Source: Picochlorum sp. SENEW3 (lineage: Eukaryota). Taken from it: a DNA stretch of 64,000 bases. The position numbers were made by a program, and so were the translations under genes. Positions 1 to 64,000 of this stretch are shown here, piece by piece; positions within the stretch are counted from its first letter, which is position 1; each line of letters starts with the position of its first letter. Under the pieces are notes generated by a model. That model saw nothing but the letters and a program-made list of their open reading frames with translations, had not been told where the DNA came from and searched no databases. The stretch covers positions 620,001-684,000 of the forward strand of contig CP120460.1 in NCBI GenBank assembly GCA_034226945.1. Reading direction: 5' to 3'.

Positions 1-217
1 CTTTGTACCCCTCAGACTCGCCTTTTATTTTATATATTAATAATTAATGTCTACTGTATCCAATATAATGGACATTGTCCGAGTTATGGTATTCAACGAA
101 CATTGAGATCCCAGCGAGTAAACGATCCGTCCGGTACCCAGTTGATATTTCATGCAAAGTTTCCATCTTTCAGAACTTTATGCAAATAAAAAATAATAAT
201 TAGGCATTAAGAGTACA

Positions 218-1121
218 ATGGATGGTAGAAGAAGAGAGTATAGAGCGGTGGGTGCTGAGTATCAGCCAGGGGCTGGCAGCTCCACCTGGCGGATAGGAAA
301 CATTGCAGTATATCTTTTCATGGCCATTACACTTATCTGGTACGCGTTAATATCAATAGTACACGCCCTCCTTCTATGGCAGTATTCACTCAAGACGCAC
401 GCATGGTGCTTGCAGGTTGTCAGTGCTCACAGTAGACAGGGCATCCTCTGTGCCACCTCTGGAGCATAATATCAACAATGCAGCGATCCACATTCCTGAA
501 GAATCAAAAACCATCAAGAAAGAAGAAGAACGAGTACAAATTCCCGTCAAACAGCCGGAGGCCACCACTATGAAGAAGACGTTTATTCGATTCCAAGAGC
601 CAGGAATGACATTTTTGGATGCCATCAAAACATGTGAGACATTCAATTGTCTTCGAGAGGCACATTTGCTACCAAAGGGAAATGCCACATATAACTTTCC
701 GCATTTCATCATCGCTGGATATTCAAAATCAGCAACGACCAGTCTGTACAGGTACCTCAACACCCATCCAGCATTCATGAACCCAAAGAAGAAGGAGCCA
801 GCCTTGTTTACAAATCGCTGCGATTTTACAGGGAAAAAGATGTTCTGTCCTCCATACAGGGTCAAAGAATACATAGAAACCATTTTGAAAAGGGACAAAT
901 TTGTCAAAAGTGGAGGAAATGTCATCATGTTTGAAGCCACCCCACGCATCTTTGATCTAGGCCCTGATCTTGCAGAAATCCTATACGACCTCATGCCTTG
1001 GTTAAAATTAGTGGCCAGTCTCCGGGAACCCATCAGCAGATCCATCTCAAAGTATGTGATGTTTAAGGAGAAATTCAACAAGGGCTGTTTCGTAGATAAA
1101 CCACTAGATTGGTGCCTCAAA
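218..1121 (+). pseudogene. Golgi-type sulfotransferase paralog A, truncated at the 3' end (exon 218-339, intron 340-415, exon from 416)
   Basis: N-terminal TM anchor, 5'-PSB loop IIAGYSKSATTSL, KEPALF, FEATP and 3'-PB SLREPISRSIS. Same phase-2 intron (inside a Trp codon) as paralog B. Similarity to B stops abruptly after KPLDWCL (~1121) and the ORF runs into unrelated sequence to 1349. Confidence 0.8.
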
Positions 1122-1374
1122 CTATTAATATCTTCGATGGCAATCTCTTCACAACTGATGACCCATCATGCCAAGGTGATCCAATTATTCTGTTCATTAG
1201 TTTCATTATATAAATTACATTTCAACATTACATATTCGGTATATACAACCAGAGAAAACGATACCTGGGGTCCTCAGCGCAACGGAGATCTGACTATCAA
1301 GGTCACGTATCCGGGTGGCTTCTCTGGAGACTATACCACCAAGATATAGTCTTTATTGTATATATACATAGTAC

Positions 1375-2716
1375 ATGGGGTCACCGACCAAATACGGGTC
1401 CCCATTGGGTGCTCAGTCTCCCAGTGGGGCGGGAACGGCTCGCTCAAGTATGGGCCAGTTCTTTTTCATGGCAATCATTGTGATATGGTGTGTATTTTTA
1501 ATTCATCATCAAACGATATAGAGCACAATGATAGGATGTGTATGCGTGCAGGTTGTCGGTGCTGACTCTGGAGAGGACAGAGGCGGTTGGGCGATACATG
1601 TCTACATCGTTTACTGAAGACACAGAGAGCAAGAGTCGCCTGGAGGATGCTCCAGCAAAGAATGCAAAGCCAACATTTGATACCTCTATACGAACAGTAC
1701 AGGAAGATGAGACAAAGTATATCACGCGAGGGAAGAATATGACATGGAGGTTTCCACGGGATTTGCCCTTTTTGGAAGCTTTACCAACATGTGAGACGTT
1801 GAAATGCGTTCGCGATGCTCACCTTCAGCCTCGCGGCGATGCGCGGTTCAACTTTCCTCACTTTATTATTGCTGGGTATTCAAAATCGGCGAGTACGAGT
1901 CTGTACAAATATCTGATCCACCACCCAGAGATAGTTGTGCCAAAGGTGAAGGAAGCCGGTCTATTTACTGACAGATGTTCCTTCGAGGGAAAGCGAATGG
2001 ACTGTCCAGATGAGCGCGTTCGTGAGTATATTCAGGATTTCCTTAGATCAAATGCCTTCAGTCAAAAGTCTCACGGCCAGCGCGCCGTGTTTGAAGCAAC
2101 ACCACGAATCATGGATCTTGGGCCAGTGTTTGCAGAAACCATGTATGATCTCATGCCTTGGGTCAGGCTTATTTCGAGCATGAGAGAGCCAATTAGTCGC
2201 TCTATATCCAAATATGTCATGTTGTGGGATAAACAGATTGACAGTTGCATGACCAATAATACCTTGACCTATTGTTTGACTCGAGACAAGACCCCCATTA
2301 TGGGCAACCCTAAGAAATCATACTACTCTCATCCGCTCAAAGCATGGCTGGATAATTTCCCCAAGGAGCAACTTCATCTAGTTCAGTATGAAGATTTAGT
2401 GGGAGAGAGGCAGTCTGAGGAATTGATTCGACTCAAGGAGTTTATTGGTGTGTCTGTAGATGGACTCCCCAATGAACTTGATTTTGGTGATGCTAATTGT
2501 AGGCATTGTCGTATTCAGCCAGAGGGATGGCCTATGAAGGAAACGGTGTATAGAAGGCTGATAGAAAAGGTGAAACCTGATGTGTTGGAACTCGTGAGAC
2601 TGATTGATCGGTATGGTATGGGCAATGGCACCAGGTGGTATCAAAATTGGGAACGGGTGTGGAATGAGAATTTGAAATCCTGCAAAGACGGCATCTGCAG
2701 TATTCAATTATCGTAG
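1375..2716 (+). CDS. Type II membrane sulfotransferase paralog B (Sulfotransfer_1 / heparan-sulfate sulfotransferase-like); exons 1375-1487 and 1552-2716
   Basis: ATG at 1375 gives MGSPTKYG...FFFMAIIVIW, spliced GT-AG to LSVLTLER. Motifs IIAGYSKSASTSL, FEATPRI, SMREPISRSIS, YEDL. Confidence 0.88.
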
Positions 2717-3162
2717 CTATTAAAAAGGGACAGGTTTAAGCTTAGGGATGCCCATGATGCGAATTGATTGGTTAAAGGGTACTAATGCTTGTTCTGATGG
2801 ATATTCAAAGATGGTGAAAATGAAATAACCCTGACCTAGGAGATCTGCTGTGGATGAATTTGTCTATCATTCTTAGTACTACTGTTGTTTCTGAGTTTTC
2901 TGAAAATCATAAGATGCCATTGACAGGAGCGCTGTGTAAGAAATAAAAGGAATATCTCCCATCCTCTTTTACCTTACTTGGGCAAACACATTTGCCAAGT
3001 TCTATTATTATTCATCCCAGTTGCTCTGCGCAGGGCATGCCCTTGACCACAAGAAGGAAAAAAGACGAGACAAAGAGTGGCTTAGGCGACCTCATCCCCA
3101 CATAACTGAGTCTATAAGACGGATTGCATATACATGTGAGGATATGAATGGACATGATGCCG

Positions 3163-6100
3163 TCATGACTGTTGGGGCATTTTTTCTTTTGACTTCAAAG
3201 GAGCAGCCCATTTCCATCCAGGCAAAGTCTCCAGCAGACGAACCTTTTCATCAATGAGCTTGTTTTTCCTTTTATCTTTCCGTTGGTCGCTTATCCATTG
3301 CCCGAATCCCTTGGAATCTGTAGAAGGGTACACACCATCAGCATCGTCAAGTTCCTTCTTGTACTTGTCAAAATTTTCACGCCATCGAAGAGATATTTCA
3401 TTCAAATGACCTTCCCATTTCCATCCAGGTAAAGTCTCCAGCAAATCGATCCGTTCAGCAGAGAGACTTTTTTTCTTTTTAGCTTTCCGCTGTATGTCTA
3501 TCCATCGTCCGAATCCTTGGGACAATGGATTTGATGAATGAAGTGGAGGATATACACCATCAGCATCTTCAAGTTCCTTCTTGTACTTGTGGAACTTTTC
3601 ACGCCACACGTCATCAGACAAATGATCTTCCCATTTCCATCCAGGCAAAGTCTCCAACAAGTCGATCCGTTCAGCAGAGAGATTCTTTTGCTTTTTAGCA
3701 GTCCGTTGCGCGCTTATCCATTGTCCGAATCCCTTGGAATCTGTAGAAGGATACACACCATCAGCATCTTCAAGTTCCTTCTTGTACTTGTCGAAATTTT
3801 CACGCCACACGTCATCAGGCAAAGGAGCAGCCCATTTCCATCCGGGTAGAGTCTCCAGCAGACGAACCTTTAGAGCAGAGAGATTGTTTGTCCTTTTATA
3901 TGTCCGCTGATTGGCTATCCACGTTCCAAATCCCTTGGATTTTGTAGAAGGGTATACACCCTTTGCATCTTCGAGTTCCTTCTTGTACTTGTGGAATTTC
4001 TCAAGCCATCCAGGAGACGCCTCATTCAAAGGACCTTCCCATTTCCAGCCAGATAAAGTCTCCAGCAAATCAATCCGTTCAGCAGAGAGTTCGTTTTTAT
4101 TTTTAGCAACCCGTTGTGCGTTTATCCATTTTCCGAATCCTAGAGAATGTAGATTAGGGTACACACCATCAGCATCTTCAAGTTCCTTCTTGTATCTGTC
4201 GAAATTTTGACGCCACACGTCGCCAGCCACAGGACCTTCCCATCTCCATCCGGGTAGAGTCTCCAGCAGTCGAACCTTTTCATCAATGAGCTTGTTTTTC
4301 CTTTTATCTTTCCGTTGGTCGCTTATCCATTGCCCGAATCCCTTGGAATCTGTAGAAGGGTACACACCATCAGCATCTTCAAGTTCCTTCTTGTACTTGT
4401 CGAAATTTTCACGCCACCGAAGAGATATTTCATTCAAAGGACCTTCCCACTTCCATCCAGGCAAAGTCTCCAGCAAGTAAATCCGTTCAGCAGAGAGACT
4501 ATTTTGCTTTTTAGCAGTCCGCTGTGTGCCTATCCATCGTCCAAATCCTTGGGACAATGGATTTGATGGACTAAGTACAGGGTATACACCATCAGCATCT
4601 TCAAGTTCCTTCTTGTACTTGTCGAAATTTTCACGCCACACGTCATCAGGCAAAGGAGCAGCCCATTGCCATCCAGGCAAAGTCTCCAGCAAATCAATCC
4701 GTTCATCAGAGAGATCGTTTTGCTTTTTAGCAGTCCGTTGCGCGCTTATCCATTGTCCGAATCGTGGAGATTGTAGATTAGGGTATACACCATCGGCATC
4801 TTCAAGTTCCTTCTTGTACTTGTCGAAATTTTTAAGCCACTTGGTAGGGTCTACAGATGTGATGCCCTTCACTGCAGCCCTGCATTCGTACCATCTCTCC
4901 TGAGCGCCATCGATGCCCGATCCTGTTATTAGGTGCTTTAGCATAGCAATTGATGTGATATCTGGGTGAATATATTCCTGTACCTTACGTAACAGGTTTT
5001 CTGGCCCAACACATTCTATCGTTTCTCGGACGCCTTTAGCATTATGTCTTTCGAAGTCAAAAATCCTCTCTATAACAACATCCCCGTAATAGATTGGTTT
5101 GAAATCGGTTCTTGGCCAGCGTCGCACCTCGCATCTAATGAGATTATGTAACACCTCTGCCAGTTCTTGCAAAGCAATTTGACCAGATGAGCCATGATAA
5201 ATGTCCACCAAGGCATTTATCAGACCACGCCAACCTTCAAAGAAAAGATAAAACATACAATGAGTATATATGTGCTACAGTGCGAACGAATTCTCACACG
5301 CGTCATACACCGACACCTACCAGTCACATCTTTGACGTGCTCTCCTTTCATTGAAATCCGCATTCTGTTTGAGGACCTATAGGAGGTCATTGGAACGAAG
5401 GCATATGTGATATCTCTGATATTTCCGTTACTGAGAAACATGCACAGGCTTTGCCGCAGGGAGGGCTGGTCAACCAAAGCGCCTAAAATGTGCAAGTCTT
5501 CGATCAGGGAGCCTGCAGACCAAAATGTCTCCACAGTGTGGGCTAACTTGTCAAACCCAAGACAAATGCCACCCTCGCCAGAACAATAATGGACCTTATA
5601 CACCAAACGAGACCTGAAGTTGTTTGTGTGCTGCACTTTATCGGATAAGCGGATATGATTTGAGTACATATCAGTAACTTTTCCGACTCCTGGAGAAAAC
5701 ATCGAGACCAGTGTGTCGATAGAAAGCACTTTGATCCTGCACGCCGTGGCATCTTTTTTAAATTCATCCTTACTAAAGTGGTCCTTTACCAATCTCGCCG
5801 CCTCTTGTCGGGTTCGGCCTTTGATTGACTCAAAAGTGTCACTGTCAGGCTTGTTCAGAACACTGACCATTGTTTCCACACCGTTTCCTCTTATTGCATT
5901 TTCCCGCATAGTCACCTCCTCTACAAAATTGGGATCGAATGGACACTGCACATGATCGTGGACAATAATGTTGTACTCATTTGCCTCCTCATCATACTGG
6001 ACATATGGTGCTTCGCTCTGTCCTGACATGGTGTCCCCTACAAGTTTGTGCAGCTTGGTGCCCTGGTGTGATGGGTATCGAAAAGTCCTACCATTTCCAC

Positions 6101-8189
6101 TAAAACATAAATCTTTCACATTGGATATGTCCCAGTAACCATACTCTCCATTTGAACACATTTTTCTCAGACATTTCAAGTTAGGATTATAAGAGAGGCC
6201 TTCTATGGGTACAAGTGGTGTTGTGAGTATCTTCCCGTTTTGACATGCCTTTGAAAGGTCGTCTATAGAATATTTAACCGATCGTTCCTTGCAAGTGATC
6301 CAGTCATCATGATTGTTTCCAATATCTTGTTCGATTGAGTCTCTTGAGGTCTTATTGGAGAGTTCACAAGACGGTACAAACCTGCTAGATAGAGATGAGA
6401 ATCTCGTTTGGTTCCTGGCTTGCTCAGATGAATTCGCGAATCTCAATGAAAAGATATCATTGCATCTCATGTCTCTAGTAATGTGATCGACTGAGATTCT
6501 GTCATCAGCCCACAATCGACGCAATTCAGTACTTGTCATCTCATGCTTAACCATCATCACGACCTTGTGGATATCGATACGGATAGAATAGCATTCTTCA
6601 TCTTCCGTACTGAGCAATCGTCCACATGCTACCTGAGAATCAGAGGACGGAATCCTGTTCACAAAACGAGCCCTCCTCGAACCAATCAACATTCTGCCAG
6701 AAGCCATTGTAAACAATTGTGGATTTGAGCCATCCAATTGCGTCGCTACAGACTCCCGCGTAACACCACAGAAAAAGTCCTCAACGACTTCTAAAGATGT
6801 TCCGTGATCATTCCTGATCCAGCAGCACACATGCGAAGACCACAAGGACAATCTCAATTCATCAGTTGTCCAATGAATCTGCGAAGATGACAGAAGGGGA
6901 GCAAGCACTGTTTCCAAGCGACACACCATACATATGCGTGAATCTTCGTCGTTGTATTCTACAAACGTTGAAGTCTCTAGGTTATCTGCGAGTTTTTTTT
7001 CCAAATGATCAGCCATTGATCTATTGAATGCCTGTTCTGCTCTATCCATTCGAAGCAATCTCCAGTTGCCTTTCATAAATTGCTCAAAATATCTTCTCAG
7101 CTCTATTGGACCAGCATCAATTGCTTTTTTCAAATCATTCTTTCTCTCCCCTGTGATCATGCATTCGAATTCTTTGAGGAGCAACACCAGTAACATCTCA
7201 GCAGTTGAAAACTCATTAGGGACTGCGGTCTCTCTAAATTGCGTCTCCTGTGGCGATTCGCGACAATACTCGAAAATTTGATGGCCATCTGCATACTTGG
7301 TCTGCATATCTGCATTTTCGTCGAGTATTTGGTACACATCACTCGAAGAAATTGCTGGACGATCACGCAGAACTCCCCTGACATTGTCCAAACATTCCTC
7401 TATTGGAGCCTCAACTTTCATCATAACATAATCCCGATACCTTGAGATCTCTTCCACCCTGGCCTCATAATACGCCTTGCTAAATACACAGAGTCGGTTC
7501 TCGGGCGATTCTGATTCGCTGTCATCATGGGCAGCAACAGATGGGGACACAGGGAATCGATCCAAATTCTTTATTGGCTGCTTTTTGTTGGAATTCTTTC
7601 GTATCTGATCACTGTATTGTTGCCACCTGCTTTGATAAGCGTGAAGTATCAAACCATGTACTAGATCGACGAAGCAACGCATATATCATACCTGTCTCTT
7701 TTGCTTCCAATCAGGCTATCTGTCTTGCAGATGACTCTCCCATCTGCACAAACACGGATTACATAGAAACATCACTTTTTCGTATTTTTTTCTACAACAC
7801 TTGCAGATTAATAAGAGACACGCACCTTCCTCGTCAGGGATATACGGGCAAACTGTTGCATATGAACCTTCTTGTTGACTACATCCTGAAGCATTAACTA
7901 GAGGGCTATTGACATCATCTGTCCTGGAATTTGGACTCAATTCTTGGACCACTGGCACATTGGAATTGATATTTTTGTCCAAGAGTACATCATCTGTCGG
8001 CACAGAAGACCTCAAACGCTTTCTCGGAGAATCCTCCTTCTCCTCTTGTATTGTTGGCACATGTGAAGTGGAACTTGGATCACGATTCTCATCGTTGCGA
8101 TGCTCTGAACGAGAAGTCCCCGCATCAGCCCTAGGAAAAAAGGCCTTGATTTTCATGCATCCTCTGGATGCCCTTTTTGTCCAACGCAT
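3163..8189 (-). CDS. ~1,597-aa protein: disordered N-terminus, two HNH-endonuclease-like motifs, a NUMOD1-like motif and 8 tandem helicase-associated (HA) repeats. Exons 8189-7826, 7743-7692, 7626-5321, 5234-3163
   Basis: Three GT-AG introns (7825-7744, 7691-7627, 5320-5235) all preserve frame; the exons sum to 4794 nt. HNH1 is IHKVV...SVDHITRDMRCNDIFSLRFANSSEQARNQ. HNH2 is LHKLV...HDH...NFVEEVTMRENAIRG. HA consensus W..NF..YK......G.YP....FG.WI..QR......LS.ERI.LLE.LPGW.W. Confidence 0.8.
3208..4839 (-). repeat. Coding tandem repeat array of 8 HA units (201-222 nt / 67-74 aa per unit including linker)
   Basis: DNA cores such as caccatcagcatcttcaagttccttcttgtacttgt and ccatccaggcaaagtctccagca recur with few changes; units 3 and 8 are near-identical. 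Confidence 0.95.
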
Positions 8190-9130
8190 TCAGGCAATCT
8201 GCAAGATACATACATACATGAAACTACCATCATTACATCTGGAGAGGATATCATATCTCAAAGCATCCTATCGCACCTTACGCGTTAGATGTCTTATGGA
8301 AATCCCTATGAAAAACCCAATCCGCTCTTGAGAGGCGCCACTCAACCACTCACTTGCAAAAGAGACAAGCGTCTGTTGCAACAGGATGCTCTTCCTTTTT
8401 TTCCCTTTCTCAATCGCTGCGCACATGTTTATGTGTTTGATATAAGAATTTTTCTAAAACAAAGCATGATTCAGCCACTGGAGGGAATATATACGGTATT
8501 CAACCAGACTCACCTGCAATTCAAGCAAACTCAACCTTGAGCTGCTTGCTGATTGACTGCTCTTCTTTCCACCAAGTTTGGAGGTTTTATTATCTGAAAA
8601 CGATTCTTTTCATTGTATATCAGTACAACTGAGAGGGTGGATCTTGATCAACTCGAAATCGGAATCAGACAGACATGTAATTGAACACAATAAAAATCAT
8701 GACCCATGGCCTGTCTGCCGGTGTGCCTGTCTGCCTCTCTGCCCATGTCAGACCACTCTCTCATCGTCGCCCTGCTCTGACGTGGTAACGATGAAGGTTC
8801 TTATCAACAAAAGAAATTATTGATCAAACATTTCCCGGCACGAAACCATCTTCAGCGAGGTTTGTCCTTAGCCTCTCGCTGGGTGTGGAGGGTACCCAAA
8901 GCAACCATTAACACTGATACACGGGCAAACTGTCGAACCTGATGGATGCATATGCAGAAATATTAATAAAAATATCCATCATACATCGACAGGAGGCTAT
9001 AATCTCTCAACAAGACGCTTCTCAGCACCCCAAGAATCACCCGACACCGCATCTTTCGCGGCAGATCCTTGTGAATAGAATATCACAGACAGCACTGACA
9101 TGATACGTTCTACGAAATAAAAGTGCATCA

Positions 9131-9217
9131 TGGGGTCCTTTTCTCTCCTTGCCTCGTGAGTCAGAGGTCTGTACGAGACAGAGAGGAAGGGAGAGACGAG
9201 GAGAGAAAAGGACCCCA
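9131..9217. repeat. Perfect 19-bp inverted repeat with a 49-nt spacer (hairpin or miniature element)
   Basis: tggggtccttttctctcct (9131-9149) is the exact reverse complement of aggagagaaaaggacccca (9199-9217). Confidence 0.9.
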
Positions 9218-9611
9218 GAAAGAATTACACTCGAGCGAAGCAGTTACAGAAAAAAATAATAAATCAGTCCAGAATTGAAATAAGTTCAAGAGTGCATGAA
9301 ATATAAAATCCAGCGTTGATTCTTCATACCTAGAGAAGACATATCATCTGTCACCACAACATGTGGCCCACAAGATCCTGCTGCTATGGTGCATCGTCAC
9401 TACACGATACACAGATGGATTCCAGTAAATGTAGACAGCTGTACCTTCGGGTAAATCTCTCAAAGCATTCGCATAACCTCGCAAACACACTTCCCTGACA
9501 CGCATCATCACCTGCCGTTCTCATGATCACACACATGTACTCTTTCCAATCACTCACTGTGCTTCTTCTTATCACATCTTCTCAGAAATCATGCATATGC
9601 GATCATCAAGA

Positions 9612-10634
9612 TTATAGGGAACGATTTGCATCGTTGTCGAGGAAAGAGAGGTCTATCCCATGAAATGGATCAGAAGTCTGCATGAGAAGGTCATCACCCT
9701 CGTTGTTGGAGAACCAGTCGCTTGCAGAAGTCACATTCTGCAACAAGATCTCATCCAGAAGGCCATCAAATTTTAATGGTGAACCTTGGAGTAGATCCCC
9801 TTCGCAAGACTGTGGCAAAGGCTCATTGAAGCCTTGTGCTAATGTGTCACCATCTGCCCCACTTCTTGGCTGCACAGCGCGCGCAGCAACACGCCCTGCG
9901 TTATCATTATCTGGTGATCTTTGGCGCTTACCATTGCCATTCGATGGCGATGGGTACTCTCGAGGATTGATAGCCCTTTCCTGGCGCTCAGATGAAGTAG
10001 ATGTCAGAATAGATGCATTCATCAGCGAGATCTGCGATTCCCTAAGTTGCTTGGCATCCTTCCCCTTAATTTTCCTGGAGAGGCTTCTGTTCGTCGAGCT
10101 TAACAGCGCCTTCCAGTTCTGATTCCGTGCGAGATCACTATGGCTACCATTGCACCGGATATATGTACAAAGAAGGACACGGATGCATACTGCTGCAGTT
10201 CGTGTCAAATCTCCGAATCTATTCAGCTGCATTGACGCCTCAAAAACCATGGAGAGCTCCGTTTTGGCTTCTGTATCTATGGAGGAGGATTTCTCCAATG
10301 AAGGTTTGAAATCATTAGTCGACACTATAAAAAACCTATGTGCTGTGCTGCTTCCTTTACTGTCTTCTGGATAGACGATAAGACTTGTATCACCCATGAG
10401 ACATTTCACTATTCTTTTGAATTGTTTATATACACTTTCTGCTGAAAATTCTTCGGGAAAAGTGATTTCACAGTGGACAAATGGCAGTTGTCCACCTTCC
10501 AGAAGACTGAACCTGTTGCAGGTGTGATGAAGTCCACATCGAACCTCGATCGTTCTATTCGTCTCATGTTCATAATAAATCTCATGGAGTTTGGTTCTGA
10601 GACCTTCCTGGAATTCGTCGCTAAAGTAGGCCAT
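9612..10634 (-). CDS. Orphan protein (~340 aa) with a KRQR basic patch and an acidic/hydrophobic C-terminal tail
   Basis: Long uninterrupted ORF with an ATG at 10634 (MAYFSDEF); no family recognised. Confidence 0.55.
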   Translation of the reverse strand: MAYFSDEFQEGLRTKLHEIYYEHETNRTIEVRCGLHHTCNRFSLLEGGQLPFVHCEITFPEEFSAESVYKQFKRIVKCLMGDTSLIVYPEDSKGSSTAHRFFIVSTNDFKPSLEKSSSIDTEAKTELSMVFEASMQLNRFGDLTRTAAVCIRVLLCTYIRCNGSHSDLARNQNWKALLSSTNRSLSRKIKGKDAKQLRESQISLMNASILTSTSSERQERAINPREYPSPSNGNGKRQRSPDNDNAGRVAARAVQPRSGADGDTLAQGFNEPLPQSCEGDLLQGSPLKFDGLLDEILLQNVTSASDWFSNNEGDDLLMQTSDPFHGIDLSFLDNDANRSL

Positions 10635-11235
10635 GGTTCGTTCGTTTGGCAAAAGATGCAGAATTCTGGGAAACGGTTGCAGTGCTCTATACTACAATCT
10701 TCCTGTGCACCATCTGCATATTGACACAATGATGAATCATTTTGTATGCGTCGAAGAGGCCGGGACGTGTTTGTCGTGACAACTATGTCCAGCAAATTCA
10801 AATTTCACGTCTCTCCCAATTTTGGAGAGTTTAAACTCTGACAAACAATGAAACCATTCGCTATACACGATAATGACTTGTATCTCCAATAATATACACA
10901 TATATGTCATATATGTGATACTGATGACATAGAATAGCACGTACAAGAATTTCGGTTGAAAGTTGACACCCGTCGCGTTTGACTACTCTGCTCTCGATAT
11001 CCTGCTCTACTCTAAGTGAGAAGAATAGATAGCCAGTACCTAAACAGAGATAGAATTATTGTTATTAGTGATACTATGAACTGGGAGAGTAATATGATGA
11101 TGATGTTTGCTGTTGCGAATTGAACGCATCGCAATCATGTGTCCGGACAGAGGACCCTCTCTAATTAGAGATATTTGGTATAAAACAAAGCGCGCTCGAA
11201 ATTGAAATTTCAAATTGAGACCAATTTGGCGGGCG

Positions 11236-11927
11236 GTAATGCTGGAGCAGGATTTACTCACTTGATCATGCCATTCATTTATGAGGGCATTAACCTTCAT
11301 CAGCCATCATTCATTGCCTGGAGAGCAGCCATGTTTATCCCAGGCTCGGCCCAGGTTGTTATTGGACTCATCATCTTGGCTTTTGCCCAAGATCTTCCAG
11401 ATGGACAATACGGTCCAGTTCCAAAGAAGGAGGGAGCTTTGGTGACCAAGGGTGGAAAGTCTACCATTGCTGCCTATAGCAATTATCGCACATGGCTCAT
11501 GTTCCTGTCATATGGATATTGCTTTGGCGTGGAGCTGACAGTTGACAACAACATTTCACCATATCTTTACGATCAGTTCTCCCTCTCTTTGTCAACAGCA
11601 TCGCTGTTGGGAGCTGTCTTTTCCCTGACAAACATCTTTGCAAGAGGTCTTGGTGGGGTTGTGTCTGACTATGCCTGCAAATACTTTGGCATGAGAGGAC
11701 GTCTTTGGGCGTTGTGGATTGTACAGGTTGGAGGGGGAATTTGCTCTCTGCTCATGTTCTACGCCAAGAGTAGCCTTGGGCTGACAATGCTTGTCGTAGC
11801 CTTCTGGTCAATCTTGGTCCCAATGGCATGCGGAGCCTCCTATGGAATTGTTCCATTCATCACAAAGAGAGGACTTGGCTCAGCCTCTGGAATGGTTGGA
11901 GCGGGAGGCAATACAGGAGCATCTGTA
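11236..11927 (+). pseudogene. NRT2: Internal fragment of a high-affinity nitrate/nitrite transporter (NRT2/NNP family, MFS), truncated at both ends
   Basis: GNAGAGFTHLIMP, AWRAAMFIPG, YGYCFGVELT, NIFARGLGGVVSD, FGMRGRLWALW, ACGASYGIVPF, SGMVGAGGN. No ATG or splice acceptor at the left edge; similarity stops after GGNTGASV. Confidence 0.88.
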
Positions 11928-12195
11928 TTGCCTCGGTTCCATCGTGACATATCAAAAGGATGATTCAAGCAAGTAATATAAGTTTACTGCCTGGTTATTC
12001 TTCGCTTTGATTGGACTATGCTTCCATGAGACAAGGCCATTCAAACGGTTTTGAATGTAGAGGTTTTGTGATGCTTTGATTTTATTTGGCACACACGGGC
12101 GCTACGAATTATTAAATGCAATGTAAACTTTCATTAAATCAGCAATCAAAAGGCCATGCAAGAACTTAAAACTCAATCATCTGGGATTGATCAAA

Positions 12196-12384
12196 TGGCC
12201 TATGGAGGAAAAGGTGTACAGAAAACTCATCAAGAGGGTCCTTCTCGACGTCGAGGAACTCACCAGGCTCATTGATAAGTACCAGCTTGGAAATGGCACC
12301 AAATGGAGAGAAAATTGGCAAAAAGTCTGGGATGACAACCTTGCCAGATGCAAACAAGGCATGTGCCACATCCAACTCAGCTGA
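12196..12384 (+). pseudogene. Isolated C-terminal 62 codons of a sulfotransferase
   Basis: WPMEEKVYRKLI...CKQGMCHIQLS* aligns without gaps to the paralog B C-terminus (38/62 identical by hand count). Confidence 0.9.
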
Positions 12385-12453
12385 TGATTCTTTCTTTCTT
12401 ATAGATGTATTCCATTCTGAATGACATTCTTATACATACATGTATGCCATGCA

Positions 12454-12723
12454 TCACAGACCCCCTTCCTCTGCCACAGTCTTTGTCTTTTTGATCGACA
12501 AGGCATGAATCTCGGCCATCAATGATTGTCCAATACCCTCATTCACCAGCTTGTGTCTCTGGAGCAACCTCTTCCCCTCAAACATATCAGACACAGCATA
12601 GACTTCAAACGAACTACCACACCCCCCTGATATATCCAAAACCTCCACCTGATCAGATTTCAAATACTCCCGTAAACGATCCTGCAGCATCTGAGCATTC
12701 ACATGCTGCATTGGTTCGGTCAT
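12454..12723 (-). CDS. BOLA2: BolA-like protein (BolA2 type)
   Basis: DISGGCGSSFEV, SDMFEGKRLLQRHKLVN, EIHALSIK. Confidence 0.9.
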   Translation of the reverse strand: MTEPMQHVNAQMLQDRLREYLKSDQVEVLDISGGCGSSFEVYAVSDMFEGKRLLQRHKLVNEGIGQSLMAEIHALSIKKTKTVAEEGGL

Positions 12724-13061
12724 GATTTTTTGTCTTGACACGTTAAATCTTCTTCTTTCCTTCTTCTTCTTGATGCTGCTGCTGAATAATAAGTCAATAG
12801 CAATGATTTATATACCCTGATGATGATATTGATTGATATGTGGCCAACGACGACTCTGCCACATGGGCATTATCAGCAGCATATGACAAGTCCTGGTGTT
12901 TTTTATTGTATCATTTTATGGACATCAGCGTCCGTGTTTGATTGAAGAATCCACCCATGTAAAGTAAAATCACCCCATTTTGGGTCAGAATAATACGCAT
13001 TCAACTATATAGAGATATAGTATTGAGTAAATACCCTTGCCTGAGTAATAGTAGTACCAGT

Positions 13062-13864
13062 ATGGCGTTGGCACGTGCTTCCTTGGCCACAACGAACCAC
13101 ATGGCAGGTCAATCTCAACAGATAGGTAGACCACGGGGTTCATCTGCATTAACCACCACAAAAGCAAATACCATGGTTGTTGTACCGTCGCTGTTCAGGG
13201 GTTGTCTTGACAGGAATGCCAGCAGCAGCATGACACAGCGCTGGCATGGTCCAATCAAGACAGCATTGAACGATGAGGCGATACTGAGTAAAACTGTGGA
13301 TGAAATCATGACGACTGGGCGCATTGTGACATGCTCTCCTGATACGAGCCTGGACGATGCATTGGAACTGATTGTGGAACATCATGTGACTGGTCTTCCT
13401 GTGGTGGATGAGGAGAATAGGGTCGTTGGTATTATTAGTGATTTTGATTTATTGGCTCTGGAGGGAGTGAGTGAGGAGGAGAAGAGTGGTGGTCTGTTTC
13501 CTACTGCTGATAAGGACTGGAATTCTTTCTTTGAGGTTCAAAAGTTGGTGGAAAAGAATGCTGGTACAACGTACGTTGTGTTTATTTATTTATTTTTGTA
13601 TATATACATGGTGATTTGCTGATATCGATCCAAATATTGAATGAATATATATTTATATACATGTGCAGTGTGAGTGATGTGATGACCACAGATCCAGTGT
13701 GTGTGCGTGCGCTGACATCTATTCCAAGTGCTGCGCACTTGTTGCTGCATAAGCGTATCCGTCGATTACCCGTGACTGATGATGAAGGAAGGCTTATTGG
13801 TATTATTACTCGGAGTAATATCATCAAGGCTGCGTGGGAGTCTCGTAAGACCAAGCAGGTGTAG
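13062..13864 (+). CDS. Plastid CBS-domain protein (CBSX1/2-like); intron 13571-13668
   Basis: Transit peptide plus a CBS pair (VDEIMT...TGLPVVD...GIISDFDLL; VSDVMT...RRLPVTD...GIITRSNII). Confidence 0.9.
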
Positions 13865-14177
13865 GAACACTCTTTCCCATTGTAGTTTGCAAACAATTGT
13901 TGTATTGCTGTATTCATTCATTGCTGTAATAATAATCGATTGAATACCGTATGTATTGTATTATACACATGCATATGCAATTGGTTGGTGAAGGATCTGA
14001 TCCTGTATAGTAAAACTCGATACACTTTTTTTTCTTGCAAAAAAGCGTTGCCTGCTTCAATACAAGAAGCGATTGCTTCCTTTGAAAACTTCTACTACTA
14101 CCACTCGCATCGTGCGCGCATTTGCCATCCCGAAATTATTACTATTTTACAGGAATACAGACTGAAGAAAAAGAATA

Positions 14178-15680
14178 ATGGTCAATATACCTATTGGAGG
14201 AGGAGGAGGAGGAGAAGAAGATGACAAAGAAGTGCCGCATGTGGTCTCATCTGGTCGACATGTCGACTCGTTGCTCGCAGAACCCTTGTTGGCGGGGGCT
14301 GAGATTCCGTTTCATGAAGAACAAGAAGGAGAAGAAGAATATACAAGTAGTAGTGGTATAGATGAATTGAAGAGTCCCCATGATGGGCATTCTACAGCCG
14401 TGCAGGCTGTATCAAATCTAGTGTTAACCTCTGTTGGAGCTGGTATGCTTTCACTTCCCAAAGCATATGCAACGATTGGGCTTGTTCCAGGAGTCATGAT
14501 ATCTTTATTTGCTGGAGTATGTACGTTTGTGTGCTGCAAGACGATTGTGGTGAATTGTGCGGTGCATAGCAAGGATAGTTATGGTGGAGTTGTGGGGCAC
14601 TTGTTTGGTGGCATTGGGTATACAGCGCTTCAGGGGAGTATTATTCTTCATGTGTTCGGGGTCATGGTGGTATATATGGTGATTCTTGGGGATATCCTGG
14701 TAGGAGATGGGTCGTCAGGGATTATTCCATATGTGATGGGGTACACCGATGTGTCAAGGACTCTTGTGGTTGGGATTTTGATAGTTACCATCATCATGCC
14801 GATGCTCATCCCGAGAAGGCTTGATAGGGTTGGAACGTTTAGTAGAGCGTCAGTGTATTTGATACTGTATGTGACAGCGACGTTGACGGTGCTGTGTCTT
14901 GTTGCACTGGTGCAAGGGGTGTCGGGGATTCCTAGTGTTGCACTGTGGCCACCTGGGGGGTCGCCACTGTCTGTCATGGAATCATGCCTGACGTCTTTTT
15001 CAGTGACCGCGTTGGCCTTTACGTGCCATTTTAATCTCGTTGCGGTTCATAACTCATTGCGGGATAGTAGAGTAGGGGTCATGAAAGGCGTGGTGAAGCA
15101 ATCCACATTCTTGGTCACAGTGCTGTATACCGTGGTTGCCTTGGCTGGATATGTCTTGTTTGGAGAGCGTGTGCAAGGGGATGTGCTGAAAGATCTCACA
15201 ATCCGATTCACTGGGATGTTGGTGGGTGAGACTGCAGCAATGTGGATTATTAGTGTATCTTTGGTATCGTATGCGTTGGCACTGCAGGTCAACTATGTGT
15301 TGAAAGTGTGGGCAGTTCGAAATGCTGTGGTCGAGGTGGTGTGGGGCCGAAATGAGTATGAGCTCACGTTGCCGGCGTATTACGGTTTGACAGTGATTCT
15401 TGTCGCTGCAAGTTATGTCGTGAGTATTTTCATCCCATCTATTTTTACATTGGCAGCATTAATTGGGTCCACTGCATGCGCCATATTTTCCTACTTCTTT
15501 CCCGGTTTGATGATGATGTACTCGTGCAAAAAGAGCATACGGGAGGTATTGATGGGAGTTTTTGCGATTCTTTTATCATTTACAATGGCAATTTTTGGAA
15601 CAATGCATGCAATTCGTGGTATGAGGAATCCAGATTCCGATCCCGATGGCGGCAGTAATGTGTTGGGGTTATTATTCTAA
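14178..15680 (+). CDS. Amino acid transporter (Aa_trans; AVT6/SLC38-like)
   Basis: NLVLTSVGAGMLSLPKA, AFTCHFN, about 11 TM segments. Confidence 0.9.
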   Translation: MVNIPIGGGGGGEEDDKEVPHVVSSGRHVDSLLAEPLLAGAEIPFHEEQEGEEEYTSSSGIDELKSPHDGHSTAVQAVSNLVLTSVGAGMLSLPKAYATIGLVPGVMISLFAGVCTFVCCKTIVVNCAVHSKDSYGGVVGHLFGGIGYTALQGSIILHVFGVMVVYMVILGDILVGDGSSGIIPYVMGYTDVSRTLVVGILIVTIIMPMLIPRRLDRVGTFSRASVYLILYVTATLTVLCLVALVQGVSGIPSVALWPPGGSPLSVMESCLTSFSVTALAFTCHFNLVAVHNSLRDSRVGVMKGVVKQSTFLVTVLYTVVALAGYVLFGERVQGDVLKDLTIRFTGMLVGETAAMWIISVSLVSYALALQVNYVLKVWAVRNAVVEVVWGRNEYELTLPAYYGLTVILVAASYVVSIFIPSIFTLAALIGSTACAIFSYFFPGLMMMYSCKKSIREVLMGVFAILLSFTMAIFGTMHAIRGMRNPDSDPDGGSNVLGLLF

Positions 15681-15697
15681 ACAGTAGTATTATTCAT

Positions 15698-17180
15698 TCA
15701 CAGTGCTACCCTAATGGCGTGGCGTGATATTCGGCCGCATGAGATGCACTGGCGGTGCGTCGTTTTCTGGTGGCCCGTGCTGCTCATATGGCAGATGAGG
15801 CTGTGGCATGATTTGAACACCTTGTCACATTGCATGCAAGCAATGCCATCCTGCAATAAGAATAACATTGTTAGTATTATTATAAACACCATTTTTTCTA
15901 TACTGCCACTGATGATAATAATAATAATAATCAATGAATTGTTAAAAGAAAAGGATGTCGGGTGTATAGCGGTTTCAGGTATTCAGAAACCTGATGCAAA
16001 TTACCCATAAATGTAAACATCGTCATTCATCCCTTTGATGTGACACGAGAAAAACAATTGTGCTGGACTCAGTATGAGTAGGAGAGTCTTGATATATCCG
16101 CATGAAGCATCAGACAAAAGTATCCTCATCGTCACAGCACATACACATGCATCTTTACATACATACCTTGGCCGACATCAAAGACGTATTGCCTCTGCTG
16201 AGCTCTGCTCCCATGAGGTGCCCGCAGGATGCACACGGCATTGAAGATGCATGCCATGCACGGAACTTTTTGAATACATACACAGTCATAAATGCATCCA
16301 ATGCTGCATACGTTATTTGAATTCTATTCAATGTTTTCCGCTGCCAGTCAGATCGAGACACGTGGTTCATCTTGGGAAGAGGTTGCCCCAACACTCTGGT
16401 GCACAGTGATGACAGGCCACATGACTCTGGGTACCCAAGCCTTGCAGCCACATTTTGAAGATCCATAAAATTTCGAAAATCTCTCTTGCCAAAGCCAAAT
16501 GTCGACTGCATCTTCTTCTCATCACAGGAATCCCATGAGAAGGCAATGAATGTCATGTGAGATGCAAAAAGATTTTGCAACTGCATTGGCAAAACTTCCC
16601 AGCGATGGCATCGAAACAAAACACAGCACGAATCACTTGCTATTTGAATCAAAGCGACTGGATTGTCCGAGTATTTCGAGTCGGGTCTCCATTCCAAATC
16701 AATAGCAAGAATATCATCATGCTTGCTCTGAAGCAACGTTTCCAATGCCCAGTCTATTCGGTCATCTCGTTCCACAACAATCACATCTAGAGATCTAGAC
16801 TCATTTGTATATATGCACTCACTCGATGGTCGTAGGTGCAATGGGCTTTTCATGATGGAAATCCAGTCACGAATCTGAGGCATGACAACTGGCATGCTTG
16901 TCCAATACACGTCCGATGTGCATGCATTGCCCTCCTCCTCTGACGATGAGTCATGGATTAATATCTTTATATCACTAGTATGATTGCTTTTCTGTTTGGG
17001 ATTGTCTTTTGCCTTCTTCTCGAGACGCTTGGCAAGTTTGAGTTCGGCGGCTCGTCGTTTCAGACTCTTCTTATGCCTATTCCTTGTTGCATCTGGAATT
17101 TCTAAATAATTTCTGGACGAGGATGGCTCACTAGTGTCTTGGCGAGCGAATATTTGCTCTTGGGCCAAAGACACAGGCAT
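15698..17180 (-). CDS. DEDDy 3'-5' exonuclease (WRN-exo-like) with a C-terminal zinc finger; probable intron 16166-15851
   Basis: AIDLEWRP, VALIQIA, DLQ, SDW...YAALDA. The last exon DGIACMQCDKVF...HMSSTGH (C2H2) joins in phase 0. Confidence 0.82.
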
Positions 17181-17533
17181 GGCAACTTGTGAGACCTCGA
17201 TTAGTCCCCGTACACAGAATCTATGTCATTAAATATGTGTAATGAATTATAAAATGATATAATGCGTCCTACATTGCCATGATAGATGCACAGAAGATGG
17301 ACACAGTTGCATTGAAAATGCAGTGTATGTTAATTAAGGAGAGGTGAGATGATTCGTCGTTTTGAGCTCTCAATTGCACGTTACAGAGCTTTATCCCAGT
17401 CATAAATTATTACAAATACCTTGGCTATTATAAGACTATAGCGCATCATGAGAATGGGGTCGTCGGGAATGTAAGGGCCCACTTGGTTTGAATAATACTG
17501 TGGGTGTAGGGTATCGATATTTCCCTCGGCACA

Positions 17534-18406
17534 ATGTCGAATACTACTATCTTCGCCTGGCTCTTGTCTCCTATTGTTTTCGGGACTTTGGTTGGGCTTG
17601 TCATTCCTGGGAGCGAGTATATTGAGACAGCAGTCTTGAGGCAGTTGAGTTCTGTTCTTGGCTGGACCTACTTGTTAGCCTGGGGCAAATCTTTCTATCC
17701 TCAAATTGTTTTGAATTATCAAAGAAAGAGCATTGAGGGGCTCTCTGTTGATTTTCAGCTTTTAAATTTCCTTGGGTTTGCGTGTTACTCGGTGTACAAC
17801 TGCGCATTATTTTGGGATTGCGCCATTCGGCAAGAGTATTTTGACATCCATGGGCATCCTCCTGCTGTCCACATTAACGATGTCGTATTCGCTCTCCATG
17901 GATTTGTGATGACTTCTATTGCTTTTCTTCAATGTTTCTTGTATGGATCACCGAGAAAGTCGCTATCAAAGATGGCTGTTTTGTTTTCTGCTTGCACATG
18001 TTTTGTGTGTGGCATGTTGTCATTGCTATTAGGACTACATGTGTCATGGATCGGACTTGATTGGATGTCACTCATTTACATACTCTCATATATCAAGGTT
18101 TTCATAACTCTGATTAAATACATGCCTCAAATTATCCTCAATTTTAGGAGACAATCGACAGAAGGCTGGTCTGTGATTCAGGTGTGCTTGGATGCTGAAG
18201 GAGGCATCTTCTCCACTGCACAGCAAATACTGGATGCCATTGTGACACAGCATCGTTCATCAATCACAGGAAATCCAGCAAAAATGGGTCTAGGTCTTAT
18301 ATCTCTTGTGTTTGATGCAATATTGATGATACAGCATTGGGTTCTGTATCCAGACAATGATGCAGATGACAATGATACACACCCATTGCTTGGTATCCAG
18401 TCATGA
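17534..18406 (+). CDS. Cystinosin-like PQ-loop lysosomal/vacuolar transporter
   Basis: SFYPQIVLNYQRKSIEGLSVDF and KYMPQIILNFRRQSTEGWS. Confidence 0.92.
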   Translation: MSNTTIFAWLLSPIVFGTLVGLVIPGSEYIETAVLRQLSSVLGWTYLLAWGKSFYPQIVLNYQRKSIEGLSVDFQLLNFLGFACYSVYNCALFWDCAIRQEYFDIHGHPPAVHINDVVFALHGFVMTSIAFLQCFLYGSPRKSLSKMAVLFSACTCFVCGMLSLLLGLHVSWIGLDWMSLIYILSYIKVFITLIKYMPQIILNFRRQSTEGWSVIQVCLDAEGGIFSTAQQILDAIVTQHRSSITGNPAKMGLGLISLVFDAILMIQHWVLYPDNDADDNDTHPLLGIQS

Positions 18407-18422
18407 GTTTTTTTTACATATT

Positions 18423-19778
18423 TTATGTTTCAATGCATTGTTCAAAACCTTCTCGAATGATATCTTCTTCCAAATCTCTGCCGATAAAGACCATTTTGCT
18501 GATGCGCTCCTCATCCGGCTTCCACTCTCTATCTGGCATTCCTTCAAACATCATATGGACACCCTGAAAGACAAATCTCCTGTCAAAATCTTTGATTGCG
18601 AGGACACCCTTCATTCTATATATATCGTTTGATTTCACCTCAAGGAGTCCACCTAACCAATAATTCACCTTGCCAAGGTTCATATTTCCCTTCAAGGTGA
18701 TGCTCACACTAGACACCTCATCACCATGATGATGATGATGGTGATGGTGATCATGGTCATGGCTCTCATGCGTACAGTCGGGCCCACATTCATGATCATG
18801 GTCATGATGGTGTTCTTCATCCAAGGATGCATTCCCTGTAATCTCATCATCAACCTTTTCCAAGTCAAACCCGCCAATTCCCAAGACATACTCCATATCG
18901 ACATTTGCCTTCTCAGCTCTCTTGACAGATGCCAGTCGATTAATATCCCGAATCCTATCCTCCAACATATCGACATCTTTCTCATCCACCAAGTCGATTT
19001 TATTCAACACAATCCTATCCGCAAACGCAATCTGCTCTACAGACTCGTTCACCGTGCCATCCTTTCGCTCCTCATCCAAATGCTGCTCTATATGCTTGGC
19101 ATCCACGAGTGTTAGCACGCCATCCAACCTCATATTCTCAGCAATCTCTTGTTCCAAGAAAAACGTCTGTACGATGGGCCCAGGATTCGCCAATCCAGTC
19201 GTCTCAATCACCACTCGGTCAAATCTGTCCTTTTTTGTCCTCACCAATGTCGACAGCATATTGACCAAATCACTCCGCACAGTACAACAGATGCATCCAT
19301 TGTTCAACATCAGAATCTGCTCCTCTCCTGGATCCAAATCCTCCCTCACAGACACCAAATCGCTATCAATATCAATTTCACCAAACTCATTCTCAATCAC
19401 CGCAATCCGATGCCCATGATCTGCTGTTAATATTCTGTTCAACAATGTTGTCTTCCCACTACCAAGAAACCCGGTCAATACAGTCACGGGAATCCTCGTA
19501 TCCACGATATTTCTGTCGATTGCAGCCTCGTCTTCCGTCGCATTTGCATACACTCGATGTGGCCCCCTAGACAAGCTCTTGCTTGTCCTTGTCTTCCTTC
19601 TGCTGCTGCTGGTGGTGGTGGTGGACAGACCTTCTCGGACGTGTGCAGGCAGGCAATGCATACCCCTGCAAGCTTTGGTCGATAGTATACGAAACCCTGG
19701 CTGATACAAATATGACGACGCGACTGGAAACGCCAGTCGTGGTTTGCGTGAGCATACACCCACGGTTTGCGGACCCAT
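18423..19778 (-). CDS. COG0523/CobW-family G3E GTPase metallochaperone (ZNG1-like), probably plastid-targeted, with a His-rich insert
   Basis: [31 protein letters not shown], His-rich tract, CobW_C (RMKG...FQGVH). Confidence 0.93.
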
Positions 19779-20041
19779 ACTGTATACCAGAGACCAGAGG
19801 TTTACACGAGCTTCCTTTATACGGTACTTGTAAAATGTAGTTAATGTAAAATTGCACAACACATTGGCATTGGCCAATGGACATGCTGTTGAACAAGGCC
19901 AAAAATCCTGTGATAGGAGCATCTCCGATGAAATGTATGCTTTGATCGGAGAGGCAAAGAGGCTTCAGGCCACGATGTCCTTTTCCATGACATGTCTCGG
20001 GAACTCGGGTTTTCGTCATAGATTTAGCAAATAGTAATTCC

Positions 20042-22363
20042 ATGGGAGATACTCATACTCATACTCCTGGGAAGAGCGAGCAACAGGCTCAGAAGGTTCG
20101 TTCCCTCCTTCAGTCCTATTACAGTTCACAGGACAAGGAAGGCATCGTCGGGAGAGAGTACAGCGAGGATGCTTCCCCTGATAAACATCCAGAAGAAGGA
20201 GATTTAGATCTTTTTTTATTGGGGCAGGCTGATGTGCAACGACACGTTAACAAGCTGGTCAAGGAAAAGAGGTTGGGAGAGCTCTTGGAGGAGGAAAGAA
20301 GAGTGGCAACGGAGGCCGGGAATGCGGATATAGAGCTCCGTAATATTGTATATGAGTCATATAGTAGATTTGTTGAAGCAAGTAGCGTGGTGGATGATTT
20401 GGCTGGAGCACTGGAAGGGTTGGATGCACAGCTACACACCCTGGATTCGTTGGTGTCTCGCGTGGTGTCACAAAGTAAGGACATTGATGATGCATTGAAT
20501 GAGCAGCAGCGGGTGATTATTGATATGAACCAATCCCGTACTATGTTGCACAAAGTAGCGTTATTGTTCAAGGTTCCTAGGAAGATGAAGGTTGCTGTTG
20601 AACGAGGGGCCTATGATGTGGCTGTGGAGTTGTACGCTGATGCAAAGCCTGTGCTTGCAGCATATAGTAAGGATCATGCGGCGATTCGAGAGATATCAGA
20701 TGAGATTGAAATATATAGAAGTTTGATGGTGGAATCGCTACGGACCAAGCTCATGGGGGAATCGGATGGAAAGAATGATGACTCTGTGGTGATGATGCTT
20801 GCCACGTTGGATGAACCAACAGATTCGCTTGTGGGGATCTTTTTGGCATCGCAGCGGTCTAAAATCAAACATGAAGTTTATATTTTCATAGGAATGCTAG
20901 AAGCGTGTGAGACGTTGCACGATATGGTTGGTATTGTGGATTCCAATGTGTTTCATATGGTTGAGTCTCTTATTGGGCCAATGGTGGGAATCTCTGAAAA
21001 GTTGTTCCATTCATCCGCCAGGGATGATGTTGTAGATGTTGTGAGAGAATATTTAAATACTATTCACGAGTCGATCCGGTCGTGTGTGATGGCCAAGATG
21101 GTACATGTGGTGGCCCTTGTTGGAGGCATGGATATATCAGGGATGGAGTTGGAGCGCCCTGTGTCACCAGAAGAGGTTTTGAATCAGAATGATCCTCTGC
21201 AGGTTGAGCCCGTATATCTTATGTTGGATACTCTTAAAAGGCACTCGATGTCACTAGATGAGCTTGTCCCTGAAGGGTTGGCTGTCAATGCATTGCATGT
21301 CTTGGTTGGAGATATTCTTGACAGCCATGTGAGAGCAGTGTTTTCTGTCATCGGTGCTCGCTGGTTTAAAGGAGTGAAGCAAATCATGATGAAAATAGTG
21401 ATGAGTTATAGTACGGGCGACGATCCGAATTCATACCGGTTTTTGAAGATGGATATGAAGGCTCTGGATGTGCAGGCAAGACAAGACTTTGGCATCATCC
21501 AGTCCTGTGGCATGACGTGGGTAGTCCATCGATGGATTCAGGAAGAATGGGTAGATTTTCTGTTGAAAAGTATTATAAATTCCTGGAGTGATACAACCAT
21601 GCATCTTGGGAGCCTTGTGGCACGCATTGTAGATATCAGCATGGATTCGAGAAGGCAGGCTACCAGCTCAGTCATGATGCTGGAACACGCATACTCTGTT
21701 CCCACAACATTAACCGGAACAAAGGCCCCACTGGCGAGCCTTTGTCTTTTCAATACACTTGGTCGGATGTCTGACTTTATGCAAGACAAGGTGAAGGACG
21801 TATGCAAAGGTATTGTGCTCGTATCACCAAACCGGCAGCCAGGCTCTCCCGCGAGTGAATTTGACCACTCCCATGGACCAGACATACAGGCAACGATTGA
21901 TGCGCTGGGGACACACTATGTAGTTCTCATAAAAAAGAAATTAAAAGATTCACTGGGAACATTGGACCAAGTCCTTGCGGCATCATCCACCCCTCCTTTG
22001 AGCCCCAGCACCATTGCAACTACTCTTGTCCAGGCATGCCTTCGTGTGGAGACTGATTACGGTACAGTGGGGATGGCTGATACGGATGCACAAAAGCCAC
22101 ATGCGCGGATATGGGAAATAATAGAGCATACCATCATGACGGAACTCGACATGATCAAGTCGCTCCAGCTCTCCAAGGCAGCATTTCAGCAGATTCAAGT
22201 GGACTGCCACCTCATCAAACAACAGCTTTCCAGTCACACCAATGACCCCATGAGCATGACCGAGCTTCTTGATAGACTCTCGATCACAGCTGCAGAGCAA
22301 TGTGATGAACCAATCCTCTTGGACCCGATCGCGCTGGATAAGATTGTCTCCTCATCAGTCTGA
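20042..22363 (+). CDS. VPS51: Vps51 (GARP/EARP complex subunit)
   Basis: RSLLQSYY, DIELRNIVYESYSRFVEAS, LLFKVP and C-terminal FQQIQVDC. Confidence 0.85.
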   Translation: MGDTHTHTPGKSEQQAQKVRSLLQSYYSSQDKEGIVGREYSEDASPDKHPEEGDLDLFLLGQADVQRHVNKLVKEKRLGELLEEERRVATEAGNADIELRNIVYESYSRFVEASSVVDDLAGALEGLDAQLHTLDSLVSRVVSQSKDIDDALNEQQRVIIDMNQSRTMLHKVALLFKVPRKMKVAVERGAYDVAVELYADAKPVLAAYSKDHAAIREISDEIEIYRSLMVESLRTKLMGESDGKNDDSVVMMLATLDEPTDSLVGIFLASQRSKIKHEVYIFIGMLEACETLHDMVGIVDSNVFHMVESLIGPMVGISEKLFHSSARDDVVDVVREYLNTIHESIRSCVMAKMVHVVALVGGMDISGMELERPVSPEEVLNQNDPLQVEPVYLMLDTLKRHSMSLDELVPEGLAVNALHVLVGDILDSHVRAVFSVIGARWFKGVKQIMMKIVMSYSTGDDPNSYRFLKMDMKALDVQARQDFGIIQSCGMTWVVHRWIQEEWVDFLLKSIINSWSDTTMHLGSLVARIVDISMDSRRQATSSVMMLEHAYSVPTTLTGTKAPLASLCLFNTLGRMSDFMQDKVKDVCKGIVLVSPNRQPGSPASEFDHSHGPDIQATIDALGTHYVVLIKKKLKDSLGTLDQVLAASSTPPLSPSTIATTLVQACLRVETDYGTVGMADTDAQKPHARIWEIIEHTIMTELDMIKSLQLSKAAFQQIQVDCHLIKQQLSSHTNDPMSMTELLDRLSITAAEQCDEPILLDPIALDKIVSSSV

Positions 22364-22526
22364 CAGCGGCCCCCTTTCTAGATATTGTTGGCCAGTCCAA
22401 GAATCCAGTTGGAGTATAAGATTGGATGCAGCGCGTTGACATGCATCTCTGAATTCCATATTCAATGTCATACGATACATATTTAAAAAATAGAATAAAG
22501 TAACGCTTCGTATTCAAAACCTCACC

Positions 22527-23580
22527 ATGGCACCATGGATGCTGCCCAGGTGGAGAATTCTGTGTCTTTGGGTGCTGACGCTCCTCCTTTCTGGAGTAAT
22601 TCTCTCTACTACAGGTGCGTGTAAAACATCAAACACACTCCAATCATGACTCAGAACACAACCGTAACATATTTACTTGAAACATATCCATATGTGCAGG
22701 GAGACCAGTACAAAAAGAACCAAGAGTTGCCTTTGGGAGGAGTGTTGACAACCAGCAGCCATACTTTGCCCTCACCATGGCGGACATTCTCTTCAACGTG
22801 TTTACATGTGGAGGAGCAGTCATTGCAGAAGGAGTCATTGCTACGGCAGCACACTGCGTTGTTGATGATAGGAGGTCTCCATTTCCAATCATCACTGCAA
22901 AGGTTGCCACAGACGCAGCAATCAATGGGACAGTCTCCTTTCAAGATGCAAGGGTGATCGATATAGCCATCCCAAATGAATTCTACCCAGACATTCAACC
23001 ATATGCAGATAAATTCTACGGCGATATCGCTCTTGTTCGCATTGCACCGAACGAAACGATGGAATCTTCCATCGTCTCTCTACCCCCAGTAGCACCAGTA
23101 GCAAAGAAGAGAGAGAATACGACAGATGTCACCACTCTCCTCAATGAAGGTGACCTTCTTGTAGCATCAGGAATGGGCCTTGATGAAACTATGAATTCAA
23201 GTAATGTTTTGGAATACGTGACAGTGTTTTACAGTGAAACTGTGCCAGACTATTCCAAAGTGGTGATTGAACAAGACCATTTTATTGCCATTGACCAGCT
23301 GGAATGGCAAGACACGTGTATCGGTGATAGCGGAGGACCCCTCGTCATTCCTGGAAAATCCTGGACAGACAGTGATAGTTTGGATTTCTCAGGAAACTTT
23401 AGCAGTACAGAATCCGACATTCTTGTCGGCATTGTGAGTTACGGCGACTCTAATTTGATCTGCGGCTCTAACGGCACTTTTGGGGTGTACACAAGCGTTG
23501 AATACTGGATGCCATGGATCAAGGACCAACTCGCTGCGTGGAACATCACAACCAACTCAACCACCGTCAGGAAAATGTAA
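22527..23580 (+). CDS. Secreted trypsin-like (S1) serine protease; intron 22615-22699
   Basis: Signal-peptide exon spliced to GRPVQKEPR|VAFG (activation-site-like). Triad motifs TAAHC, DIAL, GDSGGP; Asp in the S1 pocket (QDTC). Confidence 0.9.
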
Positions 23581-23836
23581 TGTTTAGTGTATACAACAAC
23601 CATTCAAGCAATGCAGTATTCAGAGAATTATTATTGTATGTTTTTTCCATCATCATCATCAAGACGTGTATGTATTTATCGTTATTTATAGGAGAACCAG
23701 GTATTTTATTTGCTATGCACGCTCGCAGAAAAAATAAAATAAAAAAGGACAGAAAGAAAGAGAGTTGCTGCTTTATGTTATGTATTTCACATTCTCAATT
23801 TGAAAATCCAATTAGTATTACTACATACTAATAGTT

Positions 23837-24697
23837 CTACTGCTTCAAGCACGTATCAGTATTCCGAGAAAAGAAGAACAAAAAATCCTCTGGCCGACCC
23901 CCCATCATCACCCTGGCAGCAGTCACAGGATTCCAGCTAAACTTGGGCTCATACACATCCACCTTGTCATACACCATCCGACACGTCGCTGTCCCCTTCT
24001 TCACACTCACCGTCGACTGCACAATCAACTGCTCACCCCCTCGAGCAACATGCATCTCCTCCAACAATCCTCCAGCATTGGGATCCTTCCAATACGACTC
24101 CAACCGCAGCATCATGTTCATCTCACCACTCTCCGGCGGCGCATCATTCTTCAAACTCGCACTACAGGTCATATCCCCACCACGCAAATCCCTCCTCGCA
24201 TTCCTCGTCTTCCTGCCACCATCCAACGAATACGTCTCCACAACCTGGTAGAAGGGCACCACTGTGAGATATTTAACCGACACCCTCTTCTGCGCCTCAT
24301 TCACGTCCACCTCCACACCTTCAATCAGATTAATCGCCGTCATCCGCTGTATCCCATTCAATTCCAACAACCCCAGCATCTCTCCATACTGCTTCATATC
24401 AGACTTGGAGTCCTGTCGGATAAAAGTTCCTTTGGGCACTCTATACGCAGCTATCCTCGATCGTCTCACAGCATCGCTAAAAGTATATCTTATTGGGTAT
24501 TTGGACCTTATCGGGTATCGTCCACGAGAGTGCAACGAATTCTCTCCACCGACTTGGTGACGAACCAACCAGGAGGTTGTAGAACAACAACAACCTGATC
24601 GAGAAGGATTGTTGATACCTATTGTCCCCATTGGGTCGATACATTTGATGACTCTATTTCCACTACGCAGTCGCGAAGAGCTGGAGACCTTATACAA
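23837..24697 (-). CDS. Hypothetical protein, possibly organelle-targeted (start uncertain)
   Basis: Long ORF with a Ser/Arg-rich N-terminus and a globular C-terminal part; family not recognised. Confidence 0.55.
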   Translation of the reverse strand: MYKVSSSSRLRSGNRVIKCIDPMGTIGINNPSRSGCCCSTTSWLVRHQVGGENSLHSRGRYPIRSKYPIRYTFSDAVRRSRIAAYRVPKGTFIRQDSKSDMKQYGEMLGLLELNGIQRMTAINLIEGVEVDVNEAQKRVSVKYLTVVPFYQVVETYSLDGGRKTRNARRDLRGGDMTCSASLKNDAPPESGEMNMMLRLESYWKDPNAGGLLEEMHVARGGEQLIVQSTVSVKKGTATCRMVYDKVDVYEPKFSWNPVTAARVMMGGRPEDFLFFFSRNTDTCLKQ

Positions 24698-25376
24698 CCA
24701 TGGTTGTTGGCCAGCAAGACCAATTCAGAGTATACATCTCAAATCCCTATCAACATGTTGGTTGATGGGAGAAGGTAATGCATATATAGATAGATTCATC
24801 CATCCTATCCAAGGGACAGTCTGACCGGAATATACCATTCAGTCTCTGTATGGCGGCCGTCCATCGTTGATCCCTTTTCGCTTCCTATCAACGACTGCGT
24901 CCATAGGACTGTCACCAAGATACCCGAGACAGCAGTACCAACAGGGAGTTTTCATGGCATTCGAGCAACAATTCGATTCTGGTGATTCAAGTGGCCCAAT
25001 TGATGAGGTGCTGCATGCAAAGTATTTATTTCATATTTTTATGCGTGATTTCCTGTACATACACAAGTGGTGAATGAGTATTTGGTTGCCAACAGGTGCG
25101 TCGCATGAATCGCATCTTGTTCAATTGTATCACAAACTGGATAGCCACAGGGGTACATTATGCGTATTTGTATCGTATATATATTGATGGAATAATTTCC
25201 ATCGTACGACCGCATTTGTATGAACCTGTTGTAGATCTGTGGAACCTCTTGTGTGTCTGACACGTTTTCGAAAGGATAACGCATATGAAGACATGTCGAC
25301 ATGTTTTGCAGGAATGCGTGCGATGACATGCTGATGTCTACCTATTGAATTTTATCGAGATCCAGTATTTCTCTGC

Positions 25377-26555
25377 ATGGGCATGGACGAGAAAAAGAAT
25401 TGTGTCCCTGGAGGAATCATGGGTGGCACCAGTAATTTGTCCTTGTTTCAGTCTCCTTTCGATAGCGTCGCGGCAGAAGGCAAGGATATCAGTGATCGTT
25501 CTCAAGTAAAAAGATCAGAAGGGGCGTCGCCGACATGGGAGCCGCAACGGACTGGGTCGGGGCACAAGCATCCAAATGTGTTTGTTCGGGGGGTTCCCCT
25601 GGCATGGTCTGAGGAGGAGATGATTACACTGTTCGAGACGTGTGGTACATTGACGAGCTTGCGGTTGGTGAGGCATAATGTGACGAAAGTATCACTTGGG
25701 TATGGATTTGTGCGATATGGGTGTCTGGAGGATGCGCAGCGTGCTGTGGATTTGTTGAATGGGCATGTTATTGGTGGGCAGACACTCTGTGTCAAATTTG
25801 CTGATGCTGATGCGGGGCCGCCGTTGACGCAAAGCTCGTCGGGATTGACGCCTTGTGATAGCTGTTATGTGAAGCATGTTCCAGCATCATTTGGAGCAGA
25901 ACAAGTCAGGTCACTTTTCAGCATGTGTGGCAAGGTGATTGATGTGAAAATGTTTGATTGTTTGGACAAGTTTCGAGGGAGCAGTGCGCTTGTGAAGATG
26001 GATTCGATTCAGTCGGCCTCAAGCGCAATACAAACGTTGAATGGGATGAAGCCTGGGAATTCTTTGCATGGTCTGGTCGTCAGGTTTGCAGAGTCGGCAA
26101 GGGAAAAGAATGAGAGGTTGGCGAGAAAGCAGGAAGCAGGCGGGAGTACTCTTGTGTCGCCGCAGGGTTCCGCTTCATTGGATGCGGCAGCGGTGCAACA
26201 GGCATTGTCTGTGCTCTATCAAGTGAGTGTGCCATCATCTCATGGGGGTCATTTGCCTGAACGGTCATTGTCTGGGAACATGTCCATCCCACAGGCTCTG
26301 CCTGTGGGAGAGGGTCCAACAAGTATTCAGATACAGCAGTTACCGCTGAATGCGGATCGGCTGTGGGTTTATGAGAATTTCTCATCGTTTGGAGGCATTG
26401 CTTCTGTGGTATATAATGCCCAGGAAAACATTGCATTGGTGAGGTACACCTCGAGACTTGCAGCATGTGAAGCCGTACAAAAGATGAATAATTTCATTGC
26501 AGTTGATACGCAAGCTATGGCGCATAGAAAACTTGTTGTGTTTCTCATGGAGTAG
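25377..26555 (+). CDS. RNA-binding protein with 3 RRMs (ELAV/CELF-like)
   Basis: NVFVRGVP / LGYGFVRY / VKFAD; second RRM CYVKHVP...VRFAE; third C-terminal RRM. Confidence 0.88.
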   Translation: MGMDEKKNCVPGGIMGGTSNLSLFQSPFDSVAAEGKDISDRSQVKRSEGASPTWEPQRTGSGHKHPNVFVRGVPLAWSEEEMITLFETCGTLTSLRLVRHNVTKVSLGYGFVRYGCLEDAQRAVDLLNGHVIGGQTLCVKFADADAGPPLTQSSSGLTPCDSCYVKHVPASFGAEQVRSLFSMCGKVIDVKMFDCLDKFRGSSALVKMDSIQSASSAIQTLNGMKPGNSLHGLVVRFAESAREKNERLARKQEAGGSTLVSPQGSASLDAAAVQQALSVLYQVSVPSSHGGHLPERSLSGNMSIPQALPVGEGPTSIQIQQLPLNADRLWVYENFSSFGGIASVVYNAQENIALVRYTSRLAACEAVQKMNNFIAVDTQAMAHRKLVVFLME

Positions 26556-26704
26556 ATATATACTGAGATTTGCTTACTGGAATCTCCTGGGAACACGAAT
26601 TGCAACACTGTTTACAGAAAATCATTACTGGATTACACACAGAAACTATCAGAGGAGGATGCAAAAGGCACACCGGGCATCTTTTTTGAGTGAACCCCAT
26701 GATA

Positions 26705-28688
26705 CTATTTATCAAAATAATGATTTTTACTACTGCTACTATTATCTGTCATGTAAGTAGTCACCAAATCTGTTGACACACTGAATGAGTGCTGGTTGAA
26801 AAAAGACATGAGGTGCTGTAGATGAGTTGCCATACCTCCCACCTGCTCAGATTCAACATTAATAACAATATCGGGGTCGTGGAGGCTTGGACGTAACAGG
26901 AGCCATCCGTATGTGCCGCCCTTCTCTGCAATGTTGACTCTCCACCCTTCATAGTTTTCTGGCTCTAAAGACCAGCTATCATTTCCTCCAGCTCCAGCGT
27001 CGAGCCACTCTTTAAATGCCTCAGTGATTTTGATACCTTCGCTCTGTACGTCATCCGCAAGGATTTTTACTCGGATCTCCATGGCTTCCTTTGCCTCTTG
27101 TAAATCTTCGAGTAGCACGGAAATGTCAGGTTCTCCTTCAATCCTTCTCCTGACTGCCTCTATGACAATTTTCAACGCCCCGTATGCACCATCGTCTAAG
27201 AAATAATTTTCCTACAGTATAATGTATATTTGTTAGTAGTCGTGCTCGTCATCATCACTGTTCATGTGCAGCAAATAATAATGACAAAGAAAAACTACCC
27301 ACCCTGAGAGCTCCATGACCGCTCGTCTCCATCATCAACGGGCAATCTATCCCTTCCTCGTTCAGCTGTATGCCCTTGTCAATAATGTTTTTATATCCTT
27401 TTTTGAATCTGAAATGTCGTCCACCGAGCGATTCAATAAATGTTTTGAGGCCGTTTGATGTACAACTGTCTGTGACAATTGTTGCACCAGGATGTGTCTT
27501 CAATGCAATGGCAGCAGCAAGTGCTATATACTTGTTTCGATTGATTGGTCGACCATTTCTATCAATAAATCCAGATCTATCAACGTCAGTATCCAGCATG
27601 ATTCCCAAGTCTGCTCGAGTCTCCAGAACAGCTTGCTTTGTTGCATCCACAGCCGCAGCATCTTCAGGATTTGGTTTATGTGCAGGGAAGGTTCCATCTG
27701 GCTCCAGGTTGATTGATCCAGATACATTTGCTCCGAGTGGGCCCAAAATTTTTGTAGCAAAAAAGCCACCAGAACCATTTCCTGGATTCACAACAATGCT
27801 GAGCCCCCGTAGAGGAGATTCCCTGTGATCTGGATGATTGATTTGATCAATCACAATTCCTCTTAAATACGCAGCATAATCCTCCAAAAATTCATCCTTG
27901 CTGATCAATTGCGCGTCGCACTCCAACGCTGCCTGTGCCACAATCGCATGATCCACATACCAGGCAGCGTTGGCATCCAGCAAGCCATCCATGGCTGCAG
28001 TTTCTGAGGCTGTCTGTAGTATCTGTTTGATATCAGGTTTCCCAAGCCCACCATCTGGCGTAAAGAATTTGGCACCATTTCTATTCTTCGGAAGATGTGA
28101 CGCTGTGATCATGATGGCTCCATCGCATTTGTGCTTTGGAAGAATACATGACATGAACATGGCAGGTGTTGTGCAGAGACCAAATTGAATCACCTTTATT
28201 CCTTCGTGAGCCAATCCAGCTGCCATGGACACACTCAATACATCACTTGATAAACGAGGGTCAGATCCGATTGAGACGCGTAAGGCATCCCTCCGCCCCG
28301 TGCGGTCTCGCAGCCACGTCCCAAAGGCCCTCCCCACATAGTACATTCTCCCTGGAGTCAAATTCATGGGCTCATCTGGATTATCATCCAAAGCAAATCC
28401 CCGTATATCCGATCCATTCTGTAGCTTTTTAAACACAGCATCGAGATCTCCATGTCTGGAGCCTTCGGCCATTTTGATCGCCGAGAGGGCAGTGCTTGAA
28501 GGACCAGTCAGTGTGATCTGTTGTCTTCCTCCTCTATTCCTCAGACATGGCCGTCTGTATACCAATGCATGCGAATAACGAGGATCGGTAATGTTATGCA
28601 GTATTCTTGCCATAGAGTATGATCCTCGGAGACCACTGTTTCTCTGTTTCCCATTGGGGAAGGATGTCGATCCCAATCGAGACAGCAT
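26705..28688 (-). CDS. Phosphomannomutase/phosphoglucomutase (alpha-D-phosphohexomutase), plastid-type; intron 27302-27212
   Basis: QNGSDIRG, TASHLP, DTDVDR, ETSGHGALR|ENYFLDDG. Confidence 0.92.
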
Positions 28689-29083
28689 GGTTCGATACTC
28701 CAAACAATCTTCGAAAACCCTATCAATTAATGGTTTATATACGTATTATTACACATTCATCATTGAATTAATGCCATGCTATCGGCCGAAGTACAAGACA
28801 GCATGTTTTCATCGCATCTCTGAAAAGGACGTCACCGTTCAGAGCTAGAAAACGTCCGTAAAACGAATAATAAAATTTCTCTGTTGGAACAAACTGCCCC
28901 CGCAGAGTACAAGAGACCGATATATTTCTGGAAAAAGATTGTCTCTTTTCAGGATCAATTTCTTCATTAGACTACATATAACACTCGTATTAGCCGTGCT
29001 GGGCCGTCAAGGGGCAACGCGGTACACGTGTGTGAAGGGAGTTCTCCAACTGCTGCTGGAGCTGCGCGTGTGGCAACGATAGT

Positions 29084-30717
29084 ATGGCTACGGATACATC
29101 TCCAGTGGTGGTAAATCCACTCTTACCAGAGTGTCTTGAAGGTCATTTGACACTAGAGGATTTTAATGCGGACGATGCGGTGGAGTTTAGGCCAGATGAC
29201 TTTTCGTATTACAAGGGTGTCCTGACAAGTATAGTGCCAGGCATTGTGCTGGGATGCTTGGCTGCTATTGCTATGATTGGAGTGATTATTTGGGTATGTT
29301 GACTATTTGATTGGCATATCACGAGAGGGATTGTGGTTTCGATGGTGTTTTTTTTGTGTCTGTGTAGACAAGTGTCTCCTTTTGTCGTTGCTGTTGCACA
29401 ACCAGAAGGAAACGGACTGACCGCCTTCCAGAGGATACGATAGAAGATCAATTCATCACAGCTGATAGGACAAAAGAAAATGCGTATCAAGTTGATGCGC
29501 ATTTCGGATTGCCGAAAACACTCACTTGGTCTGAGAAGTATAAAGTGGAAAAGATTTTGAACTGGAGTATTGTGCTGTTCATGCTTGCCACTGTTGGTGT
29601 CGCCTCTTGGGGGATATATTCCTCAATCGATCATACAAATGGTGTTGTAGGTGAATTTTGGAACGTTTTCGATCTGGTTGAAAACGTGGCCATCTCTGTG
29701 AGTAATATTTTGACACAGTTGACTGGGCTAATTGACGAGGTGGAACCAGCTCTAGAGACTGTGATGAAAAACGAAGATCTCCTATTATCTGCCGCGAATA
29801 ATGATCAACTATTGGGGCTTGAAAGCTTGATAACCAATAGTCTCAATGAATTAGGAAATGTGAAGGGAATTCTGTATGATTTAAAAGAGCCTGTTCGAAC
29901 TGCTCAAGAGGTTGCCAATGAAACATTTGTGCAGGGCCTGCAAGGGTTCCGTGACAGTTTCGAATCTCCCACGATGGCATTTCAAACGACTGGAAGATTT
30001 ATAGCTATAGCAGTTTTATTTGGGATGGTAATTTTGTTTTCAATGGTGTCTGCGGGGTTTGTTGTGTGGGGATCATATCCCAGAGTGGGTGCCACGGCTG
30101 TCATCATCCTGTGGCTTTTTGTCGCACTGCTCATGTTCCTCGGGGTAGGCTTGTTGAAAGGAGTCAACTATGTGGCGGAGGACGGTTGTTTATATACTGA
30201 GACGTTCGTTGTGAACTATGCTGGTGATTATATTGGTGATCCTTTGGCTAAAAAATTTGCACTACGAGCGATAGATTACTATGTGAATCCCATACCTCCA
30301 ACAGAGTACGTAGTTGGAGAGGCTGCCAGCAAGATTGTAGACCCAAGGGCAGGGGATTTACTGAATTTATATGACACAAGTGGGCTGGAAGACCTATTAC
30401 TGCAGTTGCCAACGTTGACGAATCTCCCCGTCGTGTCCTCTGTGCTCTCTGCAGATCTCAAGTCATCATTGTCTTCTCTTGCTTCTGCAGCGCCTGAAGC
30501 ACTGGACTCGATAAAAGAAATTGATAGGATAGGATCTAGAACCAATATTTACGATTTATATTCAGCAATCAAGGCGTATATTTGCTGTGCTCTGTCATCC
30601 GATTTGTCAGGCCTGTTTGATGCATGGGTGGCCACTGGATGTTTGTCTCTTGTTTTGGCAACCCTGTGCACCTGGAGGCTCATTTGGTTCGTTCGCAAAA
30701 AATACAAGTATGTGTAA
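29084..30717 (+). CDS. Multi-pass membrane protein, tweety/prominin-like topology; intron 29294-29367
   Basis: About 5 TM segments, a Cys cluster after TM1 (FCRCCC) and two large helical loops. The family call is tentative. Confidence 0.65.
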
Positions 30718-30802
30718 TTATTGACTTTTAAATTATTTTAATTTAAAATCTGAATGGATAATTGCACGGGAAAGAATAGACAAGACCTCTGATGCATATC
30801 AA

Positions 30803-32908
30803 TCAGCCGGGGGGGGCATCCATCAATTCAAAGGGAGACTTGAAGCTTTTGAGCATCGACATTTGGACCGGCTCTTCTTCTTCGTCTTTCTCCTCTACTA
30901 TGTTATTTGGTGCATCTGTATTGCTTTCTTCTTCAGTGTGTACTGGTTCTTTGTCAGTTTGAGCCCCTTCCTCCTGAGCCACAGATGGTGTATCATTATT
31001 GCAAGTACTTCCCTCTGCCATGACTATTTCTTCAGACATTCGCATTTTCATGGCATCAGCTTCAAGTAATTCGTCAGGATCTTGCATAAGGTCAATAACC
31101 AAGACTGTAATATTGTCCCTGCTTCCCCTGTCTACTGCTGCGCGAGTCAACACAGTCGCAGCAACACGAGCTGCATTTTCCCGCGTTGACCCCTTCTGCC
31201 TCGCTCTCAACAAGCATTTTTTCGCTAAAGCACATGCTTCTTGGTTCGATATGACATCCCACAGCCCATCTGATGCCATGACTAATAACTCATCGCCTGG
31301 GTGACGATTCACCACCGTCACTTCTGGATCTGCGATAACATAGGGACGCAGGCTGTGATCTCCTATTGCGCGAGACACGGCCAACAGACCCATGACTCTG
31401 ACACCGTTCCAGAAAAGAATCTGACCACCAGCTGCCTCTACTCGAGCAGTCTCATCCTCGCGCGCAGCTTTATGGTCATCGGTGAGTGCAAATGCATTGC
31501 CATTTCTGCACAACACTGCTCTCGAGTCCCCACAATTTGCCACAAACATGGACTTGCTGCTCAATAAGGCAACGACAGCGGTTGTCCCTACTAATGCTAG
31601 CTGATCTTCGTCACCACTTAGCTTCGCAAACTCTTCATCGGTCGACCTAAAAGCTTCAGCAAGAGCTTGACTAAATACCTCTGAGGAGCACTCCACAGAC
31701 TCCACATCCTGTACTGCGACGTGATCCATAGATCCTGTCGTCGTCAATTTGACTTCCAGATCAAGCACTTCAACACCGTCGTTACTCTCATTATGTTCAT
31801 TTGTATGATGTCGTTTGTGGTCTCGCGCAAATTTGCTTGCTAAAATGGCATCTTTCAATCTCTCATGCATTGTATCCTGGCAATGATGCGCAGCATCAGC
31901 CCCACCATGGCCATCAAATACTCCAAAAAAGTGAATGTGCTCCTTCATCCATTTCCCTTTACACAAATTATTCTTCTCACTGCCGAAAAATTCTTCCTTT
32001 GTCCCCTCTGATGATGTGTTCAGCCCTATGGCAAGGCTGGACCTGGCAGTATCCAGCTTTTCATCTCCACTCTGGTTCACAGTCTGCTGGATCTGGTCAG
32101 CAATGCGGGGCGGAATAATCTCATTCATACTATCCGCAAACGCGATTTCTAATAAATTTGGCATTGCGACAAACGTATCCTCCATCTTTGCACGCCGTCC
32201 CATGACACTCTTGGCCCCATGTGGAGGACAACCATTCAGCCCGTCCACATGATTTCCCTGCGACGACGCCATGCAAATCGTCTCTCCAATCTGCTTGCCA
32301 ATGTGTGACTTTTCTAACCTGCTTGTTGGGAACGTATTCGATTTAAAATAGGATGGTCTCCTCAGCACCTGCCCACTCTTTCCCTGGTGCTGCTCATGCT
32401 CCTCGTCTTCGCGTTGGTTTTGTGTTTTTTCTTCTCTGGCTTCTTTGCAGTGCTCATTGTGGCCAAATACATCAAAGGAGGGCAGCTCTGGTGTCGAAGA
32501 ATCTGTAATGGGAACGTCAAAAGGACTCTGACCAGACATACTTGTCGCAAAAAAGTGCTTTGGATTATGCTCGTCTTTCAGAGAATCCCCTCGCCGCTTC
32601 AAATGACAAGTATCTGACACAGGAACCGATCTCAACTCTTTCTCCCGATCCTCCTCCGACTCCTGTCCAGTCTCTGCCACCACAACAGTCTCTGTTGTCT
32701 GATCAGATACCTCGCCCCCCTCCACCTTCCGTCTACCAATCACGTTCCCTATCTTTGTGAATGATATTATATCCGTAGTATTAATTGTATTCTCACCCAC
32801 GTGGTCCCCAGGTTCCACAGTAGGTTCCTCCGTGTCGTCAGTCGTTGAAATCTCCCCAGCGGCCCTGTACGAGCTCCTCACAGTCCTACACCATTGACAA
32901 AACTCCAT
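30803..32908 (-). CDS. Protein phosphatase 2C, clade A-like
   Basis: GRRAKMED, HFFGVFDGHGG, ANCGDSRAVLCR, FWNGVRVMGLLAVSRAIGD, ASDGLWDV, GSRDNITV. Confidence 0.93.
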   Translation of the reverse strand: MEFCQWCRTVRSSYRAAGEISTTDDTEEPTVEPGDHVGENTINTTDIISFTKIGNVIGRRKVEGGEVSDQTTETVVVAETGQESEEDREKELRSVPVSDTCHLKRRGDSLKDEHNPKHFFATSMSGQSPFDVPITDSSTPELPSFDVFGHNEHCKEAREEKTQNQREDEEHEQHQGKSGQVLRRPSYFKSNTFPTSRLEKSHIGKQIGETICMASSQGNHVDGLNGCPPHGAKSVMGRRAKMEDTFVAMPNLLEIAFADSMNEIIPPRIADQIQQTVNQSGDEKLDTARSSLAIGLNTSSEGTKEEFFGSEKNNLCKGKWMKEHIHFFGVFDGHGGADAAHHCQDTMHERLKDAILASKFARDHKRHHTNEHNESNDGVEVLDLEVKLTTTGSMDHVAVQDVESVECSSEVFSQALAEAFRSTDEEFAKLSGDEDQLALVGTTAVVALLSSKSMFVANCGDSRAVLCRNGNAFALTDDHKAAREDETARVEAAGGQILFWNGVRVMGLLAVSRAIGDHSLRPYVIADPEVTVVNRHPGDELLVMASDGLWDVISNQEACALAKKCLLRARQKGSTRENAARVAATVLTRAAVDRGSRDNITVLVIDLMQDPDELLEADAMKMRMSEEIVMAEGSTCNNDTPSVAQEEGAQTDKEPVHTEEESNTDAPNNIVEEKDEEEEPVQMSMLKSFKSPFELMDAPPG

Positions 32909-33952
32909 TGTTCTTAGCCTCTCTCCTATTCTAATTTTATATATTAACCGAAACACAAAGACAATATTTCGTGAAGACAAAAGAACCACGTTCCCAGGAG
33001 TTTCGCTCCATGGAGACGCGTTCGGTACATCCGACAAAACATCAACCATGGAACAAGCCTCCCACCCAACCCATACCCTGACCGAAACGCTCCCATTCAA
33101 TGCATGCCCATGCGATTCTGGTGGCACCTCATGCCGACACGTGTACCGTTCATGCACCGCAACCATTCTTCAGTGCTCCTGTCTCTCTTTTCATGCCAAA
33201 CAGATATCTGGAATCGCCTTGAGAGCACCAGAATTGCACAGCATGCCATACAGACAACACCGTTGTACACAACACCCCTTCCACAGAGAAATATACAAAC
33301 AACAAAGCCAGATGACTGAGTCCCACACCCCTTCTTCCCAATCTCATGAATATATGCACATATCGGTGTCTCACAGATGACCAAGGCAACAACAAGCACC
33401 TCTCTGCTGCTGAGACGGTCTTCCCAGGACACCCAGTCAGGTAGCTTGTCCAACCCCACCACTCTGCACACTTTCGTCTCCGTACCTTGATTATAATTAA
33501 TCTCTGTAATATAAATGGTACATATAATGCTCCTGTAGGAACGTAACGTGTTCGTATAGCACAGTCTCGAGAATCAACAACACATCATCAGTCTCTGGAG
33601 ACGAGTCGCTTGACAACGTCACTCGCTGCAGCAAATGATGTCACACGTGTGTTTAAAAAATTCGTAATATGAATTCTTTGATGCGTGTGTGTGGTGGCTC
33701 TGGACGTGACCTTGCTGTGGGTCGGGAGCAACCGCAATGAAGAAAACCCGATTGACGGGATGGTTGGATGGGCAGTGGAATTGTGTTTATTTCGTCTTCG
33801 ACGGAATAAAAAAATGGGCACCCATGTGACAAGTACATCCTGAATTGCATATCTTTTACGGAGAAACCCAAGACACATTGCGCAGACATGAAACATATAG
33901 AGCAAAAGGACACGTTGCGCTAGGGCTCTTTCGAATACAACAGAGCATCGAC

Positions 33953-35095
33953 ATGGGAGGCTGGCAGCAGCAGCAGCAACGGGCTGCTGTGTATGCTTCG
34001 CCAGAGCGATATGTTCAGGGGCCAGGTGTGATGGCAGATCTTGGGCATCATATGGATGTCGTGGGTTTGGAAGGGCCAGTGCTGGTACTGTCGTCGCCTT
34101 CAGTGAGGAATATGTTGGAGGCCACATGGAAGGAGACTCTTGAAAAGGCTGGCTACAGGGACCACGTCATCGTCACCTTCGCACGGGAATGTAGTACCAA
34201 GGTCATTGATTCTCTTGTAGAAGAGGCGCAACGACGCGGTTGTAAAACAATTGTTGCTGTGGGGGGTGGTAAAAACATTGATACGGGCAAGGTTGTTGCA
34301 TCCAAGACTGGAATGGCCATGGTGTCCTGTCCAACGATTGCCTCCACGGATGCCCCTTGTTCTGCTCTCGCCGTTGTATATACAGATAATGGAGAGTTTC
34401 AGGAATATGTGTTTCCAAAACGACATCCCAGCCTTGTCCTTGTGGATACATCTGTGATTTGTAAAGCCCCACCCAGACTCTTGGTTGGTGGCCTGGGCGA
34501 TGCCTTGGCGACATGGTTTGAGGCGCGAACTGTCCGAGAAGCTCATTCGCAAAACTTTTTGGGTGGTGTACCGACGTTGACTGGAACAGCACTGGCAGAA
34601 TTGTGTTACAAAACGCTAATACAGGACGGTGCTGCTGCTGTGAGATCAGTGGAGGCACAGGTTGTGACACCAGCATTGGAGCGTATTGTGGAAGCGAATA
34701 CATTATTGAGTGGACTCGGTTTTGAATGCGGTGGTTTATGTACAGCACACGCTGTCCATAATGGTCTAACTGTAGCAAGTCAAACCCACCCATACACACA
34801 TGGTGAGAAGGTGTCTTTTGGTCTATGCACACAACTGTGGATGGAAGGACGGCCATCCAGTGAAATTGAGACGGTTCTGACGTGGCAGAATGCTGTTGGT
34901 CTTCCGATAACACTCGCAGAGGTGGGGTTGGATTCAGGAGATGAAGATGCTATTCGAGCAATTGCACAGCGAACAGTGCAAAAGGGTGAAACAGTTCATA
35001 ATTCTCCCTTCCCCGTCACAGCCCACATGATTGAAGAAAATATAAAGGCGGCAGACCATATTGGAGAGCGATTCAAAGAAAAACACATGATATAA
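33953..35095 (+). CDS. gldA: Glycerol dehydrogenase (bacterial GldA-type, Fe-ADH superfamily), intronless
   Basis: SPERYVQGPG, GGGKNIDTGK, PTIASTDAPCSALAVVYT, GLGDALATWFEA, EANTLLSGLGFE, AHAVHNGLT, HGEKVSFG. Confidence 0.93.
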   Translation: MGGWQQQQQRAAVYASPERYVQGPGVMADLGHHMDVVGLEGPVLVLSSPSVRNMLEATWKETLEKAGYRDHVIVTFARECSTKVIDSLVEEAQRRGCKTIVAVGGGKNIDTGKVVASKTGMAMVSCPTIASTDAPCSALAVVYTDNGEFQEYVFPKRHPSLVLVDTSVICKAPPRLLVGGLGDALATWFEARTVREAHSQNFLGGVPTLTGTALAELCYKTLIQDGAAAVRSVEAQVVTPALERIVEANTLLSGLGFECGGLCTAHAVHNGLTVASQTHPYTHGEKVSFGLCTQLWMEGRPSSEIETVLTWQNAVGLPITLAEVGLDSGDEDAIRAIAQRTVQKGETVHNSPFPVTAHMIEENIKAADHIGERFKEKHMI

Positions 35096-35105
35096 TGAAC
35101 GAGGC

Positions 35106-35603
35106 TCATGGTGCGGCAGCCAAATACATGATCAAGCCACCAGCCAAGCTCACATTCTTGTAAAAATGAACCATTCCTTCATGATCATCCTCATGAGCAG
35201 GATGCATGATCAATGTCACAGCTGCCACAAATACCAGCAACATTCTCGCCCCAAGTGCTCGATTCATGATGAGCAGGATACTCCCAACAAGCTCTAGCAG
35301 TATAGCAACCACCATCAGAGCAGGGTACCACGCCTTCTCCAGAGGAATCGGCAGACCCATTGCATTCATATGAAGAAGAAATGCATCCATTCGAGAACCC
35401 ATCTCCGTCCCCTCCCAGACAAGACGCTTTCCTCCCGTAGCAACATCATAATGAGCAATTTTGTTCAATGCAGCGCCCAGAAAGACTGAGCAAAACAGCA
35501 CTCTACCCACAATGTGGGCTACATTTCTATTTGAAGTATCCATATCATGCATCGTATCTGTGTCTGAGGTCATATGTGTATACAGCCGTCTCTCTCCCAT
35601 CAT
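35106..35603 (-). CDS. HR-like lesion-inducing / DoxX-family membrane protein
   Basis: GRVLFCSVFLGAALNKI, ELVGSILL, HFYKNVSLAGGL. Confidence 0.78.
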   Translation of the reverse strand: MMGERRLYTHMTSDTDTMHDMDTSNRNVAHIVGRVLFCSVFLGAALNKIAHYDVATGGKRLVWEGTEMGSRMDAFLLHMNAMGLPIPLEKAWYPALMVVAILLELVGSILLIMNRALGARMLLVFVAAVTLIMHPAHEDDHEGMVHFYKNVSLAGGLIMYLAAAP

Positions 35604-36109
35604 TGCCGGTGAGTCGCGCCCTCAGAACCCGTTGGTCTGACCACGGTCCTTCCATGACCTTGGCTTGTGTGTTCAGACCTTGGCATTCTATTCTACTTGT
35701 TGAGATTATTATTGATATATCAAAATTATATTCACGGTGTCTCACATAGAGGCGGATCAACTAGCGATATTTGGCATTTGGTAGGATAGATCTCTGCTCA
35801 CTGTCAATCCAAGATTGTCGGTCTAGGACCATTTACATCTCTTTTGGTGATTTAGTATTTCATAAATATCACTATGAAGACTCCCTCGCCGATGAAATCG
35901 GTCATGGTGCGTGTGTCATGGTCTCATCGAAACGGTTGACGGGTCGTTGTCCGGAAACCTTGTTCTGATTGGTATGATAGTAGCCATGGATGTGACATAA
36001 TGGTTTGTATCTGGTACAGGGGCTTTTTCGGTCCAGGAGGAAAAAGGTGGCTGCTGAGGAGGAGACGCACTCGTCTCTGAAGAAGAGTGTTGTGGATGAT
36101 GATGTTGCC

Positions 36110-39082
36110 ATGGGAGCTTGCGATGCGATGCACCACGGCGATGAGGAAGAAATCCATGAGACAAGAGACGTACATCATCATGCCGATCAGCAACAAGAAG
36201 AGGAGGACGGGGAGGAATCGAACAGACATGAAGAAGAAGAAGAAACAGATGCATGGTATGGATATACACGGCGGACTCGTCCACCGCATGTCACTACCGA
36301 TCAGAGTGCTCTTGAGCCAATATATTGTGTTGATGAGCATGAAATAGAAGAATATATTGTGGAGTGTTTGGATACGGTTCTTTCTGATGAAGGGAGAAAG
36401 CATGAGAATTGGAGAGAGAGGGTGGATGCCATGGTGACATTGGAGCGACTTGTCAAGGGAGGTGCAGGTGATGTGCCGTTGTTTATGACTGAGATGAATG
36501 CGTCGCATCATATTTTGGAGTGTCAGATAATGGATAGGAGATCGTCGGTGTCCAAGCAGGCGAGTGGGCTGGTGGGTGTGTTGATGGAGTACTGTGGATA
36601 TAATGCCAGGTCTTTGGCTCTGGCGCTGCAGCCGTCGTTGTTGAAGCTTCATGGTGTTACAATTGCGGTGATTGCGCAAGGAGCGCAAGAGTGTTTGGAT
36701 TGCATCTATGAGTATTGCCATGATGGAAGGTTGCTGCCTCACTTGTGCTCTGTGATATGCACAGATAGGCATGGAAAGATTAGGCATGGTGCTGCTGGTC
36801 AATTGTTGCGGGTTATTGAGTGCTGGGAAGATCATTTGGTGGAGCAGTATCAAGTCGATTTGGAGCAAACAATGCTGCGGGCTATGGTGGATGCAAGCAG
36901 TGAGACACGCATGCTTGGGAGATTTGCCTTTGAGGCATATGCGTGCAGGTACCGCCATTGTGCAGAAGGGTTGGCTGAAGGACTGAGAAACAGTCCAAAG
37001 GATCAGAAAATACGTGAAAAGTTGATGGAAATCATTCAGAGCGTTGATAATGCGGTTGGATCTGTCAAGGCAACAGTGACAGTGCTGCCCCATGAGGATG
37101 ACATGGTGACGCCTCAAAAGCCCCCAATCATGACGCATGATGATGGTAAAAGTACCAAGAAGAGAATGACGGCTGGTCCAAAGCGCATTCCTCGGGGAAG
37201 ATCTCAGAATGGATATGAGAACAATGGTGCAGAGGTGCCTGATGCACCAAAATCTGCATTTCTGGACAAGAGACGTGCCAGAAAATCTTTACCTGGTGGA
37301 GCAGTGCGGGTTGCAAGTCAGTCAAGACCGAAAGCATCTTCTCACAGTGAGAAATCATCCATCTCGTCTCAGCAGAGTGTGCCTGATATGTCTTCAATGG
37401 ATTTTGCTGCAGTCTTGCGTCACCTGCTCTCATCAGGACTCGTATGGAATGAAAAGATTGCTTGCCTACAGCAGCTGGAAATGGTTTTACAGTCTCATGA
37501 TGACAACCCCAGTTTTTCAAGTGATCTGTTTGACATGTTTAACGATGTCATCATTGGTGAGATTGGCGACGCACACTACAAGGTGGCATCTCAAGCAATG
37601 GAGACACTGTGTGCAGCCATGAGAAACCCTCAGTCTGGATATTACCTGTCCCACTACCTCGAAAGCCTGATACCTGCCTTGTTTCTGAGGATTTCTGATT
37701 CCAAAGAGATTGTGAGAAGCCATGCATCTGAGGCACTTGGTATCATCAAGGATAAGAATGACCCAGATGCAGTCATGCAAGGCTTGGTGGGGGCGACCAG
37801 AGCATGCAAATCTGTCAAGGCGCAATGTGCCATCATGGTGTACTTTGAGGAAGTATTTGCCACGTACAAGGGAAGCTCTGGAAATTCATGGAGGACCATG
37901 CTGGCCTTTTGTCTTCGAATGGCGACAAATAAGAACCCAGAAGTGCGAGAGCATGCTGTGGCTGCATGTGCCAGAGTGTACTACTCTGGGAAAGTTGCAG
38001 CTGTAGAGGCTGCTCTATCTGGACTACCAACGTCCCCTCGCGCGTCAGTACGAAAGGCAATAGAGACTTGCGCACGGCCTACAGAAACCGCCTCATCATT
38101 GAGTGAAGCAATTGCATGCCCTGATGAGGAAGATTCTTCTGCTCAGAGTGGGGAATCCCAGACGTCAATCTCCATGATGAAAGATGAAGCAGATGGTATC
38201 CCAGTCACGGATATAAGCCCGGTGAATAGTGATGCTGAGGATGCGTTGGAAGATCTTGACGTGTCCTCACGTCCCTCAGCATCGGAGGACATCCAGGACG
38301 CTGGAGCATTGCGCATTGCACAGCTGCAAGAGTTGGCAGCGACATTGTCTGATACTCCATCAGAAGAGGCATTCAGATGTTTAAGTGAAATCGATTCTGC
38401 ACTGCTTGCCTTGGTTCCCGTGGACGACCACAACCGATTGGGAGATGCAGTCTGGTCTGGGTTTTTAAAGGTGATCCGTGCAGAAAAGATTGATGAAGAC
38501 CTGGCATGTGCTGCATGCAGCACCATCATCTCATACTTCAATCTGATTCCAAAGGAAAGAATAGAGGAGAACATCGATAATGTTATTGAAATCCTTCTCA
38601 GGTTGAATGCTGCACCCAACTATGAGTTGTCGTCGGTAGCAACTGGAGCTGGCATACAACTTGTCAAGGCTGCTGATCCTGCAGATGCGTACAGCACGCT
38701 CGCGCCACTCCTTCCAGATGCTGATAAAATGCCACCATTCCAAGGTGACGATGCTCGATACGCATGCTGCGTTTTGAAGTTCTTCAGACCATGCTTGAGG
38801 AAAATTTCTGCTCCCCAGCTACGCGCAGCACTGGACATGTCCATGCCGTCTCTATGCCGCTGCTTTGAATCTCCACACCCAGAGATTCGACACTTGAGTC
38901 TGGATTGCATTGTATCAATTCAACAGGTATGTTATCGCATTGTTTTGAATGATGATGGGTGTGTCGCCTAACGTATATGTGATGTTGTGCAGTGTGTAGG
39001 AAGGGATGCAACAAGTGACTTTACCCAATCAATGACCAAAACTCAGCAGAAACTTATTGAAATACAATGCCAGAAAAGTTAG
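36110..39082 (+). CDS. CLASP: CLASP (CLIP-associating protein; TOG/HEAT repeats); intron 38927-38992; start uncertain
   Basis: WRERVDAM, DRRSSVSKQA, VTIAVIA, DASSETR, DAHYKV, and C-terminal SPHPEIR...TQQKLIEI. Confidence 0.85.
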
Positions 39083-39157
39083 TAAGATGTGATTACAATA
39101 CATTATTATAGCGTCCGTTTTCTTTTACTCTATCGTGTGTAACAACAATCTTTGAAA

Positions 39158-40456
39158 CTAACTGAACAATATATCTGACCGAGCCAGCAATACATCCCGA
39201 AGGGATTGTGCAACTTGGATGGCATCCTCTTGGGACACGTGCTCTTTCTCAAAACACACGAATAATTCTGCTTTTGAACTAGCAAATCCTACAAACAGTG
39301 TTGGGCCCGAGTCCTCAAGACGAAACGCCTGCAGCGGCCCTTGTGGAGACTCCCCATCAAGTGCAAACATGCCAGCCCTCATCTGGCCATAGCGAACCAG
39401 GGCATCCTCTACAGAAAGGTGCGAGGGAACAGTCTCACCACCACTCCATACATATTGGAACAACGTGCTACTCTTGAAGATGAAATGATATTCTACATGC
39501 CGCACACTATCTGGCAAGAACTGTTCCAAGCGACATGCATGATGATCTATATGGCTGTTCCATGCATCCTCCACCCCTCGAAAGCCCTCTTGAAACAGTT
39601 GCACATCGGATGTAGGCTGATCAGAAAGAAAAACTACGAAAGATTCGCTCTCGTTATCAAGGTATCGAATGTAGGCGAAAAAGTTGCCATTCTCATCAAA
39701 AAAAGGCAGGCACAGGCTAGTCATGGTCTCTGATACTCTCAGAGACACATTACTCTTCACAAAGTTGAGCAACAACAAAATGTCCCAATGTATTAGTCGA
39801 GATTTAGATCCCTCTAATCCAACATGAGACACAACCATGTTGTCATGGACCAAGATCCCGAAAGATGCACCTGTATTTTCAATGGCCACACGCATGGCTT
39901 CTGACATGTCTCTCCTCACCCGTGGTTCCATTGCCATACTCAGGTACGCCCCCAGCATGGCTCCTGGGGTTTTGCTGAACGAATCAAAAAGATTTTGTAG
40001 AATATGCTCAGATCCAGCCACGAGTTTCCGCACATCATATCCAGGATGCTTGTCAAAGATGGATGCCAACGCTTTTGCAGTAAGAAGAGAAACTATTTGA
40101 GCATGCAGCAGTACTAGCTGCATTCGAAGCACCAAGACTGGTTCTTTCAAATGCGATACAGCCACTAATGTCAACGGATTCTTGTCTAAAAAGCATAATG
40201 TGCACCCTCGAGACCTGCACATGAATGTATAACCTCAGTTTCATCAACCAGGTAGCACACTCCCTATAGATACGTACTTGAGAGATCGTAGCGTCCCTGT
40301 ACATGCCTGGGACACAGATACTAGAGCTTGAGCAGTCGCCATCACATCGGCAATGGATTCTTCGTTGACCCCAGTACAAAACACTGGCTTCCCTGCTGCA
40401 CTACAAACGAAAGCCAGTTTGCGAATCTTTCGCAACGACTCTGCCAGAGAATCCAT
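39158..40456 (-). CDS. MON1: Vacuolar fusion protein Mon1/SAND; intron 40277-40215
   Basis: FVCSAAGKPVF, LHAQIVSLLT, YDVRKL, DILLLLNFV, LCLPFFDENGNFFAYI. Confidence 0.88.
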
Positions 40457-40799
40457 GTCGTAAATTAATAAATATTTTCCAACTAGTTGTCCAATACAGG
40501 GCTATCAAGAACAATTCCTTCAAGGTTAAGCTCAGCTGACTCAAATCTCCAAACTTTCAAACCCGCCATATTTGAATGGTCTATGCGCAACACCCAGGAT
40601 TTACACCATGAAAATGTGATTTCAATACATCAGATATCTGCAGCCATGGATCGATCAATCTATGCGCAAGAAACAAGAATTGCAGTATTTTATTTATTAG
40701 GGAAACAAGGGTGACATGTGCCACAATAGATTCCATGGATTGGACTTTATTGCATTTTATATACTTTAAAGCACTTATAAGAGTAGAATTTGTGATACA

Positions 40800-41750
40800 A
40801 TGAGGGTTCACGTGGTAAAATGGGTCGTGGGTACCCAAGCAGTCCAGGCTACTCGCAGGTTGAGCTCGACCTATGCGACGAATACCCCGTGCATTGCATC
40901 AAACTATATTAAAAATAAAATTTTTCATCAGATGGTGCAGAATACGCATGGCCTGATCGCAAAGGCTTCTCCATCTTCCAACGAAGAGGATTCCATGTCT
41001 TCTCTGAGTGAAACGGCTGCTCTAGATGAACTGATAGATTCATTGTTGAGTGCGAAAGATACCCATGAGCTTAGTACACGAGTGGCTGAGAATGCGCTTA
41101 GTTTTGATCAGAAGTTTTGGTTGAGGTTGGCAGCTCGAGCTGACACCACAGAGGATGAGGAGGTCAAGGAGCAACTCAAAAGTCTGGCAACAATTGTCAT
41201 GCAAGTTGTGGATGCCATGGTTCAGAAGACTGATGAAAAGCTTAGTGGATCATCTGAAGTCTTGGAACAGATTTTGATCGCTGCGGCTGATGAAGATACA
41301 GGGGAGTGGCAAGTCCCTCTTCCACCAGAAAAGGTGTCTGTGATGAGAGAGGTGATGAAAGCCCAAGCAGATCAGATTGACGAAGCTGTCTTATCAAGCT
41401 GCTTTGCATGGATTAAAAAAGCTTCTGATGATAAGCTTGATGGGATGGTGTACATTCTGCAGACTGTTTTACAACTCTATGCGTCATTGGCCCTGGCAGG
41501 TGATGTGTCCCAGGATGATAGCAGTGAGTTGGCCAAGGTACTACAAGCACAGGAGAGCGATTGGGAAAAGCTCATCATTGATATGGCGAACGAGGGGAAA
41601 ATAAGTGAGGAGTCGTTCATGGAAGAACTGCAGCGAAAGATGGAAACAGTTGTTTTGTCTCTCTCCAGTGGATCCTATGCACAGAGAATTCAGGCCGAGT
41701 ACCTGCAGGAACTGCAATCAAGAGCGAAGAATGTTTTTGATAAATTATAA
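40800..41750 (+). CDS. PRDA1: Plastid protein resembling PEP-RELATED DEVELOPMENT ARRESTED 1
   Basis: LDELIDSL, VAENALSFDQKFWLRLAARAD, LQTVLQLY and GSYAQRIQAEYL, matched to the plant family from memory. Confidence 0.65.
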   Translation: MRVHVVKWVVGTQAVQATRRLSSTYATNTPCIASNYIKNKIFHQMVQNTHGLIAKASPSSNEEDSMSSLSETAALDELIDSLLSAKDTHELSTRVAENALSFDQKFWLRLAARADTTEDEEVKEQLKSLATIVMQVVDAMVQKTDEKLSGSSEVLEQILIAAADEDTGEWQVPLPPEKVSVMREVMKAQADQIDEAVLSSCFAWIKKASDDKLDGMVYILQTVLQLYASLALAGDVSQDDSSELAKVLQAQESDWEKLIIDMANEGKISEESFMEELQRKMETVVLSLSSGSYAQRIQAEYLQELQSRAKNVFDKL

Positions 41751-41758
41751 TTATATAT

Positions 41759-43348
41759 CTATGAATCTTCTAATACAGCATACATGTTATCGTGACCTTC
41801 TGGCAGGGCATCTTCCTGAAAATCAAAATCAGAGTCGCTATCATCATCCATTTCCATATCATCTGCACTCTGCTTCTTCCTCTTCGATGCAGACTTTGCC
41901 TTGTGAGGATTGTACTGTCCGATATTATTGTACAATTTATCCGTTTGATTTGTCTGCTGCTGCCCTCTACCTTTCTCCTCGTCTTCCACCATCATGGCAT
42001 CATTATCTTCCAAGTCAACATGGACCTCACCAGCAGTCTCTGTCTCAAAATATTCATCGTCCATGCCAGTCTCTTCTAGCGCGTCAATTACTTGTGCCTT
42101 TTCGTTCTCAAGGCTGGATAAATCAAAGTCTGAACTATACGAGCTTACAACAGTAGCAGACCCTTTCACCTCTGTGTCCCTCTTTGGCGGTGCTGTGTAA
42201 TATGGGATCTTGCCTTCATTCCAGTCTTGTAAAATAATTTTTGCAGCTGCTGCTTTATCCACAGTTCCTCCCCGTTTAAGTTTCCCTCGTACTGTGGCCA
42301 CCTGCTCCAAGAAATCATCAACATGTTCATATTCTGGAATCCTGTAGAGCGTCATCAATTGCTTTGGTGGACAGCGTCGTAAGATTTCAGATATTGGGAG
42401 TGCAGGATCATCCAGATTTTCTACCTTGACACAGTTTCGTAGCGCAGCTGCAAGCTGTCCGTCGCTACCAACATTGGAGAAGACAACTCCAGGAGAGTCC
42501 AAAAGGGTCACTTTTCTATCCAAGCTCACCTCTTGAATATTCTTTGTCACTCCAGGTTGATTTCCCACCTTGGCGACTTTTGAACGTTTCAACGAATTGA
42601 TTATTGAAGATTTTCCTACATTCGGCAGACCGACAATACCGACTGTAATCGCGGTTTTCAGCCCCCCTTGGCCCCTGGCATAGTTCTTCAACAGCTGTAT
42701 CACGATATCAGCCCCCAGACACTCTGAACCCTGATGCATCGTTTGACCCGCAGCTTTTCGGCCAAGATTCCGAGATTGCTTTTGTGTACTACTCTTAAAC
42801 GCCACAGTGGGCAATTCTTCTCTCAAATATCCCAACCAGCCTTCCACAATGCGCTTTGGAACCAAATCAATCTTGTTCAACAGCAGCACAACCCTCTTGC
42901 TGGGATCCATCTTCCTCACAAACTTCTCCACGTCTTTACACCGGGTACCTATAGGATCTCTCGCATCAAGCACTTCGATAATGACATCAGAAGCTTCCAC
43001 AACCTTGGCAAAGTCCTTGTAAAATGCCTTGACAGAGTAATCCACATAGTCTTGCTCCTCAAAACCCACATCCTCCTCCATATCTTCCTTCGCTGCCTCC
43101 ACTCGCTCCCTCATTTCCTTCATCCGAAGTTTCGCTCGCTCCTTGGAAGCCTGGAGCCCTTGTAACAGTTCTTCTTTGAACGGCCATGCATTGGGAATGC
43201 CAGGATCCTTTGGCTCTTTTCTCAGCGTCCCATTCTTCTTTGCCTGCTTCCTGAGCTTTTTATGGTGTTCTTTAACCTTTTTAACAACCTTATATTTGTG
43301 CTTTAGCGTCTCACGACGACTCTTGGACTTTTTCGATTTCTTCGGCAT
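41759..43348 (-). CDS. NSN1: Nucleolar circularly permuted GTPase (nucleostemin/GNL3/Nug1)
   Basis: KDPGIPNAWPFKE, EVLDARDP, NKIDL, GLPNVGKSS, DSPG. Confidence 0.93.
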   Translation of the reverse strand: MPKKSKKSKSRRETLKHKYKVVKKVKEHHKKLRKQAKKNGTLRKEPKDPGIPNAWPFKEELLQGLQASKERAKLRMKEMRERVEAAKEDMEEDVGFEEQDYVDYSVKAFYKDFAKVVEASDVIIEVLDARDPIGTRCKDVEKFVRKMDPSKRVVLLLNKIDLVPKRIVEGWLGYLREELPTVAFKSSTQKQSRNLGRKAAGQTMHQGSECLGADIVIQLLKNYARGQGGLKTAITVGIVGLPNVGKSSIINSLKRSKVAKVGNQPGVTKNIQEVSLDRKVTLLDSPGVVFSNVGSDGQLAAALRNCVKVENLDDPALPISEILRRCPPKQLMTLYRIPEYEHVDDFLEQVATVRGKLKRGGTVDKAAAAKIILQDWNEGKIPYYTAPPKRDTEVKGSATVVSSYSSDFDLSSLENEKAQVIDALEETGMDDEYFETETAGEVHVDLEDNDAMMVEDEEKGRGQQQTNQTDKLYNNIGQYNPHKAKSASKRKKQSADDMEMDDDSDSDFDFQEDALPEGHDNMYAVLEDS

Positions 43349-43601
43349 GCTTCCCAGACGTGTCGCCTCCTATCGTATACTATCGAGAATATTATGGGAT
43401 CTTTTACTTCTATTTCAATTAAATACCATACAACTGGCATTAAGCCATCTAGATATCTATCGTCTGCGAACAATCCACATCAGAATGATGAAAGCGGTGG
43501 GCTTTCCAAGAGAACAAGAGTAGGCCTCATCATCTTGTTGATATGATGTATTGCTATACAACAGCGTGACAACAGATATTCCCCATATTACATCACATAC
43601 A

Positions 43602-44246
43602 TCACAACACCTTTTTTCTCTTGAAAAACTTTCTCAGTGTCCACACTTGGAACACTGCCAACCCCACACACGTGAACAAAGCCCCAATACTAAGAAATGC
43701 AACCAACGAATTCGTCTTCTCATTGACATCCCGCATCTCCTCCTCTTTACGACGAATATGCTGCAACTCATAATGCATCACATGCGCAGCCTCCTCCAAC
43801 CTCAACAATTCCGTGTGCACCGCATCCATCTTGTCCCGTTTCGCCACACTCTCCCAATCAGTCGAATCAACCCCCTCTTCCCACACAAAATTAATCCTGG
43901 TATTCTGCGCAGTGTGATAATTCTTTGCTGTAAAGCAAATCTTATATCTACCTTCCTGGAAATTAGACATCGTTGTTTCTAGATGATCCACATCAACCTT
44001 GCTAAACCGCTCCTCCCCAGCCTCATCCATCACCCGAACAGTCAATGGAACCTTTGAATCGCGGGAAGAGTGCTGGAATGCATCAAACTTTAAGAGCACA
44101 TTTGACTCAAAGATGATTTCCTCATACACACATTTCGTCTGAAAGACAAGATCAAACTCAATCCCCTCCACTGGCCTAGTTACTGCCATAGTCACCACCG
44201 CCAGCAACAAGCACACTATCGCCCGATTACTGACCATATTCTTCAT
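43602..44246 (-). CDS. p24/emp24/gp25L GOLD-domain cargo receptor (delta/TMED10-like)
   Basis: Signal peptide, YKICF, EEEMRDVNEKTN, TM segment and tail FFKRKKVL. Confidence 0.92.
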   Translation of the reverse strand: MKNMVSNRAIVCLLLAVVTMAVTRPVEGIEFDLVFQTKCVYEEIIFESNVLLKFDAFQHSSRDSKVPLTVRVMDEAGEERFSKVDVDHLETTMSNFQEGRYKICFTAKNYHTAQNTRINFVWEEGVDSTDWESVAKRDKMDAVHTELLRLEEAAHVMHYELQHIRRKEEEMRDVNEKTNSLVAFLSIGALFTCVGLAVFQVWTLRKFFKRKKVL

Positions 44247-44428
44247 TTAGTGTTAATAAAAGCTACCAAAAGCTACTACATGAATCAAATCGACGCCAAT
44301 TCTGATGTTTGATTGCGATCGATTGCAGTCGATTGGCAGCCACGGAGCACCACCGTCTGTGTACAGGATGATACGCTCGATGCTGTTATTTACAAGATAA
44401 CATTTGCTATTCTATACCTGAAACAGGA

Positions 44429-46666
44429 ATGCAGGGCCATTGTTTATGGCTACTCGGGGATGGTGGCTCGGTCAAATTTCTTAAATCGATAGATTTGAAT
44501 GGATTTTTTCTGACACAGACCCTGCATTCTTCCACTCTTAGGGAAGGCGTCTCTGCCACATATGGAATGCAACGTACATATTACTCACTCATGAAGGACA
44601 AAAGTCAGTCTGTGGAGCAACAAAAGGCCACAGAAAATGGCAAGGGGGGTTCTGTGGCGGTGTCATTCCGAGTGAATACCCCACATGGTACGGATGCTTC
44701 GGATGGCAGCTTTTCCAGTCTCGGCGTGGTTGGGAATATATCTGAATTGGGTTCATGGAACCTTGGGAATCTGATTCGGCTGAAGAGGTTGGAAGGTAGT
44801 GATTCTGTGTGGGTGTCGGAAACGATACTGCTGCCTGCTGCGTTGCCGTTTCGGTATAGAGTCGTCGCGAATGGGAATAGATCGCATCCAAACAAGCGTC
44901 CTTTACTTTGGGATGTGTTCAGTAGGCATGTGTATACTATTCCTGACGACGGGGTGGTTCAGTGCACGTTTACATTGTCTGGGAAGGATGTTGTGGATTC
45001 GGGTTGGGTTCATGGGTCTGGGGCTGGTGCTTTGCAGTTGCGAGTGGAGAGTCCTCCTGGGAGTACAGAGCCTCTTGTCAAATTGTATCCAGAGTACAAT
45101 CAGGAGCATCGTGTGCGATTGTATGAAGCGAGGGCAAAGGATGCTAGTGTGCCTGGAGGGAAGGAATTTGCGTGTGAGGTGTACAGTCATGTGTCTCTTG
45201 GGGATCAGGAGACTAAGGATTCTGTCATGTATATAATGAATGGGCAGTGTATGGAGGATTTGGAATTTGGTATTGATGTTTTGGATAGTTCAGGGGATGT
45301 GTTTGCTCGAGGATTTGTCCCTGTGGAGAGTATTATAGATTTGGAGGGGGAGTTTGCCGTGTCGTTACTTTCCCTGCGGGACTACAAGTTGGCAGGTATT
45401 TTCAAGGCGACCTATTTGGTCGTGAAGGAACTGTCGCATCCTAAGAATACGTTGTGTAGTATACAAAGAACGCCGTGGACTTCTGGGAAACAGGTGACGT
45501 TGGATATTGGCCATAGAGGGAGCGGGGCGAGTAAAGTTCAGGGTCACTCGGTCAGAGAGAATACGCTGTTGTCGTTTCAAAAGGCGGCGTTGAATCATTC
45601 TGATTTTATTGAATTTGATGTTCACTTGACATCGGATAATGAGGTGGTTGTGCATCATGATTTTGAAGTGACTCTGGGGTTGGGCAAGACTCAGATCAAG
45701 GTTGCGTTACCATTGATTCGGAGCGATCAGGTTCGTAGCAAGGATTTTGCCGAGCGAATGAGTAATCCGTCTGAACATCATAAAGGTGAAGCTATCAAGG
45801 TGGAGAAGAACAAGAGGGAGGCTTCTTTGAAGAGGACGATGACGTCTGGCGAGGACATGTATAGAAATATCTTTTACAAGCCAATGCATTCCATGTCTCC
45901 TGCGTCTCCGAGTGATTTGAGCCACGAGTTGAATCAAATGCGAGTATTTTTATCTGATGACTCGTTTGCATCGCTTCGACAAGCATTTCGGATGACTCCG
46001 ACATGGTTGGGGTTTAATATTGAACTCAAGTATCCAACAGATGAGGAGATTGTTGCCATGGGGACCAGGTTTTATTCCAGAAACTTTTTTGTCGATGCTG
46101 TTCTATCGACTGTTCTGGAAGAGTATGGTCGGAGAAAAGTTATTTTTTCGACATTTGATCCGGCTTGTGCAGAGCTGCTTCGGTTGAAGCAATGCAAGTT
46201 TAATGTCTTCTTCTTGACCTGTGGAGGGACAAAGGTGTTCAAAGATCCCCGTATGAATAGTGTTGAGGCAGCCTTGCAGTTCGCACAAGCCAACAAATTG
46301 CACGGTGTGGTGGCAGAGATTTCTTCAATTGTTGATCGGTTGGATACTGTTGTTCCAATGTTCCATCAGCATGGTTTATATCTGTTCACGTATGGGGACA
46401 TGAACAATAATATTCAGACATATTCAAAACAGAAAGATGCAGGCATTGATGCTATAATTATGGATGATGTTGCTCGCATTGGAAAACAGACGAACAAAAC
46501 ATCAAGCATGTTGTCAAAAAGCATGCGATCGCCATCATCTTTGGTTGAACTTTGCTCAGATCCATCGGTGAGTGAACTCCAGCTCATGGATTTGGATAGA
46601 ATGGCCTCACAGATTAATATTTCAGCATTGTCTCCGATTGGTAGTCCAGATGAATTTTTCACATGA
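44429..46666 (+). CDS. Glycerophosphodiester phosphodiesterase with N-terminal CBM20 (GDE5/GPCPD1-like); start uncertain
   Basis: VVGNISELGSWN (CBM20), IGHRGSG, ENTLLSF, IEFDVHLT, HHD, GFNIELKYP. Confidence 0.9.
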   Translation: MQGHCLWLLGDGGSVKFLKSIDLNGFFLTQTLHSSTLREGVSATYGMQRTYYSLMKDKSQSVEQQKATENGKGGSVAVSFRVNTPHGTDASDGSFSSLGVVGNISELGSWNLGNLIRLKRLEGSDSVWVSETILLPAALPFRYRVVANGNRSHPNKRPLLWDVFSRHVYTIPDDGVVQCTFTLSGKDVVDSGWVHGSGAGALQLRVESPPGSTEPLVKLYPEYNQEHRVRLYEARAKDASVPGGKEFACEVYSHVSLGDQETKDSVMYIMNGQCMEDLEFGIDVLDSSGDVFARGFVPVESIIDLEGEFAVSLLSLRDYKLAGIFKATYLVVKELSHPKNTLCSIQRTPWTSGKQVTLDIGHRGSGASKVQGHSVRENTLLSFQKAALNHSDFIEFDVHLTSDNEVVVHHDFEVTLGLGKTQIKVALPLIRSDQVRSKDFAERMSNPSEHHKGEAIKVEKNKREASLKRTMTSGEDMYRNIFYKPMHSMSPASPSDLSHELNQMRVFLSDDSFASLRQAFRMTPTWLGFNIELKYPTDEEIVAMGTRFYSRNFFVDAVLSTVLEEYGRRKVIFSTFDPACAELLRLKQCKFNVFFLTCGGTKVFKDPRMNSVEAALQFAQANKLHGVVAEISSIVDRLDTVVPMFHQHGLYLFTYGDMNNNIQTYSKQKDAGIDAIIMDDVARIGKQTNKTSSMLSKSMRSPSSLVELCSDPSVSELQLMDLDRMASQINISALSPIGSPDEFFT

Positions 46667-46713
46667 AACATTATTATTATTCATTTGCATGGTCTTGAAT
46701 GAAACAAGCAATG

Positions 46714-48519
46714 TCAGTACTGTCTTTGAGATGTTGAGAACAAGAGCTGTTTTGTGCCCTTTTTCTTCCGAGAGCCAGGCTTTGAAATCTCTGGCAAAGG
46801 TGGGTCAGTTTGTAGCCGCTCTGTCGATGCACCACTACTTATTGACACCCACGCCGGTGCATGTCCAAGCGGCGGTGATGTTGATGGCATTTCTTCACCA
46901 CTCCCTCCCAGTGATGGGCCTGTTGCAGCAAAACCAAGCTCTGCAATCTTTGCATAATTGATGCCTGGTTGTCCGGCATCAGTGTTTGTATCATCGCCAA
47001 AGATGTGATGAGCCTGATCATCGTCATCAGAGCCACCAGTAAGACGAGGCATATCCTCAATACGAAAGGGCAGTCGCTCTGATTCAACAGTCTTCTTCCT
47101 CCTATCCCGTTTCTCAAGTCTTGCTCGCTGCTTTTCTGCCAGAATCCTCTTCTCTTTCCTCTTTAATAATTCATCCTGAAACTCCACCATAATATCTGCA
47201 GGTATGATATCCGAGAGATCCACTTCACACAAGTAAAATGTGGCACTGACAGGGATATGTGAAAAAACTCTCAACCTCTTTTGCATTTGCTCAGTCTGGG
47301 TATACCTCTCCACCTCAAGTACATGTGCCTGAATGCTTTTAGGCAACTCCTGATACCCTTCTTTCCATCGATGTAATATTTTCATGTTCAATGTGTTCAA
47401 AAATATCCATTGTCCATCAGACTTTTGGTAGAGATACACCATCTCATCATCATCTCTGGGCATATCCTGTGACAACAGATGGTCAGGCACTGAACAACGC
47501 ACAATCACATTCGTTGTCTTCTTTTCATTCATTTTGGAATCTCTCTTTCTACTGCTACTCTCTATATGTGATACATGAAGGCTGGGAAACTCCTCATCCA
47601 AATGCTTCATCCTCTGGCGATCCTCCTCTGCCTGTTGCGATGCTTTCATTGTCTCTGCAACACACTGTTCCAATGCCTCTATCCATCCCATTTCATGCGA
47701 TGTTCTCTCACACATTATTCTGCAATGACCCATCACGACTTGTATCGACGCGAGATGTCCTGGGAGGAGGTATTCGGCTTCCTGTCCACCTTCCAACCGA
47801 ACACACTCTGACATCTCAGCTAATCTACGAACGATATACAACCATAAATCCAAGGGATTCTCTACAACCATTGTTCTACAGAATCTAGGCATTGATACAG
47901 GATAGCATCCTGTGTCCACCGCATCACACGAGTGAACAGGCATCACCTCTGAAGAATTCCGTCGCCTCCCCACCAACCAAAATGATTCAACTGCCCCCTT
48001 CCCATCTAGACCGGCCTCCTTATCCACCACCCGGATCTGAATCGGACGAATCTCCTTCATACTCATGTCAACACCACACAAAGGACATGGGCTGGTGCCC
48101 CTCATCACATCATCATACTCTCGTGATGTTGCACAGAGCATATGGGTCACGACAGACACCAAACTAAACACATGGCCACATGGCGTGATATACGGCAGCT
48201 CTACTTCTTCTAAACTAATAGGACAATGCGGCATTGTGCTCGCCGTCATTTCTAGAATAATCACATCCTCCCATTCCAACAATCCACCATTTTCTTCTTG
48301 AGCAGTATTGCTGCTGTTGACAAGCACCCCGAAGCGATAATTTGCTCGGAGAAACGACCCTCGATCGAACCCTTGGCTGGACTTTTGTCTTCGAGAATAC
48401 CCATAATTCTGCTGTCGCCGTTCTCGTCGCTTTCCTGACTGCGTCACAGTCATTCCCTGCAACAAATGATTCGCTGCTCTCGTCGTTTGGCTCCTGCGAG
48501 AGCTGCTCGCGGAATCCAT
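46714..48519 (-). CDS. RING finger protein RNF10/MAG2-like
   Basis: ANHLL, FLRANYRF, CPISL...ITPCGHVF...CPLC, YQKSDGQWIFL, SHIP...CEVDL. Confidence 0.82.
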   Translation of the reverse strand: MDSASSSRRSQTTRAANHLLQGMTVTQSGKRRERRQQNYGYSRRQKSSQGFDRGSFLRANYRFGVLVNSSNTAQEENGGLLEWEDVIILEMTASTMPHCPISLEEVELPYITPCGHVFSLVSVVTHMLCATSREYDDVMRGTSPCPLCGVDMSMKEIRPIQIRVVDKEAGLDGKGAVESFWLVGRRRNSSEVMPVHSCDAVDTGCYPVSMPRFCRTMVVENPLDLWLYIVRRLAEMSECVRLEGGQEAEYLLPGHLASIQVVMGHCRIMCERTSHEMGWIEALEQCVAETMKASQQAEEDRQRMKHLDEEFPSLHVSHIESSSRKRDSKMNEKKTTNVIVRCSVPDHLLSQDMPRDDDEMVYLYQKSDGQWIFLNTLNMKILHRWKEGYQELPKSIQAHVLEVERYTQTEQMQKRLRVFSHIPVSATFYLCEVDLSDIIPADIMVEFQDELLKRKEKRILAEKQRARLEKRDRRKKTVESERLPFRIEDMPRLTGGSDDDDQAHHIFGDDTNTDAGQPGINYAKIAELGFAATGPSLGGSGEEMPSTSPPLGHAPAWVSISSGASTERLQTDPPLPEISKPGSRKKKGTKQLLFSTSQRQY

Positions 48520-48922
48520 ACCATTAATATACTTGTGTACTACTAATAGTAAATGTTTATTACATTCTGTGATTCAAAGAGGGGTATGCTCACACAATTT
48601 CTCTTCTTTCTGAATTGGGCTGAAGGAGGATCAAGCCAGACTTTCTCTCTCGTCTTGCAAGAATTGGTCACCAGTGTACTTCAAATGAGCCACTGGAGTG
48701 AAACGATTACGATCGAGACTGTAGATCGGCCTCTATGTACATCAGTGTATGATACTATGATACTCTTGACCTGATGATGAATCTCATACACATTGACAAT
48801 TGCAAAGAACTGTTCATTCAAATTTATTTTCAGGTGACACAAAAAAGAACACAAGTATCTCTCATTATCACTCTTCCTCATCATGAGGACTCACGCATAA
48901 TCTTTTAGAAAGAAAGAGTCAA

Positions 48923-50197
48923 TCAGGGATCACCAAGATCAATCTCCAGCAAAGCATCATCGCCAAACAAGCAGCTTGTCCCATGAGAGTCCTCACCAGG
49001 ATCACTGGACCGCCATGTATCATGCACACCAGAGTCCAATGACTGCGTTGACTTCCATCGCTGCAAATCTCTGGACGACGACGACGACACGCTGCTCCTA
49101 TTAATCTTATTTACATTCTTCACTCGCTCCTTTTCAAACAAGTGTGTTGTTCGCCTCTCCATGTGACCTTTGTTCTCGATTCTAGATCGAAGATATTCAT
49201 ATAAAGGATATAATTGTGTAGGTATTTGGACAGCTCCATCCAAAATATCACGCGGAGAGAGATTTGTGTCCATGTACAGTGCTGTATTCAATGAGTCATC
49301 CACAGACTCCACACCACACTTGACAGACATATCGACAATCATACTCGTGTCAACCTCGTATTTCTTAATTTTTGAAGATGAATCTATCACATCTCCATGT
49401 GATCGTTTGACCACAGACGTTCGTATATAGCTGGGCCCATCCTGATGGGTATCATATGGTGTGACCCCAGAAGAGATTTCAAAATCACCATTGCAGTGAT
49501 ACGATGTTCGAATAAACGGGATGACTCCCGTATTATCAGGTATCGCAAATACGGCGTCACTCGCCGAAAGCCCCACGGTGAGACCGAGTGACATGTATCG
49601 ATCCTTGATGAAGACGGGAGCACTCCACAGGCCAGGTGCAATACTAGAAATGACAAACCCATATCCCCAGGTATACGACCCTAGAAACCCTGCTTTACGA
49701 TGCCAGAAGAATACTAATGCTTTCGAAAACCGTATCGCTGACGAAGGAAGGGCTGGTTCTTGAGACATATCAATATTGGAGGACACAGGCTGCTCCAAGG
49801 TTTCCAGCAATTCGAGTGCTCGGTGGCACATTTTGGACAACTTTTTCTCCACTCGCCGCGACAGCGTCGTATTCACAGGCAATGCATCATGCTGCTTCAA
49901 ATACTCCCAGCTACTAAGACTCATACTGCTTGTTCGATTCAATCCATTGCACGACATCTGCTTGGCCAAGGGTGACCGTGCCATCTTTTTCCGCCCCAGA
50001 CTCCCACTATGCACATCACTTGCAGACTTTTGCAGCACTCGCCGAGTCGATGCTGCCATAGCATCATCATCCAGTGTATGTTCATTATCATCACTCACTT
50101 CCATCATCAACGACCGAAGGTCGTGGATAGACAGCGTTTTCTTGTCGCTCACATGCCTTGTCCCTCCACCCCCAAGAGCTGCTTCTGTTGTCGCCAT
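48923..50197 (-). CDS. Ysc84/SYLF-domain protein
   Basis: KAGFLGSYTWGYGFV...WSAPVF...GLTVG and LNTALY...DILDG. Confidence 0.75.
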   Translation of the reverse strand: MATTEAALGGGGTRHVSDKKTLSIHDLRSLMMEVSDDNEHTLDDDAMAASTRRVLQKSASDVHSGSLGRKKMARSPLAKQMSCNGLNRTSSMSLSSWEYLKQHDALPVNTTLSRRVEKKLSKMCHRALELLETLEQPVSSNIDMSQEPALPSSAIRFSKALVFFWHRKAGFLGSYTWGYGFVISSIAPGLWSAPVFIKDRYMSLGLTVGLSASDAVFAIPDNTGVIPFIRTSYHCNGDFEISSGVTPYDTHQDGPSYIRTSVVKRSHGDVIDSSSKIKKYEVDTSMIVDMSVKCGVESVDDSLNTALYMDTNLSPRDILDGAVQIPTQLYPLYEYLRSRIENKGHMERRTTHLFEKERVKNVNKINRSSVSSSSSRDLQRWKSTQSLDSGVHDTWRSSDPGEDSHGTSCLFGDDALLEIDLGDP

Positions 50198-50764
50198 TCT
50201 ACCAATATTCAACTCATGAATATCCTTGTACTCTCTTCTTCTATGTCTAAAACAATATGTTCAATTAATGTAACCAAGGTGAATTGAAATTGTACGAATA
50301 CGGGAATTCCGTGCACGTGTCGCCCCCTTCATCAGAGAAGGTGCATGAGGGAATCTTTCGCCAAGATTCCTCTGGATCCCGGTACCGCTGTCGGAATGTC
50401 ATCCCTCAGGATATATGTACGACGGCCGTAGTCGACAGAGAATGCGATCTCAATCTTCTCAGATTGAATGCAATGAACAATGTACGTGTGCAGAATTCCA
50501 TCATATCCATGTGCCACATCTCTGAGTCATCTCAGAGACCAGAGGAAAAGAGGCTGGTTGTCGCCAAGCATGATCATGCACCAGCCTGTATCGATTGATG
50601 ATGCCAGGTCTTTTTTGTTGGCAGACTTTGCCACAACAGATCGCTTCCAACAAGAGTCTTGATAGGATTGGTATCAGATTGGTATTAGAACGAATAATCA
50701 TGATGATGGATGAGAATTCCCACCACAAGTAGCCATTCCGAATAATACGGTACATTTTGAACAG

Positions 50765-51094
50765 CTTCTTCGATGGATACATTAGCTCAGTCAATTTTAC
50801 TATGCTTTTGAAGCAATGATTACAACAGAAATGAATCAAAACAAGTACAATCTTATTTTAGAGGCTCCTGGGCTCAAATCAATCATTCTTGAGGACACCC
50901 CAGGTGAAATGTTCATAGATACATTGGGATATCAAGTCGACACAGCAACGCGAAACATTTGTATTCTAATCGGCTACTACTATGGATTTGTATGCTTGTG
51001 TCTCGTAGCGTTATACCTCAGAATCAACTGGCGCTGGAGACTTGATTCCTCTTGGAAAAAAAAAGTTTTGTTAAGCCTTTTGGCAAACCTCTGA
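50765..51094 (+). pseudogene. 3' remnant of an ABCG (white-type) transporter with an in-frame stop
   Basis: LLRWIH*LSQFYYAFEAMITTEM...GEMFIDTLG...TM helix. TAG at 50783-50785 falls where Tyr is typical; no nucleotide-binding domain upstream. Confidence 0.7.
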
Positions 51095-51184
51095 CATATA
51101 TGTATGCAGAATATCTATACATTATTCATGAGAATACATGTAGTAATTCATGCATTCGACGTTGTAGTATTCATGTCTGCCGTG

Positions 51185-52414
51185 TTAGCTCTTTTTAGAA
51201 GCAGCAGCAGGAATGAGTTGGAAAAGACCATTAAAAGGAGCCACTTTTCTAAAATACTTCCAAGAGACCCTCTTGTTTGATAAATCTTCTATGTTGATTG
51301 TCAGATATGCTCTCTTACCATCCTTCTTTCTCTTATGTGATACCAGATACACATTTTCACAGTCTACTTGTGAACAACGCAATTCCCTTGGAATGATTCT
51401 CATGGTGTCCGTCTTGGTCCCCAAACGAGGTTTGCCTCGTTTGCTCCCTGCCAGGTATGAATACTTTGATCGTCTCTTCACCCCAAAGAACGTCATGGGT
51501 GTCCCAGAAACAGCATCCTCACGTATCTTCCATAGTTTCCTAGAATTTGAAACCTTGTGAATCCACCAGCTCGACGTCACAATAATCTCCTTTTCCTTAG
51601 ACTTGAGAGAATGTGTCAAATAGTACTCGACACGACGGTAATCACTGGCTCTTCTCGAATTTATATGTATTTTGTAATACCCTCGCGTGAATGTACACTT
51701 TGGAGGTGGAGGAATTGGTCCAGAAACAATCCTAGGTGGATATTGCTGCCCCCAAGTATCTGTATCGTTGCTGCATGAGGAAGACAGGAGAATATTTCCC
51801 TTTGGAACGTCTGCCTCAAGATCGTCTTCCTCAGCACATGCAATCATTCTCGCCAGAGCAAACGTGCGAATGCCGTTTCGAAGAGCTTCAGTGACATCAA
51901 TTTGTAAAGGCTCGCCACCTTCCGCGTTTATGAGTTCTGAATGACGAATTTGAATCGTTCCAATTTTGGCACCATTGTCCTCCTGTATCACATTGTCAGA
52001 ACAACTCAGCATCCAGTTTACAAATGGGTCAAAAGGCTTTAGTATATCCCCTGATGTATTCCACGACACGCTTTCTGTATCATTAAGAACTGAAGTAAAA
52101 CCATATACAGTTATATTCTGCGGAGGGAAATCCTTGGAATCTGGCCTCGCAAAGACTTGCAACACAGCAGGCTTTGAGAGCGATGATACTGAAGATGGTT
52201 CAAAGGACAGCAGCACAACGGAGGGCTCTCCATTCTTCCTATCCATGGAAACCATAAAATCCTCCGCACACATGTTTGTCTGTGATGGGGTCACTGCGAC
52301 AGCCACAGCAGCGAGTGATTCTTGCTGATCCGGACCAAGCGGGCATGGCGAAAGAGCCTGGACCCCAACAAGAGACACAGACAGCAGTGCATAATAAAAT
52401 CTATTCAACGTCAT
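51185..52414 (-). CDS. Secreted protein with an acidic beta-rich N-domain (DNRLRE/CBM96-like, tentative), a PPPP linker and a basic C-domain
   Basis: Signal peptide; LLSF...AVLQVF...VYG...VSWN...IDVT pattern. Confidence 0.65.
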   Translation of the reverse strand: MTLNRFYYALLSVSLVGVQALSPCPLGPDQQESLAAVAVAVTPSQTNMCAEDFMVSMDRKNGEPSVVLLSFEPSSVSSLSKPAVLQVFARPDSKDFPPQNITVYGFTSVLNDTESVSWNTSGDILKPFDPFVNWMLSCSDNVIQEDNGAKIGTIQIRHSELINAEGGEPLQIDVTEALRNGIRTFALARMIACAEEDDLEADVPKGNILLSSSCSNDTDTWGQQYPPRIVSGPIPPPPKCTFTRGYYKIHINSRRASDYRRVEYYLTHSLKSKEKEIIVTSSWWIHKVSNSRKLWKIREDAVSGTPMTFFGVKRRSKYSYLAGSKRGKPRLGTKTDTMRIIPRELRCSQVDCENVYLVSHKRKKDGKRAYLTINIEDLSNKRVSWKYFRKVAPFNGLFQLIPAAASKKS

Positions 52415-53225
52415 ACTCTTTACTTAGAAAACAACAGGATATGTATAAATAGAGCAGTACTAGACCTTTTTCTATATATAGAGAGTATAGAAAAGGTTCG
52501 GATCTCGAGAAGAAGCTACACCGTTGTCAGTTGACGTCACTGCGCGTCTTTTCTCTGTTTCTCCCTCCTCGCATTCGGCTACACAGATATACCTACGTAT
52601 TAACAAGGCATAAAGATGCAAAATTTTGTATGTATTCGTTGAGAGCACACTAAGTCCACATCTAAATGTACCTGTCACCACAGCGGTACACGTGGACAGC
52701 ATGGCCCACGAGTCTACCAAGAATCTTGGACCAAGGTGTCACACATGCATCTGGCTCGGATGATTCGAGTGCATTCAAATTCTACTGGGCCACATCGTGA
52801 GTGGAATCCATGTAATCCTACCACTGTCGTATACATGCGCCAAGGATTCGAGCCAGCCATCACAGGAATCAGCCAGTGCTGGTTATATATATCCTGATGG
52901 GTGCATGAGAGAGAAATTTCTGCCAGCATACCTCGAAGGGTCAGGAAGCTGATGCCGTATTTTTCAATCGCATGATGCTTTTATACTTCCAATTACCTGT
53001 TCCGGGTGTGTCTACATTGCTGTCATCGGCTGAATATAGACCCTGAGATATATATTAATATCAGGGCAAGTTCTATTGCCCTAACAATTGCTAGTTGCAA
53101 TTAGGGCAACCGTTTCATTGATGGCGAATCAATGAAATGGCAGGGCATCACTCACCGTGACGTCAGTTTCCATCGACTGCAAATTTAATTATATTCATTT
53201 ACATCGCTCATTGTAGTGGGACGCT

Positions 53226-54739
53226 ATGAGTGGACCACCTGGAACAACCTGCACTCCCAAACTGGCTTTTGCAGTTGACCCTTCCAAAGCACCTGACAAC
53301 CAAACAGTCCCTTTGCATAATCGATGGCACCCTGAGATTCCTGTGGCATCAAAGCAAAAGACTGGACAGATATTCAGGGTGGAATGCATCGAGTGGACCG
53401 GTGGACAGGTAAGAATATGCTGGAGCATTATGGAACACATCTTCTAGTATGAAGAGGCTTCTACATAGAGTCCTCACTCACGCAATGCTGTTGCTACACG
53501 TGTAGATCAAGAATGACGACTCTGCAGAAGATATGAAAAACATTGACTTGAGCAAACCGCACTTTCTATCGGGACCCATTCGGATTACAGATGAACAGGA
53601 ACAGCCTGCCATGCCTGGTGATATACTGGTGGTTGACATTTGTGACATTGGTCTTCTAGAGGGATATGAATGGGGATTCACCGGAATATTTGACAAAGAA
53701 AATGGTGGTGGATTTTTAACTGAACATTTTCCAAAAGCATGTAAAGCCATATGGGATCTTGAAGGGATTTATGCCACCTCTCGTCATATCCCTGGTGTGA
53801 AATTCCCAGGATTAATCCACCCAGGATTGATCGGCACAGCTCCGAGCCATGAGCTGTTGAAAATATGGAACACGCGTGAAAGAGAATTGGTGGAATCGGA
53901 GGATTCATGCACCCTGGCAAAGCACTTGCATGCCAGACCACTTGCATGTTTACCAGAACCTACAAATGCTCTTCTTGGAGCATTGGATTCCAGCCATCCA
54001 GATTTTGACCGAATCGCTGCTGAAGCAGCTCGTACAATACCAGGAAGAGAGAACGGGGGGAATTGCGATATTAAAAACTTGACCAAGGGATGCAGAATTT
54101 ATTTCCCAGTCTTTGTAGAAGGAGCTCTTCTCAGCATGGGTGACATTCACTTTTCTCAGGGGGATGGTGAAGTGAGTTTTTGTGGAGCCATCGAAATATC
54201 CGGAAGAATCGACCTGAAATGTGATATTATTCGCGGTGGAATGAAACAGTACATGGACCCCGTCGGTCCGAGCGAACTGAATGTCAACCCAATCTTTGAA
54301 GTGAGTCCCATGGATGGATCAAGGTGGTTTTCCGAGTGGCTAGTATTTGAAGGCTTGTCAATTGACGAGAATGGAAAACAGCACTTTATGGATGCATCGA
54401 TTGCATACAAAAGAGCAGTCTTGAATTGCATCAACTATCTCAGCAAGTTTGGATATTCAAAGGAACAAGTGTATCTTCTGTTGAGTTGCTGTCCCTGCGA
54501 GGGCCGCATTGCTGGAATTGTTGATGTCCCTAATGCGGTACGTGGCATCCTGATACTCTTGATTGAAGTGAACACTTGATTTCATATTCGATTCATCTGA
54601 TTTCCTATATGACATGCAGTGTGCTACTTTGGCTATACCGACAGCAATATTTGACCAGGATGTTCGACCCCAAAAGGGTGGAATTCCTCCATCTGGTGTG
54701 AGGCTTGTTCAAAGAGGACAACTCCCACAGTGCACCTAG
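53226..54739 (+). CDS. fmdA: Formamidase (FmdA/AmdA); introns 53409-53505 and 54538-54619
   Basis: LHNRWHPEIP, WTGGQ|IKNDDSA, HFLSGPI, GRENGGNCDIKNL, GDIHFSQGDGEVSFCGAIE, VDVPNA|CATLAIP. Confidence 0.94.
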
Positions 54740-55029
54740 TTCTGTGCATACCCCTTTGTCCTTGTTGAGCTTTCCATGATGTATGATGTGTATGCACACA
54801 CAATGATGATGATGATGATGATGATGCCATCTACCCAGTCGAAATCCTATTATTACATCCCTTGTGACACGACACACACACGTACCAGCTGGCCCTGCAT
54901 GCAGGGCTGATTCGAACCAGCCATGGCCAATGGCCATCATCAGAGATGGGAGTGTTCAACGGTTGAAACCCAAACCCATCTCTTCCCATTGAATACATAA
55001 TAATATTCCAATTTAAATACTACTTGGAT

Positions 55030-55677
55030 ATGAAATTTTCATTCGAGAGATGTCAGCACCCCTCTCGGGTGAATAGTGGGAGTCTCGCGACGATTCGTGG
55101 ATTGAACAGAATCAACAGAATCCGACAACGACGCTGTTACACAGCCACCCATGCCTTCAGAATAGATAGAAGATATCATATGAATATTGCACTGGAGAGA
55201 CAGGAGCGAGAGCATGAGAGTATACTACGGTTTGCGTCCTCAACCGAGCCTCACCAGACGCTGTTCCATCTCAAAACCAACCATGGCATAGAGACACTAT
55301 TCGAGGCCGCTGGATCTGAACGTCTCATCGTTGTTGTCGTATACACATCGTCATGTGGTGTTTGTTCTCGTGTCTTAAAGGCTGTTGATGCGGTTCGGAA
55401 AGAGTATGCCGATCACGCGGGTGTGTTGTTCTGCAAGCATGATGCCCAGACAGAGTATGACACCAGGAGTGATGTGTCTCAGCTGTATAGAATCACATCC
55501 GTCCCGACGATATTATTCTTTGCTGATGGAGCGTTAGTCCGCAGATCAAATCCCATTAGAGATGTGCGGGAAGGGTTTGGACGTCGGAGCTCGTTGGATA
55601 TTGAGAAGGAGTTGAACTGTCTCAGCAGCACTGTGTCTGCCATGGTGGCAGACATGCTGGAAGAGCAACTGTTGTGA
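55030..55677 (+). CDS. Atypical plastid thioredoxin-like protein (CGVC active site)
   Basis: YTSSCGVC, FCKHD...EYD...SDV...YRITSVPT. Confidence 0.8.
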   Translation: MKFSFERCQHPSRVNSGSLATIRGLNRINRIRQRRCYTATHAFRIDRRYHMNIALERQEREHESILRFASSTEPHQTLFHLKTNHGIETLFEAAGSERLIVVVVYTSSCGVCSRVLKAVDAVRKEYADHAGVLFCKHDAQTEYDTRSDVSQLYRITSVPTILFFADGALVRRSNPIRDVREGFGRRSSLDIEKELNCLSSTVSAMVADMLEEQLL

Positions 55678-56265
55678 CGTATCTCCATGTACATTATGTT
55701 TTTCGTTTCAATTGATATCCTACTACCCCATGACTGATCGTGTTGCCAAACAGTCACATGGCCTGTCCAATGGAGCCACCATGGCGTCGCTGCCACCACC
55801 CCGGATGGAAGTACCGATATCTCGTCGATTGACGGGCGACGCTACTGATAGTCGGGCGTATACCCCGTTTCGAGACATTATTATATGTATTAGTCGCATA
55901 ATTCACCCATCACAGTGCCAGTTTCTGTGTATATCCCCGTCCGTTGGCTGGTTACGTAGAGGGTGCGAGTTCTTTCTCTTTTATGATAGAAAGCATAGAA
56001 GGCTAGAGACTCAGTGAGAAGATACTTGTGTAAATATTGAAACATATTCTGTTCACTCTGTGTTGTGAATCTATCGCCTGTTCCGAATTGCCTGCGTCGC
56101 TGTGCTGATGTTCATGTTGCGCCTCGGAAGCACCTTCCTTGGGCTTTCTTGGTGTTGAAACAGCGAGGAATTATTGATAAAAATACGAAATAGTACTATT
56201 TGGATTGTTGAGAAGGGAGGATAACGTGAGGTTTGGGTGTGAGCGAGCGGTGACGGGACTGCAGA

Positions 56266-57920
56266 ATGGATTCGAAGGATTTTTTTGCAACCTCTGGTCC
56301 GACAGAGTCGCAGCGGTATAAATTGACAGAGGTGATTGGGAAGGGGAGTTATGGGGTGGTTGCGAGTGCGGTGGATCAATTCAATCATGGTACGTGGGTT
56401 GTCTAGCCCTAGAAAAAAAGGGGGAGTCTGTGGTGCTTGTGGAGGCGTTGGAAGCAGACTCATGTGTGTCTATAATCAATGCAGGTGAGCGAGTGGCGAT
56501 CAAGAAGATTACGAATGTGTTTGATCATGTGTCAGATGCTACGAGGATTCTCAGAGAGATCAAACTGTTGAGATTGCTCAGGCATCCAGATATTGTGGAG
56601 ATTAAGCATATTATGCTACCGCCGTCTCAGAAAGACTTTAAGGATATATATGTGGTGTTTGAGTTGATGGAGACGGATTTACATCAGGTGATTAAAGCGA
56701 ATGATGATTTGACGGCAGAGCATCATCAGTTCTTTCTGTATCAAATGTTGAGGGGTTTGAAGTATATTCACTCGGCTCGGGTGTTTCACCGTGATTTGAA
56801 ACCTAAAAATATACTGGCAAACAGCGATTGCAAGTTGAAGATTTGCGATTTCGGTCTGGCGCGACCGGCGTTTAATGATATGCCACAGACGGTATTTTGG
56901 ACGGATTATGTGGCAACACGATGGTACAGGGCGCCTGAATTGTGCGGATCGTTCTTTGCGAAATATTCGCCCGCTATTGATATTTGGTCTATAGGGTGTA
57001 TATTTGCAGAGATATTGCAGGGGAAACCACTGTTTCCTGGGCGGAATGTTGTCCATCAGTTGGAATTGATTACAGATTTGCTTGGTACTCCATCGCCTGA
57101 TGTCATTGCCAAAGTACGGAATGAAAAGGCGCGGCGGTTTTTGCAAAATATGCGTAAAAAGCCTGGCGTTCCATTTGAAGAGCACTTTCCTCATGCTGAT
57201 AAGGGGGCGTTGATGATGCTGAAGAGGCTGTTGGCATTTGATCCAGCAGAGAGACCGACAGCAGAAGAAGCACTGGCTGATCCATATTTTGCTGGTCTGA
57301 GTCAACCAAGTCGTGAGCCTTCGGCGCAACCCATCAGTAAGATTGCATTCGAATTCGAGAGGAGAAAGTTGAATACGGAAGAGGTGAGGGAGTTGATATA
57401 CAGAGAAATATTAGAGTATCATCCACAAATGTTAGCTGACTATCTCTCAGGACGTACACAACAGCCAAACTTTGTGTATCCGTCTGCCGTGGATAACTTT
57501 AAAAGGCAATTCGCACACCTCGAAGCTGGTGGTAAAGGTGCACATCATAGCCTCGGCCAAGCTACATCGCTTCCCAGGGAAAGGATGTCAGATTTCAGGG
57601 CAGAAGCGAATCGGTTCATGCAACATAAAGATGGGACAAATAAATCATCGACGAATCCTATGAGGGCCAGTAGCCAGCCTCCACCAGAAAATGAAACTCT
57701 CTATGGTAGATCTGTTGAGATGCATGATGCAAAGGCAATCGAATTGTTGGGATCCAGTGTGGAAAAGATGTCTGTGGTCGGTGATAGCAAGGATGGTTTT
57801 TTGAAACAAGCAGGCCCACCGAGGACGCAGTATCCTGGGGCCTCATACTTGGAAGCATCAAAAGCTTCTCAATCGACGCAGAATGAATCTCAACCTCATG
57901 GATCCCTGGATAATGCGTAG
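56266..57920 (+). CDS. MAP kinase, plant group D (TDY); exon 56266-56389, intron 56390-56484
   Basis: Exon 1 MDSKDFF...IGKGSYGVV splices in frame to GERVAIKK. Motifs HRDLKPKN, DFG, WTDYVATRWYRAPE. Confidence 0.95.
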
Positions 57921-58072
57921 GGAAATATCTAACAACATTTTGATGGCGCCATGCACTCTGATATATACATAATGTTAGCTGTCATGTCGTACATGTTACA
58001 ATAACCCGCGGATATTGACGATACAGTATAGAAAAGAATTAAAAGAGCATCTTTTGAATCGAAATAGAAAAA

Positions 58073-58636
58073 TCAGTTTGTTTGGGAGACTACATACCCT
58101 GCTGTTCCCAACACAGCCAGGACAACAGCGACAAGGAAGGGTAATCCGACCACCTGATTGGTGTCGTCACTCACATACCCCTTGTCTGTATATTCCCCTT
58201 TCACATCCACCCAATCCTTCCAATAATCCTTGGCAGTGCCCCCAATTTTACGGCGCAGTGCCTGGTACTGTGCCCTGCTCATCTTTCCATCCTCAAGTTT
58301 CCCATATCTGGCATCATACAAGAGCTCCGCATCACTCTTTGATCGAACCTCTGAAAAGTCAAATGCTCCAACGATTGATCCGAGAGGCCCTCGTCGCTTC
58401 TCATACTCGGCCGCCTTGTCAACGTTCTTCTTCTTTGAGACTTTCTGAGCACCAGAAGACGATTGCTTCTTTCGCCCAAACAACCCCTTCTTTTCCTGTA
58501 CCACAACTTCCTCTTTTTGTGTTTTCTTTGTAGTAAAAATGGCTCGTGTTTGCACCACCGATGATCGATTCATTCTTCTGCCTGAGCGGTGTTGCTGCAC
58601 CACTCGTTGACCCGAAAAGACTGCAGAGGCATTCAT
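58073..58636 (-). CDS. Plastid (likely thylakoid) protein with a C-terminal TM helix
   Basis: Transit peptide (..VVQTRA), core GKMSRAQYQALRRKIGGT, C-terminal hydrophobic helix. Confidence 0.75.
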   Translation of the reverse strand: MNASAVFSGQRVVQQHRSGRRMNRSSVVQTRAIFTTKKTQKEEVVVQEKKGLFGRKKQSSSGAQKVSKKKNVDKAAEYEKRRGPLGSIVGAFDFSEVRSKSDAELLYDARYGKLEDGKMSRAQYQALRRKIGGTAKDYWKDWVDVKGEYTDKGYVSDDTNQVVGLPFLVAVVLAVLGTAGYVVSQTN

Positions 58637-59999
58637 TTTTTCAACAATGTATGTAGTATTGAATCAATCAAAATGAAATAATGGAAATATAAATCAAAAT
58701 TATGTCTCCAAAATCATGCATCAGCCGACTTTGGTGTACAACCACATGGGTGGTTGAGAGCATCTGCAGATGCATGTGGACATGCCTGCAAGCACACCCA
58801 CAATTGTGGGTGTATACCCCAACATCGCATCAGAGATGAGAGCGTCAGCGATCCTGTTCCTTCTTCTTCTTTTCTTCTTCTATCGTAGTGGGTAGATCGT
58901 GAGTTCATACGTCTCTCTCGTCGTCGTAGAAGAGTCTCTCTCAAAAACGAGTGGCGCCTCCCATTGCAACACCAGTGCTGTAGTGTGTGCAGATGTGAGT
59001 GAGAGGCTCGCATTTGACCCAGGTAGACTGATGACTTGTCTCAATCTAGCGACGGCTCTCGTTGTCATATAGTGCGCAGCGTTCGCCTTGTAACAGACAG
59101 TATATTTATATGCAACTTGTTATATTTTCTAACAAATTGTCGTGCTCTTGATCCATCGCGAATGAGCACGAGTCACGACGCTGGAACCTCGACTTCGATT
59201 CTTGTTGTTGGCGTTGTTCTTGTTCTGAACAACAGGGTTTCACGCGGCGCATTGGCACCGAAATTTAAATAAGTACTTCATGCCGTTTACAGTCGAAGCA
59301 ATGCCATTTGCTTCTTCAGACGTGATACCGGCGAGCGCTCACGTCGATTCCGAACGGAGCCCCAAGGTATCAGCTGGGCTGTCTTCGTCAAGTTTAAGTA
59401 CTCTTGACATATCTTTGAATTTTGGTGCATCGGAATTTGACACTGGCACGACAAGATTAATAGACGACTGGAATTTTGAGACAATGTGTCGTCAAGACCA
59501 AGACTCTTGTCCTCCAAGGTACTGTATTTATGATGTTGTTTTTTGTTGCGTAGATGTTTCAAACGTGATCTTCACGAAGCTAATATCTTTCGAGACTTTC
59601 GCTGACGTTGATTTCACGCTACGGGTGCCAGACATTCTATGTCGGCTGAGATGGGATTTCCCGAACCGTGCATGACCCGGATCTGTTAATACTGCGTCGG
59701 GGATTGCGTGTTTGTGTTTTTTGTCTTGTGCTAGGTATCCGAAATGCGTGCTGGTCAAAGATGCGGGTATAATTCAATGATGGTCCCAACACAAGGGTGG
59801 TTGGAGCAGATGGGTTGACAGTGGTCACCATCCATCCGCAAGCATGGTCGTGGTCCTCTCGTCTCCATCTTGGACCTCTTTGTATCGTTCGATACATTGG
59901 ATTACTCTGCCGATAGATATGACCACTCGTGATCTTGTATATATGAGTTGTGTGTGATGTACTCGCATTGATACGCCAGCCTGATCATGTGAATGCAGT

Positions 60000-60518
60000 A
60001 TGGGTAGACCGCTGGACTCTGTCTATGAACAGTCCTTGCAGTCTTTTCCATGGGCTGATTTTTCCATATTTTCGGAAAGTGACGCCAAAGGCACGTGTCC
60101 TTTTATGCACGCACTGCCTCATAACCGCAGCACACCTCATGTGTATGCACTTTCTGCAGGATCAGATGCAAGGAATGTAACCAACCACACAGCACATGTG
60201 CCGGTTGATGTTGAAGAATCGAACGCGAAGAAGAAGGAGACGAAAAAGCGTACTCGAGGCCCAAAACCAAAATATATTTATTCATCCAAAGAGCAAGCTG
60301 CAGCTGCTCGCAAGGAGAGGAACCGTCAGGCAGCACTGAACAGTTACTACAAACGTCGACAACGGACTCAGGATCTGGAGAAGGAAGTTGATCATCTGTC
60401 AAAAGAAAACTCCATGCTCCAAAAATTGCTTCAGGATGTGCAGGAGGGTAGAGCGAATCCGCTGGAGGTGTGCAGCATGGAGAAGATTGACATATATTTG
60501 AGAGAGCATGGGCACTAG
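60000..60518 (+). CDS. bZIP transcription factor
   Basis: RKERNRQAALNSYYKRR basic region followed by the heptad L-EKEVDH-L-SKENSM-L. Confidence 0.85.
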   Translation: MGRPLDSVYEQSLQSFPWADFSIFSESDAKGTCPFMHALPHNRSTPHVYALSAGSDARNVTNHTAHVPVDVEESNAKKKETKKRTRGPKPKYIYSSKEQAAAARKERNRQAALNSYYKRRQRTQDLEKEVDHLSKENSMLQKLLQDVQEGRANPLEVCSMEKIDIYLREHGH

Positions 60519-61014
60519 ATACCCCAATTTTAAGTGAGATACACATGTATACTATATACTAATACTTCCTGATGTTATTATTATTTATGTTTCGAAAACA
60601 CCAGCAATGTAATATTCTGCATGCCCTTTTTCTTATGTTGTGGCATATCATTGCAGCCCATGCGAGTTGGCTGATGATGGACAACTGAAACGCCCTCAGT
60701 TTTGTGCCATTATTAAAATTTTGCATACAATTATCCACACGAGTAGGAATAGGGAGGTTCTAGGGCTATTTACTGCCTAACATCGCGGGATTTCTAGGCC
60801 GCGTTGTACGTGACAACTGACGCATTGTTTACGGCATCGGGGGCAGAGTCTAGGGACAAAAATCCGTGGAAATATTTGTATTGTCATCTGATACGGCGTT
60901 TGTGCGTGTCTCAGACTGTGCGTGGGGGTGTGATCGACACAGTTGGTTCAATCGATCACGCTGTACGTGTTCCTAGCGATTGTATTTGGATAGAATTTGA
61001 TTCACTGATTAGAA

Positions 61015-63662
61015 ATGAGTGAGGAAGAGGAGGGATATGATTCTGCGCCAGAGTTGTCAGAGTCCTTGGCAGGTCTTGTGGGAGCCTTTGACAGGTTTAA
61101 ACAAACTATGGGGTATTCTGAGGATTCTGAGGATGCAGCGATGGCACAGATACAAAGTTTTGTCAATGATGTTCAGCAGGAGAATATCACTTTACGGAAG
61201 CATGCCGAAGATGCCATCATGGTATGTGGTTTTTATTTTTTTCTCTGATACATGTGCTGTGTGTATATGAATATTGAGTATATCCCTGTGGCTTTGTGCA
61301 GATGGCTCAACGATATAAGGAAGCAAACGAGGATCTTGAAAAAGAGAATACATCTCTATATGATCAGTTGACACAGGCCAAAATGAGTGATATGGTGTCA
61401 AGTACACAGTCTCTGGCGACAGTGGCATATGAATTTGACAAGGAGGTGGTGATGACAAAGCTAGCTCAGGCAGAAGAGATGATGGCATATGGTGCAGAAA
61501 TGCAGGAGCGAATACACGAATTAGAGGAAGAGAATGATGCATTGAAACAGACCTTGCATGAGATACGGGAGGATCAGAAGCAAATGCATGCTCTCAGAGA
61601 CATGGATTCGCCAGCAGTAGTTGGGGTTGGTGAATCTGATATGCCCATGTATGGCTCTCCAGAATCAGAGAAAGAATCGGTGGCGAGTGAGGGGCGAGGG
61701 GACGTCGATGGTGCTACTCCTGAATCAACTCCAGTGCGAGACCAGAGCAACATGTCTGAGAGTAGTTCATATGCCACCCCATTGAACAGCACGAAAAAGG
61801 ACGATCCTATCGCCATTGCAGATGCCCTGGCCGCAGTAGCAGCAGGTTCGGAGTCTGGAATGGCTGCCTCTGCATCTAAAATGCTCCGCGGGTATCACTC
61901 CATGCAAGCAGAGTTGGAGGAGGTCAAGGCTAAGAATGTCGAGTTGTCAAAAGAAGTTGAGGAGCTGACGGAAACAATGACATCGAAACAATTCAAGGCA
62001 CCGTCTGCTTGGGCAGAAAGGGAAGTGAAATATAAACTGGAAAAGAAGGAATGGGAAGAGGAGGTTGAAGATAAAAATGCCAAGATTAGAGCTCTCGAGT
62101 CGGAGAATGAAATGCTGCGATCTGAGAAAGGCACTGATGATTTGAATAAAAAGATTGTGGAGTTGGAGTCAGAGATTGTGGTCCTGCGAAACAAATATGA
62201 AGATGCGAAAGCATCTCTTCATGACATGCAGGTATCTTCTCTTGTAAGTGCTGGAGAGTTTAGCATGTCTGGAGTAAAGCCTGTCGCCCATGAAGATGAC
62301 GTCCGCTCAATGGTGGATAAGATTGAGAGTGAATCAGAATCCCATGAAGCATCCTCAAGTAGACAAAAAGATACAGTAGATGGACATGCGATGCAGGAAG
62401 AATTGGATAAGGTTCAAAGAGAAAAGGAAGAGATTATCAGTAAAATTAGCCAAGCAGAGGAGGCAGACGCTACCAATGTGCTTCTGGCAGAGGCTCAGAT
62501 TGCCTTGCTTGAGAGTGGCGTTGACATGGAAGACACTGCTAAAATTGTGGAATTGGAAGAGAAATTACATCAGAAAGATATCAATGCCGAGGAAGTTCAG
62601 GAGCAGACACAATCAGTGGTCCCAATGCTACAGAAAGCACTGGCAGCACCATCACCCGGAGTATTGCCATCATTAAAAATTGCCGAGTATGTTGACAGTA
62701 CCAATCCACCAGATCCTGCTACTGATTCTGCTAAACCAGAACTCGAGGAGCATGTCAAGGAAAGAATTGCCGATTTGAAACTGCAAATACATGTCGGCAA
62801 GGACGAACAAGGCAGTCCTGCAATGCCTGCCAGTGCTGCAGCAGGAATGGCTGCAGTAAATCGCGCACAAACTGCCGATATTCAGCAACTCAAGTCCCAG
62901 TTACAAGAAGCTGCGGAACGCGAAGAAGAATTGCAGCGCAGAATAGAACAAATCAAGGTGAGGCCAGTGAATCTCCGTCTCTCCCAAGCAAGCACACTCT
63001 CCTCAAGCAGTCCTCACACGGCCAAACTTGTATCTGAACGGAAAGATGCTGATAAAGCATGGGAAGAGCACCAGAAAAAATCTGATGTCACATCACTTCT
63101 CCGTGAAAAAGCAGAGCTGGAGGCCAAACATGACATGGCAAAGTCTCAAGTGTCAAAGCTGAAGGATGCATTGGAGGCGGCAAACCAAGAGAAACAGGCC
63201 CTTCAGAAAGCAGTCAAGCATGCCTTGGCAACAGGTGACATGGCTACTCTATCAACAGCGCAAGAGAACTATGCAAAGAAGAAAAAGGCTACCTCTCCCT
63301 TGAAAAAGCTCAGAGGCCGTGGGATATTCTCCCGCAAATCAGGAAGCAGACCAAGCTCTGCCCAGGATGAAGCCCCACCCACAGAAGCAGAAAATCTTCG
63401 CCTTAGACCTGTGCCAGCACCCACAGATCTTCCCTCACCGAGCGATTCAATGCTGGACCATGAAGACCCTGCCATCACCAAGCACATACATGCCTTGGAG
63501 GAGGAGAATGAAATGCTCATGGATCAACTCGTGACAACAAAAGTACGCCTCGCAGAAGTCGAAGGCGACTGTCTAGAAAGCAGACGTGCACTCCTCCGTG
63601 CCAAGGAGAAGCAAATGGATCTTGCACGCCAGCTCCATGACAAACGCGTTTCACATTCGTGA
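61015..63662 (+). CDS. Large coiled-coil protein of unknown function; intron 61222-61301
   Basis: Phase-0 GT-AG join (AIM|MAQR); E/K-rich heptad segments. Confidence 0.75.
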
Positions 63663-63681
63663 TTGATTTCATGTTACACAT

Positions 63682-64000
63682 TCAACTACTATGATACGAC
63701 ACCATTGCCCCCACCCACACCACAGTCAAGAACACCATCATAACAATGGTCAGTACAACAGGAAGCACTCTATTATCATATGGCCCATCCATCTTTTGGG
63801 TCAACATATCCCCACGCTTTTTAAAATTATATGCTGCATACACTGCCATGGCAATGGAGATGCCCATCATCAACAACGCCAGAATACGAACCGATATCGC
63901 CCGTTTCAAATACTCTGCCCCCCATTTCTTATGAGCATGCCCAGATACTCCCAGTAACGCCGCTGCTATGGACCCAGTGGTCACAGACATGTTCATCCAA
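63682..64000 (-). CDS. VTC/DUF202-domain membrane protein (vacuolar polyphosphate synthesis), 3' part only
   Basis: WMNMSVT.GSI...three TM segments, GPYDNR.LP.VL; the gene runs off the window edge. Confidence 0.8.
   Translation of the reverse strand, partial: WMNMSVTTGSIAAALLGVSGHAHKKWGAEYLKRAISVRILALLMMGISIAMAVYAAYNFKKRGDMLTQKMDGPYDNRVLPVVLTIVMMVFLTVVWVGAMVSYHSS

Follow-up and report, generated by a model that had tools for sequence, protein, structure and literature searches.

A four-exon nuclear gene of Picochlorum sp. SENEW3 combining a diverged HNH_3-like module with eight tandem HA repeats

What kind of protein joins nuclease-like HNH motifs to a long array of helicase-associated (HA) repeats in an alga? 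Nearly all known HNH_3 endonucleases belong to phages, bacteria or giant viruses, and HA repeats, which are uncharacterised and putatively DNA-binding, are known mainly as helicase tails. An initial annotation of a 64,000-nucleotide stretch of the Picochlorum sp. SENEW3 genome (the window) proposed a hidden four-exon gene that combines the two. We examined its gene model, domains, relatives and surroundings.

The gene is assembled from three minus-strand open reading frames (7716-8189, 5220-7685 and 3163-5274). All three proposed junction strings were present in the sequence, and removal of the three GT..AG introns joined four exons into a 4,794-nt coding sequence for 1,597 amino acids with one terminal stop, as had been predicted:
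7826..8189, minus strand: exon 1; Ser/Asp/Arg/Pro-rich N-terminus with a basic patch, RKR(L)R
7744..7825, minus strand: intron 1; 82 nt, GTGCGT...TGCAG, a junction shared by the public models of P0006 and P0001
7692..7743, minus strand: exon 2; a 52-nt micro-exon
7627..7691, minus strand: intron 2; 65 nt, GTATGA...AGCAG, based on the gene model
5321..7626, minus strand: exon 3; a 768-aa conserved core common to P0001-P0004
5235..5320, minus strand: intron 3; 86 nt, GTAGGT...TGAAG, splitting a Gly codon (G|GT)
3163..5234, minus strand: exon 4; a linker of ~130 aa common to distant relatives, then the HA array, with the stop codon at 3163-3165

The first ATG of exon 1, at 8189, lies immediately 3′ of an in-frame TGA, and the public model begins at the second ATG, at 8156. 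From Met12 onwards our spliced translation is identical, letter for letter, to the 1,586-aa protein P0006, the NCBI entry 'hypothetical protein PSENEW3_00004814 [Picochlorum sp. SENEW3]'. Thus, the gene is already annotated rather than hidden. The SENEW3 genome was annotated with MAKER2, from ab initio predictions, ESTs and proteins (PMC11092101). The supplements of PMC12198440 and PMC11092101, as far as they were available, have no entry for the locus tag; the large tables of the genome paper, outside that scope, may hold an InterPro or expression entry.

Comparative support for the splicing is confined to junction 3, where the alignment argues for the proposed join. All five family members keep the Gly encoded by the split codon (G897 in P0006), with V895 and G900 on either side of it, the three metagenomic relatives align straight across the splice point, and the homology reaches into exon 4 (H986, L998, R1015 and G1020) in relatives that have no HA repeats. 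Junctions 1 and 2 are taken from pipeline gene models only, and frame conservation is uninformative in the 5′ part of the gene because it is nearly identical there to the protein of Picochlorum BPE23 (see below).

Four regions of the encoded protein bear on its function:
6726..7343, minus strand: conserved N-terminal domain of unassigned fold; residues ~95-300 of exon 3, W/D/SH/EDF being invariant
6402..6584, minus strand: HNH_3-like module 1; IHKVV...VDHITRD...LRF...EQARNQ, with the DH dyad at D508/H509 of P0006
5898..6050, minus strand: second H-x-x-V...HDHV...TMREN block; H654...D685/H686...N704 of P0006, invariant in the family
3166..4839, minus strand: eight tandem HA (PF03457) units; 67-74 aa each, 56-86% pairwise identity, three predicted helices per unit

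The HA array was as initially described: Pfam found eight stretches of PF03457 (score 190.8 bits, cut-off 28.4, E 4.1e-57), and Tandem Repeats Finder (TRF) reported a period of 201 nt in 8.0 copies. The AlphaFold2 (AF2) model of units 1-4, at a pLDDT of 75.7, placed three helices in each unit, 12 in all; its pTM of 0.38 means that the arrangement of the units is not fixed by the model. Its best structural match was the B. vulgatus HA domain 2KTA (VIA), with a Z of 6.6, the next row having 4.8, and an rmsd of 4.2 over 73 of 74 residues, where a Z below 8 is modest for helical models. The same entry was the only match of the array among PDB sequences, at an E of 0.096. Foldseek returned no PDB match to the HA model at E<=0.001 and no array-level analogue, the TPR, TALE and 14-3-3 rows all lying at E>0.6. 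Variation among the units is spread over many positions and over linker lengths rather than restricted to one or two positions resembling a code, and the closest pairs are units 1/6, 2/7 and 3/8, so that the variation follows the duplication history. DNA binding by an HA domain is credited to Mills et al. 2013 in the available text of PMC12191111, and we consider the array the putative DNA-binding part of the protein. The 'repeat-guided' targeting suggested at the outset would go further and is inference only.

The protein lacks a helicase core. The initial annotation had seen no Walker A or DExH motif; we too found no Walker A, and nothing resembling DExD except a DEED string in the acidic N-terminus. 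Neither the HA array nor exon 3 matched a helicase family in Pfam. The conserved N-terminal domain had no match in Pfam, PDB or PHROG. Searches with exon 3 or the family alignment gave no PDB match, scattered single-member PHROG matches (E 0.006-2, none of them HNH), one weak AAA match of P0003 in PADLOC (E 0.002, not meaningful) and, in NCBIfam, low-complexity or spurious matches far below the cut-offs.

Statistical support for HNH is limited to module 1. D508 and H509 are invariant in all five family members, as is the Asn at H+24 (N533). Pfam HNH_3 did not match whole exon 3 at E<=10; with the isolated segment it became the top family, at 13.3 bits (E 0.065), which is below its cut-off of 24.8. 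A tblastn search against phages retrieved 48 records, all weak (E 0.05-8 among the matches listed); 18 of the 25 matches listed are annotated as HNH, homing or other endonucleases, and all eight that were fetched are Pfam HNH_3 proteins. In hhalign, module 1 matched these eight phage proteins, chosen by similarity, with a probability of 96.9% (E 1.8e-10), and 20 HNH_3 proteins chosen independently of similarity with 75.6% (E 2.4e-5), against control values of 0.056-0.71 for windows away from the module and 0.33-0.80 for reversed sequences. With an HMM built from the 20 proteins, module 1 scored 10.2 bits in P0006 and 8.0 bits in P0001, and none of 30 decoys exceeded -0.9 bits; the phage HNH_3 HMM did not match P0002-P0004 above decoys. 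As a lead only, 17 of the 30 nearest ESM Atlas clusters fall in the HNH_3 set. These comparisons support module 1 as a diverged HNH_3 module of the I-HmuI-type His-Me finger group.

The activity of the module is uncertain, because all five members have Gln or Glu instead of Asn at H+21, where I-HmuI and T4 endonuclease VII carry their metal-ligand Asn. Among the eight bona fide phage proteins of the HNH_3 family, one (L003) likewise has a Gln at this position. The structural Asn positions of module 1 deviate from the HNH_3 consensus in the three distant members. Modelling of the nuclease region with AF2 from a seven-sequence alignment gave an unusable result (pLDDT 45.7), uninformative about a beta-beta-alpha-metal fold.

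The proposal of tandem HNH_3 motifs held in part. Both motif blocks are present and the first has profile support, whereas no test scored the second as HNH. The motif residues of the second block are invariant in all five members, and hhalign placed it in register with HNH_3 at DH and EN; its P of 0.027-0.057 is barely better than that of control windows (0.078-0.71), and its comparison with module 1 gave P 0.077. Pfam, tblastn, the HMM and the Atlas provided no HNH support. Judged by its motif, the second block may be a degenerate duplicate that keeps the H...DH...EN pattern.

The taxonomic range of the family is narrow. Among 1.84 billion representatives we found one close relative, in Picochlorum BPE23, and three distant metagenome clusters that lack HA repeats; a set of 5.8 billion contained just two Picochlorum proteins of the family. 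The BPE23 protein has the same architecture with five HA units instead of eight, and its identity to the SENEW3 protein is a sharp mosaic, with ~100% at residues 1-80 and again at 121-200, and mostly 45-80% over the rest. The C-terminal module thus varies, from HA arrays in Picochlorum to an unrelated tail of ~450 aa in the metagenomic relatives. No related loci were found in IMG/VR viral contigs or in GTDB (prokaryote) genomes, and a word-indexed search with residues 280-620 gave no match among proteins of 422-1,344 aa. The single JGI metagenome locus (L009) was rejected as a chance match, being an off-frame alignment over 62 residues on a high-GC bacterial contig. A giant-virus origin of P0002-P0004 found no support in IMG/VR, which contained no relative. 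Literature searches yielded no description of an HNH plus HA architecture, in agreement with the initial annotation, which did not recognise it as described, and the combination is rare.

We consider it moderately probable that the locus is one resident four-exon nuclear gene for a modular protein of ~1,590 aa, a DNA nuclease or nickase of I-HmuI-type build with the HA array as its DNA-binding part. From the N-terminus, its order would be a low-complexity region with a basic patch, the ~200-aa conserved domain, the HNH_3 module, the second block, a linker and eight HA units. The array, perhaps with the conserved regions of unassigned fold, would hold the protein on DNA, presumably in the nucleus, and the HNH_3 module would then nick or cut nearby, as in I-HmuI-type endonucleases. 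Such an enzyme might help to maintain the genome or to defend the cell against foreign DNA.

The deviations of module 1 from consensus, which affect H+21 in all five members and, in the three distant ones, the structural Asn positions as well, would also suit a domesticated, catalytically dead derivative whose blocks and HA array only bind DNA or act as a scaffold, for example as a chromatin or transcription factor. Such a history would fit a module 1 below the Pfam threshold, a second block no longer recognisable as HNH, the presence of introns and the lack of mobile-element hallmarks. It would also have a parallel in plants, whose AP2 DNA-binding domain has been proposed to derive from HNH-AP2 homing endonucleases; PMC5714182 includes ERF-type factors in this HNH_3 group, with reference to papers on the origin of AP2 from endonucleases. 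We nevertheless regard this as somewhat unlikely, since both DH dyads, N533 and N704 are invariant among proteins only 21-24% identical overall, which retained chemistry explains more easily than binding alone, and since the Gln at H+21 in L003 shows that a bona fide phage HNH_3 protein can carry the same residue. At the other extreme, the gene could still be selfish, a free-standing homing-type endonuclease gene or a recent viral acquisition, able to move within a Picochlorum genome or from one to another. The family is tiny and patchy (four true relatives in the 1.84 billion representatives, two Picochlorum proteins in the 5.8 billion), HNH_3 proteins are typical homing endonucleases and numerous in chloroviruses (group 33 in the available text of PMC5714182), and the mosaic identity to the BPE23 protein and the change from eight HA units to five would suit mobility. 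Several features make this decidedly improbable, and there is little that points to the homing-type element named initially as one possibility: the gene carries three spliceosomal introns, lies within no intron or intein, sits among ordinary housekeeping genes and has no terminal or direct repeats at its flanks, the 64-kb window contains no tRNA or Rfam element, and no relative was found in IMG/VR viral contigs or GTDB prokaryote genomes.

Another concern is the gene model itself, which could have mis-joined separate nuclease-like and HA-array genes or describe an unexpressed relic. No RNA-backed run was found for the locus, the four contig runs examined being DNA-like and unspliced, and the pipeline origin of junctions 1 and 2, with the uninformative 5′ near-identity to BPE23, leaves room for error. 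A frame that is open for 4,794 nt once three canonical introns are removed, the conserved split-codon Gly and exon-4 linker residues in relatives that span the junction, and a BPE23 protein of the same architecture make this reading highly improbable. A bolder elaboration, which we hold to be improbable, is that two His-Me centres, one canonical-like and one highly diverged, would jointly make a double-strand break, aimed by a fast-turning-over HA array, and serve the alga as a restriction factor of the self/non-self or anti-giant-virus type. If so, the exchange of HA arrays for a ~450-aa tail at the C-terminus would amount to re-targeting in an arms race.

Under the preferred reading of a resident modular nuclease, PSENEW3_00004814, one lineage-restricted hypothetical protein, would illustrate how a nuclease module of phage type can become part of a eukaryotic host's own protein. 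An HNH_3-HA fusion in an intron-bearing algal nuclear gene would offer a simple system for finding what HA arrays recognise and, if active and targetable, a compact modular nuclease scaffold.

Among known proteins, HA repeats are shared with bacterial and phage SF2 helicases, whose C-terminal tandem HA arrays are the nearest by sequence (24-33% identity). Four of 18 nearest HA-array proteins carry PF04471 and/or PF13156 nuclease domains, and bacterial proteins combining an Mrr-type nuclease, an SF2 helicase and HA are among these relatives. The algal protein differs in its eukaryotic host, in the absence of the Walker A and DExH/D core of an SF2 helicase with an HA tail, and in a nuclease of HNH_3 rather than Mrr/PD-(D/E)xK type. 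Another parallel is offered by the PLD-nuclease-HA fusions (END-like defence nucleases), in which, according to PMC12191111, a nuclease is fused directly to HA repeats taken as the substrate-selecting DNA-binding part; those nucleases are bacterial and of the PLD superfamily, whereas the algal one would be a His-Me finger. The best structural match of the HA-unit model, BVU_0683(627-691) (PDB 2KTA), is a single domain from a putative helicase, for which the depositors reported DNA binding (Mills et al. 2013, as cited in the available part of PMC12191111). TALE-like code-reading arrays consist of near-identical repeats with few specificity positions and form a regular superhelix. The HA units are 56-86% identical, the pTM of their model is 0.38, and TALE rows appeared in Foldseek only among insignificant matches at E>1.

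There is also a likeness to I-HmuI-type HNH_3 enzymes (His-Me finger group 2; PF13392; PDB 1U3E), with whose phage members the pattern H-x-x-V...(V/I)DH(I)xRD...LR...N-Q aligns in register. The algal protein is ~10x larger, falls below the Pfam threshold, has Gln or Glu at H+21 and includes two extra parts, the conserved domain near the N-terminus and another DH block; its gene is nuclear and eukaryotic, with spliceosomal introns, and lies outside any intron or intein. Group-2 enzymes pair the nuclease with modular DNA-binding domains, and those of I-HmuI type have a small nuclease with separate DNA-binding modules C-terminal of it (both from the available part of PMC5714182). In the algal protein an HA array takes the place of NUMOD, HTH or AP2 modules, and the same model may apply, in which a small non-specific His-Me finger would be aimed by separate DNA-binding modules.

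The three minus-strand ORFs and the splice-junction strings of the gene at window 3163..8189 were all present in the window, and when joined as listed below they gave a spliced coding sequence of 4,794 nt, with 1,597 codons and a single terminal stop.

Exons (one joined reading frame) and introns (all GT-AG, no length divisible by three) of the gene
8189-7826, minus strand: exon 1
7743-7692, minus strand: exon 2
7626-5321, minus strand: exon 3
5234-3163, minus strand: exon 4
between exons 1 and 2, minus strand: intron 1, 82 nt
between exons 2 and 3, minus strand: intron 2, 65 nt
between exons 3 and 4, minus strand: intron 3, 86 nt

From Met12 onward the translation is, letter for letter, the public NCBI protein P0006, to which residue numbers refer here; the product is identical to 'hypothetical protein PSENEW3_00004814 [Picochlorum sp. 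SENEW3]', recorded as a hypothetical protein with PF03457 precomputed. Judged from these agreements, the four-exon model with three canonical introns, as proposed in the initial annotation and as found in the public pipeline annotation, is right. The gene is not hidden, as had been claimed, since the public annotation already has the same model; it was made with MAKER2, which combined ab initio prediction with ESTs and with proteins from other species of Picochlorum, according to the description in PMC11092101.

True relatives of the product were four only among 1.84 billion cluster representatives; a fifth match, a cytochrome-c repeat protein, was spurious.

Relatives of the gene product
P0001, Picochlorum sp. 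BPE23: 68-70% identity, architecture shared, 5 HA units
P0002-P0004, metagenome assemblies: 25-32% identity, 1,078-1,205 aa, without HA

No relatives were found in IMG/VR or in the GTDB prokaryote genomes, and the sole JGI metagenome locus was an off-frame chance match. In place of the HA (helicase-associated) domains, P0002-P0004 carry an unrelated Lys/Asn-rich tail of ~450 aa without a Pfam family. Since these proteins keep the core and differ in the C-terminus, the conserved unit is a core of ~870 aa, comprising a conserved N-terminal domain, HNH_3, a second block and a linker, and the C-terminal module is exchangeable.

The HA array of eight units, as initially described, was borne out by eight Pfam stretches (E 4.1e-57) and by a tandem repeat with a period of 201 nt and 8.0 copies (TRF). 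The units, which together span residues 1029-1586, are 67-74 aa each and 56-86% identical. An AF2 model of units 1-4 had three helices per unit (pLDDT 75.7), with a pTM of 0.38 that leaves the placement of the units relative to one another undefined. Its best VIA structural match was 2KTA, the HA domain of B. vulgatus and the sole solved relative (Z 6.6, rmsd 4.2, 73/74 residues; runner-up Z 4.8), to which the sequence match was weak (E 0.096); Foldseek gave no structural analogue at the level of the array. By sequence, the nearest HA arrays were those of bacterial SF2 helicase-HA proteins (24-33% identity), and 4/18 of the nearest HA-array matches had Mrr-type nuclease domains. Variation between units lies in the loop before helix 2, from helix 2 to helix 3 and in the inter-unit linker. 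It tracks duplication history, the mutually closest pairs being 1/6, 2/7 and 3/8, and no TALE-like code of one or two residues was seen across the units. Because the SENEW3 units resemble each other more than they resemble the five of BPE23, their sequences suggest concerted evolution or independent expansion. Within this homogenised stretch (window 3166-4839, against P0001 1019-1388), YKKELEDADGVYP occurs in 7/8 SENEW3 units, the eighth differing by one residue; the counterpart in BPE23 units 2-4 is YRDELEE(K/T)GWRYP. Also inside the array, at window 4764-4783, one contig of sequencing run X3 departs from the window sequence by several substitutions and small indels, probably another repeat unit aligned there or array polymorphism.

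Identity between P0006 and P0001 is a mosaic: 79/80 over residues 1-80, 26/40 over 81-120, 80/80 over 121-200 and mostly 45-80% after ~205. This mosaic, together with the HA copy number of 8 in SENEW3 versus 5 in BPE23, makes rapid change of the gene evident at the sequence level. In the 5′ part (window 7230-8156) the identity boundary is sharp in the protein comparison and may reflect recombination, gene conversion or DNA-level constraint. The two strains are described in PMC12458973 as close within the genus, with no more stated there.

We then consider the nuclease-like part. The HNH region in exon 3 had no Pfam match even at E<=10, and PDB, PHROGs, PADLOC and NCBIfam added nothing to its support. 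When the 86-aa segment of module 1, the first HNH_3-like block (window 6402-6584), was used as a tblastn query against phage genomes, 48 records were returned, each weak (E 0.05-8 in the listed rows); among the 25 listed, 18 fell on HNH, homing or other endonuclease genes, 3 on unannotated records and 4 on hypothetical proteins. All eight matches that were fetched were Pfam HNH_3 (E 8e-9 to 1e-23), and hhalign of the family sub-alignment of module 1 against them gave a probability of 96.9% (E 1.8e-10). Since these eight targets had been chosen by similarity to the query, a second scan used 20 other HNH_3 proteins, which the Pfam model had picked out of five phage records; it gave 75.6% (E 2.4e-5) in an unchanged register. 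As controls for the two scans, 101-aa windows from other parts of the protein gave 0.056-0.71, and blocks that had been reversed gave 0.33-0.80. When an HMM was built from the 20 proteins, it scored 10.2 bits in P0006 and 8.0 bits in P0001 at the module 1 site and did not match P0002-P0004; none of 30 decoys, reversed or shuffled, scored above -0.9. With the segment alone, HNH_3 was the top Pfam family, below threshold (13.3 vs 24.8 bits), and the HNH_3 set held 17/30 of the ESM Atlas clusters nearest module 1, which we take as a lead only. These profile comparisons support module 1 as a diverged, putative HNH_3 nuclease module.

Module 2, the second block (window 5898-6050), has the invariant pattern H654...D685/H686...T700-M701-x-x-N704, whose DH and EN align in register with those of HNH_3. 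Its hhalign P values against HNH_3 were 0.057 and 0.027 (control windows 0.078-0.71), and 0.077 against module 1; none of its tblastn matches was annotated as HNH, and Pfam, the HMM and the Atlas lent it no support. These scores are not convincing, and module 2 may be a degenerate HNH_3 copy. AF2 modelled the whole nuclease region with low confidence (pLDDT 45.7). The tandem HNH of the initial annotation is therefore half shown: one diverged HNH_3 stands on the profiles of module 1, and the second has a conserved motif with unconvincing scores.

One rival explanation is that the locus is mis-joined or silent. Junction 3 is the fusion point of the nuclease-like part and the HA array. Intron 3 splits the codon of G897, and V895, G897 and G900 are invariant in 5/5 family members; P0002-P0004 run uninterrupted across the junction position, and homology to these three HA-less relatives extends ~120 residues into exon 4 (H986, L998, R1015, G1020). 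The invariant residues and this homology give junction 3 independent comparative support. Junctions 1 and 2 are backed solely by the gene models of SENEW3 and BPE23, and near-identity of the 5′ part in both makes frame conservation there hardly informative. Among the sequencing runs compared with the gene, no RNA evidence for a junction came up; their contigs looked like DNA and showed no splicing. Another rival is that the element is still selfish. Picochlorum sp. SENEW3 is a trebouxiophyte green alga, and the DNA of the window is nuclear, eukaryotic and rich in genes (GC 42-48%). Its long ORFs code, among others, for a protein kinase, PP2C, a CLASP/TOG protein, and exocyst-like and MON1-like proteins; searches for tRNAs and Rfam families gave no match in it. 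The absence of terminal or direct repeats around the gene, its spliceosomal introns and its ordinary neighbours (a sulfotransferase gene on one side, other ordinary genes on the other) argue for a resident gene, not a mobile element. Upstream, 8190-9611 is 1.4 kb with short ORFs only, in a genome reported as ~74% coding, and within it a 25-nt inverted repeat (92% complementary, 9131-9155 / 9193-9217) lies a short way beyond the 3′ end of ORF 9612-10691, which is on the minus strand. That ORF is among six long window ORFs (329-794 aa) without a Pfam family at E<=1e-5:

360-1349
9612-10691
29368-30717
46714-48573
51185-52423
61278-63662

The third rival is a DNA-binding derivative that is catalytically dead. 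Module 1 has an invariant Asp-His dyad (D508/H509) and downstream N533. At 21 residues past the dyad His, where I-HmuI and T4 endonuclease VII have their metal-binding Asn, 5/5 members have Gln or Glu; Gln at this position is also seen in one phage protein that is bona fide HNH_3.

The best-supported reading is that the gene product would be a putative modular DNA enzyme on the I-HmuI plan. The basic RKR(L)R patch at its N-terminus is a hint that would fit a nuclear protein. If the second block were a live centre, two centres could, speculatively, cut both strands.

In the literature searched on HA/PF03457, HNH_3/PF13392 in eukaryotes and Picochlorum HNH, neither this gene nor any HNH-HA architecture turned up as described, in line with the initial annotation, which had not recognised the architecture as described. 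Already known are the components, the logic of nuclease plus binding module, and the gene as a public hypothetical protein. His-Me fingers, the group to which HNH_3 belongs, are described in PMC5714182 as small and non-specific, with target choice left to appended DNA-binding modules; by analogy, that role would fall here to the HA array. HA is regarded as a putative DNA-binding domain (Mills et al. 2013, as cited in PMC12191111); where it is fused to PLD nucleases, it is presented in PMC12191111 as the presumed substrate-selecting part. In those fusions HA is appended to a PLD nuclease, whereas here, as far as the sequence indicates, an HA array is joined to an HNH_3-like module.

Follow-up and report, generated by a model that had tools for sequence, protein, structure and literature searches.

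A variable helix-2 face in an eight-unit HA array carried by a spliced protein of the green alga Picochlorum sp. SENEW3

A four-exon gene ending in eight HA units

The window, that is the whole stretch of 64,000 nucleotides of Picochlorum sp. SENEW3 that was analysed (contig CP120460.1, positions 620,001 to 684,000), contains on its minus strand an open reading frame at 3163..5256 (697 aa) that forms the last of the four exons of a nuclear gene. After splicing, the frame of 4758 nt is intact and the 1586-aa product is identical to P0173, a hypothetical protein of Picochlorum sp. SENEW3. The frames at intron 3 were verified both manually and with a script, and the introns rest on sequence signals together with the deposited protein model. 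The parts of the gene, several of them aligned with the closest relative P0016, are the following.

7826..8156, minus strand: exon 1, with the ATG at 8156, colinear with the N-terminus of P0016
7744..7825, minus strand: intron 1, 82 nt, GT..AG, from sequence reading and a script check
7692..7743, minus strand: exon 2, 52 nt, matching P0016 residues 112-130 at 84% identity (tblastn), spliced in frame
7627..7691, minus strand: intron 2, 65 nt, GT..AG, from sequence reading and a script check
5321..7626, minus strand: exon 3, about 768 aa, acidic, 68% identity to P0016
5235..5320, minus strand: intron 3, 86 nt, GTAGGT..TTGAAG, from sequence reading; its removal puts exon 3 and the HA exon in one reading frame
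3163..5234, minus strand: exon 4, encoding 130 aa ahead of the array and then the eight HA units, with the stop codon at 3163-3165

As a separate observation, the contigs of four public runs behave as DNA and are without splice joints.

The part of the protein that precedes the HA array is acidic and comprises 1027 aa. In the region encoded by exons 1-3, no match to Pfam, PHROGs or NCBIfam was found, including ResIII, Helicase_C and DEAD, and a script scan detected neither a Walker A nor a DEAD/DEAH motif. A protein atlas search with the N-terminal region gave no usable match and a search for homologues 432-1378 aa long found none; for the exon 3 region, P0173 and P0016 were the only homologues found. 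The HA family owes its name to an attached helicase, which the Pfam model does not require; the algal protein carries no helicase, nuclease or other recognised domain. A term search of the SENEW3 genome paper did not find the word 'helicase'.

The array itself is unambiguous. The Pfam HA family (PF03457) matched in eight stretches (E 3.8e-57; score 190.9 bits, cut-off 28.4), and Tandem Repeats Finder delineated a repeat at 3195-4840 with a period of 201, 8.0 copies and a score of 1446. In the 64-kb window no array matching the unit HMM was found besides the one at 3166..4842. The units are 67-74 aa long with linkers of 8 or 10 residues; they contain no Cys and occasionally a His. They are listed below with the helix-2 motif FG.WI..QR..K of each, which spans 12 codons and whose coordinates were calculated from the start of the open reading frame at 5256.

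3166..4842, minus strand: HA (PF03457) array, eight units, pI 9.0
4642-4842, minus strand: unit u1, helix-2 motif at 4726..4761
4420-4641, minus strand: unit u2, helix-2 motif at 4510-4545
4219-4419, minus strand: unit u3, helix-2 motif at 4303-4338
4012-4218, minus strand: unit u4, helix-2 motif at 4102-4137
3811-4011, minus strand: unit u5, helix-2 motif at 3895-3930
3610-3810, minus strand: unit u6, helix-2 motif at 3694-3729
3388-3609, minus strand: unit u7, helix-2 motif at 3478-3513
3166-3387, minus strand: unit u8, helix-2 motif at 3271-3306

A first-pass annotation made from the letters alone had described eight HA repeats with a near-constant scaffold and variable residues at fixed positions, and the scaffold holds with small corrections. 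The motif FG.WI..QR..K is present in all eight units. The motif YKKELEDADGVYP is exact in six of the eight, u5 having K for D and u8 D for E, and LLETLPGW.W is found in seven, u4 having S for P. The variable residues had been read correctly from u1 to u8: Q, R, Q, K, T, Q, R, Q before WI; SA, GT, SD, NA, AN, SA, DI, SD after WI; and TA, TA, KD, VA, TY, TA, KA, KD after QR (in u1, the variable residues of the motif are Q, SA and T). The five positions thus named do vary, but they are not alone, for variation is spread over about 31 of 67 columns of the window array. It extends to the loop after GVYP, to the four columns after QR..K, to several helix-3 positions and to the inter-unit linker, and pN is 0.48 for the post-GVYP loop and for the five named positions alike.

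Short-read contigs from public runs break inside the array, as might be expected if it were a decaying or mis-assembled repeat without function. Such an origin is hardly credible given the intact frame, the canonical introns and the identity of the product with the deposited protein. Moreover, contigs under the labels of two different organisms match pieces of the array, each piece with 0-4 differing letters, and the architecture is preserved in a relative from another strain. Finally, the 36 scaffold codons of the window array have a pN of 0.024 against a pS of 0.31 (pN/pS 0.08); the scaffold is under purifying selection.

Fold of the unit and its variable helix-2 face

The AF2 model of a single unit (pLDDT 78.5) has helices at residues 2-15, 28-40 and 46-53. 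When compared with PDB 2KTA, a domain of Bacteroides vulgatus A6KY75, it gave a Foldseek probability of 1.00 (TM 0.67/0.62) and, in VIA, a Z of 7.0 with an rmsd of 3.0 A over 66 of 67 residues, the second-best VIA match having a Z of 4.3. The phmmer match to the 2KTA sequence is weak (E 0.096); the two nonetheless share the same W, G-x-W, QR, L and GW-x-W scaffold. According to these models, each HA unit is a three-helix fold like that of 2KTA. No Pfam match to a Myb/SANT or homeodomain-like family was found and none appears among the best 50 VIA matches, an absence that does not exclude a relation.

In the model of the whole array, three helices are seen in each unit (helix 2 of u1 being residues 26-40) with a mean pLDDT of 82.6 that dips at the linkers. 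The pTM is 0.45, and the predicted packing between units is uncertain, with no confident solenoid. A Foldseek search with the whole 559-aa array returned nothing at E<=1e-3; generic helical repeats scored a TM below 0.2 and designed PPR proteins 0.14-0.18.

One search covered metagenome contigs with the alignment A2. A metagenome scan with the window protein gave 296 pattern matches and 0 relatives, and a viral contig scan with P0022 gave no match. Across the family, HMM columns 29, 32, 33 and 36, which occupy positions i, i+3, i+4 and i+7 of helix 2, stand out. In 37 homogenised arrays their variability is 2.3-2.5 times the array mean, and they surpass the remaining columns in every one of 36 homogenised arrays and of 148 arrays with at least five units. 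Helix-1 surface positions reach a relative variability of only 1.2-1.35. The first-pass annotation had placed its five named positions on one predicted helix. They do fall on helix 2 in the AF2 models and four of them form one face, as judged from helix periodicity; the fifth, the second residue after QR, is only moderately variable family-wide (relative variability 1.49). In the window array the same four columns, defined from other arrays, rank 7th, 4th, 3rd and 8th of 64, for which our own hypergeometric arithmetic gives a chance of about 1e-4. Units u2 and u7, for instance, agree in 84% of their residues yet have different residues at three of the four columns.

The polar and basic composition that had been noted for these positions is likewise a family trait. 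Residues at the four columns are mostly S/T/N/Q/R/K/A/G, with few acids and few hydrophobics, and the helix-2 segment that bears them is the most basic of the unit (net charge +3.75 in the window and +3.4 in the family). The net charge of the window units is modest (mean +2.9, u1 0), which puts the array at the 35th percentile of 141 arrays, and u3, u7 and u8 have D or I at some variable columns. In all five units of P0016, M or L stands in place of the conserved Q of the QR motif.

An almost invariant scaffold with variable residues on one face of a helix brings TALE and PPR repeats to mind. A TALE repeat consists of two helices in 33-35 aa, and its variable di-residue (positions 12/13) lies in the loop; PPR repeats are helix hairpins of about 35 aa with code residues at two fixed positions. 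TALE, PPR and PUF proteins share with the HA array a tandem arrangement of helical repeats in which the scaffold is fixed and few positions vary. The resemblance to TALE or PPR that had been proposed is not borne out by the anatomy of the units. The HA units are three-helix bundles about twice the size of these hairpins and their variable residues lie on the face of helix 2, whereas those of TALEs lie in the inter-helix loop. In the window protein there is no Pfam match to PPR and none to TAL effectors at E<=0.01. A limited alphabet of residue pairs of the TALE kind was ruled out, for among 1324 units the commonest pair, ST, was found 60 times and no four-residue tuple more than 4 times. A literal code, with two to five residues per unit specifying one fixed DNA or RNA word and the words following one another along the strand or groove, would agree with the regular linkers and with the non-synonymous excess described below for related arrays. 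With a pTM of 0.45, an empty fold search and such diverse residue combinations, it is nevertheless very unlikely.

Selection on the variable codons

In all arrays examined the helix-2 face changes faster than any other part, and in young arrays it outpaces silent sites. Codon tests were carried out on five family-derived columns (22, 29, 32, 33 and 36), the hypervariable columns having been picked from protein variability within the HA family itself. In five homogenised metagenomic arrays omega was 1.82, 2.02, 1.38, 2.34 and 10.3 (pooled 2.15, binomial P 1.4e-8), as calculated by parsimony with Nei-Gojobori-type site counts that may inflate it in AT-rich genes. In array L006, four-fold sites differed in none of 99 comparisons as against 0.47 at positions 1 and 2 of the five-column codons. 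Three divergent arrays gave an omega of 0.76-0.93 with saturated synonymous sites. As for the window array, omega is about 1.5 with a P of 0.08 (Poisson P 0.04), and the change of 0.546 at variable codons versus 0.192 at four-fold sites amounts to a 2.8-fold ratio that hinges on four-fold sites as a neutral proxy. The expected non-synonymous excess is thus found in homogenised arrays elsewhere, while in the window it is borderline.

It was considered whether the variable codons represent an older divergence that was shielded from gene conversion. This is unlikely because their own pS is close to that of the whole array, albeit on small numbers, and because they are interleaved with near-identical scaffold codons.

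These results bear on an alternative in which the arm would be a non-specific tether that holds DNA or RNA by charge and avidity, the variable positions being the least constrained surface and the similarity of the units a product of duplication and gene conversion. A conserved core with a variable surface is general in repeat families, and in the window array neither the loop nor the linker is less variable than the helix face. The borderline P of the window array and the values below 1 of the three divergent arrays also suit a tether, as do the lack of a restricted residue alphabet and a pTM that fits loosely linked modules. Even so, a tether is disfavoured because relaxed constraint cannot raise omega above 1, as observed in the five homogenised arrays, and because the four-fold sites of L006 are unchanged while its variable codons differ. 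Furthermore, the same four columns lead in every homogenised array while the helix-1 surface lags behind, and their poverty in acids indicates that not every residue is tolerated there. A mere tether is therefore rather unlikely, and the fast-changing helix-2 face may instead mark a specificity surface.

Known systems and a possible reading of the HA arm

Known from family catalogues and from one NMR structure, the HA domain is met here as the eight-unit arm of a spliced green-alga protein without a helicase. Searches of the literature brought up no description of HA arrays in algae or diatoms and none of a variable HA face, and in the literature examined no binding experiment or complex structure was found for any HA domain. 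Tandem HA units at the C-terminus are also seen in bacterial and viral proteins that combine an Mrr nuclease with an SF2 motor (P0017, P0022, P0027), in which the same four columns are hypervariable and are accompanied by a variable loop. The similarity from unit to unit in such arrays is 55-85%, whereas they share only 28-44% identity with the algal array. Their arrays follow a restriction-like nuclease-motor, which matches PADLOC Type IIG/I REase-MTase models over the N-terminal part only, while the algal array follows 1027 aa without a family match. The nuclease and motor parts match the first ~630 of 1646 positions of the PADLOC model for a Type IIG restriction enzyme-methyltransferase (E 1.8e-129 for P0017 and 1.4e-70 for P0022). 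In Type IIG enzymes, the DNA-recognition part is at the location that corresponds to the HA arrays of the nuclease-motor proteins. In other settings, P0045 has a methyltransferase downstream of its HA array, and the sigma-70 factor P0054 carries 20 HA units.

By its title, the 2KTA paper (Mills et al. 2013) reports a structure that 'indicates domain binding to DNA', and the tandem HA domains of Streptomyces TtrA and of the telomeric-transposon TniQ have been proposed to recognise DNA features (bioRxiv 10.1101/2024.11.13.623437). By description, the latter differ from the algal protein in partner domains and organisms.

Could the variable face recognise a protein or a ligand instead, such as viral or host factors engaged in an arms race, in the manner of ankyrin or LRR faces? 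Diversifying selection on a repeat face is typical of host-parasite interfaces, many HA arrays belong to restriction-like or viral proteins, no DNA enzyme can be recognised in the algal protein and some window units display D or I. On the other hand, the variable residues sit on the most basic helix and include few hydrophobics, the arrays take the place of DNA recognition in nuclease-motor enzymes, one is fused to a sigma factor and the title of the sole structural paper refers to DNA. Recognition of a protein or ligand is thus an unlikely function for this face. The variable surface probably faces nucleic acid, a TALE-like code being unproven.

A parallel is found in C2H2 zinc fingers, whose recognition helix uses positions -1, 2, 3 and 6. 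Like HA arrays, C2H2 arrays are made of small tandem modules with short linkers, concentrate variation and positive selection on an i, i+3, i+4, i+7 face, have many residue combinations rather than a small alphabet, and undergo unit duplication and exchange. They differ in their zinc ligands, in their length of ~28 aa and in their beta-beta-alpha fold, when compared with the Cys-free three-helix HA units.

Our preferred reading is that the HA arm binds nucleic acid and that its helix-2 face tunes each module in a zinc-finger-like rather than a TALE- or PPR-like way. We hold it tentatively, with a probability of roughly 0.45. The eight modules would together bind nucleic acid, probably double-stranded DNA. 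In each of them helix 2 would be held in the core by its W and I and generic contacts would come from the conserved Q, R and K, while the four variable residues (the one before W, the two after WI and the first after QR) would tune the preference of the module for a sequence or shape, by analogy with the -1, 2, 3, 6 face of the C2H2 helix. Several weakly specific modules could then sum to one long composite site, as in a zinc-finger or Myb-type array, without a simple residue-to-base cipher. The array may have evolved by unit duplication and recombination between units, and the acidic N-terminal 1027 aa would carry an activity that the HA arm positions. One counterpoint to this reading is that the N-terminal part contains no recognisable DNA enzyme.

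A bolder version would make HA arrays a further class of modular readers, in which four helix-2 residues per module select a short DNA word and the order of modules aims the attached effectors, namely restriction-like motors, methyltransferases, sigma factors and here a eukaryotic nuclear protein. Exchanging modules or residues could then re-programme such arms, and the algal gene would be a eukaryotic domestication of one of them, joined to an effector domain; this version seems improbable to us. What the analysis does provide is a concrete target of four residues on the helix-2 face. If that surface does not read nucleic acid, the arm would be an ordinary tether. If it does, the HA domain would be a new modular scaffold alongside zinc fingers, TALEs and PPRs, and this would account for target finding by a large group of restriction-like motors.

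The array and its host gene

The window is eukaryotic nuclear DNA whose long ORFs encode exocyst, CLASP, MON1, nucleostemin-type GTPase, PP2C and kinase proteins. Its minus-strand ORF 3163..5256 (697 aa) holds a tandem repeat with a period of 201 nt (8.0 copies, score 1446), and the Pfam model of the helicase-associated (HA) domain, PF03457, finds eight domains in this ORF (E 3.8e-57, 190.9 bits for a cut-off of 28.4). The units firmly belong to the HA family; their length, helix count and ligands do not fit the TALE, PPR or zinc-finger families. The HA ORF forms the 3'-terminal exon of a longer gene.

Gene structure and HA units u1 to u8
8156..7826, 7743..7692, 7626..5321, 5234..3166, minus strand: exons, spliced to 4758 nt (1586 aa, single terminal stop)
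7825..7744, minus strand: intron (GT..AG), further upstream
7691..7627, minus strand: intron (GT..AG), further upstream
5320..5235, minus strand: intron of 86 nt (GTAGGT..TTGAAG), joining an upstream 820-aa ORF in frame to the HA ORF
4642-4842, minus strand: HA unit u1
4420-4641, minus strand: HA unit u2
4219-4419, minus strand: HA unit u3
4012-4218, minus strand: HA unit u4
3811-4011, minus strand: HA unit u5
3610-3810, minus strand: HA unit u6
3388-3609, minus strand: HA unit u7
3166-3387, minus strand: HA unit u8

The spliced product is identical, residue for residue, to the deposited 1586-aa 'hypothetical protein PSENEW3_00004814 [Picochlorum sp. SENEW3]'. With a pI of 5.2-5.9, its first 1027 aa are acidic; the array, at 9.0, is basic. 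The N-terminal part has no match to Pfam, PHROGs or NCBIfam models, and Walker A and DEAD/DEAH motifs were absent from it in a motif search; despite the name of its array, the host protein is not a helicase. The only other relative found for this part is P0016, a hypothetical protein from Picochlorum sp. BPE23 with a length of 1388 aa. Its first ~215 aa are nearly identical to those of the window protein, while identity falls to 68% in exon 3 and 45-48% in the array, which makes the array the fastest-changing part of the protein. The P0016 array (residues 1018-1365) comprises about five HA units homogenised to another consensus. In all five, the nearly invariant Q of the family's QR motif is M or L and the next two residues are invariably MA; unit 3 does not differ from unit 4.

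Just downstream of the 3' end of the HA gene, the mutually similar ORFs 417-1349 (+) and 1538-2716 (+) look like a tandem pair of sulfotransferase-like genes, the latter matching Sulfotransfer_3 (3.3e-08) and Sulfotransfer_1 (3.1e-07), the former only weakly (0.0076). Elsewhere, a 404-aa ORF at 35924-37138 (-), which has no family match and lies antisense within a CLASP/TOG-like gene (36005-38971, +), is probably a chance frame.

Within the array, the near-constant scaffold described in the first-pass annotation was confirmed, FG.WI..QR..K being present in all eight units, YKKELEDADGVYP exact in six and LLETLPGW.W in seven; the variable residues it quoted were likewise all correct. Variation nevertheless extends beyond the positions it singled out. 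It touches about 31 of 67 columns, grouped into four clusters: the loop that follows GVYP, the positions on helix 2, several more beyond QR..K and within helix 3, and the linker, which has 8 or 10 residues. When the 28 unit pairs were pooled, the 36 scaffold codons gave a pN of 0.024 for a pS of 0.31, and pN reached 0.48 both at the five codons of that annotation and in the loop.

The units also bear traces of exchange. DNA identity is about 90% for both u2/u7 and u3/u8, suggesting that a block of two units was duplicated recently. The helix-2 residues of u3 have stayed the same as those of u8; u2 and u7 differ at three of four (GT..T versus DI..K). Unit u6 is a mosaic, with 9 differences to u3 and 18 to u1 over the first 114 nt and 12 to u1 and 26 to u3 over the last 87 nt, which indicates recombination between units. 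The X5 contigs, from a run whose label names a different organism, depart from the window sequence within the array at 4053 (the odd S of LLETLSGW in u4 becomes P), 4099 (N to K), 4336 (silent) and 4538 (in u2, the variable residue that precedes W changes from R to Q). Each of these differences falls close to the end of a short contig in repeat sequence, where collapse artefacts are possible.

A predicted variable face on helix 2

A search of 1.84 billion representative proteins returned 5043 matches at E<=1e-3, and an HMM of the units picked out 1324 HA units in a set of 164 proteins (the window protein, the 150 best of these matches and those of a further search). In 37 arrays with a mean unit identity of at least 55%, window protein excluded, within-array mismatch relative to the array mean peaked at HMM columns 33 (2.49), 22 (2.44), 29 (2.41), 32 (2.36) and 36 (2.31). 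They correspond to the two residues after W[IC], one loop position (column 22), the position just ahead of W and the one directly following QR. Column 37, the fifth position of the first-pass annotation, reached 1.49. The four helix columns were more variable than the others in all 36 homogenised arrays (median ratio 2.3) and in all 148 that have at least five units (median ratio 1.6); on average 2.3 of them fell within the eight most variable columns, for an expected 0.5. In the window array they rank 7th, 4th, 3rd and 8th of 64, and the same pattern is visible by eye in aligned units of a dozen unrelated arrays.

An AlphaFold2 model of the eight-unit region, built on an alignment of 77 array proteins, has three helices per unit (mean pLDDT 82.6, pTM 0.45) and loses confidence at the linkers, so that the model defines the domains well but not how they are placed relative to one another. 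As the annotation had predicted, the variable residues fall on one predicted helix: in u1, Q30, S33, A34 and T37 all lie in predicted helix 2 (residues 26-40), and their i, i+3, i+4, i+7 spacing suggests that they form one face. A single-unit model of u6 (79 aligned units, pLDDT 78.5) matched PDB 2KTA, an HA domain from Bacteroides vulgatus solved by NMR (Foldseek probability 1.00, TM 0.67; by VIA, Z 7.0 with 66 residues aligned at rmsd 3.0 A, the next match having Z 4.3). The title of the 2KTA paper, as it stands in the reference list of PMC12191111, says that the structure 'indicates domain binding to DNA'. Among the listed matches of u6 there was no classical helix-turn-helix, Myb or homeodomain structure; a relation to these may exist all the same.

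The supposed resemblance to TALE or PPR repeats does not hold for unit length and helix count. A search with the whole array found nothing in PDB at E<=1e-3, designed PPR proteins reaching a TM of 0.14-0.18 at most. Nor do the 1324 units use a small residue alphabet, the commonest pair after W[IC] (ST) occurring in 60 and the commonest four-residue tuple four times. A literal cipher of one word per unit is improbable and gets no support here.

The expected composition was largely borne out family-wide: S, T, N, Q, R, K, A and G predominate in the variable columns, and acidic residues and large hydrophobic ones are scarce there. The helix-2 segment carries a net charge of +3.4 in the family and +3.75 in the window, and helices 1 and 3 are neutral to acidic. 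The possibility that the variable face is a protein-recognition surface is weakened by this basic, acid-poor helix and by the DNA-enzyme context of HA arrays.

Codon tests in young arrays

As protein-variable columns might merely be the least constrained, codons were tested. A metagenome scan gave 18 loci with HA arrays, among them nine arrays with five or more units (L003 and L004 being near-duplicates). Changes were counted by parsimony on the unit tree, and the non-synonymous count per site at five family-derived codons was set against the per-site synonymous count of the whole unit. In five homogenised arrays, omega was 1.82 (L001), 2.02 (L004), 1.38 (L002), 2.34 (L005) and 10.3 (L006), pooled 2.15 (binomial P 1.4e-8); the rest of the unit gave 0.20-0.55, except in L006 (1.57). 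Three divergent arrays with saturated synonymous sites gave 0.76-0.93. With four-fold degenerate sites as neutral proxy, the ratios were 2.35, 2.21, 1.09 and 2.81, that of L006 being undefined. The five-unit array L006:3313-4344, the clearest case of fast change at variable codons (omega about 10), shows 0 differences in 99 comparisons at four-fold sites and 47% at positions 1 and 2 of the five variable codons.

An older divergence shielded from gene conversion is unlikely, because the variable codons have a pS of their own close to the array-wide value and are interleaved with near-identical scaffold codons. The idea of a non-specific tether whose surface positions are merely tolerant is weakened by omega above 1 in young arrays. 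Given Nei-Gojobori-type site counts, observed-state parsimony, changes treated as independent and AT-rich genes, only the larger ratios are safe. The anticipated non-synonymous excess holds for the pooled arrays but is not significant in the window alone, where omega is 1.52 (binomial P 0.08; Poisson P 0.04) and the comparison with four-fold sites is 0.546 versus 0.192, or 2.8-fold; this result is suggestive and fits the family.

HA arrays as putative nucleic-acid-binding arms

Among the listed matches, most HA arrays sit behind an SF2 motor (ResIII, Helicase_C), in many cases accompanied by an Mrr-type nuclease. The nuclease-motor part corresponds to the first ~630 of 1646 positions of the PADLOC model of Type IIG restriction enzyme-methyltransferases (1.8e-129, 1.4e-70 and 1.5e-51 for the HA-array proteins P0017, P0022 and P0027). 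In single-chain Type IIG-like enzymes, the remainder comprises the methyltransferase and the target-recognition part; the HA array takes the position expected of the DNA-recognition half. Other arrangements also occur: P0045 has an SF2 motor, 7 HA units and a Methyltransf_8 domain in this order, and in P0054 a sigma-70 factor precedes 20 units. P0087 (742 aa) consists almost wholly of 10 units ending in GFVW instead of PGW.W. An array-only protein (P0001, 624 aa) and a helicase-HA protein (P0116, 1037 aa) may share one JGI contig of 354,469 bp, which, if true, would place several HA-array genes in one genome.

The reading with the best support makes the array a putative nucleic-acid-binding arm in which the helix-2 face would tune the preference of each module. 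Against it count the borderline codon test of the window, the variation of loop and linker, D or I at variable columns of u3, u7 and u8, a modest unit charge (mean +2.9, 35th percentile of 141 arrays), the replaced Q in every P0016 unit, and the junction of the candidate arm to an N-terminal part that lacks a family assignment as effector. The nearest working analogy for such an arm would be the C2H2 zinc-finger recognition helix, variable at positions -1, 2, 3 and 6, with arrays that grow and shuffle by unit duplication.

The HA domain family and tandem HA arrays are already known. Literature searches found no paper describing a variable HA helix face or selection on it, and a term search of the SENEW3 genome paper found no mention of helicases. 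To the known arrays, the window adds a eukaryotic, intron-bearing one, carried on a protein without a helicase.
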